Origin: a virus
Lineage: Duplodnaviria > Heunggongvirae > Uroviricota > Caudoviricetes
Direction: 5' to 3' (one strand)
Virus record (IMG/VR): IMGVR_UViG_2778261297_000008
DNA length: 57,427 bases
Shown here: positions 1 through 57,427 of the stretch, piece by piece
Position numbering within the stretch: the stretch's first letter is position 1
How the letters are laid out: each line of letters opens with the position of its first letter
Program-made: the position numbers and the translations under genes
Notes under the pieces: model-generated
Told to the model about the DNA's origin: nothing
What the model saw: only the letters and a program-made list of their open reading frames with translations
The model's database searches: none

Positions 1-1254
1 ATGCTGGAACAAATGGGCATTGCCGCGAAGCAAGCCTCGTATAAATTAGCGCAACTCTCCAGCCGCGAAAAAAATCGCGTGCTGGAAAAAATCGCCGATG
101 AACTGGAAGCACAAAGCGAAATCATCCTCAACGCTAACGCCCAGGATGTTGCTGACGCGCGAGCCAATGGCCTTAGCGAAGCGATGCTTGACCGTCTGGC
201 ACTGACGCCCGCACGGCTGAAAGGCATTGCCGACGATGTACGTCAGGTGTGCAACCTCGCCGATCCGGTGGGGCAGGTAATCGATGGCGGCGTACTGGAC
301 AGCGGCCTGCGTCTTGAGCGTCGTCGCGTACCGCTGGGGGTTATTGGCGTGATTTATGAAGCGCGCCCGAACGTGACGGTTGATGTCGCTTCGCTGTGCC
401 TGAAAACCGGTAATGCGGTGATCCTGCGCGGTGGCAAAGAAACGTGTCGCACTAACGCTGCAACGGTGGCGGTGATTCAGGACGCCCTGAAATCCTGCGG
501 CTTACCGGCGGGTGCCGTGCAGGCGATTGATAATCCTGACCGTGCGCTGGTCAGTGAAATGCTGCGTATGGATAAATACATCGACATGCTGATCCCGCGT
601 GGTGGCGCTGGTTTGCATAAACTGTGCCGTGAACAGTCGACAATCCCGGTGATCACAGGTGGTATAGGCGTATGCCATATTTACGTTGATGAAAGTGTAG
701 AGATCGCTGAAGCATTAAAAGTGATCGTCAACGCGAAAACTCAGCGTCCGAGCACATGTAATACGGTTGAAACGTTGCTGGTGAATAAAAACATCGCCGA
801 TAGCTTCCTGCCCGCATTAAGCAAACAAATGGCGGAAAGCGGCGTGACATTACACGCAGATGCAGCTGCACTGGCGCAGTTGCAGGCAGGCCCTGCGAAG
901 GTGGTTGCTGTTAAAGCCGAAGAGTATGACGATGAGTTTCTGTCATTAGATTTGAACGTCAAAATCGTCAGCGATCTTGACGATGCCATCGCCCATATTC
1001 GTGAACACGGCACACAACACTCCGATGCGATCCTGACCCGCGATATGCGCAACGCCCAGCGTTTTGTTAACGAAGTGGATTCGTCCGCTGTTTACGTTAA
1101 CGCCTCTACGCGTTTTACCGACGGCGGCCAGTTTGGTCTGGGTGCGGAAGTGGCGGTAAGCACACAAAAACTCCACGCGCGTGGCCCAATGGGGCTGGAA
1201 GCACTGACCACTTACAAGTGGATCGGCATTGGTGATTACACCATTCGTGCGTAA
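1..1254 (+). CDS. proA: gamma-glutamyl phosphate reductase (glutamate-5-semialdehyde dehydrogenase), complete 417 aa
   Basis: Full-length ORF; translation matches my recollection of enterobacterial ProA; stop TAA at 1252-1254. Confidence 0.96.
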
Positions 1255-1368
1255 ATAAAACCGGGTGATGCAAAAGTAGCCATTTGATTCACAAGGCCAT
1301 TGACGCATCGCCCGGTTAGTTTTAACCTTGTCCACCGTGATTCACGTTCGTGAACATGTCCTTTCAGG

Positions 1369-1444
1369 GCCGATATAGCTCAGTTGGTAGAGCAGCGCAT
1401 TCGTAATGCGAAGGTCGTAGGTTCGACTCCTATTATCGGCACCA
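1369..1444 (+). tRNA. thrW: tRNA-Thr (anticodon CGU)
   Basis: 76-nt sequence GCCGATATAGCTCAGTTGGTAGAGCAGCGCATTCGTAATGCG...GGCACCA with cloverleaf-compatible arms, CGT anticodon, encoded CCA end. Confidence 0.95.
1399..1444. repeat. attL core: 46-bp direct repeat (3' part of tRNA-Thr), identical to 49619-49664
   Basis: Exact 46-bp match read directly in the sequence; integrase gene immediately adjacent. Confidence 0.85.
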
Positions 1445-1458
1445 TTTAAATCAATAAG

Positions 1459-2622
1459 TTACACATCATTAGTACCTTCCTTATTTTTTGACTGGGACAA
1501 ATTTGGGACCGATGGGTTTAGGATCGAGTCTATTTGCCGTGCGTGTTCGGTAAGGTGATTAGGTGCAAGGTGAGCATATCGACGAACCATTTCGATAGAC
1601 TCCCAGCCTCCCATTTCCTGTAACACTGACAACGGGACTCCGGCTTGAACCAGCCAACTTGCCCAGGTGTGTCTCAAGTCGTGAAATCTGAAATCATCAA
1701 TACCAGCCCGTCTCAGCGCCGCTTTCCAGGCTGTGTTTGCGTCATACCGCATCTTCCTGACTGTTGGCGCTTTCGTTCCGTCTGGTTTGGTACAGCTTTC
1801 CTTGTACACAAATACCCAACGGTGATGATTCCCGATTTGTTTTTTCAATACGCGACATGCAGTATCATTCAGCGCAACGCCAATTGCGCGGTTTGATTTA
1901 CTCTCTTCCGGGTTTATCCATGCCACCCGGCGCTGCATATCTATTTGTTGCCATTCAAGGTTGATGATGTTCGAGCGTCTTAGGCCTGTTGCCAGTGCAA
2001 ATTCAACAACAGACTTTAATGGCTCCGGACATTCATCAATCAGCCTTTGTGCTTCATGGGGCTCCAGCCAGCGGATCCGTTTATTCTTTGGTTGGGGCAC
2101 TTTAATAATTGGTGCCTTATCCAGCATTTTCCATTCACGCTCTGCGGCTCTTAGTAGGGCCTTTATAAATGAAAGATGCGTAGCCTTCGTTGCAACGGAC
2201 GCTGGTTTTGGCGTGTATTCTGGAACAGGTTTCCCTTTTTTTCTGCATGCTTCTGCCCTGAGTTTCCAGTTTTCCTCATGACGCCGGTTCGTCATTTTCT
2301 GCATTGCTGAATAAATTTTTGATTCAGTAATGTCTCTTAGTTGCATTCCTGCGAAATGTTGAAGCCAGAATCCGATCCGGCTTTTGTCATCGTCCAGTGA
2401 TTTTTTATGTGCTTTCTCTTCAAGCCACCTGACACACGCTTCCTCGAACGTTATATCAGGTATTTCACCAAGTTTGCTGACCCGCCATGCTTCAGCCTTT
2501 AGCTTGTCATGGAGTTCTGTCGCCTGCCTTTTGTCCTTTGTTCCAAGAGACTGTTTAAATCTTTTACCGTTCGGCAATGTGAAACTGGCGTACCATATTT
2601 CACCTCTGCGGAAGAGTGACAT
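1459..2622 (-). CDS. int: Tyrosine-type phage integrase (DLP12 IntD-like)
   Basis: 387 aa; C-terminal HDLRHTW...VRRYAHL tyrosine-recombinase motifs; close to recalled IntD; SD GAGGA 8 nt upstream of ATG at 2622. Confidence 0.94.
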
Positions 2623-2849
2623 TTTCTTTCCTCTGTTATGCCATCACCCGCGCTCACCTGGACAGTATGCAGCGGAGACTGAAGAGCCGCAATGCAGGCT
2701 TGTCGTGTTGTGAGGTAAGGAGATTTATTCTTAGTGGGATCTTTGCGTGTTGCCTGAAGACGCCCTGTGCGTATCCAGTTAATGGCAGTCGGTCTGGATA
2801 TCTTGAGAAAATGACAGGCCTCATCGAGTGTGAGGCTGTATGGCTCCAT
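2499..2849 (-). CDS. xis: Excisionase (Xis-like DNA-binding protein); start chosen at internal ATG with SD GAGGTG
   Basis: ORF directly upstream of int on the same strand, overlapping the int start; [31 protein letters not shown] resembles an excisionase HTH; 3' extent uncertain. Confidence 0.55.
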
Positions 2850-3154
2850 TATTTCACCTCTTGCTGTGACATTGTTGAAAAATGGATACCAGCTCGTTGC
2901 TGCCAGACGATCCAACCGAGAGTCATATCCCATGCCATGTATTCGTTATCGCCGTTTTTTGCTCTCCGACGATCTACTAAGTCACCGAAACGCTTTTCCA
3001 TGAATAATTCATAAGCTTCGCGTTCATCTGGTTCTACTTCCAGAGATAGGAGTGCGATTTCATAAGCACGGCGCTCAATATCGTCTCGCACGTCAAGGCT
3101 GCTGATACGCTCTTTAATTTCTTTAATCAGTTCTTTGTCGGTAAAAGTGGTCAT
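2849..3154 (-). CDS. Hypothetical small phage protein (acidic, 101 aa)
   Basis: ORF with GGAG upstream; stop overlaps xis start (TAATG coupling); no recognisable domain. Confidence 0.4.
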   Translation of the reverse strand: MTTFTDKELIKEIKERISSLDVRDDIERRAYEIALLSLEVEPDEREAYELFMEKRFGDLVDRRRAKNGDNEYMAWDMTLGWIVWQQRAGIHFSTMSQQEVK

Positions 3155-3516
3155 TATGCTCCAGCCTCCGGTGCTTTTGGCATTACTGCCCAGTGAGTGA
3201 TATTGACGTTTTCAAGGTCCCCGACCTGAAATGTCCATTGCCATTCTCCGGTTTCTTTTTGTCCCCAGGTGTACCAGAGAGAACGCCAGCCAATTAGCCA
3301 GCCTTCTCCGTTAGCATCGAATAACAAAACACTTTCATTTGCTGGTGGCAGTTCAGTTGACACTGGTATTACTTTGTTTTCCTGTGCTGCACATTTAGCT
3401 TCAAGCGCATCGAATTTACGCACTAGGTATTCAGCATCTGTTTTATTTACTTTCAGATCTCGCGGTACACATCTCCCACGAAGAAACCCTTCCATTTCGA
3501 AAACATTCATGCGCAT
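3154..3516 (-). CDS. DUF551-like phage protein
   Basis: 120-aa ORF; Trp-rich C-terminus (WLIGWRSLWYTWGQKETGEWQW) resembles the DUF551 family common in enterobacterial prophages. Confidence 0.55.
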   Translation of the reverse strand: MRMNVFEMEGFLRGRCVPRDLKVNKTDAEYLVRKFDALEAKCAAQENKVIPVSTELPPANESVLLFDANGEGWLIGWRSLWYTWGQKETGEWQWTFQVGDLENVNITHWAVMPKAPEAGA

Positions 3517-4043
3517 TTGCGTAACTCCGATAACTCGTTAAAGCGTTCCATAAACATCCCGTAGGCATGGCCCGGTGCCAGTGGAATCACGTTGAACATC
3601 TCTGTTGCCGGGATACCTTCCAGTACAGGCCAGAAAGAGCCATCATCAAGCCCGAGATCGCGGCGTTCGGTTGCCAGCATGATGAGATCGGCATATTTCA
3701 CGGGCGTACTCATAACTGGGGGTAACCCGTATTTCTCACGGATTACGGCGTCTATTTTTTCTTCCATTTGTTTATAGTCAGGAAGAAGGCGTTTCAGTGG
3801 TGCGGGAATGTCCTGGCAATACGCTTCTGTTGCATCATGCATTAACGCTTCAAAAGCAAATTCCTGCGGCACCAGCTGGCTGCAAAGAACCGCATGTTGG
3901 GCGACGCTGTAGAAGTGCGAAAGATGACCGGCAAAGCGACAGATATTTGAAAGGGAAACCGCGATATCGTTAATATCGATGTCGTCTTTATTTATCCTGT
4001 CATAATAAAAATGCTTCCCGGAAAAAGTTTTAATAAATGACAT
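3507..4043 (-). CDS. HD-domain phosphohydrolase, YfdR-like 5'-deoxynucleotidase
   Basis: HD motif context (QHAVLCS...HDATEAY); ORF-track start at 4070 is GTG, the ATG at 4043 has GGAG upstream. Confidence 0.65.
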   Translation of the reverse strand: MSFIKTFSGKHFYYDRINKDDIDINDIAVSLSNICRFAGHLSHFYSVAQHAVLCSQLVPQEFAFEALMHDATEAYCQDIPAPLKRLLPDYKQMEEKIDAVIREKYGLPPVMSTPVKYADLIMLATERRDLGLDDGSFWPVLEGIPATEMFNVIPLAPGHAYGMFMERFNELSELRKCA

Positions 4044-4170
4044 TTTGTTCTCCACGTATATGCGCTGCACCGCGCTGAATTCTGGTAAAAAAAATCCCTC
4101 ACCATCCGGCGATTATTGAGTAAATTACGTTTCCATAAATGCCCCCGCAGGGGCATTTGCAGTAATGAAA

Positions 4171-4995
4171 TCAGGCGATGAAAGTACCAATAAAGGTTTC
4201 TACTTTGCTGTCCTTGAATTTCTCAACAAGCAGATCACGAAATTCGTTAGCCATTTCTTCCTGCACCGCCTCCAGCTGAATAATGCGCAGAACCAGTACA
4301 GGACGATCGCCAGTGATAATACTGAGGCGTAATTTAAACGGACGTTCTTTCAGACCTTCAAACGGAACGCATTTAAATTCAAATGCCACTGGCATAATGT
4401 CTTTGGTCTTCGCTTCGACAGACTCCATCAGGGAGCGTTTGCCGCTGAAGTCATTATCTTCAAAATCAGCGGTCTGGTTTGCTTCAATCGTGATTTTACG
4501 GACAGCCGCAGCCGCTTTTGTTGCCTGAATAGCGTCACCATTAGCATCAAAGCCCACAAGATAGTCGGCCCAGTCTTCAATCCATTCTGCTAGTGACTTC
4601 TGGGAGTTACGCTCGCCGTTAACAGACAACAGAGCAGAGAACGGTGCTGTCTTTTTCAGTTTGAGTGTGGCGGTGTTATCTGCGTGACCTGGTTCATCAA
4701 TAGTACCCAGGTTAAGCACACTGACGGCACGCATATTATCAGCATCGATAAAGCAGCGGGTGCCTTCATCTGCAAGATCTTTAGAATAACGGGTAAAGTC
4801 ATCGATGCTGGCAGTGGAAAGCGCACCACGGAAACGGAAGCGATTTAAATTAAATTTTTCCAGATCATGAATGCGGAAATTCTCAGGCAATGCCACAGCA
4901 TCGGCACCAATCTTACTGATAATTTCATTAACACCCTGAGCAGAAATAAGGGCATGGATTTGATTAATTGCGGTTGCGTCTAAGTTCTGAGACAT
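4171..4995 (-). CDS. YfdQ-like (DUF2303) prophage protein
   Basis: 274-aa ORF, SD GTGAGGA upstream; recalled similarity to CPS-53 YfdQ. Confidence 0.65.
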
Positions 4996-5060
4996 AATAA
5001 GTCCTCACTATATAAAGATATTCAGTGATGAGATAAATAATCAGTTAATTAAGAACGATA

Positions 5061-5423
5061 TTAATGACCTGCTGCGCGAAGTTTTCCGTCAGGTTCACCG
5101 GCAAGAGTCAGTAATTGTCCCTGGTCTTCCTGCAGAATAGTCAGGCGACCACCGCGATTGACATACATCGGTGTTTCGGTGGTGTCTTCTTCAGAAATTT
5201 TCCCGCGGTTAGTCGGGCGAACATATGAGAGTTTGTGTTTGATTTTCACACGGTTCTCATCAAACGGTTCGATTTCCAGGTTGAGTGAGACCTTACCTTT
5301 GGTTTTCGTGTTCATCACACCGGAAGCGACTTCACTGAGAACTGCGCCGATTTTGGTTTCAAATACGCCGCCGTCCAGCTCCCCGATAAATGCCTGCACA
5401 TCAGTACTGCGTTCGCTAGCCAT
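5061..5423 (-). CDS. YfdP-like small prophage protein (start at MASERSTD... with SD GGAG)
   Basis: ORF-track frame 5061-5654; the upstream extension overlaps a structured non-coding region, so the internal ATG at 5423 is preferred. Confidence 0.5.
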   Translation of the reverse strand: MASERSTDVQAFIGELDGGVFETKIGAVLSEVASGVMNTKTKGKVSLNLEIEPFDENRVKIKHKLSYVRPTNRGKISEEDTTETPMYVNRGGRLTILQEDQGQLLTLAGEPDGKLRAAGH

Positions 5424-5557
5424 TTTGCTGCTCCTCATCATATCGACCCTGTAAGGTCGGTTAGTTTCTCCACAAAACAGAGAAGAACACCTGCGGTGGC
5501 AGCCGCCCGGATGGATTGGGTTATGAGCCCGTCGTCCGGTGATGCTCTTCTCTGTTT

Positions 5558-5606
5558 TGTAAAAAGAGCGGTACCAGCCGGAAGCAAGGGTACAAACTGG
5601 TACCGC
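5558..5606 (-). terminator. Candidate intrinsic terminator or attenuator in the early-left leader (10-bp GC stem plus U-run on the minus strand)
   Basis: Perfect inverted repeat GCGGTACCAG (5568-5577) / CTGGTACCGC (5597-5606); on the minus strand it is followed by TCTTTTTTACA. Confidence 0.4.
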
Positions 5607-6074
5607 CAAAGCAGTGGCTGTTGTGGTGGGGTTGTCACTCAGGCGTATGGTCAACCTGACAATCCGGTGTCCTCAACGGGGAAAGAGTAACCCCGCCATA
5701 CTTACCGCCGCGCCATTTCGCGGATTACCACAACGCTGAGAGCACTTAGCCAGTTACGGCACCACACTTTGTCGCGGCTCCATAAATGCCCTCATCGTTG
5801 CACCCTGGTCTCTTCCCAGGCGTCAAACCGAATCGCCACGCTGGTTAGGCGTCTTATCAGCATCATCATTGACTTGCACATTCCGGCTACCTGGTTTGTT
5901 TGCCCGAGCAAGGAGTGGATTGTCCCCTTTAACGTCCCCAGACCGCTAACGACGCATGTGCCATACGCCGTGTTACAACCAAATTTTGTTAGTACCTTGT
6001 TTGTCTGGAAAGAAAGATAAAATGAAGTTGCGCATTATGCAAGTGTTTTTGTTGCGAGATATGCAATTTAAAGG

Positions 6075-6101
6075 GTAATGAAAAGCCACCTTTGGGTGGC
6101 T
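6075..6101 (-). terminator. Candidate terminator downstream of the cI-like repressor
   Basis: Hairpin AGCCACC-TTTG-GGTGGCT (6084-6101) followed on the minus strand by a T-rich tract. Confidence 0.4.
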
Positions 6102-6121
6102 AATTGATGAGGAGGTAAGGG

Positions 6122-6814
6122 TTAATTGTGTCGCTTAAGGGTTTGTGACTGGCTGATTAAGACCTTTCCAAAGACCATAAACCGGTGTTCATTTTCGCTG
6201 GTAATTCCCCATTCACGGTAAATCTGGTTATCAGAAATCACCAGTAGTTTGTCAGGTATCATTTGCAGTCGTTTGACATAAATTTTATCATCAAAACCAA
6301 ATACATAGATACCATCTCCATCAAACTGATTGATACTGACATCAACGAAGATGAGATCTCCTGGCTCAATGGTTGGACACATACTGTCCCCACGAACGTT
6401 GATAACTTTAATGTGATTGGCTGGCCGTCCGCCAAACATCGATACAGCATTATCAGTTCTGTATTCAATGGCATGAATCACATCAATGACATCACCGCCC
6501 TGGATAAGGCCATTTCCCGCACTGGCACTGACATCCAGCATTTCAATACGGAATACATCCTTCACCTGCGCAACATCCTCACTAATACTGTTTTTACATA
6601 CAGTATTACTTTTGAAGTCTGAGGTAAAGAGATCAGCAATATCAACACCTAAGCTCTTGGCAATATTACTCAGGGCTTGTTCAGTGAATTGTTTCTGCTT
6701 ACCTGTTTCCAGGCGTGAGATATTCGCCGCATCCACTCCTATTGCTTCAGCGAGATCGGCGATTTTCATGTTCTTCGCCTGGCGAAGTTGTCTGACTCGT
6801 TTTCCTATGTTCAT
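6122..6814 (-). CDS. CI-like phage repressor (N-terminal HTH + C-terminal S24 LexA-like peptidase domain)
   Basis: 230 aa; N-terminal HTH (IADLAEAIGVDAANISRLETGK), C-terminal S24-like region (NVRGDSMCPTIEPGDLIFVD...KRL); divergent from the cro-like gene. Confidence 0.9.
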   Translation of the reverse strand: MNIGKRVRQLRQAKNMKIADLAEAIGVDAANISRLETGKQKQFTEQALSNIAKSLGVDIADLFTSDFKSNTVCKNSISEDVAQVKDVFRIEMLDVSASAGNGLIQGGDVIDVIHAIEYRTDNAVSMFGGRPANHIKVINVRGDSMCPTIEPGDLIFVDVSINQFDGDGIYVFGFDDKIYVKRLQMIPDKLLVISDNQIYREWGITSENEHRFMVFGKVLISQSQTLKRHN

Positions 6815-6911
6815 GCGTTTATTACATTTCTTTATTGCGCGTTAAGCAAATCAACTTGCGCAAAATATTTGCGTGAAATAATATGCTCATCACGCAATAT
6901 GTGGAGGTCAT
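6815..6911. promoter_or_regulatory. Immunity-region operator/promoter interval between divergent cI-like and cro-like genes
   Basis: 97-bp divergent intergenic region with repeated TTGCGC half-sites and the near-palindrome CGCAAAATATTTGCG. Confidence 0.6.
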
Positions 6912-7172
6912 ATGCAATCACCATTACGGAATGTGCGTAAGGCGCACGGATTTACTTTGCAGCATGTTGCTGCTGGCGTTCAGGTCAATCCAGCGACGCT
7001 GAGTCGTATTGAAAGACTGGAACAAATTCCATCTATCGATCTTGCAGAACGTCTGGCCAATTTTTTTAAGGGTGAAATCAGCGAAATGCAGATTCTTTAT
7101 CCGGCACGTTTTCAATCTAGCCAAAACCAGAATGGGTTTAAACCACAGGAACAGGAGGTAAGCCGTGGGTAA
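6912..7172 (+). CDS. Cro-like HTH regulator
   Basis: 86 aa, HTH (FTLQHVAAGVQVNPATLSRIER), SD GGAGGT upstream, divergent from the repressor. Confidence 0.8.
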   Translation: MQSPLRNVRKAHGFTLQHVAAGVQVNPATLSRIERLEQIPSIDLAERLANFFKGEISEMQILYPARFQSSQNQNGFKPQEQEVSRG

Positions 7173-7722
7173 TCATCACTGGAAAGTGGAAAAACAGCCT
7201 GAGTGGTACGTGAAAGCTGTCAGAAAAACTATCGCGGCGTTGCCGGGGGGTTACGCTGAAGCTGCTGAGTGGCTGGATGTAACAGAGAACGCATTATTTA
7301 ACCGCCTTCGTGCCGATGGCGATCAGATTTTCCCGCTGGGATGGGCAATGATTTTACAACGTGCTGGTGGCACTCACTTCATTGCTGACGCTGTGGCGCA
7401 GTCTGCAAATGGCGTCTTTGTGTCTCTTTCTGACGTCGAGGATGTGGACAATGCCGATATTAACCAGCGTTTACTGGAAGTCATTGAACAGATCGGCAGT
7501 TATTCAAAACAGATTCGTTCGGCAATCGAAGACGGTGTAGTGGAACCGCATGAGAAGACAGCAATTAACGACGAGCTGTACCTCTCAATTTCGAAGCTGC
7601 AGGAGCATGCAGCACTTGTCTACAAAATTTTTTGCGTTTCAGAAAGTAATGACGCCCGCGAGTGTGCAGCTCCGGGCGTCGTGGCGTCGATTGCTTCTGG
7701 TTGTGGAGAAACTAACGCATGA
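7165..7722 (+). CDS. CII-like / YdaT-family phage regulatory protein
   Basis: 185-aa ORF just after cro with AGGAGG 6 nt before a GTG start; family assignment from memory. Confidence 0.55.
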
Positions 7723-8057
7723 ACAGTTTAACAACACACTACCGTCGCTCGCAACTGATTGCGCTTCCTGTACCGGGTGGAAAAGCGAAGGTGGAGTATT
7801 GCTATGCAGTAAATGTACCAGGTGACAGGGAAATTGTAACCCACAGCTTTGCTGAGTGGGCTGTGGGGGATTTCAACCGGCAGAAGGAGACAGTCCTTTG
7901 CGACAAGTTAACCGCTGGTTCAAAGATCACTACGGAGTGCCCGTCAGAGTCATTCGTTGGGAGCCGGAAACACAACGGGTTATCTACCTCCGTGAAGGCT
8001 ATGAGCATGAGTGCTTCAGCCCGCTCGAACAGTTTCGTCGTAAATTCAGGGAAATAG
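7719..8057 (+). CDS. Small phage ORF, frame A (ATG coupled to upstream stop); C-terminal half looks non-protein-like
   Basis: ATGA overlap with upstream gene and GGAGAA SD; mutually exclusive with, or frameshifted relative to, 7856-8077. Confidence 0.3.
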
Positions 8058-8077
8058 AGGTCGGTCATGAGCACTAA
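7856..8077 (+). CDS. Small phage ORF, frame B (protein-like C-terminus, GTG start)
   Basis: Translation [49 protein letters not shown] looks like a real protein; stop overlaps the start of the replication gene. Confidence 0.35.
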
Positions 8078-9038
8078 ATTAACCGGCTATGTATGGGATG
8101 GTTGCGCTGCGTCAGGCATGAAATTATCCAGCGTGGCAATTATGGCCCGCCTGGCTGATTTCAGTAATGACGAAGGTGTGTGCTGGCCATCAATTGAAAC
8201 TATTGCCCGTCAGATTGGCGCGGGGATGAGTACCGTCAGAACGGCTATCGCACGGCTGGAAGCAGAAGGCTGGTTAACGCGTAAGGCGCGTCGCCAGGGT
8301 AACCGCAATGCGTCGAATGTTTATCAGCTTAACGTTGCGAAGCTTCAGGCAGCGGCATTTTCTCAACTGTCAGATTCTGACCCGTCAAAATCTGACGCAT
8401 CAAAATCTGACCCGTCAAAATCTGACGCATCAAAATCTGACCCGTCAAAATTTGATGCGTCGAAATCTGGCAAAAAAGCGGGTTTTCACCCGTCAGAATC
8501 TGGCGGGGATCCGTCAGTAAAATCAAAACATGATCCGTCAGATAAAAAACCTTCTCGTCCGGACGCTTCGCAACCGGACACGCAGACGGCTGAACAGGAT
8601 TTTTTAACTCGCCATCCTGATGCGGTTGTATTCAGCCCTAAAAAGCGCCAGTGGGGAACGCAGGATGATTTGACCTGCGCACAGTGGCTCTGGAAAAAAA
8701 TCATTGCCCTGTACGAGCAGGCCGCCGAATGTGACGGCGAGGTGGTTCGTCCCAAAGAACCGAACTGGACAGCATGGGCAAACGAAATTCGCCTGATGTG
8801 TGTGCAGGATGGTCGTACTCACAAACAAATCTGCGAGATGTACAGCCGCGTCAGCCGCGATCCGTTCTGGTGCCGTAACGTGCTCAGCCCGTCGAAGTTG
8901 CGGGAAAAATGGGATGAGCTTTCCCTGCGCTTATCGCCGTCCGTCAGCACGCAAACAGAAAAACGTGAAGACCCGTACTTCAAAGCCAGTTACGACAACG
9001 TGGACTACAGCCAGATCCCGGCAGGATTCAGGGGGTGA
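8067..9038 (+). CDS. Phage replication initiator / replisome organiser (N-terminal winged helix; internal ori iterons)
   Basis: 323 aa; N-terminal HTH (IETIARQIGAGMSTVRTAIARLEAEGWL); internal DPSKSDASKS peptide repeats encoded by tandem 15-bp DNA repeats. Confidence 0.8.
   Translation: MSTKLTGYVWDGCAASGMKLSSVAIMARLADFSNDEGVCWPSIETIARQIGAGMSTVRTAIARLEAEGWLTRKARRQGNRNASNVYQLNVAKLQAAAFSQLSDSDPSKSDASKSDPSKSDASKSDPSKFDASKSGKKAGFHPSESGGDPSVKSKHDPSDKKPSRPDASQPDTQTAEQDFLTRHPDAVVFSPKKRQWGTQDDLTCAQWLWKKIIALYEQAAECDGEVVRPKEPNWTAWANEIRLMCVQDGRTHKQICEMYSRVSRDPFWCRNVLSPSKLREKWDELSLRLSPSVSTQTEKREDPYFKASYDNVDYSQIPAGFRG
8369..8473. repeat. Seven tandem 15-bp iterons (GTCAAAATCTGACSC-like), candidate phage origin inside the replication gene
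   Basis: Direct tandem repeats read in the sequence, with degenerate copies to ~8550; analogous to lambda ori inside gene O. Confidence 0.6.
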
Positions 9039-9040
9039 TC

Positions 9041-9529
9041 ATGAGTCTTTTGAATGACGTTCAGAAATTCATTGAAGCCCATCCGGGCTGTACTTCCGGA
9101 GACATTGCAGATGCTTTTGCTGGTTACTCACGGCAGCGCGTTCTGCAGTCAGCAAGCAAGTTACGTCAGAGTGGGCGTGTGGCTCACCGTTGTGAAGGAG
9201 ATACACGCAGACATTTCCCGCGCCTGACTGAGAGAGCGCAGGAGCCGGAACCACAATCGGTTCGTGAAACCAGACCTGTGCGCAATTTCTATGTCGGCAC
9301 TAACGACCCCCGGGTGATTTTGTGCCTGACCCGCCAGGCTGAAGAACTGGAGTCCAGGGGCTTATTCCGTCGAGCTGCAACGGTGTGGATGGCGGCATTC
9401 CGTGAAAGCCACTCCCAGCCAGAACGAAACAATTTTCTGGCGCATCGTGAGCGGTGCTTACGGAAAAGCAGCAAGCGCGCTGCATCGGGTGAAGAGTGGT
9501 ATCTGTCAGGGAATTACGTGGGGGCTTAA
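9041..9529 (+). CDS. PerC/Pch-like (ANR family) transcriptional regulator homologue
   Basis: C-terminal region EELESRGLFRRAATVWMAAF...RERCL resembles the PerC family; ORF-track start 9035 is GTG, ATG at 9041 has an SD. Confidence 0.5.
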   Translation: MSLLNDVQKFIEAHPGCTSGDIADAFAGYSRQRVLQSASKLRQSGRVAHRCEGDTRRHFPRLTERAQEPEPQSVRETRPVRNFYVGTNDPRVILCLTRQAEELESRGLFRRAATVWMAAFRESHSQPERNNFLAHRERCLRKSSKRAASGEEWYLSGNYVGA

Positions 9530-10182
9530 TGAGTAATAAATATTGCCAGGCGCTGGTGGAGCTGCGGAACAAACCAGCCCATGAACTGAAGGAAGTGGGC
9601 GATCAGTGGCGCACGCCGGACAACATTTTCTGGGGAATTAACACCCTGTTTGGCCCGTTTGTTCTGGATCTGTTTACTGATGGTGATAACGCCAAATGTG
9701 CCGCGTATTACACGGCGGAAGACAACGCGCTGGCGCATGACTGGTCAGAACGTCTTGCGGAGCTTAACGGTGCTGCCTTTGGTAATCCCCCGTACAGCCG
9801 CGCCAGTCAGCATGAGGGGCAATACATCACCGGCATGCGTTACATCATGAAACATGCCAGTGCTATGCGTGATAAAGGCGGGCGCTATGTTTTCCTGATC
9901 AAAGCTGCCACCAGCGAAGTGTGGTGGCCGGAAGATGCAGATCATATTGCTTTTATTCGCGGGCGTATCGGTTTTGAACTGCCTGCCTGGTTTATCCCGA
10001 AGGATGAGAAGCAGGTGCCGACAGGAGCTTTCTTCGCTGGTGCTATTGCTGTTTTCGACAAGACCTGGAAGGGACCGGCAATCAGCTACATCGGGCGCGA
10101 TGAACTTGAGGCATGTGGTGAGGCCTTTCTGGCGCAGGTTCGCCAGCAGGCAGAAAAACTGGTCAGGGAGATGGTGGCATGA
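9529..10182 (+). CDS. Phage Dam-family DNA N6-adenine methyltransferase
   Basis: NPPY motif (FGNPPYSR); start ATG overlaps upstream stop. Confidence 0.8.
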   Translation: MSNKYCQALVELRNKPAHELKEVGDQWRTPDNIFWGINTLFGPFVLDLFTDGDNAKCAAYYTAEDNALAHDWSERLAELNGAAFGNPPYSRASQHEGQYITGMRYIMKHASAMRDKGGRYVFLIKAATSEVWWPEDADHIAFIRGRIGFELPAWFIPKDEKQVPTGAFFAGAIAVFDKTWKGPAISYIGRDELEACGEAFLAQVRQQAEKLVREMVA

Positions 10183-10505
10183 CGACGTTAACTCAATGCC
10201 AGCAGCAGGTGCTGGATATGCTGATTTCTTATCAGAAAGAACGTGGCTTCCCGCCAACCAATCAGGAGGTGGCAACCATGCTGGGATACCGTTCGGTGAA
10301 TGCAGCGGTGGAGCATCTTCGCGCACTGGAGAAAAAAGGCGTCATCACGATAAAGCGTGGTGTGGCCCGGGGGATAACGCTTCATACCGCGGTCAAGGAC
10401 GACGACAGCGAGGCGGTCGGGATTATCCGCTCACTGCTTGCCGGTGAGGAAAACGCCAGGCTGCGTGCAGCCCACTGGTTACATGAGAGGGGTCTGAAAG
10501 TATGA
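10179..10505 (+). CDS. LexA-like N-terminal DNA-binding domain protein (no peptidase domain)
   Basis: 108 aa; LTQCQQQVLDMLISYQKERGFPPTNQEVATMLGYRSVNAAVEHLRALEKKGVI closely parallels the LexA winged-helix DNA-binding domain; no S24 domain follows. Confidence 0.7.
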   Translation: MTTLTQCQQQVLDMLISYQKERGFPPTNQEVATMLGYRSVNAAVEHLRALEKKGVITIKRGVARGITLHTAVKDDDSEAVGIIRSLLAGEENARLRAAHWLHERGLKV

Positions 10506-10891
10506 AGCTGATCCTGCCTTTCCCGCCCAGCGTGAACACGTACTGGCGACACCCCAACAAAGGGGCGTTTGCAGGTAAGAGCCTGATAAGCGCGGCGGGG
10601 CGCAAATTCCAGAGCGCGGCGTGTGCAGCAATAGTTGAGCAGTTACGTCGTCTGCCAAAACCAACGTCGGCACCTGCTTCAGTGGAGATCGTGTTGTTTC
10701 CTCCGGATAACCGGATCCGCGATCTGGACAACTATAACAAGGCGCTGTTTGACGCCCTGACCCACGCGGGTGTGTGGGAAGACGACAGCCAGGTGAAAAG
10801 AATGCTGGTGGAGTGGGGACCGGTTATCCCGGAAGGGAAGGTCGAGATCACTATCAGTAAGTACGAGAAAACGGCGGGTGCAGCCGCCTGA
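10502..10891 (+). CDS. rusA: RusA-like Holliday junction resolvase
   Basis: 129 aa; LPFPPSVNTYW and DLDNYNKALFDALTHAGVWEDDSQV motifs typical of RusA. Confidence 0.85.
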   Translation: MKLILPFPPSVNTYWRHPNKGAFAGKSLISAAGRKFQSAACAAIVEQLRRLPKPTSAPASVEIVLFPPDNRIRDLDNYNKALFDALTHAGVWEDDSQVKRMLVEWGPVIPEGKVEITISKYEKTAGAAA

Positions 10892-10910
10892 TCAAGAGGA
10901 GAAACGAAAT

Positions 10911-11708
10911 ATGAATAATCTGATGGTCATTGATGGTATTGAAGTTCGTCGTGATGCTTATGGGCGTTACAGCCTGAACGATCTGCACAGGGCTGCTGGT
11001 TCTCTGGATAAGCATAAGCCTGCATTCTGGCTCCGCAATGAGCAAACCGAACGTTTAATAAGCGAGTTGCAGATTTGCAACTCGGTCAATATAGAGCCAG
11101 TTAACGTTAGTCGTGGCGGAAATAACCAGGGGACGTATGTCTGCAAAGAACTGGTGTATGCCTATGCAATGTGGATCAGCCCGTCATTCCATCTGAAGGT
11201 GATCCGTACTTTCGATATGGTAACCAGCGCACCGGAAAAATTATCCGGGCAGGCTGCTGACAAGATGCAGGCTGGCGTGATTCTGCTGGACTTTATGCGC
11301 CGGGAGTTAAACCTGTCTAACTCATCTGTGCTTGGGGCCTGTCAGAAACTCCAGGAGGCTGTTGGCTTACCGAATCTGGCACCACGCTATGCCATTGATG
11401 CTCCTGCAGACGCGCCTGATGGCTCAAGTCGCCCTACGCTGTCGCTGAGTGCACTGCTGAAACAGTATGGTATCCGCCTAACAGCTAATCAGGCATATCA
11501 CCAGATGGCGAAGCTGGGGATCGTCGAGCAGCGCGAACGATACAGCCGTACCGCGATTAACAACATCAAAAAATTCTGGTCGCTGACAGCGAAAGGCTGC
11601 ATGTTCGGCAAGAACATCACCAGTCCCGCAAATCCGCGCGAGACGCAGCCGCATTTCTTCGAATCCCGATTCCCTGAGCTGTTAAAGCTGCTCGATACCG
11701 TTCATTGA
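10911..11708 (+). CDS. KilA-N domain protein
   Basis: N-terminal KilA-N-like region (YSLNDLHRAAG...KPAFWLRNEQTERLI); ATG at 10911 with SD AGAGGAG. Confidence 0.75.
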   Translation: MNNLMVIDGIEVRRDAYGRYSLNDLHRAAGSLDKHKPAFWLRNEQTERLISELQICNSVNIEPVNVSRGGNNQGTYVCKELVYAYAMWISPSFHLKVIRTFDMVTSAPEKLSGQAADKMQAGVILLDFMRRELNLSNSSVLGACQKLQEAVGLPNLAPRYAIDAPADAPDGSSRPTLSLSALLKQYGIRLTANQAYHQMAKLGIVEQRERYSRTAINNIKKFWSLTAKGCMFGKNITSPANPRETQPHFFESRFPELLKLLDTVH

Positions 11709-11709
11709 G

Positions 11710-12705
11710 GTGACCGTGAGAGCACTACTGACCCCTGAAATTGCCCCGCGTATGGGGATCGTATTGTTCAGACCAGGTTCAGAGCTGATGCCCCTGTTTA
11801 TGCAGGGGCGTGTCCTGCTGGAGCCTGAGCCGGAACGTTATTCATCTTTCGCCAGTGGTGCTGTTCCGGCGGCATCACAACCGCTGGCGGATGATCCTGC
11901 CGTTCGGGCCGTGTTCCGCAATGAGGCAGTGATCCGTCGTGCTGGTGGCGTGGAATGTCTTGAAAGCTGGTTACTTCGTGAAAAAGGCTGCCAGTGGCCT
12001 CATTCCGACTGGCACAGCGAGAACATGACCACAATGCGTCACGCGCCGGGCGCAATCTGTCTGTGCTGGCACTGCGATAACCAGCTGCGCGATCAGTTCA
12101 CGGAACGGCTGGAATCAATGGCAACGGATAACTGTGCCCGCTGGGTGTTGTCTGTCGTGCGTCGGGATCTCGGTTTTGATGATAGTCACGTTGTGACAAT
12201 GCCGGAACTGTGCTGGTGGCTGGTTCGTAATGATCTGGCGGATGCCTTACCTGAAAGTGCAGCCCGTAAGGCACTGAGATTACCGAAGCCTGTTGTGCCG
12301 TCTGTCACCCGGGAGAGTGACCTTGTTCCTTCGGTTCCGGCCACCAGCATCATCCAGAATAAAGCGAAAAAGGTGCTGGCGCTGAAAGTGGATCCGGAGT
12401 CGCCGGAGTCTTTTATGTTACGCCCAAAACGTCGCCGCTGGGTTAACGAAAAGTACACGCGCTGGGTTAAGACGCAGCCGTGTGCATGTTGTGGAAAGCC
12501 TGCTGATGATCCCCACCACCTGATAGGCCACGGTCAGGGTGGAATAGGTACAAAAGCGCATGACCTCTTCGTGCTGCCTTTGTGCAGAAAGCATCACGAC
12601 GAGCTGCATGCGGATACCGTGGCATTTGAAGAGAAGTATGGCTCCCAGTTGGAGCTGATATTTCGTTTTATCGATCGCGCGCTGGCAACTGGCGTGCTGG
12701 CCTGA
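11710..12705 (+). CDS. DUF968-like phage protein with C-terminal Cys/His (HNH-like) region
   Basis: 331-aa ORF; C-terminal CACCGKPADDPHHL...CRKHHDELH; start uncertain (GTG 11710 or 11716). Confidence 0.7.
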   Translation: MTVRALLTPEIAPRMGIVLFRPGSELMPLFMQGRVLLEPEPERYSSFASGAVPAASQPLADDPAVRAVFRNEAVIRRAGGVECLESWLLREKGCQWPHSDWHSENMTTMRHAPGAICLCWHCDNQLRDQFTERLESMATDNCARWVLSVVRRDLGFDDSHVVTMPELCWWLVRNDLADALPESAARKALRLPKPVVPSVTRESDLVPSVPATSIIQNKAKKVLALKVDPESPESFMLRPKRRRWVNEKYTRWVKTQPCACCGKPADDPHHLIGHGQGGIGTKAHDLFVLPLCRKHHDELHADTVAFEEKYGSQLELIFRFIDRALATGVLA

Positions 12706-12722
12706 TTTTGTGGAGAAAGTTG

Positions 12723-13085
12723 ATGCGTGATATTCAGATGGTTCTGGATCGTTGGGGTGCATGGGCGGCGAGTGATAGTTCTGGGGTAGACTATTCGCCT
12801 ATAGCTGCTGGGTTTAAAGGGCTTCTTCCCTATACAAGCAAAACACGTCAGGCTTGTTCAGATAGTGATGCATTAATTATTGAAGGTTGTCTTGCTCGTC
12901 TAAAGCAAAAAAGACCTGAAGAACACTCGCTTCTTGTTGCCCATTACCTATACGGTATCTCTAAAAGAAAGCTCGCTAAAGCTCGCAAAAAGGATGAGAA
13001 AATAATACGCATTGAGATACAGATGGCTGAGGGATTTATAGAAGGTTGTCTAGCTATTCTAAATGTTAGCTTAGATATGGATTAA
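12723..13085 (+). CDS. Late-gene antiterminator Q-like protein
   Basis: MRDIQMVLDRWGAWAA... matches the Q antiterminator family N-terminus; SD GGAGAAAG before ATG 12723. Confidence 0.8.
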   Translation: MRDIQMVLDRWGAWAASDSSGVDYSPIAAGFKGLLPYTSKTRQACSDSDALIIEGCLARLKQKRPEEHSLLVAHYLYGISKRKLAKARKKDEKIIRIEIQMAEGFIEGCLAILNVSLDMD

Positions 13086-13128
13086 TATCTTGGTTTGGAT
13101 AAGCAGGTGTGCTTGCACCTGCTTAATA

Positions 13129-13581
13129 TTATATGTGGGGTAATATCCAGTTTATTTTCCTCCAGGTACTTGCAAATGAAACTATTGATACGATCAGGGT
13201 CGAGAAACCATATAAGGTTAGGGCGAAATCAAGTCTTACAGAGGTAATGGTGATTTTTTCATTTATAAACATTGCTATCAGCGGGAAAATACATGCTAAT
13301 ATTAAGGTAACTCCCGTAGATAACAGGTTATGAATAATTTTAGGTAAAATCTTGTTTTGTTTTAAAGCAAAAATAATTCCATCAGTACTTGAACTTGCAG
13401 AACTGAAGATGGAAATAGCGGCCAATACAAAACCAAACAAAATGCCTGCCACCGTAGATAACACTCCGGCTGTACTTAAGATATCAGAGTGAGCCATAGG
13501 CGCTAGGTATTTCCCAAGCACCCAAGCTAACAGCCCACTGATAACTATGTTAATTAAAACTTTAATAAGCATAATCATCAT
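13129..13581 (-). CDS. Small integral membrane protein (~4 predicted TM helices), second gene of an AT-rich two-gene cassette
   Basis: 150 aa with four long hydrophobic segments; SD AAGGA before ATG; 14 bp downstream of the 310-aa gene on the same strand. Confidence 0.7.
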   Translation of the reverse strand: MMIMLIKVLINIVISGLLAWVLGKYLAPMAHSDILSTAGVLSTVAGILFGFVLAAISIFSSASSSTDGIIFALKQNKILPKIIHNLLSTGVTLILACIFPLIAMFINEKITITSVRLDFALTLYGFSTLIVSIVSFASTWRKINWILPHI

Positions 13582-13595
13582 CCTTAAAAATAAGA

Positions 13596-14528
13596 TCAGA
13601 TTTCATATTGCTTTAAATACTGACCATGTTCAATTTTAGCACTGATCAAGGCAGTACGCACATCTGTTTCTTTTGCGTAGCCATCTTTTGTGTTAATGTT
13701 TTTTTCACTGATCAGAACTTGATTGAGAAGACTCCTTGAATGAGTATTTTTAGGTTCAGTGACATTAGCTTTACGTAATAAGTGAGGAACTTTTTCTATT
13801 AATTCCTTTATTCCACTTTTTACTTCATCACTGAGATAACCACGGATTAATTTACGTTGCGATGCTCTACCTCTAAGTGATAGTTTTAAATGCGAACCGC
13901 CCATCCCAGCCATCATTTCAATCATACTTTTGGAAAATGAATTCGAAAGGTCATAATCCGTTGCGCTAAAATTACGTGGAGCGGCGAGTGTAATTTCACA
14001 GCTACGTAAAGTGCTTCCTGTTTCAAGTAGTTCTTTTACACTTTCTTTTTTCCAAATTGCCTCAAACGCTACAGGTTTGTTTTCTTCAGAAAAATTGAAT
14101 AAAAGAAATGCTAAATCGGAAACTTTAGGTCCTAAATGATTTTGAGATAAAACAAGAATGTCTTTCTTATAGTAGTAAATAAAATAAGTGCGTTCGACTA
14201 TATATTTTTTATCATCTAACGGAATATTGTGCTCATCCCAATTTTCATCACCAATATAAGGTAAGTGGAAACCATCACGAGAGCATGATAGATAACCAAA
14301 ATAGAACTCCGCCTGTGCGTCTTTTTCTAAGAATACAATCTTTAATTTTTTCTTATCAAACTCAGCGGTATAAGAATTTTGCGAAGGTGTAACAATGGTT
14401 GTATACATGTTGTCAAATGCAAGTTGTGCATTTGATGTAGTTGACTTCGTTCCTGAGGAGCTTTGGAAGAAACCGATACGCATTTTTTTTTGTTTAGTTA
14501 GTGGCGCGGAAGTGGCTGTAGTAGTCAT
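13596..14528 (-). CDS. Uncharacterised 310-aa soluble protein, first gene of the two-gene cassette
   Basis: Long ORF in a visibly AT-rich block with a plausible SD; no motif I can assign (no Walker A, HEPN, PD-(D/E)xK or nucleotidyltransferase signature seen by eye). Confidence 0.75.
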   Translation of the reverse strand: MTTTATSAPLTKQKKMRIGFFQSSSGTKSTTSNAQLAFDNMYTTIVTPSQNSYTAEFDKKKLKIVFLEKDAQAEFYFGYLSCSRDGFHLPYIGDENWDEHNIPLDDKKYIVERTYFIYYYKKDILVLSQNHLGPKVSDLAFLLFNFSEENKPVAFEAIWKKESVKELLETGSTLRSCEITLAAPRNFSATDYDLSNSFSKSMIEMMAGMGGSHLKLSLRGRASQRKLIRGYLSDEVKSGIKELIEKVPHLLRKANVTEPKNTHSRSLLNQVLISEKNINTKDGYAKETDVRTALISAKIEHGQYLKQYEI

Positions 14529-14684
14529 TAAAATTACCCTTTATTATCCTTTTGAATCAATGGGTTGTGATTTGTTAATGATCCTAGGTTCGTTGCATAT
14601 GCATAATCTATCAAAAAAAACTTACGCGGTCCGCATATTCTCGTTTACTGTGTTAAGAGTGGTTACTTCGCCACACAACTTAAA

Positions 14685-14706
14685 CCCGCCGCTGAGCGGT
14701 TTTTTT
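14685..14706 (+). terminator. Weak hairpin plus T7 run; possible tR'-like late-leader terminator
   Basis: CCGC-TGA-GCGG followed by TTTTTTT, upstream of the late region. Confidence 0.3.
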
Positions 14707-14827
14707 GTACCTGTAAACCTTGTGCAGTACAGTAAACACGCTGGTGGTCGTGAATACTGGCTTTTTATCTTGCTGGCTTTTTAGACAAGAGTTATTGGTA
14801 TGTCATGTTAACCAGAAGGGAAAAGAC

Positions 14828-15031
14828 ATGCTAAAACAGCAAGATATGACAGAAACCGCCGCCGCAGTCCTTCATTTCTTACCTGCTGACAAGTGGGTAA
14901 CGCCACGCATGATGACGAGAACTACCGGAGTAAGCGAAGCCAGGTGCCAGTTAATACTGACTCAGTTAGTTCTGGCGGGTCTGGCGAAGGATAACGGCGG
15001 GTACGGGAATAAATTCAGACGCTGCCAGTAA
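14828..15031 (+). CDS. Small hypothetical protein (67 aa, possible winged helix)
   Basis: ATG with SD GAAGGGA; short, no recognisable domain. Confidence 0.35.
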   Translation: MLKQQDMTETAAAVLHFLPADKWVTPRMMTRTTGVSEARCQLILTQLVLAGLAKDNGGYGNKFRRCQ

Positions 15032-15181
15032 TGGCGGTTTCCTGCTGTGAAAATGGGCGGCTGGTGGGTGTTGGTAGCACCTGCCAGCCATTCGCTCATG
15101 CTTACTGGTCACAAGCGAACCACGGCCCACTGCTTTAGCGCAAAAGCAGAGTGAGCCTACCAGAGTTACGCTTACTGATCC

Positions 15182-16234
15182 ATGAAAAATACTGTAAAAA
15201 TAAACAGTGTTGATTTAATCAACGCTGATTGCCTGCATTTTATTCAGTCCCTGCCTGATGATTCCATTGACCTGATTGTTACCGATCCGCCTTACTTCAA
15301 GGTGAAACCTAACGGTTGGGACAATCAGTGGAAAGGGGACGAAGATTACCTTAAGTGGCTGGACCACTGTCTGGCCCAGTTCTGGCGGGTGTTAAAACCT
15401 GCCGGAAGCCTTTACCTGTTCTGTGGGCATCGCCTGGCATCTGATATTGAGATCATGATGCGTGAACGTTTCAACGTGCTTAACCATATCATCTGGGCGA
15501 AGCCGTCCGGACGTTGGAATGGGTGTAATAAAGAAAGTCTGCGCGCATATTTTCCTGCCACAGAGCGCGTTCTGTTTGCTGAACATTACCAGGGGCCATA
15601 TCGCGGCAAAAGTGACGGCTATGCGGCAAAAGAAAGGGAACTCAAACAGCACATAATGGCACCGCTGATATCGTATTTCAGGGATGCTCGTGCCGAACTG
15701 GGTATAACGGCAAAACAAATTGCCGAAGCCACAGGTAAGAAAAATATGGTTTCCCACTGGTTTGGTGCCAGTCAGTGGCAGTTGCCGAATGAGGCTGACT
15801 ATCGGAAGTTACAGGCACTGTTTTCCCGTATAGCGGCAGAGAAGTTTCAGGAACAACAACTGGAACAACCACACCACCAGCTGGTGGCATCTTATGATTC
15901 ACTGAATCGCAAATATTCTGAATTGCTGGATGAGTTTAAATCTCTCCGGCGCTATTTCTCCGTATCAGTCTCCGTGCCTTATACCGATGTCTGGATGCAT
16001 AAACCCGTTCAGTTCTACCCGGGTAAACATCCGTGTGAGAAACCTGCGGATATGCTCCGGCAAATAATCAATGCCAGTAGTCGACCTGGTGATCTGGTTG
16101 CTGATTTTTTTATGGGATCCGGTTCCACAATAAAAGCAGCAATGGCGCTGGGGCGTCGGGCCTTAGGTGTTGAGCTTGAGTCAGAGCGGTTTAACCAGAC
16201 AGTGAAAGAGATAAACGAGCTGGTGGGGAAATAA
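15182..16234 (+). CDS. DNA methyltransferase (N6-adenine or N4-cytosine; DPPY motif), orphan with no visible cognate nuclease
   Basis: 350 aa; DPPY (LIVTDPPYF) and FxGxG (FFMGSGST) motifs. Confidence 0.85.
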   Translation: MKNTVKINSVDLINADCLHFIQSLPDDSIDLIVTDPPYFKVKPNGWDNQWKGDEDYLKWLDHCLAQFWRVLKPAGSLYLFCGHRLASDIEIMMRERFNVLNHIIWAKPSGRWNGCNKESLRAYFPATERVLFAEHYQGPYRGKSDGYAAKERELKQHIMAPLISYFRDARAELGITAKQIAEATGKKNMVSHWFGASQWQLPNEADYRKLQALFSRIAAEKFQEQQLEQPHHQLVASYDSLNRKYSELLDEFKSLRRYFSVSVSVPYTDVWMHKPVQFYPGKHPCEKPADMLRQIINASSRPGDLVADFFMGSGSTIKAAMALGRRALGVELESERFNQTVKEINELVGK

Positions 16235-16237
16235 TCT

Positions 16238-16263
16238 GGTGGCCACGTAGGTGGCCTTTTTAT
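16238..16263 (+). terminator. Intrinsic terminator after the methyltransferase
   Basis: Hairpin GGCCACGTAGGTGGCC followed by TTTTTATTT. Confidence 0.7.
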
Positions 16264-16300
16264 TTCCATTACACAGCACCCGCATCTGCGAGGTGGGGTT

Positions 16301-16516
16301 ATGAAATCCATGGATAAGTTAACAACGGGTGTCGCCTATGGCACCTCAGCAGGTAGTGCCGGGTACTGGTTTTTACAGTTGCTCGATAAAGTCACGCCCT
16401 CACAGTGGGCGGCAATAGGTGTGCTGGGTAGTCTGGTATTTGGCTTGCTGACGTATCTGACAAACCTTTATTTCAAGATTAAAGAAGACAAGCGTAAGGC
16501 TGCACGGGGAGAGTAA
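16301..16516 (+). CDS. S: Phage-21-type pinholin (S21-like), dual-start motif MKSM
   Basis: 71 aa; near-identical to recalled S21 (...[14 protein letters not shown]...[12 protein letters not shown]...[10 protein letters not shown]...RKAARGE); SD GAGGTGGGG. Confidence 0.88.
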
Positions 16517-16520
16517 TTCA

Positions 16521-16865
16521 ATGACTCAAAAATATGAACTGATTGTGAAAGGGATCCGCAATTTTGAGAATAAAGTTACGGTAACTTTAGCGTTACGGGA
16601 CAAAGAACGCTTTGACGGTGAAATTTTTGACCTGGACATCTCGCTGGACCGTGTTGAAGGTGCCGCGCTGGAGTTTTATGAGGCAGCAGCCAGAAGGAGC
16701 ATCAGACAGGTCTTCCTGGATGTTGCTGCCGGGTTATGTGAAGGGGATGAGCTGTCGCCGGAAAAGCGCCCCATAATTTTAGAGGCGCAGAATGTGTGGA
16801 TAACCTACAAAGGAAAGCTACCGGGAAGAATTACTGGTTCTCTGAAGACTCCGCCGAAATGGTAA
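16521..16865 (+). CDS. Hypothetical 114-aa protein inserted between holin and endolysin
   Basis: ATG with SD GGGAGAG 5 bp after the holin stop; no recognisable domain. Confidence 0.5.
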   Translation: MTQKYELIVKGIRNFENKVTVTLALRDKERFDGEIFDLDISLDRVEGAALEFYEAAARRSIRQVFLDVAAGLCEGDELSPEKRPIILEAQNVWITYKGKLPGRITGSLKTPPKW

Positions 16866-17103
16866 TTTCACCAGCATATTTTTCTTCCAGTAATACCGCC
16901 AGCCACTTGAAAGAATTTTGTTGTTGCTGGGACCATTTGGGGTTGAGTGATTCAAGCTGGAGCGATGCCAGTGTTGGTTGCATTTGTTCCTTGGGAATTG
17001 AGAATGCCAGATATGAAAATGCGACAGTAAGGGCATTTACATCATCCCGAAGCTTGGAAATGCAGTCGAGCAACTCCTGTAGAGAAATGGTGCTATTGTC
17101 CAT
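16831..17103 (-). CDS. Hypothetical ~90-aa protein, convergent with and overlapping the 114-aa ORF
   Basis: ATG at 17103 with strong SD GAGAGGA (spacing 7); 3' ends overlap by ~35 bp. Confidence 0.45.
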   Translation of the reverse strand: MDNSTISLQELLDCISKLRDDVNALTVAFSYLAFSIPKEQMQPTLASLQLESLNPKWSQQQQNSFKWLAVLLEEKYAGEITISAESSENQ

Positions 17104-17208
17104 AAACAATCCTCTCTATTGTATTTAACTATTCCTTGCCTGATTCAACAGGCCGGGACAGATAAACATATCCAGGGTTCAGAAACCGATAAATCCTGAT
17201 AAATATCC

Positions 17209-17751
17209 ATGAACGTAAAAATCAGATACGGCCTGTCGGCTGCCGTTCTGGCACTGATTGCCGTCGGTGCGCCTGCGCCTGATATTCTCGACCAGTTTCT
17301 GAATGAAAAAGAAGGTAACCACACAACGGCATACCGCGATGGTTCCGGCATCTGGACCATCTGTCGGGGTGCCACGGTGGTGGATGGAAAACCCGTTTTT
17401 CCCGGTATGAAACTGTCGAAGGAAAAATGCGACCAGGTTAACGCCATTGAACGGGATAAGGCGCTGGCATGGGTGGAGCGCAATATTAAAGTGCCACTGA
17501 CCGAACCACAGAAAGCGGGTATAGCGTCATTTTGTCCCTATAACATTGGCCCCGGTAAGTGTTTCCCGTCGACGTTTTATAAGCGGCTGAATGCCGATGA
17601 TCGTAAGGGGGCATGCGAGGCGATTCGCTGGTGGATAAAAGATGGTGGGCGTGATTGCCGCCTGACAAAAGGGCAGAAGAATGGCTGTTATGGGCAGGTC
17701 GAGCGGCGCGATCAGGAAAGCGCACTGGCGTGCTGGGGGCTGGAGCAATGA
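17209..17751 (+). CDS. R: SAR endolysin (phage-21 R21-like lysozyme with N-terminal signal-anchor-release domain)
   Basis: 180 aa; hydrophobic Gly/Ala-rich N-terminus (LSAAVLALIAVGAPAP) followed by a T4-lysozyme-like region. Confidence 0.85.
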   Translation: MNVKIRYGLSAAVLALIAVGAPAPDILDQFLNEKEGNHTTAYRDGSGIWTICRGATVVDGKPVFPGMKLSKEKCDQVNAIERDKALAWVERNIKVPLTEPQKAGIASFCPYNIGPGKCFPSTFYKRLNADDRKGACEAIRWWIKDGGRDCRLTKGQKNGCYGQVERRDQESALACWGLEQ

Positions 17752-18284
17752 AAATTAATCCGGATCTTATAGGCGTTGTCGTTATTGCTGGCCTTTCGGT
17801 CGCTCTCGTCAAGAGTTGCTCTCACGCCAGTAATCTTCAGAGCGATAACGACGTTCTGCGAAGTGACAACTCTATGCTGGGGCAGGTAATCGCCACCCAG
17901 GCATTCAACTTCAATCGATTCAATCAGGTTGCAGAACATGCCAACAGTCTTAACTCCCTGATCGACACCAGCACCGAAAAAACCGTAATCGAATACCGGG
18001 AGATTCTCCGCCGTGAAAAAACCTGTGATCTGCCTGTTCCTGCTGATATCGCTGGTGGGTTGCTCGAATACACGTACCGTTTACGTGCCAGCGCCATGCA
18101 CACCGATACCGGCAGACCTAATGAAGCCTATGATCGTACCGCTACCACCAGCTCAATGACCTACTGCCAAGCTGTCTTGTGGATTAAGCCGCTACTGGCG
18201 TTGATAGAAAAAGGAAATAATAATTTTTCGAGTATTCGTGAAATTGATGAGTTGCGTTACAGACCATCTGAGCATGGCCAGTAA
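17748..18284 (+). CDS. Rz: Rz-like i-spanin
   Basis: ATG overlaps the R stop; N-terminal TM segment; embedded Rz1-like ORF in the +1 frame supports the call. Confidence 0.7.
   Translation: MKINPDLIGVVVIAGLSVALVKSCSHASNLQSDNDVLRSDNSMLGQVIATQAFNFNRFNQVAEHANSLNSLIDTSTEKTVIEYREILRREKTCDLPVPADIAGGLLEYTYRLRASAMHTDTGRPNEAYDRTATTSSMTYCQAVLWIKPLLALIEKGNNNFSSIREIDELRYRPSEHGQ
18013..18159 (+). CDS. Rz1: Rz1-like o-spanin lipoprotein embedded in Rz (+1 frame), GTG start
   Basis: Translation VKKPVICLFLLISLVGCSNTRTVYVPAPCTPIPADLMKPMIVPLPPAQ: lipobox LVGC then Pro-rich mature peptide. Confidence 0.65.
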   Translation: MKKPVICLFLLISLVGCSNTRTVYVPAPCTPIPADLMKPMIVPLPPAQ

Positions 18285-18452
18285 GGTTGCAGGAAATTTA
18301 AAATCTGGCGATGAAATTTAATATTAGAAATTCATTGCCTAGTGAGATTAATAATGGGCATCCCTTTGTGACGATAAGCTTTAACACATTCACAAAGGGA
18401 TATTTAATATAGGGTGGTTAATTCCCACTTGCTGTGGTGTTTAGGGGGTAAT

Positions 18453-19145
18453 TCAAATCTTATCTAACTCATTATAGGCTTCGATAATAAAAATTCTGAT
18501 TTTAATAAGGCATGATTCAATGAAAGGAATTACTTCATGGTCATTCCCATGGAATCTTATTTTTTTCTCTTCGGTAATGACTATGTTTAAAGGTACACCA
18601 TTACCACTTCTTTGTAATTTCCCATTTTCGAAAGTAAAGTCTTCTAATTTTTTGCCATTGATGTGGTTGTTTTTAAAGAGAATTTTTGCTGAGCTTCCTG
18701 CTGTGATTAAACCAAAACCATCTACGCTCACACTTAGGTCTTTAACAGAACTCTCTTCTCTTAAGGGGATTGGTTGTCTGTGCTTTACTTCATTAGTGAG
18801 ATTACACATCATTTCCAACCAAGATTCGCCAGTGTGATAATCCTGTATAGAAGTAAAAATTTTATATAATGGAGAAGATGATGGTGGGTTTATTTTTAGC
18901 GTCTTTGAGAAAAATTTATCAATAAACTCTCTTTTTCCGTAAGGGAAATATATTTTGGGGCGCTCATCATTACTGCGTGGAGAAATATATTTATCATAGG
19001 TATCATTAGCGAGATACTCTAAGGAACTTCGTAAGTTTTCCAAAATAGCTTTGACTTTTACAGGCTTGATATGCTGTGTCTGTCTCATTATGTCAAGACT
19101 TTCTTCAACTTCTTGCAATAAGTCCAACGAGCCTTCTCTAGACAT
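18453..19145 (-). CDS. Uncharacterised 230-aa protein encoded on the opposite strand between the lysis cassette and cos
   Basis: ATG with SD AAAGGAGA; AT-rich by eye; opposite orientation to flanking late genes; no assignable domain. Confidence 0.7.
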   Translation of the reverse strand: MSREGSLDLLQEVEESLDIMRQTQHIKPVKVKAILENLRSSLEYLANDTYDKYISPRSNDERPKIYFPYGKREFIDKFFSKTLKINPPSSSPLYKIFTSIQDYHTGESWLEMMCNLTNEVKHRQPIPLREESSVKDLSVSVDGFGLITAGSSAKILFKNNHINGKKLEDFTFENGKLQRSGNGVPLNIVITEEKKIRFHGNDHEVIPFIESCLIKIRIFIIEAYNELDKI

Positions 19146-19519
19146 ACAGGTAATTCTCCTTTATGAATTTTCAACATGTTATAACTAATAATATATTTAT
19201 CATATAACTGTATGAATAAATTGTGAGATTAGTAATGCAAGTTTCTATCCATAGTGTTCTCTAAGTACCCGCTTCCATCATGTTGTTACGGACGGTATGG
19301 CTAAAACAAAGCACCTGAAGTTAAACGTTCTGAACTTTATGCTCGTTGAGCATATGAATTATCTGTAACCCGATGCGCTGGTTGTGGTTCACATTGATGG
19401 TCGTAATCAGCAGCGGTGGTGCCTGATGGCATGCAACTTCTTACTTATAAAACTTCGTATGGAATTGTTGCCATAACGAGCCCAGCTTAGCAGTTTTTAA
19501 TGGGTCCTCCCGGCAGTGT

Positions 19520-19700
19520 GTCCTGCCACGGGGCGGGAGCGTCGCGGAAAAAGGCTAGTTTTTGAAATTTTATTCGTCATCACCACTACTGTAATTGATT
19601 GATATTACAGTGGTTTTATTTTTATGGTGTCGATTCTGATTGTTTTTTGTTCATCACTAACACCGTTTGCCTAAAGTTGTTCGCAAGATGCATGTTTAAA
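19520..19700. other. Candidate cos region (cosN/cosB) upstream of the small terminase gene
   Basis: GGGCGGGAGCGTCGCGG...TTCGTCATCACC resembles recalled lambda cos (GGGCGGCGACCTCGCGG...TTCGTCATAAC); palindrome CTGTAATTGATTGATATTACAG nearby. Confidence 0.35.
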
Positions 19701-19716
19701 ACATTCTGGAGCGGGT

Positions 19717-20211
19717 ATGGATCGAGAGTTAAAAAATCTGACGCTGAATATCAGTCAACTGGCGGCATTGTCAGGTGTACATCGCCAGACTGCTGCGGCA
19801 AGGCTGCAAAATCTACCCGTTGCAGGGGGGCATGAAAGCAACCTCAAGCTTTATCGGGTGGTTGATATTGTGTCGGCATTTCTGGCATTACCACCGCCGG
19901 TTGCAGAAGGCGAAATGGACGCGCATGAGCGCAAAGCCTGGTATCAGTCTGAACGTGAGCGTCTTAAGTTCGAACAGGAAACGGCACAACTCATTCCGGC
20001 CAGTGATGTCAGACGGGAGTTTGCCATCTGGGCAAAAGCGGTCGTGCAGGTGCTGGAGACATTACCGGATATTCTTGAACGTGACTGCGGTCTGCAGCCT
20101 GCCGCTGTGAGTCGTGTTCAGTCCATTATTGATGATCTGCGCGATCAGATAGCCCTGCGGGTGACTGAAGCAGGTGCGGATGATGAGGAGGAATTACAGC
20201 AGGAGGAGTAA
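19717..20211 (+). CDS. Terminase small subunit
   Basis: 164 aa with N-terminal HTH (LNISQLAALSGVHRQT), directly upstream of and overlapping the large terminase start. Confidence 0.8.
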   Translation: MDRELKNLTLNISQLAALSGVHRQTAAARLQNLPVAGGHESNLKLYRVVDIVSAFLALPPPVAEGEMDAHERKAWYQSERERLKFEQETAQLIPASDVRREFAIWAKAVVQVLETLPDILERDCGLQPAAVSRVQSIIDDLRDQIALRVTEAGADDEEELQQEE

Positions 20212-22313
20212 TGCTGAATCAGGAAACCGCAAAGGCAGCACGAACCGATTCAGGTTATATCCTTCGCGCACCGAGACGAATGCGGGTTGCTGATGCCGTT
20301 GCTCAGTATATGCGGGTGCCTATGGGGGCAGGGAACTCAGTCCCGTGGGATCCGCTGGTGGCACCGTATGTTATTGAGCCTATGAACTGCCTGGCCTCGC
20401 GTGAATACGACGCAGTGATATTTGTTGGCCCGGCACGAACCGGCAAGACTATCGGCCTGATTGACGGCTGGGTGATTTACAACGTGATTTGCGATCCTGC
20501 TGATATGCTGATCATTCAGATGACGGAGGAAAAAGCCCGCGAACACTCCAAAAAACGACTCGCCAGAACGTTTCGCGTCAGCCCGGAAGTGGTCAGTCGC
20601 CTGAGTCCGAACAAAAATGACAACAACGTTTATGACAGAACATTCCTTGCTGGCAACTACCTGAAAATCGGCTGGCCGTCAGTCAATATCATGTCTTCAT
20701 CAGATTATAAATGCGTGGCGCTGACGGATTATGACCGTTTTCCGGAAGATATTGATGGTGAGGGGGATGCCTTCTCTCTTGCCTCAAAACGTACCACCAC
20801 ATTTATGTCCAGTGGTATGACGCTGGTGGAGAGTTCCCCCGGCAGGGATGTGAAGGATGTGAAATGGCGACGGACTTCACCGCATGAGGCTCCACCAACC
20901 ACGGGGATCCTGTCGCTCTATAACCGTGGCGATCGCCGTCGCTGGTACTGGCCCTGTCCACACTGTGGTGAGTATTTTCAGCCCTGCGGCGATGTGGTTG
21001 CTGGTTTCCGTGATATTGCCGATCCTGTGCTGGCAAGTGAGGCGGCTTATATTCAGTGTCCTTCCTGTTCAGGACGGATTTTGCCTGAACAAAAACGCGA
21101 GCTGAACGGACGTGGGGTCTGGTTACGGGATGGTGAATCCATCAATGCAGATGGCAGTCGTTATGGTGATCCCCGGCGTTCACGTATTGCGTCATTCTGG
21201 ATGGAGGGTCCGGCAGCTGCTTATCAGACACTCTCGCAACTCGTTTACAAACTGCTTACTGCAGAACAGGAATACGAGACAACCGGAAGTGAAGAGACAC
21301 TCAAGACGGTTATCAATACCGACTGGGGATTACCTTATCTTCCCCGCGCCAGCATGGAGCAACGAAAAAGTGAATTGCTTGAGCAGCGGGCAGAGCCAGT
21401 TCCTTCCCGCAGTGTGCCGGATGGCGTTAATTTCCTTGTGGCGACAGTGGATGTGCAGGCGGGACGTCATCGCCGTTTTGTGGTTCAGGTAACGGGCTAT
21501 GGCAGCCGTGGCGAACGCTGGATTATTGATCGTTACAACATCACGCAGTCATTGCGCGGTGACAGCGACGGGGAGAGCCAGCGAATTGATCCGGCCAGCT
21601 ATCCGGAAGACTGGGATGTCCTGCTGACGGATGTTTTTCATAAAAGCTGGCCGCTGGCCTCCGATCCTTCTCAACAAATGCGACTGATGGCAATGGCGGT
21701 GGACTCCGGCGGTGAAGACGGGGTCACTGATAATGCCTATAAATTCTGGCGTCGTTGCCGTCGTGATGGCCTTGGTAAACGTATTTACCTGTTTAAGGGT
21801 GACAGCATCCGGCGCGCAAAACTGATCAGCCGTACATTCCCTGATAACACCGGACGAACGGGCCGCCGGGCGCAGGCCGCAGGTGATGTGCCGCTCTGGC
21901 TTCTTCAGACGGATGCCCTGAAAGACCGGGTGAATAACGCGTTATGGCGTGACTCGCCAGGTCCCGGCTATGTGCATTTCCCTGACTGGCTGGGGAGCTG
22001 GTTTTACGACGAACTGACGTATGAAGAGCGGAGCAGTGACGGGAAATGGAGTAAGCCGGGTCGCGGTGCCAACGAAGCTTTTGACCTGATGGTGTATGCC
22101 GAGGCTCTGGTCATTCTGCATGGATACGAAAAGATCCGCTGGCCGGATGCACCGGAGTGGGCGAGCCGGGAAACCTGGCTGGAGTGTGTCCCGGACAGTA
22201 CCGAACCGTCACCCACACCGGAACCGGTATCCACGCCTGTTAAAAAACAAAAACGGAAGAAAACAGTAACTGACGATGTTAACCCCTGGCTGACTTCCGG
22301 AGGATGGTTATGA
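20211..22313 (+). CDS. Terminase large subunit (lambda gpA-like)
   Basis: 700 aa; size, position and overall similarity to the gpA family; SD AGGAGGA. Confidence 0.93.
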   Translation: MLNQETAKAARTDSGYILRAPRRMRVADAVAQYMRVPMGAGNSVPWDPLVAPYVIEPMNCLASREYDAVIFVGPARTGKTIGLIDGWVIYNVICDPADMLIIQMTEEKAREHSKKRLARTFRVSPEVVSRLSPNKNDNNVYDRTFLAGNYLKIGWPSVNIMSSSDYKCVALTDYDRFPEDIDGEGDAFSLASKRTTTFMSSGMTLVESSPGRDVKDVKWRRTSPHEAPPTTGILSLYNRGDRRRWYWPCPHCGEYFQPCGDVVAGFRDIADPVLASEAAYIQCPSCSGRILPEQKRELNGRGVWLRDGESINADGSRYGDPRRSRIASFWMEGPAAAYQTLSQLVYKLLTAEQEYETTGSEETLKTVINTDWGLPYLPRASMEQRKSELLEQRAEPVPSRSVPDGVNFLVATVDVQAGRHRRFVVQVTGYGSRGERWIIDRYNITQSLRGDSDGESQRIDPASYPEDWDVLLTDVFHKSWPLASDPSQQMRLMAMAVDSGGEDGVTDNAYKFWRRCRRDGLGKRIYLFKGDSIRRAKLISRTFPDNTGRTGRRAQAAGDVPLWLLQTDALKDRVNNALWRDSPGPGYVHFPDWLGSWFYDELTYEERSSDGKWSKPGRGANEAFDLMVYAEALVILHGYEKIRWPDAPEWASRETWLECVPDSTEPSPTPEPVSTPVKKQKRKKTVTDDVNPWLTSGGWL

Positions 22314-22522
22314 ACCAGAATGATATCGAAGCCATGATTCAGCGTTATACGGAAGCTGAAATGGCGGTGCTGGACGGAAAATCCGTCACCTTTAATGGTC
22401 AGCAGATGACCATGGAAAACTTATCTGAGATCCGGCAGGGACGGCAGGAGTGGGAGCGCCGCCTTGCGGCTCTGATTACACGACGACGGGGGCATCCCGG
22501 GTACCGGCTGGCGAGGTTCTGA
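22310..22522 (+). CDS. W: Head-tail joining protein W-like
   Basis: ~70 aa ending ...RRRGHPGYRLARF, like lambda gpW; ORF-track start 22304, ATG 22310 has better SD spacing. Confidence 0.75.
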   Translation: MNQNDIEAMIQRYTEAEMAVLDGKSVTFNGQQMTMENLSEIRQGRQEWERRLAALITRRRGHPGYRLARF

Positions 22523-24030
22523 TGGCAATTCTTGATGATGTGATTGGCGTTTTTTCACCAGGATGGAAAGCGGCAAGGCTGCGTTCCCGTGCGGTGATCC
22601 AGGCTTATGAGGCCGTAAAAACGACACGGACACACAAAGCCCGGCGGGAAAACCGAACTGCCGACCAGTTAAGCCAGTACGGGGCCGTGTCGTTACGTGA
22701 GCAGGCCCGTTACCTTGATAACAACCACGATCTGGTTATTGGTGTATTTGACAAGCTGGAAGAACGGGTGGTGGGGAAAAACGGGATTATTGTCGAGCCA
22801 CATCCGGTATTACGCAATGGGGCCATTGCCCGTGATCTGGCAGCGGAGATACGCACCCGATGGAGTGAATGGTCTGTCAGTCCGGAAGTCACCGGGCAGT
22901 TTACCCGTCCGATGCTGGAACGTCTGATGCTGCGTACCTGGCTGCGCGATGGTGAGGTGTTTGCCCAGATGGTTTCCGGGCGCATAAACAGCCTGACGCC
23001 TTCTGCCGGTGTTCATTTCTGGCTGGAGGCGCTCGAGCCGGACTTTATTCCCATGACCAGTGATGAGAGCAACAGGCTGAATCAGGGCGTGTTTGTTGAT
23101 GACTGGGGGCGTCCCGAAAAATATCTGGTGTATAAAAGCCGTCCCGTATCCGGGCGGCAGATGGAAACCAAAGAAGTGGATGCAGAGCGAATGCTGCATC
23201 TTAAATTTGTTCGCCGTCTGCACCAGATGCGCGGGACGTCTTTGTTGTCCGGTGTGCTGATCCGCCTCAGTGCCCTGAAAGAGTATGAAGATTCTGAGCT
23301 GACTGCAGCAAGGATCGCCGCTGCTCTGGGGATGTACATCCGGAAAGGCGACGGGCAGAGCTATGAACCGGATGGTAATGGCAGCAAGGAGAATGAACGC
23401 GAGCTTACCATTCAGCCAGGCATTATTTACGACGATCTGAAACCCGGCGAAGAAATCGGAATGGTGAAGTCGGATCGTCCCAATCCTAACCTTGAAACTT
23501 TTCGTAATGGTCAGTTGCGTGCCGTGGCGGCGGGCAGTCGTCTGAGTTTTTCCAGTACGGCACGCAACTATAACGGCACTTACAGCGCCCAGCGTCAGGA
23601 GCTGGTTGAATCCACTGATGGCTACCTGATCCTGCAGGACTGGTTTATTGGTGCCGTCACCCGCCCGATGTATCGTGCCTGGCTGAAACAGGCTGTGGCA
23701 TCCGGTGTTATCAGGCTACCCCGCGATCTTGATCGTTCTTCACTGTATACCGCGGTGTATTCCGGACCGGTGATGCCGTGGATTGACCCTGTTAAGGAGG
23801 CTGAGGCCTGGAAAATTCAGATTCGTGGTGGAGCGGCGACAGAATCAGACTGGGTACGTGCAGGTGGTCGTAATCCGGATGATGTCAAACGTCGGCGCAA
23901 GGCCGAAATTGATGAAAACCGCAAGCTGGATCTGGTATTTGATACCGATCCGGCCAGTGATAAAGGAGGCAGCAGTGCCGCAACGAAACGACAGGAGCCG
24001 CAGCACACCGACGACCAGTCCGAAGAATAA
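22522..24030 (+). CDS. Portal protein (lambda gpB family)
   Basis: ~502 aa between gpW and the head protease/capsid gene; start ATG overlaps the W stop. Confidence 0.9.
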   Translation: MAILDDVIGVFSPGWKAARLRSRAVIQAYEAVKTTRTHKARRENRTADQLSQYGAVSLREQARYLDNNHDLVIGVFDKLEERVVGKNGIIVEPHPVLRNGAIARDLAAEIRTRWSEWSVSPEVTGQFTRPMLERLMLRTWLRDGEVFAQMVSGRINSLTPSAGVHFWLEALEPDFIPMTSDESNRLNQGVFVDDWGRPEKYLVYKSRPVSGRQMETKEVDAERMLHLKFVRRLHQMRGTSLLSGVLIRLSALKEYEDSELTAARIAAALGMYIRKGDGQSYEPDGNGSKENERELTIQPGIIYDDLKPGEEIGMVKSDRPNPNLETFRNGQLRAVAAGSRLSFSSTARNYNGTYSAQRQELVESTDGYLILQDWFIGAVTRPMYRAWLKQAVASGVIRLPRDLDRSSLYTAVYSGPVMPWIDPVKEAEAWKIQIRGGAATESDWVRAGGRNPDDVKRRRKAEIDENRKLDLVFDTDPASDKGGSSAATKRQEPQHTDDQSEE

Positions 24031-26002
24031 TTCCTGGTTCAGGATGCAGGCAGGTCACCAGAGTGACGCGGATATTTATATTTATGACGAGATTGGTTTC
24101 TGGGGTGTTACAGCGAAGCAGTTTATCAGTGATCTGAATGCACTGGGCGATATCACCCACATTAATCTCCATATTAATTCACCGGGTGGCGATGTCTTTG
24201 AAGGCATCGCCATTTTTAATGCACTGAAAACACATGGTGCGTCCATTACCGTTTATGTCGACGGTGTGGCGGCGTCAATGGCGTCGGTCATTGCGATGGT
24301 GGGAAACCCGGTCATTATGCCGGAAAACTCCTTCATGATGATTCATAAACCATTTGGCTTTACGGGCGGTGATGCGGAGGACATGCGCACCTATGCCGAC
24401 CTGCTCGATAAAGTTGAGGCGGTTCTGTTACCCGCTTATGCACAGAAAACCGGGAAAACCACCGATGAAATTGCTGCCATGCTGGCGGATGAGACCTGGA
24501 TGTCCGGTGCCGAATGTCTGGCACAGGGATTTGCTGATCAGGTGACACCAGCCGTTAAGGCAATGGCATGTATTCAGTCAAAACGTACAGAGGAATTTAA
24601 AAAGATGCCGGAATCCATTCGAAACATGATTACTCCGCCACGCAACAGTGCTCCACGCGTACAGGATGATGAACCTGCAGCCTCCCGGACGCCAGTGCAG
24701 GCAGCAGCACCCGTGGTGGATGAAAACAGTATCCGTGCGCAGGTACTGGCAGAGCAAAAAGCGCGTGTAAACGGTATTAATGATCTGTTTGCCATGTTTG
24801 GCGGGCGTTATCAGACGCTGCAGGCCCAGTGTCTTGCCGATCCTGAATGTTCGCTGGAGCAGGCCCGTGAAAAGCTGTTGAACGAGATGGGGCGCGAGTC
24901 CACGCCATCCAATAAAAATACCCCGGCTCATATTTATGCCGGTAACGGTAATTTTGTGGGGGACGGGATTCGCCAGGCGCTGATGGCGCGTGCCGGATTT
25001 GAAAAAACCGAACGTGATAATGTCTACAACGGGATGACCCTGCGTGAATATGCCCGTATGTCACTAACTGAACGGGGTATTGGGGTTTCCGGTTATAACC
25101 CGATGCAGATGGTCGGTGCGGCGTTCACACACAGTACGTCTGACTTCGGTAATATTCTGCTGGATGTTGCGAACAAAGCCATTCTGCAGGGCTGGGAAGA
25201 TGCCCCTGAAACCTATGAACAGTGGACGCGGAAAGGTCAGTTGTCTGATTTTAAAATTGCCCATCGTGTGGGTATGGGGGGCTTCAGTGCTCTGCGTCAG
25301 GTGCGTGAAGGGGCGGAATATAAATACGTCACCACCGGAGATAAACAGGCCACTATTGCACTGGCGACCTATGGCGAGCTGTTCAGTATCACCCGTCAGG
25401 CCATTATCAATGATGATCTGAATATGCTGACCGATGTCCCGATGAAACTGGGCCGTGCGGCGAAATCCACTATTGCCGATCTGGTTTATGCCATTCTGAC
25501 GTCTAACCCGAAAATCTCCACAGATAATGTAAGTCTGTTCGATAAAGCGAAACATGCAAACGTACTGGAGAGCGCTGCAATGGACGTGGCATCGCTGGAT
25601 AAAGCCCGCCAGTTGATGCGCGTTCAGAAAGAGGGGGAGCGTCATCTGAATATTCGTCCTGCGTTCGTACTGGTACCGACGGCGATGGAGTCTGTTGCTA
25701 ACCAGGTCATTCGCTCCTCAAGTGTCAAGGGGGCTGACATTAACGCCGGTATTATTAACCCGGTGAAAGATTTTGCGACCGTTATTGCAGAGCCTCGTCT
25801 TGATGATAACAGCCAGACCACCTTCTATCTGGCTGCGTCAAAAGGCTCCGATACGATTGAAGTGGCTTATCTCAACGGTGTGGATACGCCATATATTGAT
25901 CAGATGGAGGGCTTCAGTGTGGATGGCGTGACAACGAAAGTGCGTATTGACGCCGGTGTCGCGCCAGTTGATCACCGCGGTCTGGTGAAATGTACGGCGT
26001 AA
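23975..26002 (+). CDS. Fused prohead protease (ClpP/S49-like) - scaffold - major capsid protein
   Basis: N-terminal ClpP-like region (IYIYDEIGFWG...INSPGGDVFEG...SMASVIAMVG), C-terminal HK97-fold-like capsid region; start uncertain (GTG 23975 with SD AAGGAGG, or ATG 24044). Confidence 0.85.
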   Translation: MPQRNDRSRSTPTTSPKNNSWFRMQAGHQSDADIYIYDEIGFWGVTAKQFISDLNALGDITHINLHINSPGGDVFEGIAIFNALKTHGASITVYVDGVAASMASVIAMVGNPVIMPENSFMMIHKPFGFTGGDAEDMRTYADLLDKVEAVLLPAYAQKTGKTTDEIAAMLADETWMSGAECLAQGFADQVTPAVKAMACIQSKRTEEFKKMPESIRNMITPPRNSAPRVQDDEPAASRTPVQAAAPVVDENSIRAQVLAEQKARVNGINDLFAMFGGRYQTLQAQCLADPECSLEQAREKLLNEMGRESTPSNKNTPAHIYAGNGNFVGDGIRQALMARAGFEKTERDNVYNGMTLREYARMSLTERGIGVSGYNPMQMVGAAFTHSTSDFGNILLDVANKAILQGWEDAPETYEQWTRKGQLSDFKIAHRVGMGGFSALRQVREGAEYKYVTTGDKQATIALATYGELFSITRQAIINDDLNMLTDVPMKLGRAAKSTIADLVYAILTSNPKISTDNVSLFDKAKHANVLESAAMDVASLDKARQLMRVQKEGERHLNIRPAFVLVPTAMESVANQVIRSSSVKGADINAGIINPVKDFATVIAEPRLDDNSQTTFYLAASKGSDTIEVAYLNGVDTPYIDQMEGFSVDGVTTKVRIDAGVAPVDHRGLVKCTA

Positions 26003-26024
26003 ACGTCGCAGACAACAACTCTGA

Positions 26025-26045
26025 TGGCCCGTAAGGGCTTTTTTT
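26025..26045 (+). terminator. Candidate terminator after the capsid gene
   Basis: Short hairpin GCCC-GTAA-GGGC followed by T7 run. Confidence 0.45.
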
Positions 26046-26088
26046 GTACCTGAAATCAGCCCCTGAACGGGGCTGTGCGGAGACAGTT

Positions 26089-26412
26089 ATGGCAAAGAAT
26101 TTTGTAGAAGAAGGAAAAACGGTGGCGATTGTTGCCAGTGCAGCCATCAGCAGCGGAGATCTGGTGCAGGTGGGCGATGTTTTTGCGGTGGCGCTGACCG
26201 ATATTCCACAGGGTGAAACAGGCGACGGCATGACCGAAGGTGTGTTTATGCTGCCTAAGCTGAAAACGGATGACATGAAAACGGGTAAGAAGGTTTATCT
26301 GAAGTCCGGAAAAGTTCAGCTGACTAACAGCGGCTCTGATCCGCTGGTCGGGGTTGTCTGGGCAGATGCCGGAACCAGTGCAGAAGAAGTGCCGGTAAAA
26401 CTCAATGTCTGA
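26089..26412 (+). CDS. DUF2190-like small head protein (putative decoration/stabilisation)
   Basis: ~107 aa after the capsid gene; ATG 26089 with SD GGAGACAG. Confidence 0.6.
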   Translation: MAKNFVEEGKTVAIVASAAISSGDLVQVGDVFAVALTDIPQGETGDGMTEGVFMLPKLKTDDMKTGKKVYLKSGKVQLTNSGSDPLVGVVWADAGTSAEEVPVKLNV

Positions 26413-26680
26413 TCCCTTTTCCCGGCTGGCAGCGCGTATGGATGCTATCACGGTTAGAAAGATGGGAAAGACAGCCTCGATTAATGATGTCGATATGACT
26501 GTGATCCCGGGAGAAACACTGGCAGAGCTGAATGCTCTGTCCGGACCTGCGGTCTCTCTGGTGGTGTTTTCTTCGGGATACCGCCCACGGCGCGGGGATC
26601 GCGTTGTTTATGACGGACAACAATGGACGGTCACACGGCATGAACGTTTTAACGGTAAGCCAATGATCTTTATTGAGTAA
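26405..26680 (+). CDS. Head-tail connector / head completion protein (putative)
   Basis: 91-aa ORF between head and tail genes, start overlaps upstream stop; function inferred from position. Confidence 0.5.
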   Translation: MSDPFSRLAARMDAITVRKMGKTASINDVDMTVIPGETLAELNALSGPAVSLVVFSSGYRPRRGDRVVYDGQQWTVTRHERFNGKPMIFIE

Positions 26681-26691
26681 AGAGGTGTGGG

Positions 26692-27270
26692 ATGAAGGGG
26701 CTTGAGAATGCCATCCGTAATCTGAACAGCCTTGATACCCGTATGGTGCCACAGGCCAGCGCATGGGCGATAAACCGTGTGGCACAGAAAGCGGTCTCGG
26801 TCGCCACCCGGCAGGTTGCCGGGAATACCGTTGCGGGAGATAACCAGGTGAAAGGGATCCCCCTGAAACTGGTACGTCAGCGTGTCCGGGTGTTTAAAGC
26901 CAGCCCGTCAGGAAAAATGACGGCCAGGATCCGCGTTAACCGGGGCAATCTGCCCGCTATTAAGCTGGGGACAGCCCGGGTCAGACTGGCCCGGCGTGGT
27001 GGAAAACTGCAGTACCGTGGCAGTGTGCTGAAGGTGGGTAAATATCTTTTCCGGGATGCGTTTATTCAGCAACTGGCGAATGGTCGCTGGCATGTGATGC
27101 GGCGTATTGATGGCAAAAATCGTTACCCCATTGATGTGGTGAAAGTCCCGCTGTCCGGACCGCTGACACAGGCATTTGAAGATGCCCGCGACCGCATTAT
27201 TGCTGCGGAAATGCCGAAACAGCTGGGGTATGCACTGAAACAACAACTGAGGTTATGGCTGACCCGATGA
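26692..27270 (+). CDS. Z: Minor tail protein Z-like
   Basis: 192 aa, same length and position as lambda gpZ. Confidence 0.8.
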   Translation: MKGLENAIRNLNSLDTRMVPQASAWAINRVAQKAVSVATRQVAGNTVAGDNQVKGIPLKLVRQRVRVFKASPSGKMTARIRVNRGNLPAIKLGTARVRLARRGGKLQYRGSVLKVGKYLFRDAFIQQLANGRWHVMRRIDGKNRYPIDVVKVPLSGPLTQAFEDARDRIIAAEMPKQLGYALKQQLRLWLTR

Positions 27271-27668
27271 ACCGACATACACAAATCCGCCAGGCCGTAC
27301 TGGCACGCCTTCGGGAACAGTGTGGAGACAGCGCCACGTTTTTTGACGGGCTTCCGGCATTTATTGATGCGCAGGAACTGCCTGCCGTGGCGGTGTGGCT
27401 GAGTGATGCTCAGTACACCGGAAAAATGACGGATGAAGATGACTGGCAGGCTGTTCTGCATATTGCTGTCTTCATCCGGGCACAGGCACCGGATTCAGAG
27501 CTGGATATGTGGATGGAGAGCACCATTTTCCCGGCCCTGAATGATATACCGGCACTTTCCGGACTCATCGACACCCTGATCCCTCTCGGTTTTAACTATC
27601 AACGTGATAATGAGATGGCCACCTGGGCGATGGCGGAAATCACGTACCAGATCACGTACACGAATTAA
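27255..27668 (+). CDS. U: Tail terminator protein U-like
   Basis: ~137 aa between Z and V, lambda gpU-like. Confidence 0.8.
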   Translation: MADPMNRHTQIRQAVLARLREQCGDSATFFDGLPAFIDAQELPAVAVWLSDAQYTGKMTDEDDWQAVLHIAVFIRAQAPDSELDMWMESTIFPALNDIPALSGLIDTLIPLGFNYQRDNEMATWAMAEITYQITYTN

Positions 27669-27679
27669 AGGAGGTGGCA

Positions 27680-28423
27680 ATGACCACACCAAATCCACTG
27701 GCAAAAACGAAAGGTGCGGGAACGACGTTCTGGATGTACACCGGCAAGGGCGATGCGTTTGCGAACCCTTTATCGGACACTGACTGGCTGCGTCTTGCGA
27801 TGGTGAAGGATCTGCAACCTGGCGAAATGACCGCTGATGCAGAAGATGACACTTATCTCGATGATGAAGATGCAGACTGGAAAACGACAACCCAGGGGCA
27901 GAAATCCGTCGGTGATACTTCGGCGACGCTGGCCTGGCGTCCGGGTGACAGCGGGCAGAAAAAACTGGTTCAGTTGTTCGACTCCGGTGAAGTCTGCGCG
28001 TTTCGTATCAAATATCCCAACGGCACTGTTGATGTTTTCCGTGGCTGGCTGAGCTCACTGGGTAAAACCATTGCCTCAAAAGACGTGATGACCCGCACAG
28101 TGAAAATCAGCGGTGTGGGGCGTCCGTATCTGGCAGAGGAAGGCACTGAAACAGTGAGCGTTACCGGGCTGACGGTGGCACCGGCATCTGCCAGTGTAAA
28201 AGTGGGAGCAACCACCACGCTGACCTTTACAGTAAAACCTGACGGAGCCAGTGACAAAGCGATCAGTGTGCATTCGACAGATCCACAGACTGCCACGGTG
28301 ACCCTGAACGGGCTTGTGGCCACGGTGAAAGGCGTGAAGCAGGGCAGTGTCAGCATTGTGGGCATGACTTCTGACGGCGATTTTGTGGCAGTGGCTGCGG
28401 TGGCTGTCAGCGCCGCAGGTTAA
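27680..28423 (+). CDS. V: Major tail protein V-like with C-terminal Ig-like domain
   Basis: ATG 27680 preceded by AAGGAGG (ORF-track start 27674 is GTG); lambda gpV-like. Confidence 0.9.
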   Translation: MTTPNPLAKTKGAGTTFWMYTGKGDAFANPLSDTDWLRLAMVKDLQPGEMTADAEDDTYLDDEDADWKTTTQGQKSVGDTSATLAWRPGDSGQKKLVQLFDSGEVCAFRIKYPNGTVDVFRGWLSSLGKTIASKDVMTRTVKISGVGRPYLAEEGTETVSVTGLTVAPASASVKVGATTTLTFTVKPDGASDKAISVHSTDPQTATVTLNGLVATVKGVKQGSVSIVGMTSDGDFVAVAAVAVSAAG

Positions 28424-28443
28424 CAGGACGATACTCATCATTT

Positions 28444-28467
28444 GCCCCGGTTATCCGGGGCTTTTTT
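28444..28467 (+). terminator. Intrinsic terminator after the major tail gene
   Basis: Hairpin GCCCCGG-TTAT-CCGGGGC followed by TTTTTT. Confidence 0.7.
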
Positions 28468-28480
28468 GCAGGTGGAGAAC

Positions 28481-28870
28481 ATGATGTTTCTGAAACAGGG
28501 CACGTTTAATTATGAAAAGCAGTCCGTGGTGCTCAGTGAGCTGTCCGGGCTGCAGAGAATTGAATATCTGGCGTTTGTTCAGCAGCGAACGGCAAAGTTT
28601 GATGCCGAAGAGGGAGAACTGCCGGAGGCTGAACGACAGATTGCTTTTCTGCGGATGGGGATGGATATCAATGCCTGGCTGGTTTCCCGCTCACTGTGGA
28701 ATGCGGAACAGTCTCAGGATGTTGAGACGCTTTGCGCATCCGTTATTACAACATGGTCGTATGATGCCCTGGGAGCGGGGGCGGAGATGGTTCTGTCGCT
28801 GAGCGGTATGGGAGTCATTGAGAATGCCGGGGATTTGGAGCATGAGGTGCTGACGCCGGAAAAGTCCTGA
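28481..28870 (+). CDS. G: Tail assembly chaperone G-like
   Basis: ATG 28481 with SD GGTGGAG (ORF-track start 28442 is a TTG inside the terminator); lambda gpG-like. Confidence 0.8.
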   Translation: MMFLKQGTFNYEKQSVVLSELSGLQRIEYLAFVQQRTAKFDAEEGELPEAERQIAFLRMGMDINAWLVSRSLWNAEQSQDVETLCASVITTWSYDALGAGAEMVLSLSGMGVIENAGDLEHEVLTPEKS

Positions 28871-29208
28871 CGCGGGAAATGCAGTTTGTCATGCGGCTTG
28901 CCCGGGAGTTCCGGCGGGCAGACTGGCGGCGGATGCTGTCGGAAATGTCGGCCACTGAGCTTGGTGAGTGGGGCGATTATTTCCGGATGCAGAGCTTCAG
29001 TGATGTGTGGATGGATGCGCAGTTTGCCTCGCTGAAGGCATTGATCGTGAGAATGGTGTCCGGTAGCAGTGATGCTGCGGTGGCTGATTTCAGCCTTTTA
29101 CCGGAAGAGAACGGGATACCGGAGCGAACGGACGAAGAACTGATGCATCTTGGGGAAGGTATTTCCGGAGGTGTGCGTTATGGACCAGATAGCCAACTTG
29201 GTCATTGA
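28481..29208 (+). CDS. Tail assembly chaperone G-T fusion by programmed -1 frameshift (T frame open from 28846)
   Basis: T-like ORF in the -1 frame overlaps the last ~8 codons of G; candidate slip site GAA-AAG at 28859-28864; conserved G/GT arrangement of lambda-like tails. Confidence 0.5.
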
Positions 29209-32200
29209 TTTGGGGATTGATGCGGCAGAGTTTAAAAATGAAATTCCCCGTATCAAAAACCTTCTGAATGGTGCAGCCAGCGATGCAGAACGGTCTTCTG
29301 CCCGTATGCAGCGTTTTATGGAGCGTCAGACTCAGGCCGCCCGGCAGACAATGCAGGCGGCTTCTTCGGCTGCAACAGCCGCATCCGTCCATGCGCAGAC
29401 GGTGGAGAAGAGCGCACAGGCTCATGAACGCATGGCCCGCGAGGTGGAGCAAACCCGCCAGCGTATGGAGGCACTGAGCCAGAAAATGCGCGAGGAACAG
29501 GCGCAGGCCATGGCTCTGGCGGAGGCTCAGGATAAAGCGGCTGCCGCGTTTTATCGTCAGATTGACAGTGTGAAACAGGCCAGTGCGGGGCTGCAGGAAT
29601 TACAGCGTATTCAGCAGCAGATCCGACAGGCCAGAAACAGTGGCGGGATTGGTCAGCAGGATTATCTGGCGCTGATTTCTGAGGTTACGGCGAAAACCCG
29701 TGTTCTTACGCAGGCTGAGGAAGAGGCTACCCGACAGAAAGTGGCGTTTATCCGTCAGCTTAAAGAGCAGGCAACCCGCCAGAATCTTTCTTCTTCTGAG
29801 TTGCTTCGTGCTAAGGCTGCCCAGCTGGGGGTAAGCAGTGCTGCAGAAGTGTATATCCGCAAAATGGAGCAGGCAGGAAAAGCCACGCATTCGCTGGGTC
29901 TGAAAAGTGCAGCGGCCCGCCAGGAGATTGGCGTTCTGATAGGTGAACTGGCCCGCGGCAATTTAGGGGCGCTGAGGGGATCCGGGATAACGCTGGCTAA
30001 CCGTGCCGGATGGATAGACACTCTGATGTCACCGAAAGGCATGATGCTTGGCGGGGTTATTGGCGGTATTGCCGCGTCCGTCTATGGTCTGGGTAAAGCC
30101 TGGTATGACGGTCAGAAGGAGGGGGAAGAATTTAACCGCCAGTTGTCGCTGACGGGGCATTATGCCGGAGTCACTGCCGGGCAGCTGTGGACGCTCAGTC
30201 GTGCTATTTCCGGGAATGGTATCACGCAACATGCTGCAGCCGGTGCGCTGGCTCAGGTGGTGGGGAGTGGTGCATTTCGTGGAAACGATATCGGTATGGT
30301 GGCGAGAGCTGCCGCACAGATGGAGCGATCGGTTGGCCAGTCGGTCAGCGATACCATAAATCAGTTTAAGCGGCTGAAGGATGATCCTGTAAATGCCGCG
30401 AAGGCTCTGGACAATGAGCTGCATTTTCTTACTGCCACTCAGCTTGAGCAGATACGTGTCCTTGGGGATCAGGGACGGTCCAGTGATGCTGCACGGATAG
30501 CCATGTCTGCACTGGCAGAGGAAACCGGTCGGCGTACTGCGGATATTGATAATAACCTCAATGCGCTTGGCAGTACGCTGAAGTATCTGTCTGATTTGTG
30601 GAGTCGTTTCTGGGATGCGGCCATGAATATTGGTCGTGAAGACTCGCTGGATGAACAGATTGCCGCTTTACAGGAGAAAGTGTCGCGGGCGAAAAGACTC
30701 CCCTGGACGGCATCATCTTCTCAGGTTGAATACGATCAGCAGCGTCTTAACGATCTTCAGGAGAAAAAACGCCAGAAGGATTTGCAGGATGCAAAAGAGC
30801 AGGCAGAGCGGAATTATCAGGAGCAACAGAAACGACGTAATGCTGAAAATGCTGCACTGAACCGGATGAATGAAACGGAAGCAGCACGACATCAGCGTGA
30901 AATTGCGCGTATTAATTCCATGCAGTACGCCGATCAGGCTGTCAGGGATGCAGCGATACAACGTGAAAATGAACGTTACGAGAAAGCCCTGGCATCCGGT
31001 AAGAAAAAAACACGCGAAACCCGTAATGATGAGGCCACCCGGTTATTGCTGCAGTACAGTCAGCAACAGGCACAGGTGGAAGGACAGATTGCTGCTGCAA
31101 GACAGTCAGCAGGCATTGCCACTGAAAAGATGACAGAAGCGCATAAACAGCTTCTGGCTCTGCAGCAGCGCATCAGCGATCTGGACGGGAAAAAACTGAC
31201 GGCAGATGAAAAGAGTGTGCTGGCCCGTAAAGATGAACTGATTCAGGCACTGACGCTGCTGGATGTAAAACAGCAGGAGCTTCAGAAACAGACGGCACTC
31301 AACGATCTGAAGAAAAAAACAATTCAGCTGACCAGTCAACTGGCTGAAGAAGAGCGCGCTCAGCGTCAGCAACATGACCTGGATATCGCCACGGTGGGTA
31401 TGGGTGATCAGCAGCGGCAGCGATATCAGGTACAACTGAGTCTTCGCCAGAAATACCAGCAACAGCTGGAGCAGTTGAGGCGGGATAGTGAGCAGAAAGG
31501 GACATATAACACGGATGACTACAGAAAGGCCGAGCAGGCGCTGACGGAGAGCCTGAACCGACAACTGAATGAGAATCGCCGTTACTGGCAACAGCTTGAA
31601 GTTGTGCAGGGTAACTGGAAAAACGGAGTCCTGCGTGCATTTCAGGATTTTACCGTGGATGCAGATAATACGGCAGGAACAGCAGAACAGGTGTTCTCGT
31701 CAGCCTTCAGCAACATGGGAAATAGCCTGGCAACTTTTGTCACTACCGGCAAACTCAATTTCAAATCCTTCACCTCTTCTGTGCTGTCAGATATGGCGAA
31801 AATCCTGGCGCAGGCAACCATGATGAAATCGATAAAAGGGATTGGCAGTGTACTGGGATTTGATCTCAGCAGCCTTTCCCTGAATGCCAATGGGGGGATT
31901 TATCAGTCTGCTGATTTGAGTCGTTACAGTGGCACGGTGGTTAACCGTCCGACGTTTTTTGCTTTTGCAAAAGGCGCGGGTGTGATGGGTGAAGCGGGAC
32001 CTGAAGCCATTCTGCCTCTGCGTCGTGGTGCTGACGGTAAGCTGGGGGTTGTGGCGGATATTGGTGGTTCAGGTATGGCGATGTTTGCCCCGCAGTACAA
32101 CATCGAGATCAATAACGATGGCACGAACGGGCAGATAGGTCCGGCTGCCCTGAAGGTGGTTTATGACCTTGGGAAAAAAGCGGCAGCGGACTTTATGCAA

Positions 32201-32245
32201 CAGCAGGCCCGTGATGGTGGTCGGTTAAGTGGAGCATATCGGTAA
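29180..32245 (+). CDS. H: Tail tape measure protein H-like
   Basis: ~1021 aa coiled-coil-rich protein in the gpH position; ATG 29180 with SD CCGGAGGTG. Confidence 0.9.
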   Translation: MDQIANLVIDLGIDAAEFKNEIPRIKNLLNGAASDAERSSARMQRFMERQTQAARQTMQAASSAATAASVHAQTVEKSAQAHERMAREVEQTRQRMEALSQKMREEQAQAMALAEAQDKAAAAFYRQIDSVKQASAGLQELQRIQQQIRQARNSGGIGQQDYLALISEVTAKTRVLTQAEEEATRQKVAFIRQLKEQATRQNLSSSELLRAKAAQLGVSSAAEVYIRKMEQAGKATHSLGLKSAAARQEIGVLIGELARGNLGALRGSGITLANRAGWIDTLMSPKGMMLGGVIGGIAASVYGLGKAWYDGQKEGEEFNRQLSLTGHYAGVTAGQLWTLSRAISGNGITQHAAAGALAQVVGSGAFRGNDIGMVARAAAQMERSVGQSVSDTINQFKRLKDDPVNAAKALDNELHFLTATQLEQIRVLGDQGRSSDAARIAMSALAEETGRRTADIDNNLNALGSTLKYLSDLWSRFWDAAMNIGREDSLDEQIAALQEKVSRAKRLPWTASSSQVEYDQQRLNDLQEKKRQKDLQDAKEQAERNYQEQQKRRNAENAALNRMNETEAARHQREIARINSMQYADQAVRDAAIQRENERYEKALASGKKKTRETRNDEATRLLLQYSQQQAQVEGQIAAARQSAGIATEKMTEAHKQLLALQQRISDLDGKKLTADEKSVLARKDELIQALTLLDVKQQELQKQTALNDLKKKTIQLTSQLAEEERAQRQQHDLDIATVGMGDQQRQRYQVQLSLRQKYQQQLEQLRRDSEQKGTYNTDDYRKAEQALTESLNRQLNENRRYWQQLEVVQGNWKNGVLRAFQDFTVDADNTAGTAEQVFSSAFSNMGNSLATFVTTGKLNFKSFTSSVLSDMAKILAQATMMKSIKGIGSVLGFDLSSLSLNANGGIYQSADLSRYSGTVVNRPTFFAFAKGAGVMGEAGPEAILPLRRGADGKLGVVADIGGSGMAMFAPQYNIEINNDGTNGQIGPAALKVVYDLGKKAAADFMQQQARDGGRLSGAYR

Positions 32246-32574
32246 TGGAGACGTTTCACTGGAAAGTGCGCCCGGATATGAATGTGGTATCAGAGCCGAA
32301 AGTGGTGACAGTGAAGCTGGGCGATGGTTATGAACAGCGTCGTGCGGCGGGACTGAATAACCAGTTGTCGACTTACAGCGTGACGATACGTGTTCGTAAA
32401 TGTGAACACCCATCTTTAAAAGCCTTTCTGGAACGGCACGGTGGCGTCCGCGTATTTCAGTGGACGCCACCTTATGACTGGAAGCCGATCAGGGTGGTTT
32501 GTCGTAAATGGTCGGCAAGCGTAGGGGCGCTGTGGGTAACCATAACGGCAGATTTTGAACAGGTCGTGGCATAG
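32245..32574 (+). CDS. M: Minor tail protein M-like
   Basis: 109 aa, same length as lambda gpM; start overlaps H stop. Confidence 0.9.
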   Translation: METFHWKVRPDMNVVSEPKVVTVKLGDGYEQRRAAGLNNQLSTYSVTIRVRKCEHPSLKAFLERHGGVRVFQWTPPYDWKPIRVVCRKWSASVGALWVTITADFEQVVA

Positions 32575-32583
32575 GAGGCTCTG

Positions 32584-33282
32584 ATGCAGGATATTCCACA
32601 GGAAACACATCATGAGACGACACGCCTCACTCAGTCAGCCCAGGTGGTGCTCTGGGAAATCGATCTGACAGAGGTCGGTGGTGAACGTTATTTTTTCTGT
32701 AATGAGCAGAACGAAAAAGGTGAGCCGGTCACCTGGCAGGGGTGGCAGTATCAGCCGTATCCCATTCAGGGGACGGGATTTGAACTGAACGGTAAGGGCA
32801 GTGCTGCCCGTCCGACACTGACGGTCTCTAACCTGCACGGCATGGTCACCGGGATGGCGGAAGACCTGCAGAGTCTGGTCGGCGGAACGGTGGTCAGGCG
32901 TAAGGTTTACGCCCGTTTTCTGGATGCGGTGAACTTCGTCAACGGAAACAGCGAAGCCGATCCGGAGCAGGAGGTGATCAGCCGCTGGCGCATTGAGCAG
33001 TGCAGCGAACTGAGCGCGGTGAGTGCCTCTTTTGTACTGTCCACGCCGACGGAAACGGATGGCGCTGTTTTTCCGGGACGTATCATGCTGGCCAACACCT
33101 GCACCTGGACCTATCGCGGCGATGAGTGCGGTTATAGCGGTCCGGCGGTCGCGGATGAATATGACCAGCCGACGTCCGATATCACGAAGGATAAATGCAG
33201 CAAATGCCTGAGCGGCTGTAAGTTTCGCAATAACGTCGGCAACTTTGGCGGCTTCCTTTCCATTAACAAACTTTCGCAGTAA
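32584..33282 (+). CDS. L: Minor tail protein L-like
   Basis: 232 aa, same length as lambda gpL; SD AGGAGG. Confidence 0.9.
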   Translation: MQDIPQETHHETTRLTQSAQVVLWEIDLTEVGGERYFFCNEQNEKGEPVTWQGWQYQPYPIQGTGFELNGKGSAARPTLTVSNLHGMVTGMAEDLQSLVGGTVVRRKVYARFLDAVNFVNGNSEADPEQEVISRWRIEQCSELSAVSASFVLSTPTETDGAVFPGRIMLANTCTWTYRGDECGYSGPAVADEYDQPTSDITKDKCSKCLSGCKFRNNVGNFGGFLSINKLSQ

Positions 33283-33287
33283 ATCCC

Positions 33288-34031
33288 ATGACAGAGACAG
33301 AATCAGCGATTCTGGCGCACGCCCGGCGATGTGCGCCAGCGGAGTCGTGCGGCTTCGTGGTGAGAGCGCCGGAGGGGGAAAGATATTTTCCCTGCGTGAA
33401 TATTTCCGGTGAGCCGGAGGATTATTTCCGGATGGCTCCGGAGGACTGGCTGCAGGCAGAGATGCAGGGTGAGATTGTGGCACTGGTCCACAGCCACCCC
33501 GGTGGTCTGCCCTGGCTGAGTGAGGCCGACCGGCGGCTGCAGGTGCAGAGTGATTTGCCGTGGTGGCTGGTCTGCCGGGGGGCGATTCACAAGTTCCGCT
33601 GTGTGCCACATCTTACCGGGCGGCGCTTTGAGCACGGGGTGACGGACTGTTACACGCTGTTCCGGGATGCTTACCATCTGGCGGGGATTGAGATGCCGGA
33701 TTTTCATCGCGAGGATGACTGGTGGCGTCACGGTCAGAATCTCTATCTGGATAATCTGGAGGCCACAGGGCTGTATCAGGTGCCGTTGTCAGCGGCGCAG
33801 CCGGGCGATGTGCTGCTGTGCTGTTTTGGTTCATCGGTGCCGAATCATGCCGCCATTTACTGTGGTGACGGCGAGCTGCTGCACCATATTCCTGAACAAC
33901 TGAGCAAACGAGAGAGGTATACCGACAAATGGCAGCGACGCACACACTCCCTCTGGCGTCACCGGGCATGGCACGCATCTGCCTTTACGGGGATTTACAA
34001 CGATTTGGCCGCCGCATCGACCTTCGTGTGA
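33288..34031 (+). CDS. K: Tail assembly protein K-like (MPN/JAB + NlpC/P60-like)
   Basis: HSHP motif (VALVHSHPGG) and Cys/His region; position as lambda gpK. Confidence 0.9.
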   Translation: MTETESAILAHARRCAPAESCGFVVRAPEGERYFPCVNISGEPEDYFRMAPEDWLQAEMQGEIVALVHSHPGGLPWLSEADRRLQVQSDLPWWLVCRGAIHKFRCVPHLTGRRFEHGVTDCYTLFRDAYHLAGIEMPDFHREDDWWRHGQNLYLDNLEATGLYQVPLSAAQPGDVLLCCFGSSVPNHAAIYCGDGELLHHIPEQLSKRERYTDKWQRRTHSLWRHRAWHASAFTGIYNDLAAASTFV

Positions 34032-34576
34032 AAACGGGGGCTGAAGCCATCCGGGCGCTGGCCACACAGCTTCCGTCGTTTCGCCAGAAACTGAATGAGG
34101 GCTGGTATCAGGTGCGCATTTCCGGGCGTGATGCAGGCGAAAATGAATTATCTGCCCGTCTTAATGAACCGCTGGCAAATGGTGCCGTGATCCACGTCGT
34201 TCCGCGTCTGGCGGGTGCCAAAAGTGGCGGTGTGTTTCAGGCGGTGCTGGGTGCGGCGCTGATTGCGGTGGCATGGTGGAACCCTGTTGGCTGGCTGGGG
34301 GCCGCGGCTGTATCGGGTCTGTATGCAGCAGGGGCCAGTATGATCCTGGGTGGTGTGGCGCAGATGCTGGCACCGAAAGCCAGGACGCCCACGGCAGCCA
34401 GTACAGATAACGGCAAACAGAACACGTATTTCTCGTCACTGGATAACATGGTTGCCCAGGGCAATGTTCTGCCTGTTCTGTACGGTGAAATGCGTGTGGG
34501 GTCTCGTGTGGTTTCTCAGGAGATCAGCACGGCAGATGAAGGGGACGGTGGTCAGGTTGTGGTGATTGGCCGCTGA
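33929..34576 (+). CDS. I: Tail assembly protein I-like
   Basis: Near-identical to recalled lambda gpI N- and C-termini; overlaps K 3' end as in lambda. Confidence 0.85.
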   Translation: MAATHTLPLASPGMARICLYGDLQRFGRRIDLRVKTGAEAIRALATQLPSFRQKLNEGWYQVRISGRDAGENELSARLNEPLANGAVIHVVPRLAGAKSGGVFQAVLGAALIAVAWWNPVGWLGAAAVSGLYAAGASMILGGVAQMLAPKARTPTAASTDNGKQNTYFSSLDNMVAQGNVLPVLYGEMRVGSRVVSQEISTADEGDGGQVVVIGR

Positions 34577-34633
34577 TGCAAAATGTTTTATGTGAAACCG
34601 CCTGCGGGCGGTTTTGTCGTTTATGGAGCGTGA

Positions 34634-38035
<3,402 letters not shown>

Positions 38036-38053
38036 ATTTTATAACCCAGAACG

Positions 38054-38077
38054 GGCGTCAGAAATGACGCCTTTTTT
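38054..38077 (+). terminator. Intrinsic terminator after J
   Basis: Hairpin GGCGTCA-GAAA-TGACGCC followed by TTTTTT. Confidence 0.65.
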
Positions 38078-38101
38078 ATTGCAGAAAAGCGAGAGGTAAT
38101 T

Positions 38102-38701
38102 ATGCGTAAACTTTATGCCGCCATTTTGTCCGCAGCCATTTGTCTGGCCGTATCCGGTGCGCCTGCATGGGCGTCTGAACATCAGTCCACGCTGAGCGCG
38201 GGGTATCTTCATGCCCGGACGAACGTTCCCGGCAGTGATGATCTGAACGGGATTAACGTGAAATACCGTTATGAGTTTACGGACACACTGGGGATGGTGA
38301 CGTCGTTCAGCTATGCAGGAGACAAGAATCGCCAGATTACCCGTTACAGCGATACCCGCTGGCATGAAGATTCCGTTCGTAACCGCTGGTTCAGCGTAAT
38401 GGCGGGGCCGTCTGTGCGCGTGAATGAATGGTTCAGCGCGTATGCGATGGCGGGTGTGGCTTACAGCCGTGTGTCGACTTTCTCCGGGGATTATCTCCGC
38501 GTAACTGACAACAAGGGGAAAAAGCACGATGTGCTGACCGGAAGTGATGACGGTCGCCACAGCAACACGTCTCTGGCGTGGGGAGCTGGCGTGCAGTTTA
38601 ACCCGACCGAATCCGTGGCCATTGATGTCGCTTATGAAGGCTCCGGCAGTGGTGACTGGCGCACTGACGGGTTCATCGTGGGTGTTGGTTATAAATTCTG
38701 A
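38102..38701 (+). CDS. lom: Lom outer-membrane protein (Ail/Lom family)
   Basis: 199 aa with signal peptide and beta-barrel-like alternation ending ...GVGYKF; lambda lom position. Confidence 0.93.
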
Positions 38702-38727
38702 TTAGCCAGGTAACACAGTGTTATGAC

Positions 38728-38755
38728 AGCCCGCCGGTTCAGGCGGGCTTTTTTG
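38728..38755 (+). terminator. Intrinsic terminator after lom
   Basis: Hairpin AGCCCGCC-GGTTCA-GGCGGGCT followed by TTTTTT. Confidence 0.75.
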
Positions 38756-38765
38756 TGGGGTGAAT

Positions 38766-41700
38766 ATGGCAGTAAAAATTTCAGGTGTACTGAAAGACGG
38801 CACAGGAAAACCGGTACAGAACTGCACAATCCAGCTGAAAGCAAAACGTAACAGTACCACGGTGGTGGTGAACACGCTGGCATCTGAAAATCCGGATGAA
38901 GCCGGGCGTTACAGTATGGACGTTGAGTACGGTCAGTACAGCGTTATTCTGTTGGTGGAAGGATTCCCGCCGTCACATGCCGGGACCATCACAGTGTATG
39001 AAGATTCCCGACCCGGTACGCTGAATGATTTTCTCGGTGCCATGACGGAGGATGATGCCCGTCCGGAGGCACTGCGCCGTTTTGAGCTGATGGTGGAAGA
39101 GGTGGCGCGTAACGCGTCCGTGGTGGCACAGAACACGGCAGCCGCGAAGAAGTCAGCCAGTGATGCCAGCACATCAGCCCGTGAGGCGGCAACCCATGCG
39201 ACTGATGCTGCAGGCTCAGCACGCGCAGCCAGCACGTCAGCCGGACAGGCCGCGTCGTCGGCTCAGTCAGCGACTTCCAGCGCAGGAACGGCATCAACAA
39301 AGGCCACTGAAGCATCAAAAAGTGCTGCCGCTGCAGAGTCCTCAAAAAGCGCGGCAGCTACCAGTGCCAGTGCCGCGAAAACGTCAGAAACGAATGCTGC
39401 AGCGTCACAACAATCAGCAGCCACTTCTGCATCCACCGCGACTACGAAAGCGTCAGAAGCTGCCACCTCAGCCCGGGATGCGGCGGCTTCAAAAGAGGCG
39501 GCAAAATCATCAGAAACGAACGCATCCTCGAGCGCCAGTAGCGCAGCTTCCTCGGCAACAGCGGCAGGAAATTCCGCGAAGGCTGCAAAAACGTCAGAGA
39601 CGAACGCCAGGTCTTCTGAAACGGCAGCGGGACAGAGCGCCTCGGCTGCGGCAGGCTCAAAAACAGCGGCTGCGTCGTCTGCCAGTGCAGCGTCAACAAG
39701 TGCCGGGCAGGCCTCAGCCAGTGCCACCGCCGCCGGAAAATCGGCAGAAAGCGCCGCATCGTCTGCTTCAACAGCCACAACGAAGGCTGGCGAAGCCACT
39801 GAACAGGCCAGCGCAGCAGCGAGGTCTGCTTCCGCAGCGAAGACATCCGAAACGAACGCGAAAGCGTCGGAAACCAGCGCAGAATCCTCAAAAACGGCTG
39901 CCGCATCGTCAGCCAGTTCGGCGTCGTCATCGGCATCATCTGCGTCTGCTTCAAAAGATGAGGCGACCAGACAGGCGTCAGCAGCGAAGGGTAGCGCCAC
40001 GACGGCATCCACGAAGGCGACAGAGGCAGCTGGCAGTGCGACGGCAGCAGCTCAGAGCAAAAGTACGGCGGAATCTGCAGCAACGCGCGCTGAGACAGCG
40101 GCAAAACGGGCAGAGGATATTGCATCCGCCGTGGCGCTTGAGGATGCGAGCACGACGAAAAAGGGGATAGTACAGCTCAGCAGTGCGACCAACAGCACTT
40201 CCGAGTCACTGGCGGCAACGCCAAAAGCCGTTAAGGCCGCGTATGACCTGGCTAACGGGAAATACACCGCACAGGATGCAACGACAGCACAGAAAGGGAT
40301 AATCCAGCTAAGCAGCGCGACCAACAGCACGTCTGAAACGCTGGCGGCAACGCCAAAGGCAGTAAAAGCAGCCAATGACAATGCTGAGAAACGTCTGCAG
40401 AAAGATCAGAACGGTGCGGATATCCCTGGCAAAGACACCTTTACGAAAAATATTGGTGCCTGCCGTGCCTTCGGTGGGTCAGTAAGCACAACAACAGGAA
40501 ACTGGACGACTGCACAGTTTATCGAGTGGCTGGATTCTCAGGGAGCATTTAACCATCCATACTGGATGTGCAAGGGTTCCTGGTCTTATGGCAATAATAA
40601 AATCATTACTGATACTGGCTGCGGTAATATTCATCTCGCCGGAGCTGTCATTGAAGTAATGGGGATAAAGTCAGCGATGACGATCCGCATTACCACACCG
40701 ACCACCTCCACTGGTGGTGGAACAACTAACGCCCAGTTTACCTATATTAATCACGGAACAGATTATTCACCTGGCTGGCGAAGGGACTATAACTCCAGAA
40801 ATAAGCCAACGGCATCAGAGATCGGGGCGTTACCGTCAGGTGGAACAGCAGTATCATCAGTTAATCTGTCTTCAAAAGGTCGGGTAACCGCGCTGACAGA
40901 CAATACGCAGGGGGCAACAGGTCTTGAGTTATACGAGGTGTATAACAACGGATATCCAACAGCGTATGGAAATATCATTCACCTGAAAGGGATGACAGCC
41001 GTTGGCGAAGGTGAGTTACTCATCGGCTGGAGTGGTACAAGCGGTGCTCATGCTCCGGCATTTATTCGTTCACGACGGGATACGACCGACGCAAACTGGT
41101 CGCCGTGGGCGCAGCTTTACACCTCGGCTCATCCTCCTGCAGAGTTTTATCCAGTCGGCGCACCAATCCCGTGGCCATCAGATACCGTTCCGTCTGGTTA
41201 TGCCCTGATGCAGGGGCAGACTTTTGACAAATCTGCATACCCGAAACTTGCAGCCGCTTATCCGTCAGGCGTGATCCCTGATATGCGTGGCTGGACGATT
41301 AAGGGCAAGCCCGCCAGTGGTCGGGCCGTATTGTCTCAGGAACAGGACGGCATTAAATCACACACCCACAGCGCCAGCGTATCCAGTACGGATTTGGGGA
41401 CGAAAACCACATCGTCGTTTGATTACGGCACTAAATCCACGAATAACACTGGTGCGCATACCCATAGTGTTAGCGGTACGGCTGCTTCAGCCGGTGCACA
41501 TACCCATTCGATGACATTTGTTTCAGGTGGTTCCAGTGGTGCTCCGGGAAGTGGATCACCTGATTATTCTAAATACAGTGTTAACACTTCTTCTGCAGGC
41601 GCTCATACGCACTCTGTATCGGGTACTGCTGCAAGCGCAGGTGCACACGCACATACTGTCGGTATTGGTGCTCATACGCACTCGGTTGCGATTGGCTCAC

Positions 41701-41789
41701 ATGGACACACCATCACCGTTAACGCTGCTGGTAACGCGGAAAACACCGTCAAAAACATCGCATTTAACTATATTGTGAGGCTTGCATAA
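38766..41789 (+). CDS. stf: Side tail fibre protein, full length, with Ala/Ser-rich repeats and C-terminal GAHTHS repeats
   Basis: N- and C-terminal regions closely match recalled lambda Stf ([27 protein letters not shown]... / ...[24 protein letters not shown]); ATG 38766. Confidence 0.93.
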
Positions 41790-42373
41790 TGGCATTCAGA
41801 ATGAGTGAACAACCACGGACCATAAAAATTTATAATCTGCTGGTCGGAACTAATGAATTTATTGGTGAAGGTGACGCATATATTCCGCCTCATACAGGTC
41901 TGCCAGCAAACAGTACCGATATTGCACCGCCAGATATTCCGGCAGGCTTCGTGGCTGTTTTCAACAGTGATGAGGCATCGTGGCATCTCGTTGAAGATCA
42001 TCGGGGAAAAACCGTCTATGACGTGGCTTCCGGCGACGCGTTATTTATTTCTGAACTCGGTCCGTTACCGGAAAATGTTACCTGGTTATCGCCGGGAGGG
42101 GAATATCAGAAGTGGAACGGCACAGCCTGGGTGAAGGATACGGAAGCAGAAAAACTGTTCCGGATCCGGGAGGCGGAAGAAACAAAAAACAGCCTGATGC
42201 AGGTAGCCAGTGAGCATATTGCGCCGCTTCAGGATGCTGCAGATCTGGAAATTGCAACGGAGGAAGAAACCTCGTTGCTGGAAGCCTGGAAGAAGTATCG
42301 GGTGTTGCTGAACCGTGTTAATACAACAACTGCACCGGATATTGAGTGGCCTGCTGTCCCTGTTATGGAGTAA
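41789..42373 (+). CDS. tfa: Tail fibre assembly protein
   Basis: 194 aa, same length and position as lambda Tfa; start overlaps stf stop. Confidence 0.9.
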
Positions 42374-42501
42374 TCGTTTTGTGATATGCCGCAGAAACGT
42401 TGTATGAAATAACGTTCTGCGGTTAGTTAGTATATTGTAAAGCTGAGTATTGGTTTATTTGGCGGTTATTATCTTCAGGAGAATAATGGAAGTTCTATGA
42501 C

Positions 42502-42711
42502 TCAATTGTTCATAGTGTTTACATCACCGCCAATTGCTTTTAAGACTGAACGCATGAAATATGGTTTTCCGTCATGTTTTGAGTCTGCTGTTGATATTTC
42601 TAAAGTCGGTTTTTTTTCTTCGTTTTCTCTAACTATTTTCCATGAAATACATTTTTGATTATTATTTGAATCAATTCCAATTACCTGAAGTCTTTCATCT
42701 ATAATTGGCAT
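42502..42711 (-). CDS. Small hypothetical ORF (69 aa) downstream of the 304-aa gene
   Basis: ORF only; AT-rich; may be a fragment. Confidence 0.3.
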   Translation of the reverse strand: MPIIDERLQVIGIDSNNNQKCISWKIVRENEEKKPTLEISTADSKHDGKPYFMRSVLKAIGGDVNTMNN

Positions 42712-42846
42712 TGTATGTATTGGTTTATTGGAGTTGATGCTTGCTTTTCTGAGCCATAGCTCTGATATCCAAATGAAGCCATAGGCATTTGTTATTTTGG
42801 CTCTGTCAGCTGCATAACGCCAAAAAATATATTTATCTGCTTGATC

Positions 42847-51123: not shown

Positions 51124-53613
51124 ATGACTACCAACAAGAGGCATATTTTATTAAACGGCTATGTTTCCCCCGAAAACTATCGCTCTAGGAGCAATGGTCG
51201 TAGTCCCCAAGTCCCAGCTCGTGATCGAGCGGTACATGGTATATCATTACTAAATCAGTATAGCCGTATATTGAATCATTATGATGAAAGACCGAGGCTT
51301 CCCCCTGTTACTGATGAAAAAGGGATTTATGTTAGGCTAATCAGTTTTGAACAATGCGATCTTCCTATAGATAAAATCGATAATACTTATTTCAAGCTTT
51401 GTTCTTTAGTTAAATCAAATAATCGTGAAACTGCGATTATATACATTAATGAAAATGACAGAACTAAATTCACTAAAAAAATAAATGACTATTTGAATCC
51501 ATCGAAGGATGGTATCGAGTTCCCTAGAAATCATTTGTTAATTGATAGCATACAAAATATCGAGTTAGCAGATATAACTTCTTTCTGGACAGATAAAAAA
51601 GATCTTATTCCGGATGATCACGGTGTTGAAAAGTGGTTTGAGCTTTGGCTTAAGGGTAATAAGGAGGATGTGCTAAATATTGCTCGGCGTTTATGCGAAA
51701 GAATTAATGGAAGGCTCGGGAATACTTCTATTAATTTTTTCGATACTACTGTTGTTCTTATCCGTACGAGTCTATCGAGATTAAAAGTTTGTCCTGAATT
51801 AATATCTAATTTAAAAGAGATAAGATCAGCGAGGGATGATATATCAGTTATAGTTAATTCCTTACCTACAGAACAGCATCAGTGGGCAGAAAATGTTGCT
51901 GCAAGAATTACGCGTAACAATGAAGCTGATGTTTCTGTTTGTATATTAGATACAGGTGTTAACTACAATAATCCACTATTATCTAGATTTACTAACTCAT
52001 CACTGGCAGCTGCTTGGGACATATCTTGGCCACTTTTCGATGATTATAATCAAAGGCCTTATAATGACCACGGTTCCAGACAAGCAGGACTATGTGTTTA
52101 TGGAGATTTCCTGTCTGTTTTATTGAACGATCAGGACATTTCGATTCCGTACAATATCGAATCAGGAAGGATACTACCTCCAAGAGCTACTAATGATCCT
52201 AATCTTTATGGAGCTATTACTACAGGAACGTCAAGTCGTCTGGAGCTGGAAAACCCGAACTGGCGCAGAGTTTATTCGCTTGCTGTGACAGCAGAGCCTA
52301 ATACTCTTGGAGGCCAACCGTCCTCATGGTCTGCAGAGATTGACAAGTTTAGTTTTGGTTTAGAGGATGATATCCGCAGATTATTTATAATTTCTGCGGG
52401 TAACTCTCAACCTACAAATTTAGAATTAGATTATTGGGATTCAGTGACTCTTGCTGAAATTGAAGATCCTGCTCAATCTTGGAATGCATTAACTGTAGGG
52501 GCGTATACTGATAAAACAACCCATACAGACCGCGAATATGATGGTTGGTCTCCTTTCGCTATGTCAGAAGATATTGCACCGTCATCTCGGTCATCGGTAT
52601 CCTGGGGATGGAAAAAGCATGCCCCATATAAGCCAGATTTAGTAGAGGAAGGCGGAAACAAACTTATATCACCTAGCCGTGATGAAATCACAAATACAAT
52701 TGAATTATCTTTGCTCACAACCTCTGGCAGGGCAACAAATCAATTGTTTGAAGTTAATTCAGATACTAGCGCAGCCTGTGCTCTAGTATCAAAACATGCT
52801 GCTATGCTAATGGCTCAGTACCCAGAATATTGGCCTGAAACTATTAGGGGATTACTTGTTCATACAGCAAGATGGACTAGTCGTATGCACGAACGATATA
52901 GAACAGAACGTGCACAGGGGACACCAAAATCGGCTAAAGAAAGCTTATTAAGGATGGTTGGTTATGGAGTACCTAATTTAAATCGAGCAATGCATAGTGC
53001 GGAAAATGCACTTACATTAATATCTCAGTCGGAAATCACCCCATTTAAAAGAGATGGTTCTACTGATCCTACATTGAATGAAATGCATCTGTTTTCACTC
53101 CCTTGGCCCGTAGAAGCTCTTCGCTTACTACCACCAGAAACAAATGTTATTTTAAGAATCACATTGTCGTATTTTATTGAACCTAATCCAAGTCAAAAAG
53201 GATTCAGACGACAATATTCGTATCAATCTCATGGATTGAGATTTGCAGTTATTAGACCTAATCAGACCCTTGAAAATTTCCGTGCTTCGATAAACCGTAA
53301 TGCGAATAATGAAGAATACAATGGACCTGAAGGAGATGCGTCAGGATGGTTTCTGGGGCCTCAACTCAGAGTTAGAGGTTCATTACACTCAGATGCTTGG
53401 AAAGGCAGTGCTGCAGATTTAACAGAGATGAATACTATCGCTGTCTATCCTGTTGGTGGATGGTGGAAATATCGTACTGCGCAGGATCGCTATATTAACA
53501 ATGTTAAATATAGTTTATTGGTTAGCATAGATGTACCAGATGAGAACATTGATATTTACAGTGAGATTCAAAACATTATTCAAATTGATAATCAAATAGA
53601 TATTGAACATTAA
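51124..53613 (+). CDS. ietS: Subtilisin-like S8 serine peptidase (IetS-like), 829 aa
   Basis: Candidate catalytic triad contexts ILDTGV (Asp), NDHGS (His), DTSAACA (Ser); co-oriented 8 bp after the AAA+ gene. Confidence 0.8.
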   Translation: MTTNKRHILLNGYVSPENYRSRSNGRSPQVPARDRAVHGISLLNQYSRILNHYDERPRLPPVTDEKGIYVRLISFEQCDLPIDKIDNTYFKLCSLVKSNNRETAIIYINENDRTKFTKKINDYLNPSKDGIEFPRNHLLIDSIQNIELADITSFWTDKKDLIPDDHGVEKWFELWLKGNKEDVLNIARRLCERINGRLGNTSINFFDTTVVLIRTSLSRLKVCPELISNLKEIRSARDDISVIVNSLPTEQHQWAENVAARITRNNEADVSVCILDTGVNYNNPLLSRFTNSSLAAAWDISWPLFDDYNQRPYNDHGSRQAGLCVYGDFLSVLLNDQDISIPYNIESGRILPPRATNDPNLYGAITTGTSSRLELENPNWRRVYSLAVTAEPNTLGGQPSSWSAEIDKFSFGLEDDIRRLFIISAGNSQPTNLELDYWDSVTLAEIEDPAQSWNALTVGAYTDKTTHTDREYDGWSPFAMSEDIAPSSRSSVSWGWKKHAPYKPDLVEEGGNKLISPSRDEITNTIELSLLTTSGRATNQLFEVNSDTSAACALVSKHAAMLMAQYPEYWPETIRGLLVHTARWTSRMHERYRTERAQGTPKSAKESLLRMVGYGVPNLNRAMHSAENALTLISQSEITPFKRDGSTDPTLNEMHLFSLPWPVEALRLLPPETNVILRITLSYFIEPNPSQKGFRRQYSYQSHGLRFAVIRPNQTLENFRASINRNANNEEYNGPEGDASGWFLGPQLRVRGSLHSDAWKGSAADLTEMNTIAVYPVGGWWKYRTAQDRYINNVKYSLLVSIDVPDENIDIYSEIQNIIQIDNQIDIEH

Positions 53614-53877
53614 GGTTTTATGCCTAAGGTTTAATGAGTTTGAAATGAAAAATCCTTTACTAATTGGCTGGGTCGATGATAAAGACCTGGCCATCTTTTT
53701 ATACGGAAATGATTTATGTTTTATTTTACTAAATTTATATTAGAACCATCGTGCAGATTGTGATAATTCCTTCATACTGATTTTTTACCTATTATAGTTG
53801 ATTTTTGTTGCTTGATATCTCTCTTTAATACAACGGCGTAGTACAAATAATATATGCCTTAAGTTAGCGTTTATGCA

Positions 53878-54138
53878 CTATTTATGGAATTTGCATGTAT
53901 GATTTATATAGTTTTCTTGAAGTTTTATCCAAAAATCGCTATCAGTATTGAAGATTTTAGAAAGTAATTCCCCCTCTCTATTACTTATATTTTTAGAGTG
54001 TCGTAATATATCGTCAATTCTGCTATAAGGTACTCCCATCAAATTAGCTAAGTCACGTGAAGACATAGCTAAAGGTTTCAAATACTCATTTAAAAGAATA
54101 TCCGCAACAGAACTGGGTCTAGCTTTCATCGTTGTCAT
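53878..54138 (-). CDS. HigA-like HTH (XRE-family) antitoxin-type protein, no obvious intact partner toxin
   Basis: ADILLNEYLKPLAMSSRDLANLMGVPYSRIDDILRHSKNISNREGELLSKIFNTDSDFWIKLQ fits the HigA pattern; ATG 54138 with SD TGAGG. Confidence 0.55.
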   Translation of the reverse strand: MTTMKARPSSVADILLNEYLKPLAMSSRDLANLMGVPYSRIDDILRHSKNISNREGELLSKIFNTDSDFWIKLQENYINHTCKFHK

Positions 54139-54739
54139 GGCAACCTCACATTCATCTATCTTAGAATACTTTATCTTCAGTGATAACTTCATAGCGAAAC
54201 AAAAATCTGCATTTATCTTATAATTTAATTTACTATTGTCTCCTCTATTGTGGCATCTACGCTACGTCCAGCGCTTCAAATTATCAAACCTGGCCTCACC
54301 AGTCGGATTTGATATCCTCATATGATACTTATCTCAAGCCGGTTTCCAATGAGGGTAACCCCTCAGCAACAAAGCTTTTCTACGATTGTTACCCGTTTAT
54401 CTTTTGCATTGCTGTTTTTGTAGTTTAGATATACATAACCCTTAGTAAAAATAGTATAGCTAAACAAATGATATAAAAGATTTAGCTGTGGCATTTTACT
54501 TACTAAATTTCGATATATCCGTTGTCAGAAATGAATCTTTTACAAACAGTGTTTCTTATAAAGGTTAGCTAACCAAATTTATAAGTTATCTACAACTCTC
54601 TGTTATTTACATTTTGTTTCATTTTATTTATTGCTATTTAGTTTAGCTAAACAATCTATTTTATCATGTATAATCTGTGTATTTATCCACAGATTCTGTG
54701 AATAATATTGTGTATAACTTGTTTGCTTATTTTTTATTA

Positions 54740-54805
54740 TATGACATATGAGGTACGCCTTTATGACATATGAGGTACGCTTTCATGACATTTGAGGTAC
54801 GGATA
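54740..54805. repeat. Three tandem 22-bp direct repeats (iteron-like)
   Basis: TATGACATATGAGGTACGCCTT / TATGACATATGAGGTACGCTTT / CATGACATTTGAGGTACGGATA. Confidence 0.6.
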
Positions 54806-55054
54806 TAATTTAAAATTGTCATAATATACAAATGAATATATCGCTTTTCCACACCTCTCTAACCTGATCTTTAACCTTTTATATAACCAAAAAGATTAAA
54901 GGAATTATTAAAACCTTAGTGTCATTCAGAAATCGGTCAATAAAACCAATTTCATATGGAGTAAAAATCCGATGAATAAAAATCCTGTTGACATTATTCT
55001 TTTTGCCAGTAAGTTTTAATTATTCTCAATTCATAACGTTGGTTAGCAAACTTT

Positions 55055-55076
55055 AGCGGCTAAAATTTTAGCCGCT
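55055..55076. promoter_or_regulatory. Perfect 22-bp palindrome upstream of the alpA-like gene (candidate operator)
   Basis: AGCGGCTAAAATTTTAGCCGCT read directly; 25 bp upstream of the ORF start. Confidence 0.45.
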
Positions 55077-55101
55077 AAAATCCTCAAATTTCTACTGAGA
55101 G

Positions 55102-55395
55102 ATGGGTTCTTCGATGAAATCAGTTATGCCAGAACTTATAACCGTTGAAGAGTTGGCTTTTGCATTAAAGAAAACTGTAAAAAGTATCCGCAGTGATGCA
55201 ACGCGAAATCCAAAATGTCTTCCACCAAGATGCCGTCTTCCCGGTAATAAACGTCTTCTCTGGCGTAGAGAAGATGTTAAGGATTGGATAGATAAATCTG
55301 TTGAGTCAAAGACAGAAAATGACGATATAGCGAAAGAGATAAATAGGTTTCAAAGGAAACGTGGCAGGCCGCCAAAACCCAAGCCGCGAGAATAA
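55102..55395 (+). CDS. AlpA/Xis-type DNA-binding protein with C-terminal AT-hook-like tail
   Basis: 97 aa; ELITVEELAFALKKTVKSIRSD...RLLWRREDVKDWI resembles the AlpA family; C-terminal RKRGRPPKPKPRE. Confidence 0.65.
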   Translation: MGSSMKSVMPELITVEELAFALKKTVKSIRSDATRNPKCLPPRCRLPGNKRLLWRREDVKDWIDKSVESKTENDDIAKEINRFQRKRGRPPKPKPRE

Positions 55396-55665
55396 AAATA
55401 TTTCTTAGGGTCATTCAAATAATTTCCCTTCCAATAAACACATATGCTGCACATTTTTACACTACTAATCCTGCACAAATGCTTTAGGAAAACACACTGA
55501 GTACACAGGAATACACAATACGTACACAGATTCACAACGGCAAATGTAGGGCAGGACATGTAAAGTAGGCCCACCGTAAACGGTGCTTCTACTTTACCTT
55601 CTCTTATTAGCAGCTGGGCTGCTCAACGGAGTCCTGCTCTGCGAGGCTGATCGGCTACCGCCTGT

Positions 55666-56031
55666 ATGGAGAATGATATGACCGTTTCTCAGACTAGAAA
55701 AAATAGTACACCAATTAAAGTTTATTGTTTGCCAGATGAAAAAGCGCAAATCCAGGAAAATGCAGAAGCATCTGGCTTAAGTGTAGCGAGCTTCATTCGT
55801 AAAGTAGCAATGGGTTATCAGGTTGAGTCTATTGTAGATATTGAACAGGTTGTAGAGCTTAGCCGAGTAAATGCTGATCTTGGTCGACTTGGTGGGTTAC
55901 TTAAACTGTGGTTAGCTAACGATCCACGCACAGTTGATTTTTCACCCTCATTGATCAAAACGTTGCTTGCTAAAATAGAATCAACCAGACAAGAACTAAG
56001 AAATATTATGGATAGAATCTTGGACAAATAA
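55666..56031 (+). CDS. MobC-family relaxosome accessory protein (putative)
   Basis: 121 aa; GLSVASFIRKVAMG...DLGRLGGLLKLWL fits the MobC pattern from memory. Confidence 0.55.
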   Translation: MENDMTVSQTRKNSTPIKVYCLPDEKAQIQENAEASGLSVASFIRKVAMGYQVESIVDIEQVVELSRVNADLGRLGGLLKLWLANDPRTVDFSPSLIKTLLAKIESTRQELRNIMDRILDK

Positions 56032-56112
56032 ATTTATGGTTTCCTAAATATCTGTATCAGTTAAAAGTACGAGTTTTCAATATCAATAATCAGTTAAAAT
56101 TGAGGTGGGCAA

Positions 56113-56907
56113 ATGAAGTTAATGCTCCGAGTATTTTCATCACCGAGAGGGATTTTAGCAGCTAAAAAATCATTAGCAGCTTCCTTCCTGGCGTCCATCA
56201 TGGCATTACCGGCGACAGCCGGTATCCCTGTAATCGATGGTACTAATGTGGTGCAGACCACAATCAGCGCAGTCAACAACGTTCAGGCTGTGGCTAAACA
56301 GATCCAGCAGTACCAAACGCAGCTGCAGCAGTATGAAAACATGCTGAAAAATACAGTCGCACCTGCGGCATATATCTGGGATCAGGCCAATTCGACCATC
56401 AACAAATTGTTGCAGGCGCAGGACACCCTTAATTACTACAAAAATCAAGCCGGAAGTCTTGATTCATATCTAAAACGTTATCAGGACGTGAATTACTACC
56501 GCTCATCACCGTGTTTTAACAGTAATGTTGAATGTACTACGGATGAAATTAGCGCACTGCGTAAAGCTGAGCAGAACAGTTCTGAGGCACGTAAAAAGGC
56601 CAATGACGCCGTGTTTAAGGCTCTCGACGAACAGCAGGAAACACTGCAAAGCGATGCTGATAACCTTGCAGATTTGCAAACTCAGGCAACCAGCGCACAA
56701 GGGCAAATGGAAGCTATTCAGGCCGCTAACCAGCTTGCCAGTGCTCAAACGAACCAGTTGCTGCAAATCCGCTCGCTTCTGGTATCCCAACAAAACGCTG
56801 CAGCAACACTGGCACAGGCTCAGGCCGATAAAGAGGCCCAACAAATAGTAGCTGATGAAAAAGCGTTAGCTGGCAAGAACACACCAAGCCCGAAGCGAAT
56901 TTGGTGA
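56113..56907 (+). CDS. trbJ: P-type conjugative transfer protein TrbJ (VirB5-like)
   Basis: 264 aa; signal peptide then GIPVIDGTNVVQTT...QQYQTQLQQYENMLKNT typical of TrbJ; SD GAGGTGGG. Confidence 0.8.
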   Translation: MKLMLRVFSSPRGILAAKKSLAASFLASIMALPATAGIPVIDGTNVVQTTISAVNNVQAVAKQIQQYQTQLQQYENMLKNTVAPAAYIWDQANSTINKLLQAQDTLNYYKNQAGSLDSYLKRYQDVNYYRSSPCFNSNVECTTDEISALRKAEQNSSEARKKANDAVFKALDEQQETLQSDADNLADLQTQATSAQGQMEAIQAANQLASAQTNQLLQIRSLLVSQQNAAATLAQAQADKEAQQIVADEKALAGKNTPSPKRIW

Positions 56908-56918
56908 GGGATAGCTGA

Positions 56919-57092
56919 ATGAAAGATAAACTTTTGGTCATTTTTATTCTAATCATTCCATTGATTCTATGCTCTTGCGATAAAAAAGATGAAGATTGTT
57001 TATCGACGCCAGAGAATAAATTGAACGAACATAACTATGATAAATGTGCCCTGCGCAGTAATAACAATCCTAGCCCTAAGCGAGAATGGTAA
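56919..57092 (+). CDS. Small lipoprotein (57 aa), TrbK-like entry-exclusion candidate
   Basis: Hand-translated MKDKLLVIFILIIPLILCSCDKK...: signal peptide with lipobox-like LILC; SD TGAGGGA; sits between trbJ and trbL. Confidence 0.5.
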   Translation: MKDKLLVIFILIIPLILCSCDKKDEDCLSTPENKLNEHNYDKCALRSNNNPSPKREW

Positions 57093-57346
57093 TTATGAGA
57101 ATAGTAAGCAAACTCACTTTTTGGGGAATGATTTTTTTGTTTTCTGTAAATGCTTATGCTGGTCAATTAGATAGTAGCGGATTACTTGATACGTTATTAG
57201 ATAGGTTTCAGCAAGTAGCCAGCACATGGTCATTAGTAATTGGTGATTATGCAAATTGGCTCTTCTGGGGGCTGGTATTAATAAGTATGGCTTGGACATT
57301 TGGTATGTTGGCGATGCAAGGGGAAGGTTTAATCAGTGCACTTGCA
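57086..57346 (+). pseudogene. trbL: trbL/virB6-like gene, N-terminal fragment truncated by IS1 insertion
   Basis: Signal peptide plus first TM segments of a TrbL-like protein; reading frame runs into the IS1 terminal repeat at 57347 and stops. Confidence 0.65.
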
Positions 57347-57427
57347 GGTAATGACTCCAACTTATTGATAGTGTTTTATGTTCAGATAATGCCCGATGAC
57401 TTTGTCATGCAGCTCCACCGATTTTGA
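57347..57427. mobile_element. IS1 terminal end (first 81 bp), continuing beyond the window
   Basis: GGTAATGACTCCAACTTATTGATAGTGTTTTATGTTCAGATAATGCCCGATGACTTTGTCATGCAGCTCCACCGATTTTGA matches my recollection of the IS1 terminal region. Confidence 0.85.

Follow-up and report, generated by a model that had tools for sequence, protein, structure and literature searches.

Positions 5,424 to 6,121 of the 57,427-nt stretch of phage DNA analysed here (the window) probably comprise the OL/pL control region and the ∼580-nt untranslated leader of a lambdoid prophage that lacks N and belongs to the SfV/mEp460/cdtI type, and the leader appears to be a polycistronic array of non-coding RNAs rather than a spacer. 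Its minus strand specifies four RNA modules (module A, a long hairpin, a tRNA-like domain and a DicF/STnc100-type terminator hairpin), followed by a second long hairpin. The likeliest role is that of a small-RNA array driven from pL and processed by nucleases, in which the terminator would also attenuate early-left transcription. The features of the region (coordinates, strand, description and basis) are as follows.

6122..6814, minus: cI-like repressor gene, HTH and S24 peptidase domains (Pfam Peptidase_S24, 6.5e-19; HTH_3/HTH_26)
6084..6101, minus: intrinsic terminator hairpin directly 3′ of the repressor gene (terminator scan)
6028-6042 and 6052-6066, no strand assigned: two OL operator sites, TTGC-N7-GCAA (pattern search)
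6014..6042, minus: predicted pL promoter (read from the sequence)
5791..5972, minus: module A, conserved pseudoknotted RNA motif (alignment, covariation, covariance model)
5970-5950, minus: helix P1 of module A
5945-5938 with 5894-5884, minus: helix P2 of module A
5852-5849 with 5841-5838, minus: helix P4 of module A
5846-5843 with 5829-5826, minus: pseudoknot of module A
5820-5816 with 5808-5804, minus: helix P5 of module A, loop GAAGAGA
5728..5802, minus: long hairpin P6 (fold, covariation, Qin homology)
5620..5734, minus: domain B, degenerate tRNA-like domain (Qin identity, fold, relatives)
5561..5619, minus: DicF/STnc100-type small RNA with intrinsic terminator/attenuator (fold, repeats, DicF comparison)
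5472..5560, minus: module D, second long hairpin, 20-bp stem (repeats, fold, covariation)
5421..5461, minus: small hairpin 5459-5444, Shine-Dalgarno sequence GAGGAG 5436-5431 and start codon 5423-5421 (sequence, fold, ORF list)
5061..5423, minus: first early-left gene, 120 aa, PHROG 204 (ORF list, family search)
4171-4995: DUF2303/YfdQ-like gene, next after the first early-left gene

The leader is flanked by the cI-like and Cro-like genes and their operators. Of the only four matches to TTGC-N7-GCAA in the 57-kb window, three are grouped at the two operators, OL and OR, with that of OR at 6835-6849. The hairpin that follows the repressor gene has a 7-bp stem with five G-C pairs and a U-rich tail, and the homologous site bears a terminator annotation in phage SfII. 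Since its score lies below the threshold of the consensus scan, we infer the pL promoter from a −35 element TTGCAT (6042-6037), a 17-nt spacer and a −10 element TATCTT (6019-6014), which would place the transcription start near 6006. Three relatives (L148, L158 and L198) have the −10 element TATCTT in the same position.

The leader as a whole is more stably folded than expected (z=−4.8), and its helices in module A, P6, module D and the terminator stem stay paired in relatives through compensatory changes. Together with the broken reading frames described below, these results bear out the proposal in the initial annotation of a structured non-coding leader downstream of a cI-like gene. What that annotation overlooked is that the leader is a mosaic whose modules have been swapped between phages, and that its biggest part is a widespread RNA motif common to P1 and Uetakevirus-type phages. 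At least 80% of the window leader is kept at high identity in ∼1,000 of 5,426 complete E. coli genomes; N-less lambdoid prophages with module A at the head of the early-left transcript, Stx2-converting phages included, are found in about a fifth of complete genomes. Over the aligned part, the leaders of mEp460, cdtI and an Stx2c phage are 89–99% identical to that of the window. No part of the leader matched Rfam 15, either in the window at gathering thresholds or in 5000-7000 at E values up to 10, and the SfIV genome paper does not mention it. PasB was considered on account of IS009 in the window and was rejected, as PasB sits among structural genes and not in the leader.

In lambda the small arginine-rich N gene comes first after pL, and boxA with a boxB hairpin behind it is present in the leader. 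Pfam searches of the tested ORFs flanking the leader and along the pR operon up to Q revealed no N-like gene, and the sole antiterminator found is a Q-type protein (12708-13085). The first early-left gene has no N-like match and no arginine-rich motif. The transcribed strand of the leader contains no canonical boxA (YGCUCUU(U)A), the nearest resemblance being GCUCUCA (5741-5735) inside hairpin P6.

Module A is an RNA motif of ∼180 nt with five helices, one of which is a pseudoknot. In an alignment of 64 sequences (A3), those among 112 distinct cores that are <96% identical, 96.3% of the cells are paired and 14 of 29 pairs have changed on both sides. The pair score lies far above shuffled and slid controls and was equalled by none of 500 shuffles. 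G-U pairs make up ∼8% of the paired cells and the fold therefore fits the minus-strand transcript only. The same alignment contains many invariant unpaired bases. A further candidate pairing, of GCACAU (5961-5956) with AUGUGC (5881-5876), is invariant and so shows no compensatory changes. A covariance model (R1) scores 141 bits on module A of the window, where there is one copy. When R1 was run on fetched loci, which had been gathered by exact-match patterns and are thus biased towards conserved cores, the motif was single-copy in 89 of 90 phage loci, the exception having two tandem copies on the same strand, and among these 90 loci it was never seen as a pL/pR pair.

Module A spans ∼11 genera of the Enterobacteriaceae, with more than 100 enterobacterial phage loci, and is found in 20 Enterobacteriaceae species representatives and at least 120 viral contigs. 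In 113 module A loci the motif is immediately preceded by an ORF on the same strand, and in at least 71 of them this ORF is a cI-like gene. In phage P1 the motif is located mid-operon, in the ban operon, and begins right after the CCA of tRNA-Ile (trnI). The recurrent order in Uetakevirus-type phages is promoter, hairpin, module A, hairpin, tRNA or tRNA-like domain, and DicF-type terminator. By the R1 model the motif is absent from SfII, e14 and Qin. A full-text literature search with the core sequence yielded only unrelated C. elegans papers, and we conclude that module A is a previously undescribed RNA motif, without a match in Rfam 15.

The put element of phage HK022 is a ∼73-nt, two-stem RNA that is present at both pL and pR (PMC9378689). 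Like HK022, the window belongs to a lambdoid phage that lacks N and has a structured RNA just 3′ of pL and a terminator beyond it. Antitermination by put acts in cis and requires the zinc-binding domain of the β′ subunit, where rpoC mutations block it. It is conceivable, if rather unlikely, that module A replaces N as a processive antiterminator RNA acting in cis, put-like but much larger; the nascent RNA would then bind its own polymerase and take it past the DicF-type and later terminators into the early-left genes. The lack of both N and a canonical boxA would fit such a role, as would the strong intrinsic terminator between pL and the first gene, the coding gene that Uetakevirus-type units also have beyond their terminators, and the fact that a repressor gene immediately precedes about two thirds of module A loci. 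In six lineages (L137, L140, L158, L170, L198 and L217) no more than ∼10 nt separate the start of the first helix from the predicted −10 element, much as in putL, and the invariant unpaired bases suggest protein or tertiary contacts. Helix P1 also resembles the base of put stem I, although this is a short sequence resemblance only (ACGGCG ... CAUGCGUCG ... AGCG). Each phage has one module A, however, and never the pL/pR pair. Moreover, SfII, e14 and Qin have the terminator type without module A (SfII and e14 together with module D), the motif of phage P1 follows a tRNA in mid-operon, and, unlike put, module A is also found in P1 and in the tRNA units of Uetakevirus. The long hairpins that flank it in most lineages belong to the same family as the Qin hairpin in which the RNase III cut is mapped, and fit a released RNA better. 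Membership of the HK022 put family was rejected, given the different architecture (∼180 nt and five helices), the single copy and the blank result for R1 in the HK022 immunity region.

Hairpin P6 follows module A and is formed by the strands GCAAC-GAUG-AGGGCAUU and AGUGCUCU-CAGC-GUUGU around a variable loop. It has a folding energy of −35.4 kcal/mol (z=−3.9), and the duplex is formed in 47 of 49 distinct relatives, with 97.6% pairing and double changes in 7 of 17 pairs. In Qin, DicF RNA accumulates as 190-nt and 53-nt species, the former generated by RNase III (10.1101/2023.04.14.536235). Counting 190 nt back from the 3′ end of DicF leads to the 3′ strand of a Qin hairpin that is homologous to P6; the RNase III cut that yields the 190-nt precursor thus maps within this hairpin. 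In phiV10-type phages, where P6 likewise follows module A, the hairpin extends to the first base of tRNA-Arg. P6 and the helix that closes domain B compete for the sequence GUUGU at 5734-5730, such that the two folds cannot both be complete.

The second long hairpin, module D, is formed from an inverted repeat with 25-nt arms (5472-5496 and 5536-5560) that are 84% complementary. The perfect 14-bp repeat reported initially (5473-5486/5546-5559) lies inside its perfect 15-bp core (5472-5486/5546-5560). The RNA stem comprises 20 bp including G-U pairs (5560-5541 with 5491-5472) and encloses two conserved inner hairpins, with a folding energy of −51 kcal/mol (z=−7.8) that none of 200 shuffles reached. 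SfII and e14 also have module D, and its stem and inner hairpins stay paired through changes in e14, L140, L029 and L226. Module D belongs to the hairpin family of P6 and is a candidate RNase III site.

Domain B has a cloverleaf-like fold, in which three inner arms are closed by a helix of GUUGUGGU (5734-5727) with ACCACAAC (5627-5620). Over 107 nt it shares 93.5% identity with the Qin DNA that directly precedes DicF, and its position is occupied by tRNA-Arg(UCU) in 29 loci of relatives. At the same position in L226 the Rfam tRNA model scores 39.9 bits, whereas neither ARAGORN nor Rfam RF00005 recognised a tRNA in the window leader. Compensatory changes are seen in Qin, L148 and L203; the folding energy of the domain by itself is not significant (z=−0.7). 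In phage tRNA genes and clusters (trnI of P1 and tRNA-Arg of Uetakevirus) module A borders the tRNA exactly. Domain B fills this tRNA slot in the window, although it retains only an acceptor-like helix and arm-like hairpins.

Downstream of domain B, the RNA consists of a 12-nt 5′ part (AGCCACUGCUUU), a G+C-rich 11-bp stem (5607-5597 with 5577-5567) and, on the minus strand, a C followed by five U residues (5565-5561). The arms 5568-5577 and 5597-5606 (10 nt) are 100% complementary, to which the G-U pair 5607/5567 is added, and they enclose a 19-nt loop, so that the hairpin was missed by the simple terminator scan, which has a loop limit of 8 nt. Positions 6–11 of the stem covary. The terminator-like minus-strand hairpin that had been placed at 5558-5606 is thus confirmed, with refined arms and a U5 tract, and is conserved in relatives; both it and the inverted repeat of module D keep their pairing there through compensatory changes. 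The same type of terminator is borne by SfII, e14 and Qin. The core UUGGCGGUAYCAGUUU, with the arm GGCGGUAYCAG, is common to the window terminator and DicF.

The window and the dicF locus (the Qin dicBF operon; DicF, RF00039) are homologous and share their setting, a repressor-controlled early-left operon of a lambdoid prophage, as well as a stem-loop and U tract that end the RNA and the long hairpin upstream. Among the three options of the initial annotation, an sRNA is thus the one that homology backs, namely the DicF/STnc100-group hairpin and the 107 nt upstream of it that are 93% identical to Qin. The two loci differ in that the 5′ seed of DicF (UUUCUGGUGACG) and its AU-rich RNase E site are replaced in the window by AGCCACUGC, in the loop, and in that Qin lacks module A and has coding genes (ydfABC) upstream instead. 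The DicF covariance model had no match in 5000-7000 at E values up to 10, while the same search found Qin DicF with 76.7 bits. As the AU-rich segment with the RNase E site is deleted in the window, a short product of the 53-nt type may not be made. Targeting of ftsZ was dropped, since the 12-nt single-stranded 5′ part lacks complementarity to the ftsZ start region. By a crude measure that ignores intramolecular structure, the predicted duplex of the window RNA with this region (−27.5 kcal/mol) was matched by 90% of shuffled targets; for the DicF control (−38.5 kcal/mol) 2.7% of shuffles were as good.

STnc100 and its relative PasD are ∼200-nt prophage RNAs in which a multi-branch domain closed by UGGUGA/UCACCA is followed by a terminator hairpin. 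The window has the same arrangement, with a helix of the UGGUG/CACCA type (GUUGUGGU/ACCACAAC), but the interior of domain B differs, and most of the STnc100 and PasD copies described map to late regions, close to Q or stx. The STnc100 covariance model (RF02076) had no match in the window; at the homologous domain and terminator unit it gave below-threshold scores of 39.5 bits in SfII and 29.2 bits in e14. AgvB- and AsxR-type sRNAs likewise combine one conserved terminator hairpin with swappable 5′ seeds, but they are encoded in the late region, beyond PR′, each gene with a promoter of its own. CACAACA, reported for AgvB as the target consensus of GcvB, is also present in the window RNA, where it may serve a structural purpose, as it makes up one strand of the helix that closes the tRNA-like domain. 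An anti-sRNA of the AgvB type, considered because of the CA-rich 5′ part, was rejected, there being no match to the AgvB (RF02702) or AsxR models and AgvB being located in the late region.

There is a small chance that the leader, or at least domain B with the terminator, is what is left of a phage tRNA/sRNA cluster and acts today as a terminator and spacer only, yielding no trans-acting RNA product. Domain B does have a degraded tRNA shape that tRNA models do not recognise, the seed region is shorter than that of DicF and lacks complementarity to ftsZ, and the modules of the region are exchanged between phages. Decay is not what the relatives display, however: compensatory changes maintain the helices, most of the leader is kept at high identity in the ∼1,000 E. 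coli genomes noted above, and the homologous RNA of Qin accumulates as two species.

We favour instead a processed array, which would operate as follows. When the repressor leaves OL, RNA polymerase would start near 6006 and transcribe leftward, and the first product would be the ∼180-nt pseudoknotted RNA of module A. P6, the degenerate tRNA-like domain and the DicF/STnc100-type stem-loop with its U tract would be transcribed next. The majority of transcripts would stop at this stem-loop, which would therefore both define the 3′ end of a small RNA and attenuate transcription into the early-left genes. By homology with the Qin dicBF operon, RNase III would cut P6 and so release two RNAs, module A and a ∼170-nt RNA composed of the tRNA-like domain and the terminator, the latter possibly to be trimmed further. 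Polymerases that read through would enter module D, ∼50 nt ahead of the first early-left start codon, where cleavage would part the small RNA from the mRNA.

A sensory function for module A, riboswitch-like or protein-binding, is very improbable. Such a sensor would decide whether GUUGU (5734-5730) pairs in P6 or closes the tRNA-like domain, and would thereby control processing or read-through. The complex pseudoknotted fold with its invariant junction bases, the mutually exclusive pairings of 5734-5730 and the location in a 5′ leader are what such a device might have, but the terminator is ∼230 nt downstream of module A with two folded domains between them, and no expression platform overlaps the motif. 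Furthermore, its contexts (before tRNA genes and in the P1 ban operon) have no common metabolic theme and the neighbouring genes give no clue to a ligand.

Seven ORFs of 38–83 aa overlap 5424-6121. None is conserved; in tblastn comparisons with relatives at 50–80% identity, each is broken by stops or split between frames. Their family matches are solely to PHROG families without an assigned function, two ORFs matching PHROG 3651 and 33599. The absence of a convincing ORF and of an N-like antiterminator gene, as stated in the initial annotation, is thus upheld by the relatives and by Pfam, and the short missed N-like ORF that it named as contrary evidence was not found among the leader ORFs in relatives. 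That the leader encodes an overlooked N-like or other small protein is hardly credible, in spite of the several small ORFs, the two PHROG matches and the hypothetical proteins annotated here in some phage records, given that all of the ORFs, including those matching the PHROGs of no known function, are interrupted in relatives, that no arginine-rich N-type motif or Pfam match is present, and that the variation matches minus-strand RNA helices including their G-U pairs. The K-12 gene ymfH, and the hypothetical proteins and PHROG families built on leader DNA, are probably mis-annotations.

More tentatively, module A might represent a new class of phage RNA that acts directly on the host machinery, either as a large cis antiterminator or as a released, protein-binding RNA. 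If the former were true, module A would replace N at pL in many enterobacterial prophages. If the latter were true, the first early-left product might serve, for instance, as a decoy that binds a host nuclease or defence factor, and it would be co-packaged with DicF-type and tRNA or tRNA-like RNAs in an array that resembles an rRNA operon and is punctuated by RNase III sites.

DicF ranks among the bacterial small RNAs known for longest, and STnc100 is widespread in prophages. Our results suggest that each is a fragment of a single modular RNA array, derived from tRNA and common to phages of the lambdoid, P1 and Uetakevirus types. Long hairpins punctuate the array, and one of them contains the RNase III cut mapped in Qin. 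Module A would be the largest and best-conserved member of this array, standing at the head of the early-left transcript of N-less lambdoid prophages.

The window carries a lambdoid prophage adjoining a tRNA-Thr gene (1369–1444), with the following features:

1459–2622, integrase
start at 5423, first early-left gene
6019–6014, −10 element TATCTT of a predicted leftward promoter (−35 TTGCAT, 17 nt spacing) overlapping the operators
6028–6042 and 6052–6066, two operator sites (TTGC-N7-GCAA) beyond the repressor-gene terminator
6084–6101, minus strand, intrinsic terminator after the repressor gene
6122–6814, minus strand, cI-like repressor (HTH and S24 peptidase)
6912–7172, Cro-like gene opposite the cI-like repressor, with a CII-like gene next
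12708–13085, Q-type late antiterminator

A third copy of the operator is present in OR. Given the layout of operators and promoter and the start of the first early-left gene at 5423, the studied region comprises OL/pL and a leader of ∼580 nt. The leftward promoter was under threshold in a consensus promoter scan and is a prediction read from the sequence; relatives carrying an identical −10 element lend it support. Among the products of the pR operon are a PerC-like activator domain protein (9035–9529) and a small protein whose LexA DNA-binding domain is not accompanied by a peptidase domain (10179–10505). Far from the leader, Rfam models match an IS009 RNA (227 bits, 42132–42330) and a traJ-II RNA (87 bits, 55549–55648), the latter hinting that prophage DNA may give way to conjugative-element DNA at the window's right end.

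The leader had been described in the initial annotation as non-coding and this holds, since stop codons or frame changes in relatives disrupt all seven ORFs (38–83 aa) overlapping the region. The only family matches of the leader ORFs are to PHROG families without a known function; two small ORFs, both broken in relatives, match families 3651 and 33599. In the e14 prophage of E. coli K-12, the annotated 103-aa ymfH (locus L005, 2502–2813) lies wholly on the counterparts of module D (the second long hairpin of the leader, 5560–5472), the DicF-type terminator and an STnc100-like domain, and is probably not a protein gene. Two hairpins proposed in the initial annotation are both present where it had placed them. 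The 14-bp inverted repeat, part of module D, lies at the core of a 20-bp stem in the RNA, with the enclosed element folding at −51 kcal/mol (z=−7.8). In the terminator-like hairpin the stem is 11 bp with one G-U pair, the loop is 19 nt, and a C and five U come next.

Judged by sequence similarity, the leader is a mosaic in which separate parts have separate relatives. Copies close to full length occur in phages mEp460, cdtI, 2H10, Ayreon and many Stx2-converting phages, and among 5426 complete E. coli genomes about 1000 carry one. Positions 5424–5609 are similar to the e14 ‘ymfH’ region and phage SfII, 5628–5734 are 93% identical to K-12 DNA directly upstream of DicF in prophage Qin, and 5728–5990 are similar to intergenic DNA of phiV10/TL-2011b-type podophages and of P1-type phages and plasmids.

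Alignment of the window with Qin, mEp460, SfII and e14 shows that its terminator hairpin corresponds to that of DicF, both having the arm UUGGCGGUAYCAGUUU and a U tract. A scan of viral contigs found hairpins of this type in at least 120 loci, and the 5′ parts that precede them are of three main types, namely DicF proper, the window type AGCCACUGCUUU and the SfII/e14 type UUUAUGCUGUGUGUAGUCCU. A wider hairpin collection contains additional seeds and shows compensatory variation at stem positions 6–11. The Rfam DicF, STnc100 and AgvB models have no match in the window; the STnc100 model matches the homologous ‘domain plus terminator’ unit in SfII and e14 below threshold. DicF shows complementarity to the ftsZ start region, whereas the window RNA has no special complementarity there. 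The seed GCUGUGUGUAGUCUU is kept immediately 5′ of DicF-type terminators across several genera (many loci, for example L131, L138, L149, L158 and L175), which suggests a conserved target. The small-RNA region of the window contains CACAACA (5620–5626, minus strand), reported for the anti-sRNA AgvB as the consensus targeted by the GcvB seed. These bases are also one strand of the tRNA-like closing helix, so a role for the window small RNA as a GcvB sponge is a weak lead.

Domain B, the 115 nt before the terminator hairpin (5734–5620), has the closing pair GUUGUGGU/ACCACAAC, with GUUGUGGC/GCUGCAAC in its Qin counterpart and GUUGUGGUGA/UCACCACAAC in that of mEp460. It is read as a degenerate tRNA-like element because it folds in a cloverleaf-like manner (the folding energy by itself is not significant), because phiV10-type phages have a real tRNA-Arg(UCU) in its position, with homology to the window reaching the first bases of that tRNA, and because the element in this position in locus L226 reaches 39.9 bits against the Rfam tRNA model, with a sub-threshold DicF match after it. 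A tRNA-Arg lies downstream of module A, the ∼180-nt RNA motif at 5972–5791, in 29 distinct loci.

Next after module A is P6, a long hairpin (5802–5728) consisting of CAAC-N4-AGAGCAYU, a variable loop and AGUGCUCU-N4-GUUG. P6 is formed in 47 of 49 distinct relatives with 97.6% pairing, and both sides have changed in 7 of its 17 pairs. In Qin this hairpin recurs upstream of the tRNA-like domain, and the start of the 190-nt DicF species, a 5′ end made by RNase III (10.1101/2023.04.14.536235), maps to the 3′ strand of the Qin hairpin. Module D belongs to the same hairpin family, encloses two conserved inner hairpins and shows compensatory variation in its stem in e14, L140, L029 and L226.

The core of module A contains the invariant stretches AUGGCACAUG, GGUAGCCGGAAUGUGCAAG, CACCA, GGCGAU, GGUGUGAC and GGAAGAG and is variable elsewhere. 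Exact-pattern scans found it in at least 120 viral contigs and in 21 stretches of species-representative genomes, 20 of them Enterobacteriaceae (Kosakonia, Citrobacter, Klebsiella, Phytobacter, Kluyvera, Enterobacter, Erwinia, Escherichia, Pseudescherichia, Scandinavium and Superficieibacter). Pair counts in an alignment of 64 sequences at <96% identity, drawn from 112 distinct cores, gave a structure of five helices, one of them a pseudoknot. In this structure 96.3% of cells are paired, compared with 26–47% when partners are slid, both sides have changed in 14 of 29 pairs, and there are 151 compensatory cells versus 40±10 in shuffles, with none of 500 shuffles reaching the observed values. 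GCACAU may pair with AUGUGC in a second pseudoknot; being invariant, this pairing lacks a covariation signal. Since G-U accounts for about 8% of paired cells, the fold fits the minus-strand transcript only, evidence against an element at the DNA level. With a covariance model derived from the alignment, the window has one copy (141 bits), whereas the Qin, SfII, e14 and HK022 loci have none. Of 90 related loci, 89 have a single copy, and the exception, L164, has two tandem copies on the same strand (3987–4154 and 4794–4959).

The main home of module A is the start of pL transcripts. A cI-like gene is directly upstream in at least 71 of the 113 loci having a same-strand upstream ORF, and in several lineages the first helix starts no more than some 10 nt from the predicted −10 element. 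In Uetakevirus-type phages, module A is part of a short unit lying between the terminase and portal genes, in the order promoter, hairpin, module A, hairpin, tRNA-Arg, small hairpin and DicF-type terminator. In viral contigs L202 (about 3340–3400) and L198, it is followed by the hairpin AAGCGCCCAUAGGACGCUU and a perfect rRNA-operon-type boxA, UGCUCUUUAACAA, so that some members of the leader family carry a canonical Nus-factor antitermination signal. In P1, module A starts directly after the CCA of tRNA-Ile, ahead of ban; this unannotated trnI–ban spacer (NC_005856 71010–71194; locus L128 1513–1701) is a full copy (131 bits), and the sequence just past it, UUUUCUGGUGAUGAC, is similar to the DicF 5′ seed.

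The position of module A and the absence of N and boxA would also suit a cis-acting antiterminator RNA resembling HK022 put. We consider this unlikely, given that module A is single-copy, is absent from SfII, e14 and Qin despite their having the same terminator type, occurs behind tRNAs, and is flanked by hairpins of the family to which the Qin hairpin with the RNase III cut belongs.

DicF-like sequences of prophages are already known in general, and STnc100 is already an Rfam family. No account of module A, the window seed variant or the shared tRNA-array grammar turned up in Rfam or the literature searched, and an earlier description may exist. We infer the promoter, the RNase III cuts and the RNA products, and homology to Qin makes such a processing model reasonable. 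The best-supported and, in our judgement, probable reading of the leader is as an array of non-coding RNAs, in which pL would drive transcription, RNase III would cut the array at the long hairpins, and the DicF-type stem-loop would both end a small RNA and attenuate transcription into the early-left genes.

Follow-up and report, generated by a model that had tools for sequence, protein, structure and literature searches.

The prophage gene at positions 10179–10505 (plus strand) of the window, by which we mean the whole 57,427-nucleotide stretch that was analysed, encodes the N-terminal winged-helix domain of LexA without the S24 autocleavage/dimerisation domain, and it belongs to an already catalogued family of common, optional genes of lambda-like E. 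coli prophages. The open reading frame has an ATG start, 108 codons and a TGA stop, and is divided into a LexA-type winged helix-turn-helix (residues 1–69; 10179–10385, plus strand) and a linker with a family-specific helical hairpin (residues 70–108; 10386–10502, plus strand). The host element is an SfII/SfV-like prophage at thrW, i.e. at proA-tRNA-Thr(cgt), with an integrase, cI/cro, replication genes, a nin-like region, the antiterminator gene Q, lysis genes and structural genes, in keeping with the prophage origin that an earlier note on this DNA had assigned to the gene.

Using Pfam, the 108-residue protein was matched to LexA_DNA_bind (PF01726) over the entire profile (positions 1–65 of 65) with E=2.9e-19 and 69 bits, the cut-off being 23.7 bits. 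Likewise, phmmer against the PDB returned the DNA-binding domain of E. coli LexA (1lea, E=7e-16) and full-length LexA (E=1.6e-15), with phage residues 2–90 aligned to LexA 2–86, and identity to E. coli LexA residues 1–69 was 51% (68 residues compared). The AF2 model (pLDDT 83.8) has helices at residues 6–22, 28–35 and 40–52 and strands at 56–58 and 66–68, and Foldseek placed it on the LexA-DNA complex 3jso with an rmsd of 0.9 Å over 68 residues at 50% identity, which bears out an alignment to the LexA winged helix that had earlier been made by eye. The claim that the S24 domain is missing also held, as the Pfam search gave no match to PF00717 in the 108-residue protein, the chain stops at residue 108, and the NCBIfam lexA equivalog TIGR00498 was aligned over profile positions 1–91 of 203 only, scoring 70.8 bits where the cut-off is 110.95. 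In the absence of this domain, LexA-style autocleavage on activated RecA (RecA*) is impossible for the phage protein. Other open reading frames overlapping the gene (9745–10326 minus, 9935–10447 plus, 10188–10385 minus and others) were set aside as mechanical, the pattern of synonymous and non-synonymous changes favouring the annotated frame, and a marginal PADLOC match of the winged helix to a CARF model (E=3.6e-4) was dismissed as a link to defence systems.

Compared with E. coli LexA (1lea, 3jso), the phage protein therefore has the same winged-helix fold, with homology extending into the linker as far as about LexA residue 86, but lacks the Ser119/Lys156 dyad, autocleavage and the LexA-type dimer, and instead bears a tail of 39 residues that closes with a helical hairpin. 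The two genes also differ in their control, since lexA is autoregulated behind its own SOS boxes whereas the phage gene is optional and lies in the pR operon. The protein, whose recognition helix spans residues 40–52 (VNAAVEHLRALEK; 10296–10334, plus strand), retains four of the five DNA contacts listed for LexA in secondary citations, namely Ser39, Asn41, Ala42, Glu44 and Glu45 (PMC3091678, PMC13416735), the exception being codon 44 (10308–10310, GTG), which encodes Val. His46, Lys53 and the wing residues Arg64-Gly65-Ile66 are also retained at their LexA positions, while LexA Arg28 is Asn in the phage protein and is replaced in all its relatives. At position 44 the full-length relatives have V, A, F, T, L or Y and in no case Glu, which is present in 13 of 15 S24-bearing LexAs from the same list of matches. 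The suggestion that LexA's DNA-contact residues might be conserved was thus upheld for Ser39, Asn41, Ala42 and Glu45 but not for Glu44 and Arg28. Most family members keep an S-x-N-A-A-x-E-H pattern, so that recognition stays very LexA-like, and the loss of Glu44 and Arg28 suggests that specificity is LexA-like but shifted; it also warns against assuming that the protein would be a faithful mimic at SOS boxes. In a Citrobacter relative (66% identical) the recognition helix is very different (VNTIAG). As is expected for enterobacteria, this host should use the same SOS box, and because helices of the Citrobacter type differ so strongly, the function conserved throughout the family cannot be binding to the SOS box of the host. 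The retained contacts and wing residues, together with strong purifying selection on the DNA-binding domain, favour the idea of the earlier note that the protein might occupy SOS boxes or act as a decoy, while the loss of Glu44 and Arg28 and the Citrobacter helix speak against it.

Two exact ACTGT-N8-ACAGT boxes were found in the window against 0.08 expected, and none of 100 shuffles reached two. The first candidate operator is a near-consensus SOS box, TACTGTATGTAAAAACAGTA on the coding strand, at 6586–6605 within codons 70–77 of the cI-like repressor gene, and the second is the SOS-type box TACTGTAAAAATAAACAGTG at 15190–15209, covering codons 3–10 of an N6_N4 DNA methylase open reading frame (15182–16234). 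The cI box forms a conserved island within an otherwise diverged linker and was present in all 80 IMG/VR loci with the same cI, whether or not the LexA-like gene accompanied it. Its retention in phages that lack the gene indicates that the box is independent of the gene, and that host LexA alone explains the boxes. A near-consensus LexA operator conserved inside a cI repressor gene may itself be the more unusual observation. Around the family as a whole, an exact CTGT-N8-ACAG box within 6 kb was missing at about half of the diverse loci. Furthermore, examination of inverted repeats with 5-bp arms at 17 diverse loci revealed no family-specific operator; of the repeats common to the most loci, those checked for position fell in the replication gene, in Cys codons of the DUF968 gene and at the 3′ end of rusA, and as all of these are coding sequence they offer no operator candidate and leave no conserved non-SOS palindrome in noncoding DNA.

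As a tentative explanation, plausible to us but short of probable, we propose that the product is a sequence-specific DNA binder, derived from LexA and insensitive to RecA, which would belong, as an optional member, to the delayed-early products of the rightward (pR) operon. Its winged helix would read a palindrome of LexA-like form whose half-sites are of the CTGT type, with recognition probably altered at the base or bases that LexA reads via Glu44 and Arg28, and the conserved C-terminal hairpin would serve as a dimerisation element in place of the S24 domain. With no peptidase domain, the protein cannot be removed by activated RecA, and after prophage induction or infection it may occupy SOS-type operators vacated by host LexA and re-repress them. 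The box in cI and the one at the beginning of the late-region methylase are candidate targets, to which SOS promoters of the host may be added. A truncated phage LexA homologue that acts on transcription from a palindromic site, gp6 of GIL01 (PMC6182141), is a precedent for such a protein. Ind- alleles of lexA block SOS induction, and the phage protein would resemble these RecA*-proof variants (LexA3 G85D, S119A; 1jhf, 1jhh) if it binds SOS boxes. The likeness has a limit, in that the Ind- mutants retain the whole dimeric repressor with an unaltered recognition helix.

The strongest competitor to a binder of SOS-type operators is a regulator specific to the phage and with its own operator, in which the LexA fold would have been recruited and changed in specificity so as to activate or repress one or a few promoters, of phage or host, outside the SOS regulon. 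Its precedent is gp6 of the Bacillus thuringiensis tectivirus GIL01, an early truncated LexA homologue that is 44% identical to the host LexA DNA-binding domain, binds the palindrome GaCACAnnTGTGaC and is needed to switch on the late promoter P3 (PMC6182141). The gp6 operator is a non-SOS sequence read through Lys38, and gp6 is not an SOS decoy (PMC6182141). This is the nearest characterised precedent, and the only characterised truncated phage LexA homologue that we can name. We compared gp6 (UniProt Q5ILC6) by description: both are phage-encoded LexA DNA-binding domains without the cleavage domain, but gp6 has only a short wing-forming extension where the E. coli phage protein has an extra helical hairpin, and gp6 is needed for a late promoter whereas the E. 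coli protein is dispensable and belongs to a Q-antiterminated lambdoid phage of enterobacteria. Besides the precedent, a changed specificity is favoured by the systematic loss of Glu44 and Arg28 in the family and by a recognition helix that varies by clade, while family members are only 42–50% identical to each other where the neighbouring RusA is 70–85% identical, a pattern that looks like co-divergence of operator and regulator. Against it, the search of the diverse loci yielded no conserved non-SOS palindrome in noncoding DNA, and the S-x-N-A-A-x-E-H pattern keeps recognition very LexA-like in most members. In addition, the clean absence of the gene from near-identical phages rules out an essential late activator, and the late genes of the prophage are under Q antiterminator control. 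Overall, we consider a gp6-like role possible but somewhat doubtful.

Returning to the setting of the gene, it is translationally coupled to both of its neighbours through ATGA overlaps. Upstream lies an N6-adenine methyltransferase gene (Pfam Dam; 9496–10182, plus strand), whose listed open reading frame starts with GTG and whose dam-like counterpart in the related genome L002 is a CDS of 654 bp in RefSeq, and downstream lies the gene for a RusA Holliday-junction resolvase (10502–10891, plus strand). The methylase TGA overlaps the ATG of the LexA-like gene at 10179–10182, and the TGA of the latter overlaps the rusA ATG at 10502–10505 (both plus strand), these overlaps forming the left and right edges of the 324-bp presence/absence cassette; where it is missing, as in L028 and L038, dam and rusA are joined through an ATGA. 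Consensus scans of the plus strand from about 7.7 to 12.3 kb revealed no promoter-like or terminator-like sites, so the gene, having neither of its own nearby, was assigned to the pR operon together with the methylase and rusA. At 16 diverse loci, as in the window, the gene falls within the nin-like part of the early-right operon and precedes rusA, DUF968 and Q. The most constant neighbour is rusA, which at 13 of the 16 diverse loci (one of them encoding another RusA subfamily) follows the gene immediately and is translationally coupled to it; at the others the gene is directly upstream of DUF968. This constant, translationally coupled position could indicate an accessory of DNA metabolism that works with RusA or DUF968/HNH in junction resolution, or at the replication origin, and there is weak winged-helix similarity to replication initiators (PHROG 678, O-like, E=0.009; DnaD_N, E=0.15). 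When the LexA-like gene is absent, however, rusA is equally well coupled to dam, and RusA therefore does not depend on it. Synteny in mosaic nin regions can also reflect module order rather than function, and no replication or recombination protein comes near LexA in similarity, so we regard such a role as decidedly improbable.

Analysis of the C-terminal tail showed a low-confidence linker at about residues 69–75 in the AF2 model, followed by helices at 73–88 and 93–103, with a pLDDT of about 89 for the hairpin. The tail is conserved in alignments down to 42% identity, with Ala97 and Leu101 invariant. The hairpin probably stands in for the lost S24 domain as a dimerisation module, and a tandem pair of LexA DNA-binding domains in some homologues suggests that each site requires two heads. 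The LexA 1–84 cleavage fragment, a further model for the phage protein if it binds SOS boxes, still has weak operator binding and forms dimers on DNA. Neher et al. are said to have found in 2003 that the natural fragment is degraded by ClpXP via its new C-terminus; the phage protein has its own tail and a different C-terminus (…RGLKV). Within the tail, HMMER aligned the segment LLAGEE (residues 86–91) with the LexA cleavage-site region VAA|GEP, Ala88-Gly89 standing opposite Ala84-Gly85, and the TIGR00498 alignment likewise extends through this cleavage-site-like segment to profile position 91. Intermolecular cleavage by LexA and lambda cI was reportedly described by Kim and Little in 1993, and the segment might accordingly act at the protein level as a decoy or pseudo-substrate, docking in the active site of S24 peptidases (LexA, cI, UmuD) or on RecA* and either inhibiting cleavage or being cleaved in trans. 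Several features make this highly improbable. Gly89 is not conserved, being N, K or D even in close relatives, and distant members have TRKE, SGGD or DDQP where LLAGEE stands; the segment is predicted by AF2 to be helical, unlike the docking strand in LexA, with no catalytic domain in cis; and it is the DNA-binding surface that is under strong purifying selection.

The LexA-like gene was present in 2233 of 5426 complete E. coli genomes (41%), as determined by a profile search of genome contigs based on a six-sequence family alignment. Alleles in these genomes, like the protein matches obtained in SfII, SfV, SfIV, mEp460 and Stx2 phages, show 97–100% identity, the carriers also include Stx2a/2c/2k and cdtI phages, and active phages among them are SfII, SfV, mEp460 and Ayreon. 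Enterobacteriaceae prophages keep an intact open reading frame of 106–108 residues even where identity falls from 100% to 42%, and among 44 distinct alleles pN/pS was 0.125, with values of 0.05 in the DNA-binding domain and 0.21 in the tail. The reading frame is real and under purifying selection. Otherwise near-identical phages lack exactly this open reading frame, and such precise absence shows the gene to be dispensable. The existence of phages without the gene, and the resemblance of the frame to a lexA truncated near codon 90, could be taken to mark a functionless, decaying remnant of a captured lexA, but this is effectively refuted by the pN/pS, by the conservation of the intact frame and tail to 42% identity and by carriage in 41% of genomes and in active phages.

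The protein matched PHROG 362 over its full length (E=1.4e-59; residues 1–108 against profile positions 1–106 of 106), and identical DNA is annotated in RefSeq as WP_000210164.1, "LexA family transcriptional regulator"; both denote the same family and nothing distinguishes them from the phage protein. In phages the family appears as SfII gp44, SfV orf42 and the mEp460 "LexA DNA binding domain protein", and pham 237 (pfam01726) of Stx phages in PMC8136144 is probably the same family, the match being one of Pfam label only. These existing names are homology labels, and some, such as "SOS-response repressor and protease LexA" and "RecA-mediated autopeptidases", are wrong. A full-text literature search found no functional study of the lambdoid protein, only catalogue mentions (PMC8136144) and the gp6 precedent. 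An identity with RgdR, an EHEC prophage regulator, was considered and dropped, as the literature describes a different element (O-island 51) and the two are set apart by description; RgdR is also mentioned in a PICI paper. The conserved helical hairpin, the wide prior annotation and gp6, as an activator with its own operator, had been absent from the earlier note.

SOS induction governs prophage induction, Shiga-toxin release, mutagenesis and antibiotic tolerance in E. coli, and a RecA*-proof LexA head could in principle re-silence SOS-type operators. That the phage protein acts as a RecA-proof mini-LexA, closing SOS-type operators again after lytic commitment in place of the cleaved host LexA, we judge to be unlikely in so specific a form. 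The gene is very common, and natural phage pairs in which only one partner carries it are available, so that such re-silencing can be tested directly; confirmation would have wide implications. If the mini-LexA reading were true, transcription through the operator in the phage's own cI would be blocked and the switch locked, LexA-controlled antirepressors, toxins and colicins of co-resident elements would be silenced, and host SOS functions would be damped in damaged cells. The gene would then be a widespread phage modulator of the SOS response and of inter-prophage competition.

The ORF at 10179-10505 on the plus strand, which opens with an ATG and runs for 108 codons to a TGA stop, encodes a LexA winged helix, as the earlier note had proposed by eye. 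The protein matches the whole Pfam LexA_DNA_bind profile (E=2.9e-19, 69 bits; cut-off 23.7), has sequence matches to structures of E. coli LexA (1lea, E=7e-16; full-length LexA, E=1.6e-15, with residues 2-90 aligned) and is 51% identical to LexA residues 1-69. An AlphaFold2 model made with 21 homologues as input (pLDDT 83.8) showed the expected three helices and two-strand wing, and superposed on the LexA-DNA complex 3jso at 0.9 Å over 68 residues. The S24 peptidase domain, which the same note described as lacking, was absent from the 108-aa protein in domain and profile searches, and the NCBIfam lexA equivalog aligned over profile positions 1-91 of 203 (70.8 bits; cut-off 110.95). Taken together, these matches, the model fit and the missing S24 domain confirm the initial observation.

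DNA contacts have been reported for LexA residues Ser39, Asn41, Ala42, Glu44 and Glu45 (PMC3091678; PMC13416735). The LexA-like protein retains Ser39, Asn41, Ala42, Glu45, His46, Lys53 and the wing residues Arg64-Gly65-Ile66, with Val44 replacing Glu44, so that the proposed alignment to LexA holds for four of the reported contacts and breaks at Glu44. Every relative bearing the C-terminal tail (residues 70-108) has V, A, F, T, L or Y at position 44, where 13 of 15 S24-motif hits have Glu, and loss of Glu44 is, on these alignments, systematic across the family that combines winged helix and tail; likewise, LexA Arg28 is replaced in all of its members. The S-x-N-A-A-x-E-H pattern is kept in six of the 12 members compared, with recognition-helix departures to VNTIAG in the Citrobacter homologue P0088 (66% identity), SNAVLL in P0172 and QNTVFI in P0207, and members are 46-62% identical to E. 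coli LexA, about equal to the distance among themselves. We read the DNA-binding surface as LexA-like and not LexA-identical, and judging from these residues binding of the invariant enterobacterial SOS box cannot be a conserved function of the whole tail family. The recognition helix of the E. coli clade shows only two changes from LexA (Pro40Val and Glu44Val), and since Val40 is also found in bona fide LexAs of the same hit list, its protein might still bind CTGT-type sites. As two defining features of LexA, an S24 domain and a complete set of contact residues, are both missing, the protein is by its sequence not a LexA orthologue.

In the AlphaFold2 model the tail consists of a low-confidence linker followed by helices 73-88 and 93-103 (pLDDT about 89). 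An exhaustive search of 1.84 billion representatives recovered full-length relatives down to 42% identity (P0125, P0126, P0129, P0131, P0137, P0159, P0172, P0207 and P0220), in whose common tail Ala97 and Leu101 are invariant and hydrophobic positions are kept. The first helix of the tail shares homology with the linker and cleavage-site region of LexA, with 'LLAGEE' opposite 'VAA|GEP', and for this reason the gene looks like a lexA cut off at around codon 90 and then extended by about 18 new residues. We infer that the tail hairpin stands in for the lost S24 domain as dimerisation element; some homologues instead have a tandem pair of LexA heads, as would fit two heads being required at each site. 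Tandem LexA_DNA_bind domains, two per short protein (140-350 aa), occur in many homologues in the representative library (P0132, P0133, P0148, P0152, P0153, P0156, P0160, P0186 and P0211), where they form another route to two heads without an S24 dimerisation domain and have recognition helices far from that of LexA, for example NGVMCH.

The element, a lambdoid prophage, sits at proA-tRNA-Thr(cgt), i.e. the thrW site, and its LexA-like region is 96-97% identical to Shigella phages SfII and SfV, to mEp460 and to Stx2a/Stx2c phages. Gene order runs from a cI-like S24 repressor (6122-6814, minus strand) through cro, a cII-like gene, an O-like initiator with iterons, a PerC/YfdN-like gene and dam to the LexA-like gene, and on through rusA, a KilA-N protein, DUF968/HNH and Q to morons and lysis genes. 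The LexA-like ORF overlaps both neighbours, with its ATG lying over the stop codon of the Dam-family methylase upstream (…GGCATGACG…) and its stop over the ATG of rusA downstream (…GTATGAAG…), so that the three genes are translationally coupled. Consensus scans of the plus strand found no promoter-like site near the gene and no terminator-like site over about 7.7-12.3 kb of the window, which suggests that it is expressed from pR with the delayed-early genes, in lytic growth or early infection and not in the repressed lysogen.

Several other features of the element were recorded. Within the O-like gene (8067-9038), a 15-bp unit, TCTGACCCGTCAAAA, is present in 6.3 copies at 8376-8469, with a 30-bp super-unit (93% match) translated as SDPSKSDASK repeats; these are probably origin iterons within the initiator gene, like those of lambda O. 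A GC-rich hairpin, GGCGGGTGCAGCCGCC, lies at the rusA 3' end just before the stop (10873-10888) and also in L002, L090, L092, L093, L101 and L103, and is conserved while flanking DNA varies between these loci; it encodes the C-terminal AGAAA and could also be an RNA structure that influences how the following gene is expressed. A minus-strand block at 13129-14528, between Q and the lysis genes, encodes a 309-aa DUF6731 protein and an ORF of 149 aa that matches no family; the block has no PADLOC match, and its genes, at the stx position of Stx phages, may be cargo or a defence module. At Rfam gathering level, sRNA family IS009 (227 bits; 42132-42330, plus strand) lies within ORF 41789-42373, downstream of large late-region ORFs, and a traJ-II RNA motif (87 bits; 55549-55648, plus strand) lies upstream of ORF 56113-56907.

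The LexA-like gene behaves as an optional cassette. The survey took in 80 IMG/VR loci whose cI is 98-100% identical, and in six of them (L028, L038, L050, L060, L061 and L063) the nin region is complete but for precisely this ORF. The six read …GTGGCATGAAGCTGATCC…, with the dam stop joined to the rusA start at the same single ATGA, and lack nothing but the 324 bp that separate the ATGA overlaps at 10179-10182 and 10502-10505. Likewise, dam is present or absent independently, and some loci keep the LexA-like gene without it. This clean absence from related phages indicates that the protein is dispensable for phage growth.

Two sites in the window fit ACTGT-N8-ACAGT exactly; the expected number is 0.08, and two were never reached in 100 shuffles. 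The first, a near-consensus candidate box (6586-6605), falls within the cI-like gene, where it reads TACTGTATGTAAAAACAGTA on the coding strand and covers linker codons 70-77 between the HTH and S24 domains; 17 of its 20 positions agree with the 20-bp consensus TACTGTATATATATACAGTA, a level of agreement that no site in 100 shuffles attained. SfII cI has a box at the same codon position with the sequence TACTGTATATAAAAACAGTA, which we take to be that of the umuDC operator, a cI of only 71% identity retains it there as TACTGTATTTATAAACAGTA, and among the relatives the box was located at ~3623-3642 in L001, ~836-855 in L003 and ~1865-1884 in L092. That the box is kept while the surrounding linker residues differ among cIs (TVCKNS, TVYKNS, TVFINS) suggests selection on it as DNA rather than protein, and the box could act as a roadblock in the path of cI transcription or as a promoter, internal or antisense. 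The second, SOS-type box (15190-15209), TACTGTAAAAATAAACAGTG, covers codons 3-10 of a late-region N6_N4 DNA methylase ORF (15182-16234, plus strand), which is type II-like (PADLOC MTase_II, E=3e-152), lies in the moron region from Q to the lysis genes and may be an SOS-regulated orphan methylase. This box goes with the methylase gene in other loci, such as L002, and an identical or near-identical one lies downstream of DUF968 in the Kluyvera loci L093/L094.

Further boxes were seen in relatives. In IMG/VR loci, a strong SOS box, CACTGTTCATAAATACAGTA, occupies the roughly 170-bp gap from rusA to a variant KilA-N gene (67% identity), at L018 2888, L020 1978, L047 2888, L058 2888, L065 1532 and L074 1990, an arrangement reminiscent of the LexA-controlled antirepressors in other prophages; each of the six loci also has the LexA-like gene. 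In L007/L008 the nin region holds an inserted toxin-immunity pair on the reverse strand (RNAse_A_bac and CdiI-like; 3863-5232), with an SOS-type box, ACCTGTACATTCATACAGTA, at 5562 in the gap upstream; the pair adjoins the distant LexA-like homologue P0137 in another prophage. Host LexA alone would account for the cI, methylase and rusA-KilA-N boxes, and phages without the LexA-like gene retain the cI box, so we treat these boxes as candidate operators and not as evidence of binding.

The reading that we tentatively favour is a LexA-derived operator binder that would be made from pR, would dimerise via its helical tail and, being insensitive to RecA, would repress CTGT-type palindromes after host LexA cleavage or independently of it. 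The fold, the lost domain, the place in the operon, selection, dispensability and the residue pattern are established by the analysis, and DNA binding, dimerisation, repression and the targets are proposed. Its closest mode of action would be that of a non-cleavable LexA head, provided that SOS boxes are bound at all; the interpretation is reasonable, and is weakened by the systematic loss of Glu44 and Arg28. Rather unlikely, in our judgement, is a gp6-like regulator with an operator of its own. GIL01 gp6, the truncated LexA homologue of a Bacillus thuringiensis tectivirus, activates a late promoter via a non-SOS palindrome (PMC6182141). It is the only characterised relative in kind, and unlike it the LexA-like protein has a helical tail, is dispensable and belongs to a Q-controlled lambdoid phage; dispensability argues against an essential late activator of this type and for an accessory modulatory function.

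A role accessory to neighbouring recombination or nuclease genes appears improbable, even though synteny speaks for it. Without exception, 16 diverse loci have the gene in the nin-like region, with rusA directly downstream in 13, usually with a 4-bp overlap (one of the 13 having a RusA from a different subfamily), and DUF968 directly downstream otherwise, while the upstream neighbour differs (Dam, C5 methylase, replication protein or small ORFs). Between members, the LexA-like family is only 42-50% identical, against 70-85% for the adjacent RusA and 54-68% for DUF968 proteins, so the gene evolves comparatively fast. The Ala-Gly pair of the tail varies: close relatives have N, K or D in place of Gly89 and distant ones lack the motif, which makes a conserved cleavage-site role unlikely; that the protein serves as a pseudo-substrate or decoy for S24 peptidases we regard as very improbable. 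The chance of a dead remnant is negligible and is contradicted by selection, as 57 copies drawn from the window and IMG/VR loci, representing 44 different DNA alleles, gave a pN/pS of 0.125 for the whole gene, 0.05 for the winged helix (residues 1-69) and 0.21 for the tail, a pattern that indicates a functional gene and no relic and settles the reading frame against mechanical ORFs overlapping it on both strands.

The protein falls clearly within PHROG 362 ('transcriptional repressor', E=1.4e-59) and RefSeq 'LexA family transcriptional regulator' (WP_000210164.1), and GenBank names include 'LexA DNA binding domain protein' and 'LexA-like protein' as well as, wrongly given the missing peptidase domain, 'SOS-response repressor and protease LexA' and 'RecA-mediated autopeptidases' (phage records H43, H69, H80 and H85). 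The gene is already known, with public annotation that matches the description given here, and is no surprise to a specialist. The adjacent Dam methylase is labelled 'phosphoadenosine phosphosulfate reductase' in RefSeq phage records. We equate the family, by shared Pfam label only, with pham 237 (pfam01726) of 15 Stx phages, from a comparative study without functional work (PMC8136144), and a literature search found no experiment on the LexA-like protein of lambdoid phages. Full-length members were found only in Enterobacteriaceae prophages, with hosts in Escherichia/Shigella, Citrobacter, Kluyvera, Kosakonia, Enterobacter and Silvania. Of 5426 complete E. coli genomes, 2233 contain DNA of the gene, at up to four copies each, and 63 phage records carry a homologue, roughly 50 at no less than 95% identity, including SfII, SfIV, SfV (orf42), mEp460, cdtI, Ayreon and Stx2a/2c/2k phages. 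The LexA-like gene is therefore very common, Stx phages included, and since variants that have or lack it exist in nature, its function is easy to test.

Follow-up and report, generated by a model that had tools for sequence, protein, structure and literature searches.

The described systems closest to the locus considered here are the RexA/RexB pair of phage lambda (PF15969/PF15968; PDB 8TWQ) and several Rex-like pairs from other phages, prophages and an integron. In lambda, the gene for the cytoplasmic protein is followed after a short spacer by the gene for the membrane protein, both of them following cI on the PRM transcript; canonical RexB proteins measure 142-147 aa and are encoded 14-33 bp after rexA. 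Lambda RexA also biases the bistable switch without RexB (PMC11077077). In mycobacteriophage Sbash, gp31 has been validated as a RexB-like effector, its defence being accompanied by loss of membrane potential, and the second transmembrane (TM) helix together with the loop between TM2 and TM3 is the region needed for effector function (PMC6426596). The pairs gp30/gp31 of Sbash and gp44/gp43 of CarolAnn likewise combine a cytoplasmic protein with a four-TM effector. Sbash 30/31 adjoin lysis genes instead of the repressor, and since the Rex-like genes of Sbash, Butters and Rubeelu all lie away from the repressor, linkage to the repressor is not a strict criterion of the RexAB type.

Two further systems extend this picture. 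Sucellos (SclA/SclB), which comes from the integron of V. cholerae and is included in DefenseFinder, has a RexAB-like structure that is unmatched by the Rex Pfam domains; it consists of two genes, both required, with their own promoter and an abortive phenotype, SclB being predicted to form a transmembrane pore, and prophages (often of Salmonella) are its main home, along with a P4-like satellite. RexABpp (PP_5643/PP_5644), from prophage P1 of P. putida, is a validated relative of the RexAB type; it belongs to another host clade and occupies another genomic position than the locus described below.

The window analysed is the whole stretch of 57,427 nucleotides of the viral record IMGVR_UViG_2778261297_000008. 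Between the antiterminator gene Q and the late/lysis region of a lambdoid prophage, it carries a two-gene cassette which is very probably a self-contained cargo module and a remote homolog of lambda RexA/RexB. We hold it to be highly probable that the cassette is RexAB-type by descent and architecture, and likely that it also works as a RexAB-like abortive-infection system. No new principle and no new kind of defence is revealed by it, RexAB-type systems being already known; what is new is the connection of DUF6731 with RexA, the family of RexB-like partners, and the Q-proximal location in E. coli, Yersinia and phage cdtI.

Gene arrangement and surroundings of the cassette

Both genes lie on the minus strand. 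Gene A, the rexA-like gene (13596-14528), encodes a 310-aa protein assigned to Pfam DUF6731 and predicted to be cytoplasmic, and gene B, the rexB-like gene (13129-13572), encodes a membrane protein of 147 aa with four predicted TM helices; they are real genes and not chance ORFs. The longest ORF of gene B spans 13129-13581 and would yield 150 aa. Because a Shine-Dalgarno sequence (AAGGA) sits 8 nt 5' of the third ATG, because homologs measure about 147 aa and because the RefSeq annotation in identical DNA is also 147 aa, position 13572, the third ATG, is most likely the start. The spacer between the genes (13573-13595, minus), which holds this Shine-Dalgarno sequence, is therefore 23 bp long and not the 14 bp given in an earlier, sequence-only reading of the same DNA. 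That reading had rightly described two adjacent, co-oriented ORFs running opposite to the flanking phage genes, in AT-rich DNA between Q and the late region; of its 150-aa protein with four TM helices, the helices stand and the length shrinks by three residues. In its layout, the pair (310 + 147 aa) follows that of lambda (279 + 144 aa) and of the RexAB type as a whole, in which a cytoplasmic protein of about 280-370 aa is followed by a co-oriented neighbour encoding a four-TM protein of about 145-165 aa.

The base composition of the cassette (35.3% GC) sets it apart from the window (48.1%) and from the early-region DNA to its left (50-58%). The left edge of the cargo slot is formed by the Q gene (12708-13085, plus), which bears the name 'antiterminator Q family protein' where identical DNA is annotated and matches PF06530 in homologous loci; on the other flank lie a 67-aa ORF, a DNA methylase gene (15182-16234, plus) and the holin and endolysin genes. 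Genes A and B are transcribed opposite to Q, methylase and holin. The cI-like repressor gene of the window prophage is located at 6122-6814, and no canonical rexAB was found after it. Thus, whereas lambda rexAB lies downstream of cI, the cassette is reversed, AT-rich and placed between Q and the late region. Strain NJS001 matches the window over 7.1-16.3 kb only, and its annotations were used within that match.

Several non-coding elements bracket the genes. A strong, terminator-like hairpin with a weak U-tract (13100-13125) stands between the stop codons on which Q and gene B converge, with folding energies of -15.5 and -17.4 kcal/mol (z -5.2 and -3.7). Directly 5' of gene A, a cassette-specific region (14529-14612, minus) contains a Shine-Dalgarno sequence (AAGGG) and a weak sigma-70-like match (14571-14543, ATCACA-17-GATAAT, 9/12) that lies too near the Shine-Dalgarno sequence of gene A. 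A promoter scan and an alignment of upstream regions found no convincing promoter upstream of gene A, the alignment displaying a conserved hairpin block instead of clear -35 and -10 elements. This non-coding block (14613-14706) contains hairpins at 14623-14637 and at 14688-14700, both with a T-run after them on one of the strands, and is kept in cassettes of E. coli, Citrobacter, Yersinia and Xenorhabdus, the proteins of which are only 47-64% identical. A search of the block against Rfam gave no match, and its part from about 14650/14684 onward recurs in mEp460-like and Stx2c phages devoid of the cassette.

The surroundings could also suggest an accessory of lysis timing, that is, a holin-, antiholin- or spanin-like membrane protein with its regulator, given that the cassette adjoins the holin/endolysin region in lambdoid contexts and that protein B is a small multi-pass membrane protein. 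The cassette is, however, opposite in strand to the lysis genes, with terminator-like hairpins between them; neither protein matches a holin family in the family scans; and the pair lies away from lysis genes in Pseudomonas phage AUS531phi (after cI), in Vibrio (beside an integrase gene) and in Klebsiella (beside a primase gene). A role in lysis timing is consequently extremely improbable.

Protein A and its relationship to RexA

Protein A has neither a hydrophobic segment nor a TM helix by Kyte-Doolittle hydropathy. It is named 'DUF6731 family protein' in RefSeq and matches the Pfam model of that family (PF20505) over residues 12-273, with 44 bits against a cutoff of 27 (E 2.6e-11). Its close homologs, 64 in number and 44-100% identical, belong to Enterobacterales; an exhaustive profile search expands the family to 196 representatives (50% clustering), nearly all of 280-320 aa, and 122 of 138 aligned relatives match the DUF6731 model. 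When the alignment of these 138 members was compared by hhalign with an alignment of 24 RexA proteins, the two families matched at 93.2% (E 3e-7, score 54.1) over 255 columns, positions 13-294 against 1-272, which is near full length in both. The score stands well above those of the controls, which reached 16.2 with the reversed RexA alignment and at most 19.5 in 15 column shuffles. Among the shared positions is the motif GP..SDL..FL, which reads HLGPKVSDLAFLL in protein A and VFGPTTSDLTDFL in RexA.

This sequence homology is detectable with the broad family profile only. The single sequence and the narrow enterobacterial profile gave negative or weak results against RexA, the narrow profile retrieving nothing among PDB sequences or from the RexA family, and none of the 138 family members reached the RexA model when each was scanned against Pfam. 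Structure prediction points in the same direction as the broad profile: the modelled protein A consists of a split globular beta-sheet domain with an inserted dimerisation domain, an RdgC-like arrangement, and shares its fold, domain order and structural relatives with lambda RexA. By predicted fold and by profile, the DUF6731 protein is a RexA homolog. Sequence identity with lambda RexAB amounts to about 12-13%. The curated Rex models of Pfam (PF15969/PF15968) and PADLOC (PDLC02339/02340) gave no match to A or B at E<=1, while the same models match the lambda proteins at 1e-61 to 1e-108, which places the cassette outside the canonical RexA/RexB families. Judged on shared architecture and on the modelled fold of protein A, the DUF6731/TM cassette is a remote sister family of RexA/RexB.

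RdgC itself is among the fold matches of protein A, and RdgC-fold proteins act in recombination and regulate RecA. Given this role, and the roles that RexA has independently of RexB, the fold alone is no proof of defence.

Scans of both proteins with PADLOC, Pfam, NCBIfam and PHROGs returned only DUF6731 and PHROGs of unknown function. Neither an enzymatic nor a toxin domain was recognised in protein A by Pfam or NCBIfam, and the same goes for cyclase, TIR and nuclease domains. The sequence-only reading thus described the 310-aa protein correctly as soluble and as devoid of cyclase, TIR and nuclease motifs, and its proposal of a defence or abortive-infection module gains from the homology to RexAB. 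Its qualification of the module as undescribed and as belonging to no known family is not supported. The architectural analogy that it drew with CBASS, Pycsar and Kiwa also fails, there being no cyclase and no KwaA/KwaB-type protein, and no match to any PADLOC system at E<=1. A match of protein A to a Lart1 fragment (E 0.0035, 16.6 bits against a cutoff of 500) was dismissed as noise.

The same scans bear on whether the pair might be a generic toxin-antitoxin or addiction module that does not sense phages. A two-gene operon on mobile elements would suit such a module, and toxicity upon overexpression is known for Rex-type pairs (PMC12894663). No similarity of A or B to a toxin-antitoxin family emerged from PADLOC, Pfam, NCBIfam or PHROGs, however, and the specific fold and profile similarity of protein A is to RexA, so that an addiction module is very unlikely.

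Protein B and its pairing with protein A

Protein B has four TM helices both by Kyte-Doolittle hydropathy and in its AlphaFold (AF2) model (pLDDT 82). Its hydrophobic segments, at about 1-22, 33-57, 79-103 and 114-136, occupy positions that match those of lambda RexB (8-26, 42-66, 84-102 and 116-139), and in both proteins the central loop, between TM2 and TM3, is rich in K and R. The protein B family comprises 97 clusters. Aligned by hhalign with the RexB family, it gave a moderate match of 66-67% (E 5e-5, score 34.6) over 62 columns, a region that corresponds to TM1-loop-TM2-loop; the reversed control scored 12.6, and 30 shuffles scored at most 16.7. A P..H.D.L motif precedes TM2 in both, its histidine being nearly invariant in the B family and RexB alike. 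On these sequence and model comparisons, protein B is probably, although not with certainty, homologous to RexB.

Fold comparison of the protein B model by Foldseek against BFVD returned three phage proteins at the top, with probabilities of at least 0.95, yet with weak E-values (0.03-0.04). The second-best match, with a probability of 0.99, is a 165-aa protein of mycobacteriophage Sbash, which we take, by its length only, to be gp31 (165 aa in the record used, KP027201). Lambda RexB was not among the top 50 BFVD matches. Sbash gp30 is larger than protein A (372 aa), and the single gp30 and gp31 sequences showed no similarity to the A and B profiles. The best BFVD matches of A and B both come from one uncultured phage, ctylc9. 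A weak match of protein B to MotA_ExbB (E 0.13) was dismissed as noise.

The two genes travel together. A gene for a small TM protein follows gene A directly in all 21 related loci that were fetched, and by tblastn an intact B homolog is recognisable in 18 of the 21, among them Klebsiella loci in which gene callers had overlooked it; at L019, L021 and L022 the TM partner downstream of A has diverged beyond the reach of tblastn. Divergence runs parallel in the two proteins, identities of 64, 47, 45 and 36% in A being accompanied by 58, 54, 41 and 35% in B. Distant members, from metagenomes, Shewanella, Pseudoalteromonas, Vibrio and Aeromonas, keep the order of A followed by a membrane protein of 134-170 aa, and their TM partners carry the TM2 signature S..A.L.GF..A. 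Altogether, the A/B pair ranges from 64% to less than 25% identity and occurs in Enterobacterales and in Vibrio, Aeromonas and Pseudomonas phages.

Strict pairing of this kind fits equally well with two opposite divisions of labour, neither of which is singled out by sequence analysis. In the inverted one, reported for gp30/gp31 of mycobacteriophage Butters (PMC12894663), the cytoplasmic RexA-like protein would be the toxic or antiviral effector, which the membrane protein sequesters until infection releases it. According to the same source, though, the membrane protein is the effector in four of the five described Rex-like systems (PMC12894663). The most conserved residues of the protein B family fall in TM2 and the cytoplasmic TM2-TM3 loop, which is the effector region of Sbash gp31 (PMC6426596), and the lack of an enzymatic or toxin domain in protein A also speaks against an inverted arrangement. 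We regard the inverted arrangement as improbable for the cassette, and the RexAB-like one, with protein B as the effector, is followed below.

Genomic contexts, proposed action and regulation

The exact cassette is present in 18 of 5,426 complete E. coli genomes, each time beside the same Q. A second allele (47% protein identity) fills the same slot in 72 of the 5,426, both of its genes being annotated as 'hypothetical protein', so that at least two divergent alleles hold the Q-proximal slot in about 90 of these genomes. A third allele (62%) corresponds to orf54/orf53 of the lambdoid phage cdtI, located between Q and the methylase and lysis genes, and in Yersinia prophages, the lysis and head modules of which differ, the pair sits in the same slot between Q and lysis genes. 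In one further E. coli prophage, which has Q and the downstream backbone in common with the window, this place is taken by a reverse-oriented gene for an NYN-domain protein, which indicates that the Q-lysis slot is a site of cargo exchange. As with lambda RexAB, the carriers include temperate lambdoid phages, those of E. coli and Yersinia being mosaic lambdoid prophages. The pair lies in Klebsiella within a primase/AlpA/Ash element, adjoining a superinfection-immunity gene, and in a Vibrio Vinavirales element next to the integrase gene; the DUF6731/TM family is also present in Salmonella. In every context examined, the pair is located in a mobile element.

Location after a cI repressor gene, with co-transcription, is absent from the cassette and present in a distant relative. 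In phage AUS531phi of Pseudomonas, a genuine DUF6731 gene (48.9 bits) and the gene of a small membrane protein lie directly downstream of a Cro/CI-family repressor gene and in the same orientation, which is the canonical cI-rexA-rexB layout; TM2 of this membrane partner reads LSSVSATLLGFIIAAATLLIS, compared with LSSYAGTMIAILIAALTFLIG in lambda RexB.

These contexts also weigh on the idea that the cassette serves the prophage itself, in which case a RexA-like DNA-binding protein would tune the lysis-lysogeny switch or recombination and the membrane partner would be an accessory. The RexB-independent effect of lambda RexA on the switch and the presence of RdgC, with its relation to RecA, among the fold matches of protein A would accord with such a function. 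Against it stand the optional, AT-rich and swappable nature of the cassette, evident from its rarity in E. coli (18 of 5,426 genomes, or 72 for the second allele) and from the NYN gene that takes its place; its occurrence in non-lambdoid elements of Klebsiella and Vibrio; and its strict coupling to a membrane protein, for which neither switch control nor recombination has any need. We accordingly give a housekeeping function little credence.

By analogy with lambda RexAB, Sbash 30/31, RexABpp and Sucellos, a mechanism may be proposed for the RexAB-like abortive-infection system that we favour. The prophage would express both A and B in the lysogen. The DUF6731 protein, with its RexA fold and probably as a dimer, would serve as infection sensor, either clamping DNA or recognising a phage protein or a DNA-protein intermediate. 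Upon infection by another phage, protein A would activate the 147-aa four-helix RexB-like membrane protein, which probably assembles into an oligomeric channel or pore. Once activated, protein B would bring about collapse of membrane potential and ATP, and growth arrest or death, so that the infection would be aborted before any progeny form. The anti-phage phenotype itself is likewise deduced from these relatives.

Among the relatives, Sucellos calls for particular attention, since its description fits the DUF6731/TM family and the two are similarly distributed (Salmonella, a Klebsiella primase/AlpA element and Vibrio). On this comparison, which is one of descriptions only, the cassette may be a member of the Sucellos family or a sister lineage of it, and it is possibly already covered by the Sucellos models; neither the Sucellos paper nor its supplement mentions DUF6731. 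A bolder reading would make the DUF6731/four-TM pair a distinct, unrecognised sister lineage of RexAB, belonging neither with Sucellos nor with RexABpp, a free-standing cargo module with expression tied to the state of the prophage. The reverse orientation, the bracketing hairpins and the adjacent block at 14613-14706 would then couple expression to prophage state, the cassette being on in the lysogen and shut off by convergent read-through or late transcription when its own phage is induced. Should this hold, it would explain why a suicide system of the Rex type is not set off by the very phage that carries it; we consider it doubtful.

As a RexAB-type cassette, whichever its place relative to Sucellos, the locus gives DUF6731 a candidate function as a RexA-like sensor and provides one for its unnamed membrane partner as well. 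It suggests that Rex-type exclusion is wider in Enterobacterales than canonical, cI-linked rexAB, and it shows that the PADLOC and Pfam Rex models are blind to the DUF6731 branch. The position after cI in the Pseudomonas phage and the Q slot in enterobacteria offer a natural comparison for the regulation of Rex systems, and the diverse, tractable E. coli homologs could help with the mechanism of Rex activation, a question 70 years old. RefSeq goes no further than the labels 'DUF6731 family protein' and 'hypothetical protein' for A and B, and two phage records carry the A gene under the wrong name of 'portal protein'.

Cargo of the Q-proximal slot and its upstream block

The Q-proximal slot, the cargo site between antiterminator Q and the methylase and lysis genes, is not always filled by the cassette, the minus-strand pair of a RexA-like DUF6731 gene and a RexB-like four-TM gene. 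In E. coli CREC-532 (NZ_CP024830), in a prophage whose backbone is the same, a reverse-oriented NYN-domain gene (L033 1600-2463) replaces it. Because of this substitution, the slot is regarded as a hotspot for swappable cargo, which is probably defensive. Colinearity between the window and E. coli NJS001 is limited to 7153-16295, where the early, Q, cassette and methylase segments share 94-99% identity, and the late regions are completely different. This pattern is typical lambdoid mosaicism, and it indicates that the cassette moves together with the Q module and is not tied to a particular virion module.

Upstream of the cassette lies a non-coding block with two hairpins (14613-14706) that, across the cassettes of E. 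coli, Citrobacter, Yersinia and Xenorhabdus, is far more conserved than the neighbouring coding genes. Phages lacking the cassette share only its right part, and Rfam contains nothing matching it. The block may correspond to the late-promoter/terminator region, or it may serve the cassette as a regulatory element.

Rex-type pairs and DUF6731 relatives in other elements

In this prophage, no rexAB is found behind the cI-like repressor (6122-6814, minus strand; HTH and Peptidase_S24), which is followed instead by a 197-aa ORF without a Pfam hit (5061-5654, minus strand) and a DUF2303 protein (4171-4995). A precedent for lysis-proximal modules of the Rex type, that is, a cytoplasmic protein with a four-TM membrane partner, is provided by the validated Rex-like genes 30/31 of mycobacteriophage Sbash (KP027201; L044 6934-8509), which come right behind lysin A, lysin B and the holin, with no repressor nearby.

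Vibrio phage 10N.286.54.F4_PE001 (PQ189356) carries a DUF6731-like gene of 351 aa (39% identity by tblastn; no Pfam match at E<=0.1) with a four-TM partner of 150 aa (L048 1389-2896), adjoining the integrase. This 14.6-kb element is assigned to the non-tailed Vinavirales, so cargo of the Rex type is not restricted to tailed phages. Finally, the records of phages vB_EcoS-733R5 (ON470608.1, 30259-31176) and vB_EcoS-716R3 (ON470622.1, 15476-16393) label a 61%-identical DUF6731 homolog as 'portal (connector) protein', which is almost certainly a mis-annotation.

Other AT-rich ORFs and the defence island

A 230-aa ORF (18453-19145, minus strand), likewise AT-rich and reverse-oriented, is another candidate moron besides the cassette. 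It lies inside an AT-rich island (18101-19500) between the terminase and the lysis genes, a slot occupied by bor/iss in related prophages, and matches nothing in Pfam or PADLOC. Neither database gave a hit for a 304-aa ORF (42847-43761, minus strand) directly past the tail-fibre genes, where the AT content of the window is highest (about 31% GC). Past the prophage tail genes, 46797-53613 constitutes a defence island, comprising an AbiTii-family gene (46797-47717) and an IS110-family transposase (47890-49167), both on the minus strand, and a plus-strand IetA/IetS pair (50129-51115 and 51124-53613; PADLOC E 5.5e-77 and 2.9e-34, respectively).

Follow-up and report, generated by a model that had tools for sequence, protein, structure and literature searches.

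A convergent gene pair in the lysis cassette of an Escherichia coli lambdoid prophage: probably two independent accessory genes, ydfR and a moron-like passenger

A convergent pair of small genes separates the pinholin gene (S) from the SAR endolysin gene (R) in a 57,427-nt stretch of viral DNA (IMG/VR record IMGVR_UViG_2778261297_000008), which is referred to here as the window. The pair probably represents two independent accessory genes that have been layered into an S21-type lysis cassette. The outcome of the analysis is mainly a clean-up, in which an odd-looking pair turns into an annotated, common prophage gene and an ordinary moron-like passenger. In a preliminary description of this DNA the two ORFs had been taken for one inserted module. 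This view is not supported, because ydfR, the plus-strand gene, is found without the minus-strand gene in K-12 Qin, PhiR40_1 and BP-4795, and relatives of the minus-strand gene are found without ydfR; the two have had separate histories.

Layout of the lysis region

The late region of the window is that of an E. coli lambdoid prophage with an S21-type lysis cassette. It runs in the order DNA methyltransferase, terminator-like hairpin, pinholin, 114-aa ORF, 90-aa ORF, SAR endolysin and Rz/Rz1, and comprises the following features.

15182-16234: DNA methyltransferase
16241-16256: terminator-like hairpin
16301-16516, plus strand: S21-type pinholin/antiholin gene S (71 aa; MKSM dual start, M1/M4; PF04971, E = 2e-35)
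16506-16513, plus strand: Shine-Dalgarno sequence of ydfR, GGGGAGAG, inside the 3' end of S and 7 nt from the ATG
16521-16865, plus strand: ydfR-family gene (DUF1327; 114 aa; PF07041, E = 7.6e-43; phrog_406, E = 2.6e-67)
16831-16865: 35-bp overlap of the 3' ends, in which the last 10 codons of the minus-strand gene are antisense to the end of ydfR
16831-17103, minus strand: 90-aa gene of PHROG 2411 (ATG at 17103, stop at 16831; phrog_2411, E = 2.2e-59, residues 1-90 of 90)
16861-17150 (~290 bp): insertion cassette with the minus-strand gene, delimited by alignment with PhiR40_1 and BP-4795
17110-17116, minus strand: Shine-Dalgarno sequence GAGAGGA of the minus-strand gene, 6 nt from the ATG
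17118-17123, minus strand: -10-like hexamer TACAAT, a candidate promoter element recognised when upstream regions were aligned, 14 nt from the ATG
17138-17153: palindrome GCCTG-N6-CAGGC, spanning the right junction of the insertion cassette
17209-17751, plus strand: SAR endolysin gene R (R21-type lysozyme; PF00959, E = 1e-23; phrog_7 endolysin, E = 2e-60)
17748-18284, plus strand: Rz-like i-spanin (phrog_214 Rz-like spanin, E = 2e-54)
18013-18159, plus strand: Rz1 lipoprotein ORF, embedded in Rz, with an LVGC lipobox

The pinholin also matches the holin families phrog_9876/phrog_20, and an identical sequence carries the RefSeq name essD. The N-terminus of the endolysin, YGLSAAVLALIAVGAPA, is a signal-anchor-release segment as read from the translation. 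S and R lie 692 bp apart, and this distance is filled by the 114-aa (plus) and 90-aa (minus) ORFs, which are convergent and share the 35 bp at their 3' ends. An Rfam scan of positions 14000-19500 returned no match.

Both ORFs, their coordinates, their Shine-Dalgarno sequences, the overlap and a gap of ~690 bp between S and R had been given in the preliminary description, and all of these were recovered as stated. Its baseline, that S and R are contiguous in phage 21-type cassettes, agrees with the arrangement of essD-rrrD in the K-12 prophage DLP12; as DLP12 has neither of the two genes, the window does carry extra DNA relative to cassettes of the phage 21/DLP12 type. That both ORFs are real genes is supported by a DUF1327 match of 145 bits for the plus-strand ORF and, for the minus-strand ORF, by the match to phrog_2411 (E = 2e-59) and by purifying selection. 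Comparison with related cassettes, which had been proposed as a check, upheld an insertion relative to DLP12 but resolved it into two separate ones, the indel relative to PhiR40_1 and BP-4795 covering only ~16861-17150. Homology searches, likewise proposed, placed the plus-strand gene in a known family (YdfR/DUF1327) and the minus-strand gene in PHROG 2411, the latter without a functional match. Neither gene is universal in S21-type cassettes: DLP12 lacks both, and among sequenced phage records 438 have a holin of the S21 type, compared with 101 that have YdfR and 3 that have the 90-aa protein.

ydfR and its possible link to RNase E

The plus-strand gene is ydfR, an insertion relative to phage 21, yet one that is very common and already annotated. 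Its product matches PF07041 with 145.1 bits (cut-off 25) over residues 1-112 and phrog_406 over its whole length, and a sequence identical to it is labelled 'YdfR family protein' in RefSeq. No match to window YdfR was found among PDB sequences or in PADLOC and NCBIfam. A literature search for DUF1327 returned only one genomics paper.

Only 4 nt lie between the stop codon of S and the start of ydfR, and this tight spacing indicates that ydfR is part of the late lysis transcript. The gene occupies the same position, on the same strand between a class II (S21-type) holin and a lysozyme, in the window, Qin, PhiR40_1, 783R2 and BP-4795, and all cassettes that were examined have it within the phage lysis transcript. 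PhiR40_1 and BP-4795 share the order S-ydfR-R, and 783R2 has the insertion cassette between ydfR and R. Using tblastn, YdfR was also found in H-19B, Stx2 phage 86, YYZ-2008 and most Stx1a/Stx2c phages. At the DNA level ydfR is present in 4349 of 5426 complete E. coli genomes (~80%), where it occurs at 8618 places.

Proteins of the YdfR family are 103, 114, 116, 176 or 183 aa long and are composed of a conserved N-terminal part of ~75 residues (1-74), a middle part ending in ...SLKTPP and a variable end. Window and K-12 YdfR are 82% identical over residues 1-74. The AF2 model of YdfR displays three strands and a long helix at residues 5-73, followed by a C-terminus of low confidence. The protein is predicted to be soluble; its maximal 19-residue Kyte-Doolittle mean is 0.69, and it has no transmembrane segment.

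K-12 YdfR is reported to be a binding partner of RNase E and RNase G (PMC13232886). In that study, published in 2026, a bacterial two-hybrid screen that used RNase G as bait picked up residues 1-72 of the protein; within RNase E, the interaction favoured the catalytic N-terminal half, and RNase E 1-598 co-purified with Strep-YdfR (PMC13232886). The Strep-YdfR preparation carried DNase-resistant nucleic acid, and co-purification of RNA was described; overproduction of YdfR changed few transcripts and left growth unimpaired (PMC13232886). The same paper cites a genetic screen that ties ydfR to envelope integrity, and it likens binders of this kind to T4 Srd, which binds the N-terminal half of RNase E and stimulates the decay of host mRNA (Qi et al. 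2015, cited in PMC13232886). The binding data concern the K-12 protein under overproduction, outside phage growth, and not the window protein. Judging from the alignment, the RNase E binding surface is probably retained in window YdfR, because the 82% identity over residues 1-74 covers the K-12 binding segment 1-72.

Based on these observations, YdfR would be a soluble cytoplasmic protein with an N-terminal beta-beta-beta-alpha domain that matches K-12 residues 1-72. It would be made late in infection alongside holin and endolysin, a timing that we infer, and it might dock on RNase E and thereby alter the decay or processing of particular transcripts, probably those of the phage late genes. 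Such a protein would act as a mild and specific modulator, being neither a global inhibitor nor a lysis regulator that acts on the membrane. The context of ydfR thus suggests the testable idea that temperate phages of the lambdoid group may tune RNase E activity around the time of lysis.

A PHROG 2411 gene on the minus strand

Sequence comparisons indicate that the minus-strand ORF is truly coding. It would be very surprising if it were a non-gene, i.e. an antisense frame that happens to be open or the remnant of a gene in decay, which would leave only ydfR and a spacer between S and R. Such a reading could draw on the existence of frameshifted (94-aa) and truncated natural variants, on the fact that neither a consensus sigma-70 promoter nor a terminator was detected in the sequence for this gene, and on literature searches for the accessions of the 90-aa protein, which found no paper or transcript data. 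In addition, the plus frame across the same DNA (ORF 16796-17128) is open in the window and has a similarly low dN/dS. The low dN/dS of this plus frame is explained by its third codon positions, which coincide with those of the minus-strand ORF, and the plus-strand ORF was rejected as a real gene: it is interrupted by stops in 783R2, in A33 and in the copies linked to iha and to an IncF plasmid (see below), precisely where the minus-strand ORF keeps 89-90 aa and a conserved start. Pairwise dN/dS values of the minus-strand ORF are 0.19-0.36, evidence of purifying selection. Also against a non-gene, the exact 90-aa protein is encoded on at least 1000 contigs, and homologues at 26-60% identity, from other phages and genera, have retained both length and core motif. 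All 5 lysis-cassette copies in the alignment keep the Shine-Dalgarno-like GAGGA, the copy linked to iha has GAGGAG at a shifted position, and the IncF plasmid copy lacks such a sequence there. An alternative TTG start at 17109 would give a protein of 92 aa.

The family is small. When 1.84 billion representative proteins were searched with a profile, only about 20 representatives of PHROG 2411 were recovered. Several distant members of 81-97 aa, with 26-36% identity, have the core ELLxxIxxLRxxVNxLxxAFxYLxFS...FES.N in common, and distant members from other phages match the PHROG 2411 profile with E values of 1e-17 to 1e-19. The 90-aa protein is acidic (pI 4.3) and has no transmembrane segment (maximal 19-residue Kyte-Doolittle mean 0.88). 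It is predicted to be soluble, with four helices in the AF2 model (mean pLDDT 70). This model gave no match to PDB and BFVD folds at E <= 0.001, and the sequence gave none to Pfam, NCBIfam, PADLOC or PDB sequences. An origin as an inverted copy of the C-terminal extension that is seen in the 176- and 183-aa forms of YdfR was considered and dropped, as BLASTP found nothing.

Upstream of the minus-strand gene, ~75 nt are held in common with the R leader and are kept even in the iha copy. The -10-like hexamer is conserved and reads TATAAT in the iha-linked copy; it is too near the ATG for a normal leader. From the alignment it is put forward, purely as a hypothesis, that TACAAT is a promoter element of this gene.

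Morons, such as bor and lom of lambda, are autonomously expressed genes situated between conserved phage genes, and classically possess a promoter and a terminator of their own. The 90-aa gene, previously annotated as a hypothetical protein, is probably a moron. It is inserted between genes that are adjacent in relatives: in place of the ~290 bp of the window, PhiR40_1 and BP-4795 contain about 20-45 bp (indel bounds 16861 and ~17150), and they are otherwise collinear over S-ydfR-R. Its base composition is unlike that of its neighbours, although the difference is modest, with a GC content of 42% for the cassette compared with 47.5% for ydfR and 54% for R. Concerning a promoter and terminator of its own, only the Shine-Dalgarno sequence and the conserved -10-like TACAAT/TATAAT were seen. 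The stem of the palindrome at the right junction is conserved among cassette-bearing loci, no meaningful flanking repeats were found around the cassette, and the RNA fold of the minus-strand transcript is unremarkable (z = -0.73).

Cassette DNA is present in 1221 of the 5426 E. coli genomes, including REL606, the BL21-derived Rosetta2-DE3 and CFT073, so that a conserved small protein is open to study in standard strains. The junction between ydfR and cassette was detected in 1133 of these genomes and that between cassette and R in 1040. About a quarter of the ydfR-bearing genomes carry the cassette. Near-full-length copies occur in 1130 genomes, to be compared with the 1133 that have the ydfR junction, and essentially all of them are joined to ydfR. 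The cassette was probably inserted once, just behind ydfR, and then spread by recombination among lambdoid prophages.

The overlap of the two genes is best read as a by-product of the insertion junction and not as designed regulation. The DNA for the tail of the minus-strand ORF (...SAESSENQ*) encodes, on its other strand, the end of ydfR (...ITGSLKTPP); phages without the cassette keep this ydfR sequence (...SLKTPP), which is not part of the insert. Distant homologues and the copies linked to iha and the plasmid have wholly different tails, the 94-aa variants have the tail in another frame, and residues 80-90 are disordered in the model (pLDDT <50). It is because the tail codons are antisense to conserved ydfR DNA, and because the tail itself is variable, tolerant of frameshifts and disordered in the model, that the overlap is regarded as a by-product. 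The inserted ORF would simply continue, antisense to the end of ydfR, as far as the first stop.

Relatives of the gene occur in diverse surroundings. Two diverged copies, each with about 55-60% amino acid identity and no ydfR nearby, are found beside iha with IS2 and on an IncF plasmid beside an autotransporter gene. More distant members occupy other sites: one precedes the terminase genes of a lambdoid phage and is encoded on the opposite strand; another, also on the opposite strand, lies between tail genes M and L and shares 7 bp with a 71-aa gene; a third is convergent with an unrelated 85-aa gene; and others are found in chromosomal loci, e.g. between dinI and bssS. In both of the two phage-borne relatives with readable neighbours, the gene is antisense to the late operon. 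Downstream of the S-ydfR-90aa block, the phage phiSTEC1575-Stx2k encodes two further holins and an M15 peptidase in place of a SAR endolysin, which argues against a specific tie of the block to the SAR endolysin. The suggestion of a moron in the preliminary description is therefore sustained for the minus-strand gene, as an insert that is present or absent and has relatives elsewhere, but not for the pair as one module.

The minus-strand gene has its own ribosome-binding site and, we infer, a promoter of its own. Since it is transcribed against the late operon, it would most likely be expressed from the repressed prophage. Its product, which appears to be a small, acidic, four-helix cytoplasmic protein, would most plausibly act by binding another protein. 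This mechanism, a prophage-expressed moron that acts through protein binding, is suggested with low confidence.

Alternative readings and comparison with known systems

The convergent arrangement invites the idea of a functionally coupled pair, in which the 90-aa protein, or an antisense RNA, neutralises YdfR or holin expression in the lysogen, in the manner of a toxin-antitoxin (TA) system or a safety catch. We consider this distinctly unlikely. The genes do converge with overlapping 3' ends; there is no terminator after the minus-strand ORF, so that transcription from it would continue through ydfR and S in the antisense direction; nearly all full-length E. coli cassettes abut ydfR; and in two distant family members, too, the gene is convergent with a small neighbour and overlaps it. 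Yet the co-occurrence is one-sided, with the cassette absent from about three quarters of the ydfR-bearing genomes as well as from K-12, H-19B and BP-4795, and with ydfR lacking from at least five further settings of the minus-strand family. Where this family has other convergent partners, these bear no relation to YdfR: an LKxPPx[YW] end common to YdfR and the 71-aa partner was not significant, as BLASTP found nothing and shuffling gave p of about 0.06. The selection on the 90-aa protein implies more than an antisense transcript. A TA-like pair, as had been proposed at the outset, is further disfavoured by the innocuous nature of K-12 YdfR on overproduction (PMC13232886). The hallmarks of type II TA systems are missing as well: the genes are convergent where co-directional co-transcription would be expected, their co-occurrence is not obligate, and neither protein resembles a known toxin or antitoxin family (Pfam, NCBIfam) or matches a TA or defence model (PADLOC).

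It is also unlikely that one or both proteins regulate lysis timing directly, by acting on the pinholin or the SAR endolysin as an antiholin or releasin does. The site inside the lysis cassette and the tight packing of ydfR behind S are compatible with such a role, as are the 4-nt overlap of ydfR with the rrrQ start in Qin and the screen linking ydfR to envelope integrity (cited in PMC13232886). Both proteins, however, are without a transmembrane or signal segment, as reflected in their maximal hydropathy values (0.69 for YdfR and 0.88 for the 90-aa protein), and both are dispensed with in DLP12 and in many of the phage records that have the S21-type holin. In phiSTEC1575-Stx2k the S-ydfR-90aa block precedes other holins and an M15 peptidase, and the 90-aa gene has relatives among tail genes and near terminase genes. 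A more speculative proposal, to which we attach little probability, is that PHROG 2411 genes are recurrent, backwards-facing inserts of lambdoid late operons, whose convergent transcription and protein product could brake leaky expression of holin and endolysin in the lysogen; in another version, the protein could be a partner of YdfR and tune late-mRNA decay and with it lysis timing.

Two independent accessory genes, the explanation preferred here, can be set beside several known systems. In comparison with the phage 21/DLP12 cassette (S21-R21-Rz/Rz1), the dual-start pinholin, the SAR endolysin and the embedded spanin pair are likewise intact in the window; essD and rrrD of DLP12 are directly contiguous, whereas 692 bp with two extra genes separate S from R in the window. 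K-12 Qin, with the order essQ-ydfR-rrrQ-rzpQ, has ydfR between an S21-type holin and a lysozyme, as in the window. There, in contrast to the window, ydfR overlaps the start of rrrQ by 4 nt, and the 343-nt stretch with an antisense gene that lies between ydfR and R in the window has no counterpart. The K-12 protein, at 103 aa, has a C-terminus unrelated to that of the 114-aa window protein, the C-terminal part of which reads 'CEGDE...SLKTPPKW'.

The 90-aa gene differs from classical morons in having no demonstrable promoter or terminator. It is like them in being present or absent in a collinear context, in its lower GC content, in its orientation against the late operon, and in having relatives at other late-operon sites and at non-phage sites. 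As for ydfR, phage-encoded modulators of RNase E are known in other phages, including Dip of phiKZ and gp0.7 of T7. If the K-12 data hold, YdfR would resemble T4 Srd in being carried by phages and in binding RNase E at its catalytic half.

Transcription of the lysis genes and the endolysin leader

Late transcription must read through a hairpin that stands between a methyltransferase gene and the lysis genes, presumably by Q antitermination. Another short stretch precedes R, the SAR endolysin gene. The features are as follows.

15182-16256: N6/N4 DNA methyltransferase gene and hairpin, directly upstream of the pinholin gene S
16241-16256: strong terminator-like hairpin with a T-run, 3' of the methyltransferase gene and ~45 bp before the start of S
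17160-17208 (+): three GATAAA(T/C) repeats in the R leader, GATAAACATATCC...GATAAATCCTGATAAATATCC-ATG

Every S-ydfR-R variant conserves the leader stretch with the GATAAA(T/C) repeats. So does the iha-linked locus L011 (2719-2800), where the stretch stands beside a diverged copy of the 90-aa gene that adjoins iha, though the endolysin gene is absent. The repeat stretch may act as a promoter region or as a site of regulation.

Variants and relatives of the 90-aa gene

Among the homologues of the 90-aa gene (16831-17103, minus strand), P0046, P0049, P0051, P0058 and P0063 are natural frameshift variants that change to the other minus-strand frame past residue ~40-58 and thus yield 94-aa products. 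Constraint therefore seems to fall on the N-terminal ~45 residues of the protein, with a C-terminal third that is either expendable or decaying in cryptic prophages.

A PHROG-2411 homologue also has a convergent partner at a locus between tail genes (L018 5001-5476), a 71-aa gene unrelated to ydfR. The C-terminal end of its product (...IFGDLKKPPSY) resembles that of YdfR (...ITGSLKTPPKW, window 16806-16865), a resemblance that is curious in its position and statistically not significant (p about 0.06). In one chromosomal context (L024 72-5279), a distant PHROG-2411 homologue lies between dinI and bssS, with the RNase E gene 1.7 kb upstream of it. The proximity is notable in that ydfR, the neighbor of the 90-aa gene in the window, encodes a reported RNase E binder; it is probably simple synteny and not a sign of a functional link.

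Decay and apparent mosaicism of the lysis region

The genome of strain 210221272 (L001) is 100% identical to the S-ydfR-cassette-R stretch of the window (16250-17260), the cassette being the ~290-bp insert that carries the 90-aa gene. In that strain, an IS3-family element splits Rz (L001 7499-9348), whereas Rz/Rz1 is intact in the window (17748-18284). At a further comparison locus, L012, the greater part of ydfR and the cassette has been lost to a deletion. Decay of the lysis region thus takes different forms from host to host.

The Stx2k phage phiSTEC1575-Stx2k (OQ243220.1, L014 1781-3799) carries an S21-type pinholin, ydfR and the antisense 90-aa gene, followed by two more holin-family genes and, in place of a SAR endolysin, an M15 metallopeptidase. 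An IraM-like anti-adaptor gene lies directly upstream of S on the opposite strand. This lysis region looks like a mosaic, with a pinholin that has possibly been orphaned.

Other opposite-strand ORFs

Two further AT-rich ORFs are found on the minus strand.

13596-14528 (-): 310-aa ORF, 35% GC, in the leader of the late region, ahead of the methyltransferase gene and S
18453-19145 (-): 230-aa ORF, 34% GC, immediately downstream of Rz/Rz1

The sole match of the 310-aa ORF was to DUF6731 (E 3e-11), PADLOC giving none; this ORF is probably a moron, or else a defence-gene candidate. Searches of Pfam, NCBIfam and PADLOC returned no match for the 230-aa ORF; at the equivalent site the closest genome has an annotated 693-bp hypothetical protein (WP_000085744.1). 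This ORF is a further moron-like insert, and occupies the same place as the classical 'bor' position.

Follow-up and report, generated by a model that had tools for sequence, protein, structure and literature searches.

A single gene of 230 codons on the strand opposite to the late operon of a lambdoid prophage raises two questions: whether it is part of the phage backbone or optional cargo and, if it is cargo, what its product may do. We addressed them in the window, i.e., the whole stretch of 57,427 nucleotides of the IMG/VR record IMGVR_UViG_2778261297_000008 (Caudoviricetes). A preliminary description of this DNA had seen in the gene a moron and a candidate for an accessory or exclusion function expressed in the lysogen.

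The gene between the lysis genes and cos

Over the intervals compared (18285-19716 and 17209-20800) the window is 100% identical to a prophage of E. coli EC09 that adjoins tRNA-Thr and proA. The features of the region are as follows (coordinates of the window; strand where assigned).

16301-16516: P21-type holin
16521-16865: DUF1327
17209-17751: lysozyme
17748-18284: Rz-like gene, ending 168 bp before the stop codon of the 230-aa gene
18013-18159: Rz1-like lipoprotein ORF, embedded in the Rz-like gene
18285..19501: whole cargo cassette of 1.2 kb, as very probably delimited here (168 bp downstream, the gene, 356 bp upstream)
18360..18401, no strand: perfect 12-bp inverted repeat ATCCCTTTGTGA / TCACAAAGGGAT with an 18-nt loop, between the convergent stop codons of the gene and Rz
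18453..19145, minus strand: coding sequence of the 230-aa protein, PHROG 13652 (ORF, purifying selection, length beyond that of simulated ORFs)
19155..19162, minus strand: Shine-Dalgarno sequence AAAGGAGA (reverse complement of 19155-19162), 10 nt 5' of the ATG
19178..19227, minus strand: candidate promoter region, two overlapping sigma-70-like matches (9 of 12), by consensus matching only
19179-19187, minus strand: TAGTTATAA block with a -10-like TATAAC, shared with the upstream DNA of the lambda-like E. coli homologue and the Enterobacter homologue
19717-20211: DUF1441, in the small-terminase position
20211-22313: TerL

The 230-codon ORF starts with the ATG at 19145-19143, and its product is WP_000085744.1, annotated as 'hypothetical protein'. 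It is a real gene on which purifying selection acts. When compared with a 63%-identical homologue it has a dN of 0.26 with dS saturated, giving a dN/dS of ~0.06, and in 5,000 first-order Markov simulations of 18285-19501 the longest ORF reached 192 aa (median 65) versus the 230 aa present there. The GC content is 0.32–0.35 over ~18200-19250 and 0.48–0.56 on both flanks. The gene itself has a GC of 0.34 and a GC3 of 0.31, unlike the neighbouring phage genes (lysozyme, Rz, DUF1441 and TerL), for which GC is 0.48–0.54. The picture given in the preliminary description, of a single 230-aa gene with a Shine-Dalgarno sequence in AT-rich DNA, thus agrees with the ORF, with AAAGGAGA and with the GC of 0.34. 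The long AT-rich upstream region that it also described has to be shortened, since the DNA is AT-rich for ~100–150 bp only and GC is 0.48 over ~19250-19500.

The records of the cdtI phage, Tritos and mEp460_4F5 all start at sequence that aligns to positions 19526-19531, where the window reads GGGCGGGAGCGT. This agrees at 9 of 12 bases with the lambda cosN (cohesive end), which would set cos at ~19531. Because the phage records begin at this point and GGGCGGGAGCGT resembles cosN, the gene was correctly placed earlier between Rz (ending at 18284) and cos (~19531) and antisense to the late operon; the gene and Rz are convergent. The slot is the one in which lambda carries bor.

In the three enterobacterial alleles the TAGTTATAA block lies 34–42 nt 5' of the ATG, and the upstream conservation among them is limited to a short promoter-proximal stretch that includes this block, while their downstream flanks are unrelated. 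The number of promoter consensus matches in the region, nine, is not above the shuffle expectation of 6.2 ± 2.7. Each enterobacterial allele has its own Shine-Dalgarno sequence, and homologues in other prophages have GGAG or AAGGTGA. The 176-nt 3' region with the inverted repeat has a z-score of −2.7, and the repeat at 18360-18401 is possibly a bidirectional terminator or a transcript-stabilising hairpin. An Rfam scan of the cassette returned nothing credible, and no conserved small ORF was found in it.

Distribution of the cassette

Among 5,426 complete E. coli genomes the gene is carried by 103 (~2%), always in a single copy. The conserved phage backbone restarts at 19502, and the cos-proximal flank that begins there occurs in 2,109 of the same genomes; the full 1,432-bp interval is found in 97 (~5% of those with the cos flank). 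The upstream 356 bp (19146-19501) are restricted to carriers of the gene (98 genomes) and have no match among phage records. Since this DNA is confined to carriers, the mobile unit corresponds to 18285-19501.

Close relatives of the prophage lack the gene at the same position. In two prophages whose lysozyme and DUF1441/TerL genes are nearly identical the slot is ~680 bp long and holds no annotated gene, and in a Qin-like relative the space between Rz and cos is occupied by cspI, ymcF, ynfN and gnsB. Homologues occur in the same antisense slot of a lambda-like prophage of ETEC1738 (Nu1, A, W, B, C, D, E; 63% amino acid identity) and of an HK97-like Enterobacter prophage (HNH, Terminase_4, TerL; 70% identity), so that the same slot and orientation recur in three phage backbones with three unrelated terminase types. 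Single opposite-strand homologues are also found within prophages of Vibrio (36% identical) and of Pseudomonas. A tblastn search of 50,697 phage records gave no match to the 230-aa protein, and the matches in a plasmid collection were one E. coli record (834 kb) and two records of Bacillus pseudomycoides.

The optional presence, the foreign GC content, the antisense strand, the variability of the slot and the homologues in two other backbones give good support to the moron part of the preliminary description: the gene is present in 103 of the 5,426 genomes as against 2,109 with the cos flank. We are therefore highly confident that 18285-19501 is a self-contained moron cassette, an optional cargo of an E. 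coli lambdoid prophage.

A broad family and its genomic neighbours

The only library match of the protein is PHROG 13652 ('unknown function'), over the full length with an E-value of 3.7e-159. Pfam and NCBIfam gave no match, PADLOC-DB v2.0.0, which covers systems described up to 2023, gave no family at E ≤ 10, and neither phmmer nor a profile search found a match among PDB sequences. When 134 diverse members were used as queries, no consistent Pfam family was matched and PADLOC returned scattered single chance matches only. The protein nevertheless belongs to a large family. Its 74 close relatives, mainly of Enterobacteriaceae, are all ~230 aa long, and in a library clustered at 50% identity 1,033 representatives match at E ≤ 1e-3, 503 of them at E ≤ 1e-10. 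In GTDB species genomes we found 44 loci, spread over Proteobacteria, Bacteroidota, Deinococcales, candidate-phyla bacteria, Planctomycetota and two archaeal MAGs. In a set of 5.8 billion proteins the matches that bear a name are all called 'hypothetical protein' and Pfam domains are absent from every match, and the longer members offer no informative fusion, their extensions being unannotated or weakly matched to DUF6941. The accession WP_000085744.1 was not found in any paper, and the protein is absent from the DefensePredictor supplements, in which four accessions and two sequence strings were looked for. No library or paper within the scope of these searches names the family.

The neighbours were compared at ~40 loci by all-against-all BLAST of the genes up to four positions to either side and within 6 kb. 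No partner gene recurs outside one Neisseria synteny group, and none of the loci has an adjacent gene of the MNT or RnlB/Dmd-like antitoxin kind. In the Neisseria group a gene for a 515-aa ATPase overlaps the homologue by 4 bp. This candidate partner was dropped because it is a yejF-like duplicated ABC-transporter ATPase of a permease operon, thus a housekeeping gene, and because it is not conserved elsewhere.

The remaining neighbours are mixed. Mobile-element genes (terminase, integrases, IS110, P2 GPA) are found, PemK/MazF toxins adjoin some homologues, and the defence genes nearby comprise AriAB, MzaA, DRT UG29, MADS components, BrxH, DpdF and type II methyltransferases. Homologues also reside outside phages, including in chromosomal islands. 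The distribution of the family suggests a conflict or accessory gene.

In Oleispira the gene stands in an apparent integron-type array of small cassettes on the same strand.

Many members of the family are found among housekeeping genes, an observation that counts against an HEPN effector.

Predicted fold and conserved residues

The structure was modelled by AlphaFold2 from an alignment of 29 sequences (mean pLDDT 89.4, pTM 0.74). The model is a confident one. Helices at residues 3-23, 28-53, 72-82 and 92-119 are followed by the beta domain of residues 128-198, after which the C-terminal helix takes up 205-229, and in the model the helices form a four-helix up-down bundle of HEPN topology. The structural matches with their scores, and the coding positions of the main elements of the protein, were as follows.

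4nqf, HEPN domain protein: 9.2
8xdj, HEPN toxin: 9.0
5hy3, LsoA: 8.5
1jog, HI0074: 8.2
7ae2, HEPN toxin: 8.0
5yep, HEPN toxin: 7.9
18552..18764, minus strand: codons of the inserted beta-rich domain, ~residues 128-198 (model and regional conservation)
18780..18794, minus strand: codons of T117-N118-E-V-K121-H122, a variant of the HEPN Rx4-6H motif (134-member alignment)
18999..19052, minus strand: codons of K32-T49, the conserved polar face of helix 2 (K32, E36, R39, S40, D/E43, Y44, D48)

A Foldseek search of the PDB returned nothing significant, HEPN toxins appearing at E~0.7–1 only; against BFVD it returned a single viral protein without a name, A0A514TZW7 (E 1.3e-4).

The conservation is highest in helix 2 and in the motif helix (mean top-residue frequency 0.58–0.59) and lowest in the beta domain (0.26), which is also the most variable in length (65–90 residues). 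In helix 2 an acidic residue at position 43 is present in all 134 members, followed by R39 (129/134), S40 (124/134), K32 and Y44 (123/134 each), E36 (117/134) and D48 (113/134). H122 of the motif helix is equally invariant (134/134), with K121 in 133 and N118 in 125 members, and elsewhere P68 is kept in 134 and Q101 in 133 of the 134. This conservation is enzyme-like. T117-N118-x-x-K121-H122 aligns with the R-N-x-x-x-H of HEPN proteins in such a way that Asn and His are kept. The position of the Arg is taken by T in 94, V in 15, N in 13, S in 5, A in 3 and L in 2 of the 134 members and never by R, so the canonical Rx4-6H motif is absent from all of them. The spacing in helix 2 is E-x2-R and R-x3-[DE], versus the Ex3[KR] that is typical of HEPN domains.

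Neither Pfam nor the PDB profile search links the family to any recognised HEPN family. An ORF that neighbours the homologue in a Dojkabacteria MAG (L045, 9094-9732), with the canonical motif LRNSMAHR and a similar helix/beta/helix layout, was considered as a bridge to HEPN proteins and rejected: hhalign aligned it motif to motif with E=0.33, the database contains no relatives of it, and the HMM of the family does not detect it.

According to the published account of the HEPN domains (PMC3710099), RNase L, RloC and PrrC all require the His of the motif, and the Arg is typically followed by N, D or H, a residue that aids catalysis in the KEN domain. The Parep1/8 families retain the His without the Arg, and other conserved basic residues may serve in its place; a second conserved acidic residue is common to many HEPN families, and Csx1 has a beta-hairpin inserted directly after the motif (PMC3710099). 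The absence of the motif Arg therefore makes membership in the HEPN group less likely yet still possible, since families that keep H without R are on record. The family fits within this range of variation, though the canonical motif is lacking and there is no profile link, and we regard an HEPN-like fold of the 230-aa protein, as predicted by the model, as probable. A homology and structure search had been proposed in the preliminary description as a check of an accessory function; its outcome is divided, the structural part giving an HEPN RNase-like fold on the predicted model and the homology part giving no match to a known defence family.

The N-terminus, MSREGSLDLLQEVEE, is acidic, and the protein has neither a signal peptide nor a lipobox. 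Its one hydrophobic stretch, in the C-terminal helix (205-223, Kyte-Doolittle 1.66), is packed into the bundle in the model (pLDDT 96–98). With these properties the protein is not an envelope moron of the Bor/Lom/Cor type.

Proposed function and alternatives

Since the predicted shape resembles that of the RNA-cutting HEPN enzymes, an anti-phage role is the best guess. In our best reading, which we would put somewhat below an even chance, the protein is a stand-alone HEPN-like effector with a variant motif, carried in a moron cassette and probably serving abortive infection or exclusion. The RNase and defence mechanism that goes with it is offered tentatively. We infer an HEPN fold, on the basis of the predicted model, and further RNase chemistry, sensing by the beta domain, expression in the lysogen and a defence phenotype, which would combine in the following way. 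The lysogen would transcribe the gene from its own AT-rich promoter, and during lytic growth the convergent, Q-antiterminated late transcription would oppose it. The protein would stay inactive until the variable beta domain, proposed to be a sensor or regulatory module, senses a component of the infecting phage; tight self-inhibition is assumed here, a free-standing RNase without an antitoxin being in need of such control. The helical domain would then cleave RNA in a metal-independent manner by means of the invariant His122 together with Lys121, Asn118, Arg39 and Asp/Glu43. Translation would stop and the infection would be aborted, as with the single-protein HEPN effectors Tha, AbiV and the nuclease domain of PrrC.

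The strongest competitor, though in our judgement rather unlikely, is a non-catalytic HEPN-like or helical-bundle protein that binds a nucleotide, RNA or a host protein and alters host physiology or prophage regulation (lysogenic conversion). The missing motif Arg speaks for it, and HEPN domains without the motif can indeed be non-catalytic binding domains, as in MtlR (PMC3710099). It is also favoured by the many homologues amid housekeeping genes, such as the Neisseria gene inside an ABC-transporter operon, and by the fact that no defence model matches. On the other hand, the invariance of His122 and the near-invariance of K121, N118, R39, D/E43 and Q101 across phyla look more like an active site than like a binding surface, and the label 'inactive' is kept for domains devoid of conserved charged or polar residues (PMC3710099). 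The sporadic, mobile-element-linked spread and the AT-rich antisense cassette are, moreover, typical of conflict genes.

The likeness of the fold to the HEPN toxins of the HEPN-MNT and RnlA/LsoA systems could also mean that the gene encodes an addiction or stabilisation toxin, which would arrest growth unless checked by an unrecognised antitoxin and would stabilise the prophage instead of keeping out other phages. Such an antitoxin might be a small ORF or an antisense RNA from late read-through, which the convergence with the late operon would indeed yield, and PemK/MazF toxins lie near some homologues. We hold this to be distinctly improbable, because no MNT or other conserved partner exists at the ~40 homologues, the cassette has no conserved small ORF and Rfam finds nothing in it, and the flanks are not conserved between backbones save for the short promoter-proximal block.

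Phage accessory slots also house anti-defence genes, and the variable beta domain could bind a host immune protein; the product might thus be a counter-defence or host-takeover protein used by the phage during infection or induction. This is very unlikely, given that an antisense gene would collide with late transcription and has its own upstream region, that homologues occur in non-phage contexts (the integron-like cassette array, the chromosomal islands), and that tblastn found no copy in the 50,697 phage records. Finally, a phage-intrinsic packaging or lysis accessory protein, suggested by the proximity of cos and the terminase genes and named in the preliminary description as the finding that would overturn its proposal, can effectively be dismissed: only 97 of the 2,109 E. 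coli genomes with the same cos flank (~5%) carry the cassette, close prophages with the same DUF1441/TerL lack it, the gene adjoins three unrelated terminase types and occurs outside phages as well, and it has a foreign composition on the strand opposite to the late operon.

Returning to the HEPN-like effector, one may go further and see in the whole family an unrecognised branch of HEPN-like nucleases with an arginine-less T-N-x-x-K-H site and a fast-evolving beta sensor, i.e., a new single-protein abortive-infection receptor that prophages spread as an antisense moron of the lysis-cos junction. The breadth of the family on which this doubtful extension would draw is PHROG 13652 and at least 1,000 clusters at 50% identity, from bacteria and some archaea. 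If the proposed HEPN-like defence role holds, a widespread family unmatched by Pfam, NCBIfam and PADLOC models would count among the single-gene anti-phage effectors, and the HEPN scaffold would prove able to function without its signature arginine. The lysis-cos junction of lambdoid prophages, the slot of bor, would become a new site for the systematic search for defence cargo, comparable to the hotspots of P2 and P4. Should the inference fail, there is still a well-defined cassette of 1.2 kb that is easy to clone, that ~2% of E. coli genomes carry and that offers clear point mutants (H122A, K121A, R39A). In itself, to find a hypothetical gene at a moron position is ordinary; attention is due to how broad the family is, to the clean cassette, to its recurrence across backbones and to the unusual motif.

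Comparison with known systems

The gene shares with lambda bor and other morons between Rz and cos the slot, the strand opposite to the late operon and the optional presence among relatives. Bor is a small outer-membrane lipoprotein, whereas the 230-aa protein has no signal peptide or lipobox and shows an enzyme-like conservation.

In contrast to the HEPN RNases (HepT/HEPN-MNT, 5yep, 7ae2 and 8xdj; LsoA/RnlA; Csm6/Csx1; the nuclease domain of PrrC), the present family never has the Arg of the Rx4-6H motif. Unlike them, the family has a beta domain of 65–90 residues that in the model splits the bundle before the last helix, has no MNT, RnlB or CARF partner, and has no match to Pfam HEPN models or to PDB sequences.

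In S. aureus prophages, Tha is a tail-activated HEPN system with an established anti-phage phenotype (PMC11087260). Compared by description only, it is a 301-aa protein whose HEPN domain lies at the C-terminus and has the canonical R265NSIMH270, and it is encoded near int/xis of Gram-positive phages, whereas the 230-aa gene occupies the slot between Rz and cos.

The lactococcal Abi proteins (AbiV, AbiU2, AbiD/F, AbiJ) differ from the present family in domain layout, and the family matches neither Pfam HEPN_Abi nor the Abi models of PADLOC. They are at the same time stand-alone proteins of mobile elements with an HEPN-type effector, as we propose for the 230-aa protein, and AbiV, too, departs from the canonical motif by way of an alternative His (PMC3710099).

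Flanking regions of the antisense gene

The 356 bp lying 5' of the 230-aa gene (window 19146-19501) were found only together with the gene (98 genomes). The distal 250 bp of this region have a normal GC content and contain no credible ORF, no Rfam match and no phage match. The region could be a regulatory one or the remnant of a gene. At the other end, the 3' region forms a better fold than its shuffled versions do (z -2.7). Rz and the 230-aa gene converge here, and their stop codons enclose the following element:

18360-18401, inverted repeat with perfect 12-bp arms and an 18-nt loop

This repeat may serve as a candidate bidirectional terminator, though late-operon transcription has to pass it.

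The spacing downstream of the gene is different in the HK97-like Enterobacter prophage (L002), where 1.3 kb (8690-10001) without any called gene separates the stop codon of the homologue from the next called gene of the lysis module; the E. coli counterpart of this gap is only 168 bp long.

Other known and putative accessory cargo in the window

A second antisense insert, AT-rich (GC about 0.32) and composed of two genes, is located between the Q antiterminator gene and the DNA methyltransferase gene:

13129-13572 (-), 147-aa hypothetical protein
13596-14528 (-), 310-aa DUF6731 protein

Neither of the two proteins has a PADLOC match. The insert looks like another moron.

Beyond the tail-fibre genes, the window carries known defence cargo, namely an AbiTii-domain protein and an IetA/IetS pair:

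46797-47717 (-), AbiTii-domain protein (PADLOC, 3.4e-36)
50129-51115 and 51124-53613 (both +), IetA/IetS pair (AAA ATPase, 5.5e-77; S8 peptidase, 2.9e-34)

Beside these genes there are an IS110 element, an orphan HigA gene and an ImmA/IrrE gene accompanied by an HTH gene, and the same region also holds TrbJ/TrbL/TraJ remnants and an IS1 element.

Distribution and genomic settings of the family

The protein encoded at 18453-19145 is matched over its full length by PHROG 13652; despite this match, our tblastn search of 50,697 deposited phage genomes yielded no copy of the gene. Within the collections covered, members of the family come solely from prophages and cellular genomes.

At two further loci the family member lies next to ORFs that may be of HEPN type. 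In Marinobacter (L012, 9138-11269) it is flanked on both sides by ORFs of HEPN-like appearance, one of which gives a weak match to HEPN_AbiU2 (E 0.047), while in a Dojkabacteria MAG (L045, 9094-10442) a single upstream ORF bearing the canonical RNSMAH motif is separated from it by a 2-bp gap. These arrangements suggest tandem HEPN-type genes, but the similarity does not reach significance.

Further settings are provided by Neisseria (L006, L021, L022 and L029) and by two Oleispira metagenome contigs:

L006 8001-8720, Neisseria family member
L065 5971-6663, Oleispira family member
L066 3562-4254, Oleispira family member

The Neisseria gene is inserted in an ABC-transporter operon that resembles yej, where it shares 4 bp with the ATPase gene downstream of it; for an accessory gene this is an odd location. 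In Oleispira the gene lies within a run of small ORFs, all on the same strand, that includes beta-lactamase, acetyltransferase, Tae4/Tai4, a group II intron RT and transposases; this run resembles the cassette array of a chromosomal integron.

Follow-up and report, generated by a model that had tools for sequence, protein, structure and literature searches.

The thrW island and its genes

The window (the whole stretch of 57,427 nucleotides that was analysed) runs from proA through the full tRNA-Thr gene thrW (1369–1444) and a lambdoid prophage to a partial thrW on the plus strand (49628–49661), after which an island begins. The partial copy is the 3′ half of the tRNA gene, repeats 1408–1441 exactly and marks the junction of prophage and island. 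In an intact relative (L004), the island has thrW at one end and, at the other, a 48-nt repeat of the thrW 3′ half. Intact islands of ~11 kb are found in E. coli PS_131_S11, E. coli 99COLEC and Enterobacter quasiroggenkampii, and their far end comprises a 70-aa ORF, a conserved protein and a tyrosine integrase (Pfam Phage_integrase, E = 6.7e-26). The integrase lies outside the window or has been lost from it. The window is part of an E. coli chromosome, and its positions 54200–55700 are 100% identical to several strains of that species.

Variable cargo is encoded on the plus strand at 50129–53613, namely the anti-phage pair IetA (an AAA ATPase; E = 5.5e-77) and IetS (an S8 peptidase; E = 2.9e-34), both identified with PADLOC and also matched by NCBIfam IteA/IteS; other relatives hold different defence cargo at this position. 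A solitary gene for a HigA-like regulator of the XRE family follows on the minus strand (53878–54192; TIGR02607 antidote_HigA, E = 1.4e-14). Beyond a long non-coding stretch, an excisionase/AlpA-like gene on the plus strand (55114–55395) encodes 93 aa with an AT-hook-like tail, KRGRPPKPKP. The first ~55 residues of this protein are near-invariant across relatives and it matches PHROG 66 (‘excisionase and transcriptional regulator’, E = 3.9e-6), while comparison with solved structures gave no significant match. The original prediction had labelled the block that starts here AlpA/MobC/TrbJ/TrbK/TrbL. The AlpA-like label is weakly supported (Pfam HTH_17, E = 0.21), and the supposed MobC is an IncP-type TraJ.

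An IncP-type oriT is located on the plus strand at 55534–55665, where an inverted repeat (55560–55597) and a nic-like region (~55628–55640) accompany a match to Rfam traJ-II (87 bits). Within 54200–55700, similarity to plasmids was limited to 55534–55682, and the island oriT is near-identical to the oriT in the traK–traJ intergenic region of pCFSA664-2. Plasmids that partly match the region are conjugative, 41–70 kb in size and carried by Enterobacteriaceae, and are annotated with an IncP-1 backbone (ssb-trfA, homologues of KorA/IncC/KorB, Kfr, Kle, TraJ–TraM and TrbB–TrbL). Downstream of oriT, four further plus-strand features resemble the transfer genes of these plasmids: (i) traJ (55678–56031; NF010451, E = 2.9e-48; Pfam NikA-like), for an oriT-binding relaxosome accessory protein 70–74% identical to plasmid TraJ, (ii) trbJ (56113–56907; VirB5-like), 88% identical to plasmid TrbJ at the protein level, (iii) a trbK-like gene (56919–57092) for a small lipoprotein and candidate entry-exclusion protein, which has the size and position of plasmid TrbK and 29% identity to it (pairwise E = 8e-5), and (iv) a 5′ fragment of trbL (57095–57346; VirB6-like). 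The full-length TrbL of L004 (Pfam TrbL, E = 2.1e-29) is 58% identical to plasmid TrbL. Since the oriT is near-identical and TraJ, TrbJ and TrbL are similar to this degree, the link to a plasmid helper is independent of the origin and operator sites described below. For GIsul2 and the IncP island, TrbJKL have been proposed to reshape the helper pore and so escape exclusion (PMC5704250).

The trbL fragment ends at a plus-strand IS1 (57347–57427), whose terminal repeat is at 57347, and the window stops inside this copy. An IS1 within trbL is also annotated in related strains. In the closest complete genome, the integrase end of the island is missing or rearranged; given this and the IS1 truncation, the island copy in the window is probably immobile. 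The original view of a degraded conjugative or mobilisable element holds as regards mobilisation. Degradation does not describe the family, which is a compact and conserved thrW island, and the damage is that of the window copy alone (IS1 in trbL).

No replicase or trfA gene was detected with Pfam, NCBIfam, PADLOC or PHROG in the island part of the window or in the intact relatives L004, L009 and L042. A Rep gene beyond the window, which the original prediction had suggested looking for, is thus not expected. A conserved 465-aa protein was considered as a hidden replicase and rejected: it belongs to no Pfam, NCBIfam or PADLOC family, its only PHROG matches are to groups of unknown function, and its sequence suggests a coiled-coil protein anchored in the membrane. 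These negative results do not prove that a replicase is absent. Among PLSDB plasmids, no free circular island was found.

Origin and operator motifs in the non-coding stretch

The stretch between the higA-like and alpA-like genes (54193–55113; about 909–920 bp) has a G+C content of 22–37%, lacks a convincing ORF and gave no match in an Rfam search, in agreement with its first description as long, AT-rich and non-coding. Three tandem direct repeats of 22 bp, TATGACATATGAGGTACGCCTT (54740–54761), TATGACATATGAGGTACGCTTT (54762–54783) and CATGACATTTGAGGTACGGATA (54784–54805), lie within it and are recovered by TRF (period 22, 2.8 copies, score 103). Their 17-nt core, ATGACATWTGAGGTACG, occurs at just three sites in the 57-kb window, where 0.22 would be expected with ≤3 mismatches. 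The same stretch contains the palindrome AGCGGCTAAAATTTTAGCCGCT (55055–55076). The window has no other perfect palindrome of 22 nt, and the number expected by chance is 0.05 from shuffles of the whole window and 0.0005 from shuffles of the 909-bp intergenic stretch. Both elements are therefore real and placed as originally reported (TRF, shuffles). They had been read as arrays bound by protein, serving as replication iterons, an oriT or operators. The comparisons below favour the first for the repeats and the last for the palindrome, while an oriT within 54740–55076 was rejected; the inverted repeat and nic are absent there, and plasmid similarity, oriT alignment and Rfam traJ-II all point to 55534–55665.

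The repeats (54740–54805, plus strand) share the core TGACAT(A/T)TGAGGTAC. Directly after trfA, the enterobacterial IncP-1-like plasmid pEC187_3 carries nine iterons of the form (A/C)(T/G)GACAT(A/T)TGAGGTACGC with a 22-bp period, and the island repeats have the identical core and period. Furthermore, window positions 54743–54876 are colinear with the pEC187_3 oriV (79% identity over 134 bp, E = 1e-27), and the aligned plasmid segment covers the last three iterons, the DnaA-like box TTTTCCACA and the first AT-rich TAACC 12-mers. Upstream, positions 54676–54705 are 87% identical to the pair of DnaA boxes that lies just before the iterons of the pEC187_3 oriV. This segment includes a consensus DnaA box, TTATCCACA, in a short inverted repeat (54683–54691, plus strand). 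The DnaA-box-like TTTTCCACA is found at 54845–54853 (plus strand), between the iterons and the AT-rich repeats, in the same place as in both plasmid oriVs, and is lost in the most divergent relatives. It is followed by a stretch resembling an AT-rich unwinding element (54860–54920, plus strand), in which TAACC recurs every 12 bp (54860, 54872 and 54884) ahead of a conserved AT-rich tail. This block is homologous to the run of TAACC 12-mers in the plasmid oriV and near-invariant in a five-sequence alignment, with three clear 12-mers in the island and seven in the plasmid.

Assignment of the 22-bp repeats as replication iterons of the TrfA/IncP-1 type is thus well supported at the level of sequence homology. 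The island shares with the oriV of RK2/RP4, pEC187_3 and pCFSA664-2 an iteron core of the form TGACA..TGAGG..., the 22-bp period and direct sequence homology, and its order of DnaA box, iterons and unwinding repeats is that of RK2 (PMC4980987, PMC4081077). It differs from IncP-1 origins in having three iterons rather than seven plus two and in lacking the GC-rich segment. The minimal RK2 origin needs every one of its five iterons, four DnaA boxes and four 13-mers (PMC4980987, PMC4081077), whereas the island has fewer DnaA boxes and only three 12-mers. Firing of the island origin is consequently not assured, because three iterons and three 12-mers fall below the RK2 minimum. Unlike an IncP-1 oriV, this origin-like module is situated in a chromosomal island, is not beside trfA and belongs to an element without trfA.

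The palindrome at 55055–55076 resolves into two abutting operators of KorB (OB), TTTAGCGGCTAAA at 55052–55064 and TTTAGCCGCTAAA at 55067–55079, together spanning 55052–55079 with a 2-bp gap and 15 bp from centre to centre. Each is an exact match to the KorB operator sequence TTTAGCSGCTAAA, so that the earlier operator reading of the palindrome is upheld by sequence identity. The 13-bp palindromic OB motif TTTAGC(G/C)GCTAAA has two exact occurrences and one centre variant in the window (0.11 expected). The variant, TTTAGCAGCTAAA, is at 56154–56166 within trbJ and occupies the same codons as an exact OB in plasmid trbJ. In relatives, the centre bases of the two operators are A/C, G/G or C/C, which break the 22-nt symmetry and leave the 13-mers valid; at sequence level, the long palindrome is therefore incidental and the real units are the two 13-bp operators.

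An exact match to the published 12-bp palindrome of the KorA operator (OA), GTTTAGCTAAAC, is present at 54641–54652. A KorA-operator-like site with one mismatch, GTATAGCTAAAC, lies at 54454–54465, and at the equivalent position L004 and L008 have the exact GTTTAGCTAAAC, ~46 bp upstream of the higA-like start. A third palindrome, GGTTAGCTAACC (54563–54574), is a variant that resembles the KorA operator, invariant in the five-sequence alignment and present in most, not all, of the 34 elements compared below. With ≤2 mismatches allowed, the 57-kb window contains four KorA-type sites, all within 54423–54652. The OA and OB sequences derive from experimental work on binding and structure in RK2 (PMC11790492, PMC2680271). 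Identification of the two 13-mers as KorB operators and of 54641–54652 as a KorA operator is well supported by these exact matches. Helper-type plasmids carry eight to nine exact OB and two exact OA each. The island thus has in common with the KorA/KorB regulon of IncP-1 plasmids exact OA and OB sites and an OB-like site at the homologous position in trbJ, and differs from it in having no korA, incC or korB genes. Intact OBs in tandem, as in the island with its 2-bp gap, were absent from the two helper-type plasmids examined, where one site is accompanied by just a degenerate second half-copy. With CGATATATCG as the TrbA operator, a candidate at 54511–54520 was dismissed as a one-mismatch match at chance level, and an exact copy is absent from the helper-type plasmid.

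A putative promoter for the alpA-like operon, TTGACA-16 nt-TAAGTT (54988–55015, plus strand), was recognised by reading the sequence. Across five divergent sequences its TTGACA does not vary, and the other hexamer reads TAA(G/C/T)TT. A consensus promoter scan returned fewer matches than in shuffles and none at the proposed promoter sites, among them a TATAAT near OA (54669–54674) that was read by eye.

The 34 elements compared for conservation comprise the window, 29 metagenomic loci and four genomic relatives; besides metagenomes, E. coli and two Enterobacter species are represented, and distances are measured from the alpA-like ATG. Iterons are present in all 34, which answers the suggestion that they might be missing from homologous elements. 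Each element has three, phased at 22 bp, near −372, −350 and −328, except L012 and L018, which have four. The TAACC 12-mers at −254/−242/−230 and OA at −470 to −495 are likewise found in 34/34, and the consensus DnaA box is present in most relatives at −431. The OB pair at −62/−47 occurs in 29/34, the other five matching one site only under the exact pattern used. In the five-sequence alignment, which reaches down to relatives with 82% identity, the motifs stand out as invariant blocks amid diverged spacers.

Proposed helper dependence and competing explanations

The most probable interpretation, to which a probability of roughly 0.6 is assigned, is that the region constitutes a replicase-less, helper-dependent origin and regulatory module within a mobilisable thrW island. 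Encoding neither TrfA nor KorB, the island probably relies on a visiting plasmid for its replication, regulation and transfer. When an IncP-1-like helper is present, its TrfA would bind the island iterons, and TrfA together with host DnaA would open the 12-mer region, allowing the excised circular island to replicate with no need for an island-encoded replicase. Helper KorB would load at the OB pair and, with KorA at OA, would set expression of the excisionase-like gene, traJ and trbJKL; this proposed role at the OB pair fits the sliding-clamp model for KorB (PMC11790492). The IncC-KorB system may also partition the island circle, by analogy with SGI1 on IncC parS (PMC10954446). Island TraJ would mark oriT for the relaxase and transfer apparatus of the helper, and the divergent island TrbK and TrbL may modify that apparatus and thereby evade entry exclusion. 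KorA and KorB are repressors, which fits poorly with activation of the island by a helper and is hard to reconcile with this scheme.

The identity of the binding protein is suggested by iteron types among the elements, which include GGTAC (in the window and 57 E. coli chromosomes), GGGGC and mixed arrays. In E. coli 300081 the flanks are near-identical to those of the window, yet all three iterons are of the GGGGC type, and the 106-bp GGGGC cassette is 93–94% identical to the oriV of other IncP-like plasmids, which points to recombination with a plasmid origin. Several relatives mix iteron types within one array, such as the hybrid array of L012 with one GGTAC and three GGGGC iterons. On plasmids, the two iteron types pair with TrfA proteins that are only 76% identical. 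HigA-like alleles that are 97% identical accompany GGTAC in one element and GGGGC in the other, alleles that are only 46% identical accompany identical iterons, and the AlpA-like protein is near-invariant while iterons vary. As iteron type matches TrfA variants and not HigA-like or AlpA-like alleles, plasmid TrfA is the expected binder rather than a local protein. Binding by locally encoded proteins, which the original prediction had made a test of its reading, is hence an unsuitable criterion. No complete E. coli genome held both the island and a plasmid with matching iterons; ~0.5 such genomes would be expected by chance, hence this comparison is uninformative.

The main rival is that the sites act as decoys, titrating or handcuffing helper TrfA and hijacking KorB/IncC, so that the copy number or stability of the helper falls and incompatibility results, with no replication of the island itself. 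A three-iteron array below the RK2 minimal origin would suit such a role, as would two precedents: SGI1 destabilises its IncC helper and hijacks the parABS system of that plasmid through parS sites (PMC7433901, PMC10954446), and the abundance of pB10 is reduced when PIME1 is active (preprint 10.64898/2026.01.12.698999). A decoy has no need of an upstream DnaA box or downstream 12-mers, whereas both are homologous to oriV in the island and the 12-mers are unchanged throughout the 34 elements, and the island has no detectable replicase of its own. Interference as the sole function is accordingly considered a minority explanation, perhaps one chance among several, although decoy and replication roles are compatible and not mutually exclusive.

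The region could instead be an inert remnant, left by the integration at thrW and later decay of an IncP-1-like plasmid, much as the original view of a degraded element has it. Its sequences are clearly derived from an IncP-1-like backbone, the window copy is disrupted by IS1, and a 2017 description called the corresponding Salmonella island ‘of plasmid origin’ (PMC5575072). Against decay, the same compact architecture with integrase and att repeats recurs in E. coli, Enterobacter and, according to a published ORF table, Salmonella; the motifs remain invariant while spacers diverge; and whole iteron cassettes have been swapped for the other functional type. This conservation makes an inert relic unlikely.

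Binding of the repeats and palindrome by the HigA-like or AlpA-like protein of the island itself, as local operators, is improbable. The OB pair does lie ~35 bp before the alpA-like start codon, and small MobQ plasmids have two copies of the same motif directly before a HigA-like gene, but iteron type tracks neither of the two proteins and the motifs exactly match sites with established binders, TrfA and KorB. Least credible of all is that the palindrome forms an RNA hairpin (a terminator or 5′-UTR element) or that the region is itself the oriT, given that the predicted fold (a 12-bp stem, −19.6 kcal/mol, z = −3.8) is accompanied by no T-run or terminator call and would place A/C, G/G or C/C at its central pair in relatives, and that oriT maps to 55534–55665.

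Relation to known mobilisable elements

The individual parts are known: IncP-1 iterons, OA and OB have been described, as have integrative mobilisable elements (IMEs) that ride on IncP plasmids. The latter include the PIMEs (Pseudomonadota integrative mobilizable elements), which depend on IncP plasmids, are inserted at guaA, encode RepA and have their own iterons, and for PIME1 the use of IncP helpers has been shown experimentally (10.64898/2026.01.12.698999). In related IMEs, RepA is encoded with or without RepC, and efficient transfer needs replication (10.64898/2026.01.12.698999, PMC5704250). PIMEs (including GIsul2 and the ‘IncP island’) share with the thrW island an integrase, an AlpA-type gene, traJ, trbJ-(trbK)-trbL, an IncP-like oriT and defence cargo. 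Unlike them, the island is inserted at thrW rather than guaA, lacks repA/repC and RepA-type iterons, and has helper-type TrfA iterons. Since a replicase was the required marker in the search of the PIME preprint, the thrW island would escape it. KorA, KorB and TrfA are absent from the main text of that preprint (10.64898/2026.01.12.698999).

A published counterpart is StmGI_0323 of Salmonella Typhimurium (PMC5575072), which has the same thrW site, the same series and sizes of ORFs and the same tandem arrangement with a prophage. Its ORFs are listed as HigA, a 97-aa protein, TraJ (121), TrbJ (264), a 57-aa protein, TrbL, a 70-aa protein, a membrane protein and a recombinase (PMC5575072). Its description consists of this ORF table and the phrase quoted above; non-coding features, a helper or a mechanism were not proposed. 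SGI1 and its IncA/IncC helpers offer a parallel in principle, with helper regulators, helper-type partition sites, replaced mating-pore subunits and replication after excision (PMC5704250). SGI1 is unrelated in sequence, encodes a replicase itself and is turned on by AcaCD, an activator that the helper supplies, whereas the sites of the thrW island are those of an initiator and repressors. No report of a replicase-less island with helper-type oriV iterons and KorA/KorB operators was found in the literature searched.

How islands that ride on IncP plasmids detect and exploit their helper is a stated open question, and the family has only recently been recognised as large. The sites described here supply candidates for the helper interface, namely TrfA, KorB and KorA, with defined target sequences of 15, 13 and 12 bp. 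If the preferred reading of a helper-dependent origin is correct, a replicase-less island living on the initiator of its helper would represent a kind of parasitism new to integrative mobilisable elements, and it would explain how anti-phage systems are spread among Enterobacteriaceae by a compact element of ~11 kb. The natural swaps between GGTAC and GGGGC cassettes are a ready-made experiment on TrfA–iteron specificity.

More tentatively, and with somewhat less than even odds, thrW islands may be regarded as ‘plasmid satellites’ made up almost wholly of helper cis-sites (oriV for TrfA, OB for KorB-IncC loading or as a centromere, OA for KorA and oriT for TraI), which have dispensed with a replicase and swap iteron cassettes with the helper oriV, thereby tracking helper diversification. 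By extension, the OBs of guaA-type PIMEs might be part of the interface that senses IncP plasmids. Homology between the AT-rich repeats of thrW-type islands and guaA-type PIMEs was considered and set aside, as the alignment is unconvincing and only the module of OB and alpA-like start aligns. The guaA-type elements L040 and L041 share this module (OB, ribosome-binding site and alpA-like start) with the thrW islands. In guaA-type PIMEs (E. coli HS and DETEC-P80), two to four exact KorB operators accompany a single iteron-like site and what remains of the alpA-like start; the link through operators may therefore extend to this group of islands in general.

KorB operators and iteron-like sites in other elements

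Two to four exact KorB operators were found in each of the guaA-integrated PIME-type islands (IncP-dependent integrative mobilizable elements) with their own RepA, including that of E. coli HS. In the guaA-type elements L040 and L041, such operators lie at 13231 and 14042 in L040, and at 9110, 10338, 13232 and 14042 in L041. Islands of this type also carry a single TrfA-iteron-like sequence, TTGACACATGAGGTAG, at a possible -35 position, and a 25-codon remnant of the alpA-like gene behind one KorB operator. In the helper-type IncP-1-like plasmids, a second, degenerate copy lies behind one of the KorB operators (TTTAGCGGCTAAAATCGTAGCCGCTGA; 41025-41049 in L007 and 27081-27105 in L003). Over 26 bp, this arrangement shares 92% identity with the KorB operator pair of the thrW island. 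The plasmid operator with its degenerate copy may be the source of the island pair.

Two copies of the island's iteron-like motif, TCATGACATATGAGGTACGCC...ATTGACATATGAGGTAG, are present in plasmid pMB9880_4 (NZ_CP103766.1; 6357-6400 in L006), and similar MobQ plasmids of 6-11 kb carry the same two copies. A VbhA-HTH ‘HigA’ gene, whose product is 41% identical to the HigA-like protein of the island, has its start codon directly after this pair. No rep gene is among the annotations of these MobQ plasmids.

The oriT region and the excisionase-like protein

A match to the Rfam family RF01760 (‘traJ-II RNA’) at window 55549-55648 (87 bits, E=7e-17) occupies exactly the same place as the inverted repeat and nic-like region of the IncP-type oriT, which precede traJ. 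The traJ-II motif, which is catalogued as a cis-regulatory RNA, may instead reflect a DNA signal, namely oriT. Upstream of the oriT inverted repeat are two 21-bp direct repeats (AGGAAAACACACTGAGTACAC and AGGAATACACAATACGTACAC; window 55486-55527), which are kept in Enterobacter. Their reverse complement resembles the repeats (GTGTGTATTT) found at the plasmid oriT on the side towards traK, and on this resemblance they could constitute a candidate relaxosome accessory binding region.

The excisionase-like protein ends at its C-terminus in an AT-hook-like tail, KRGRPPKPKPRE (window 55360-55395), the GRP core of which is kept in all relatives.

Variation at the island ends

At its thrW-proximal end the island has a variable slot for defence genes. 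This slot holds IetA/IetS in the window (50129-53613). In L004, an intact relative from another E. coli, it is occupied by a DUF262 protein together with a HEPN nuclease and a cytosine methyltransferase (16288-19121), and in a third E. coli by a retron/PtuA system (L042; 8356-11683). In tandem with the island, thrW harbours a lambdoid prophage of ~48 kb (window 1369-49661; integrase on the minus strand, 1459-2622). The same kind of tandem, with a P22-like phage, is reported for the Salmonella island StmGI_0323.

Several strains have IS1 within trbL or directly after it, at differing positions (window 57347-57427; in the compared loci, L001 23071, L011 8072, L016 9389, L013 9629, L015 6681 and L005 ~23462). 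The insertion lies 252 nt into trbL in the window, and at 175, 229, about 545, 1407 and 2144 nt from the trbL start in other strains. These varied positions suggest either recurrent selection against trbL or a hot region for IS1.
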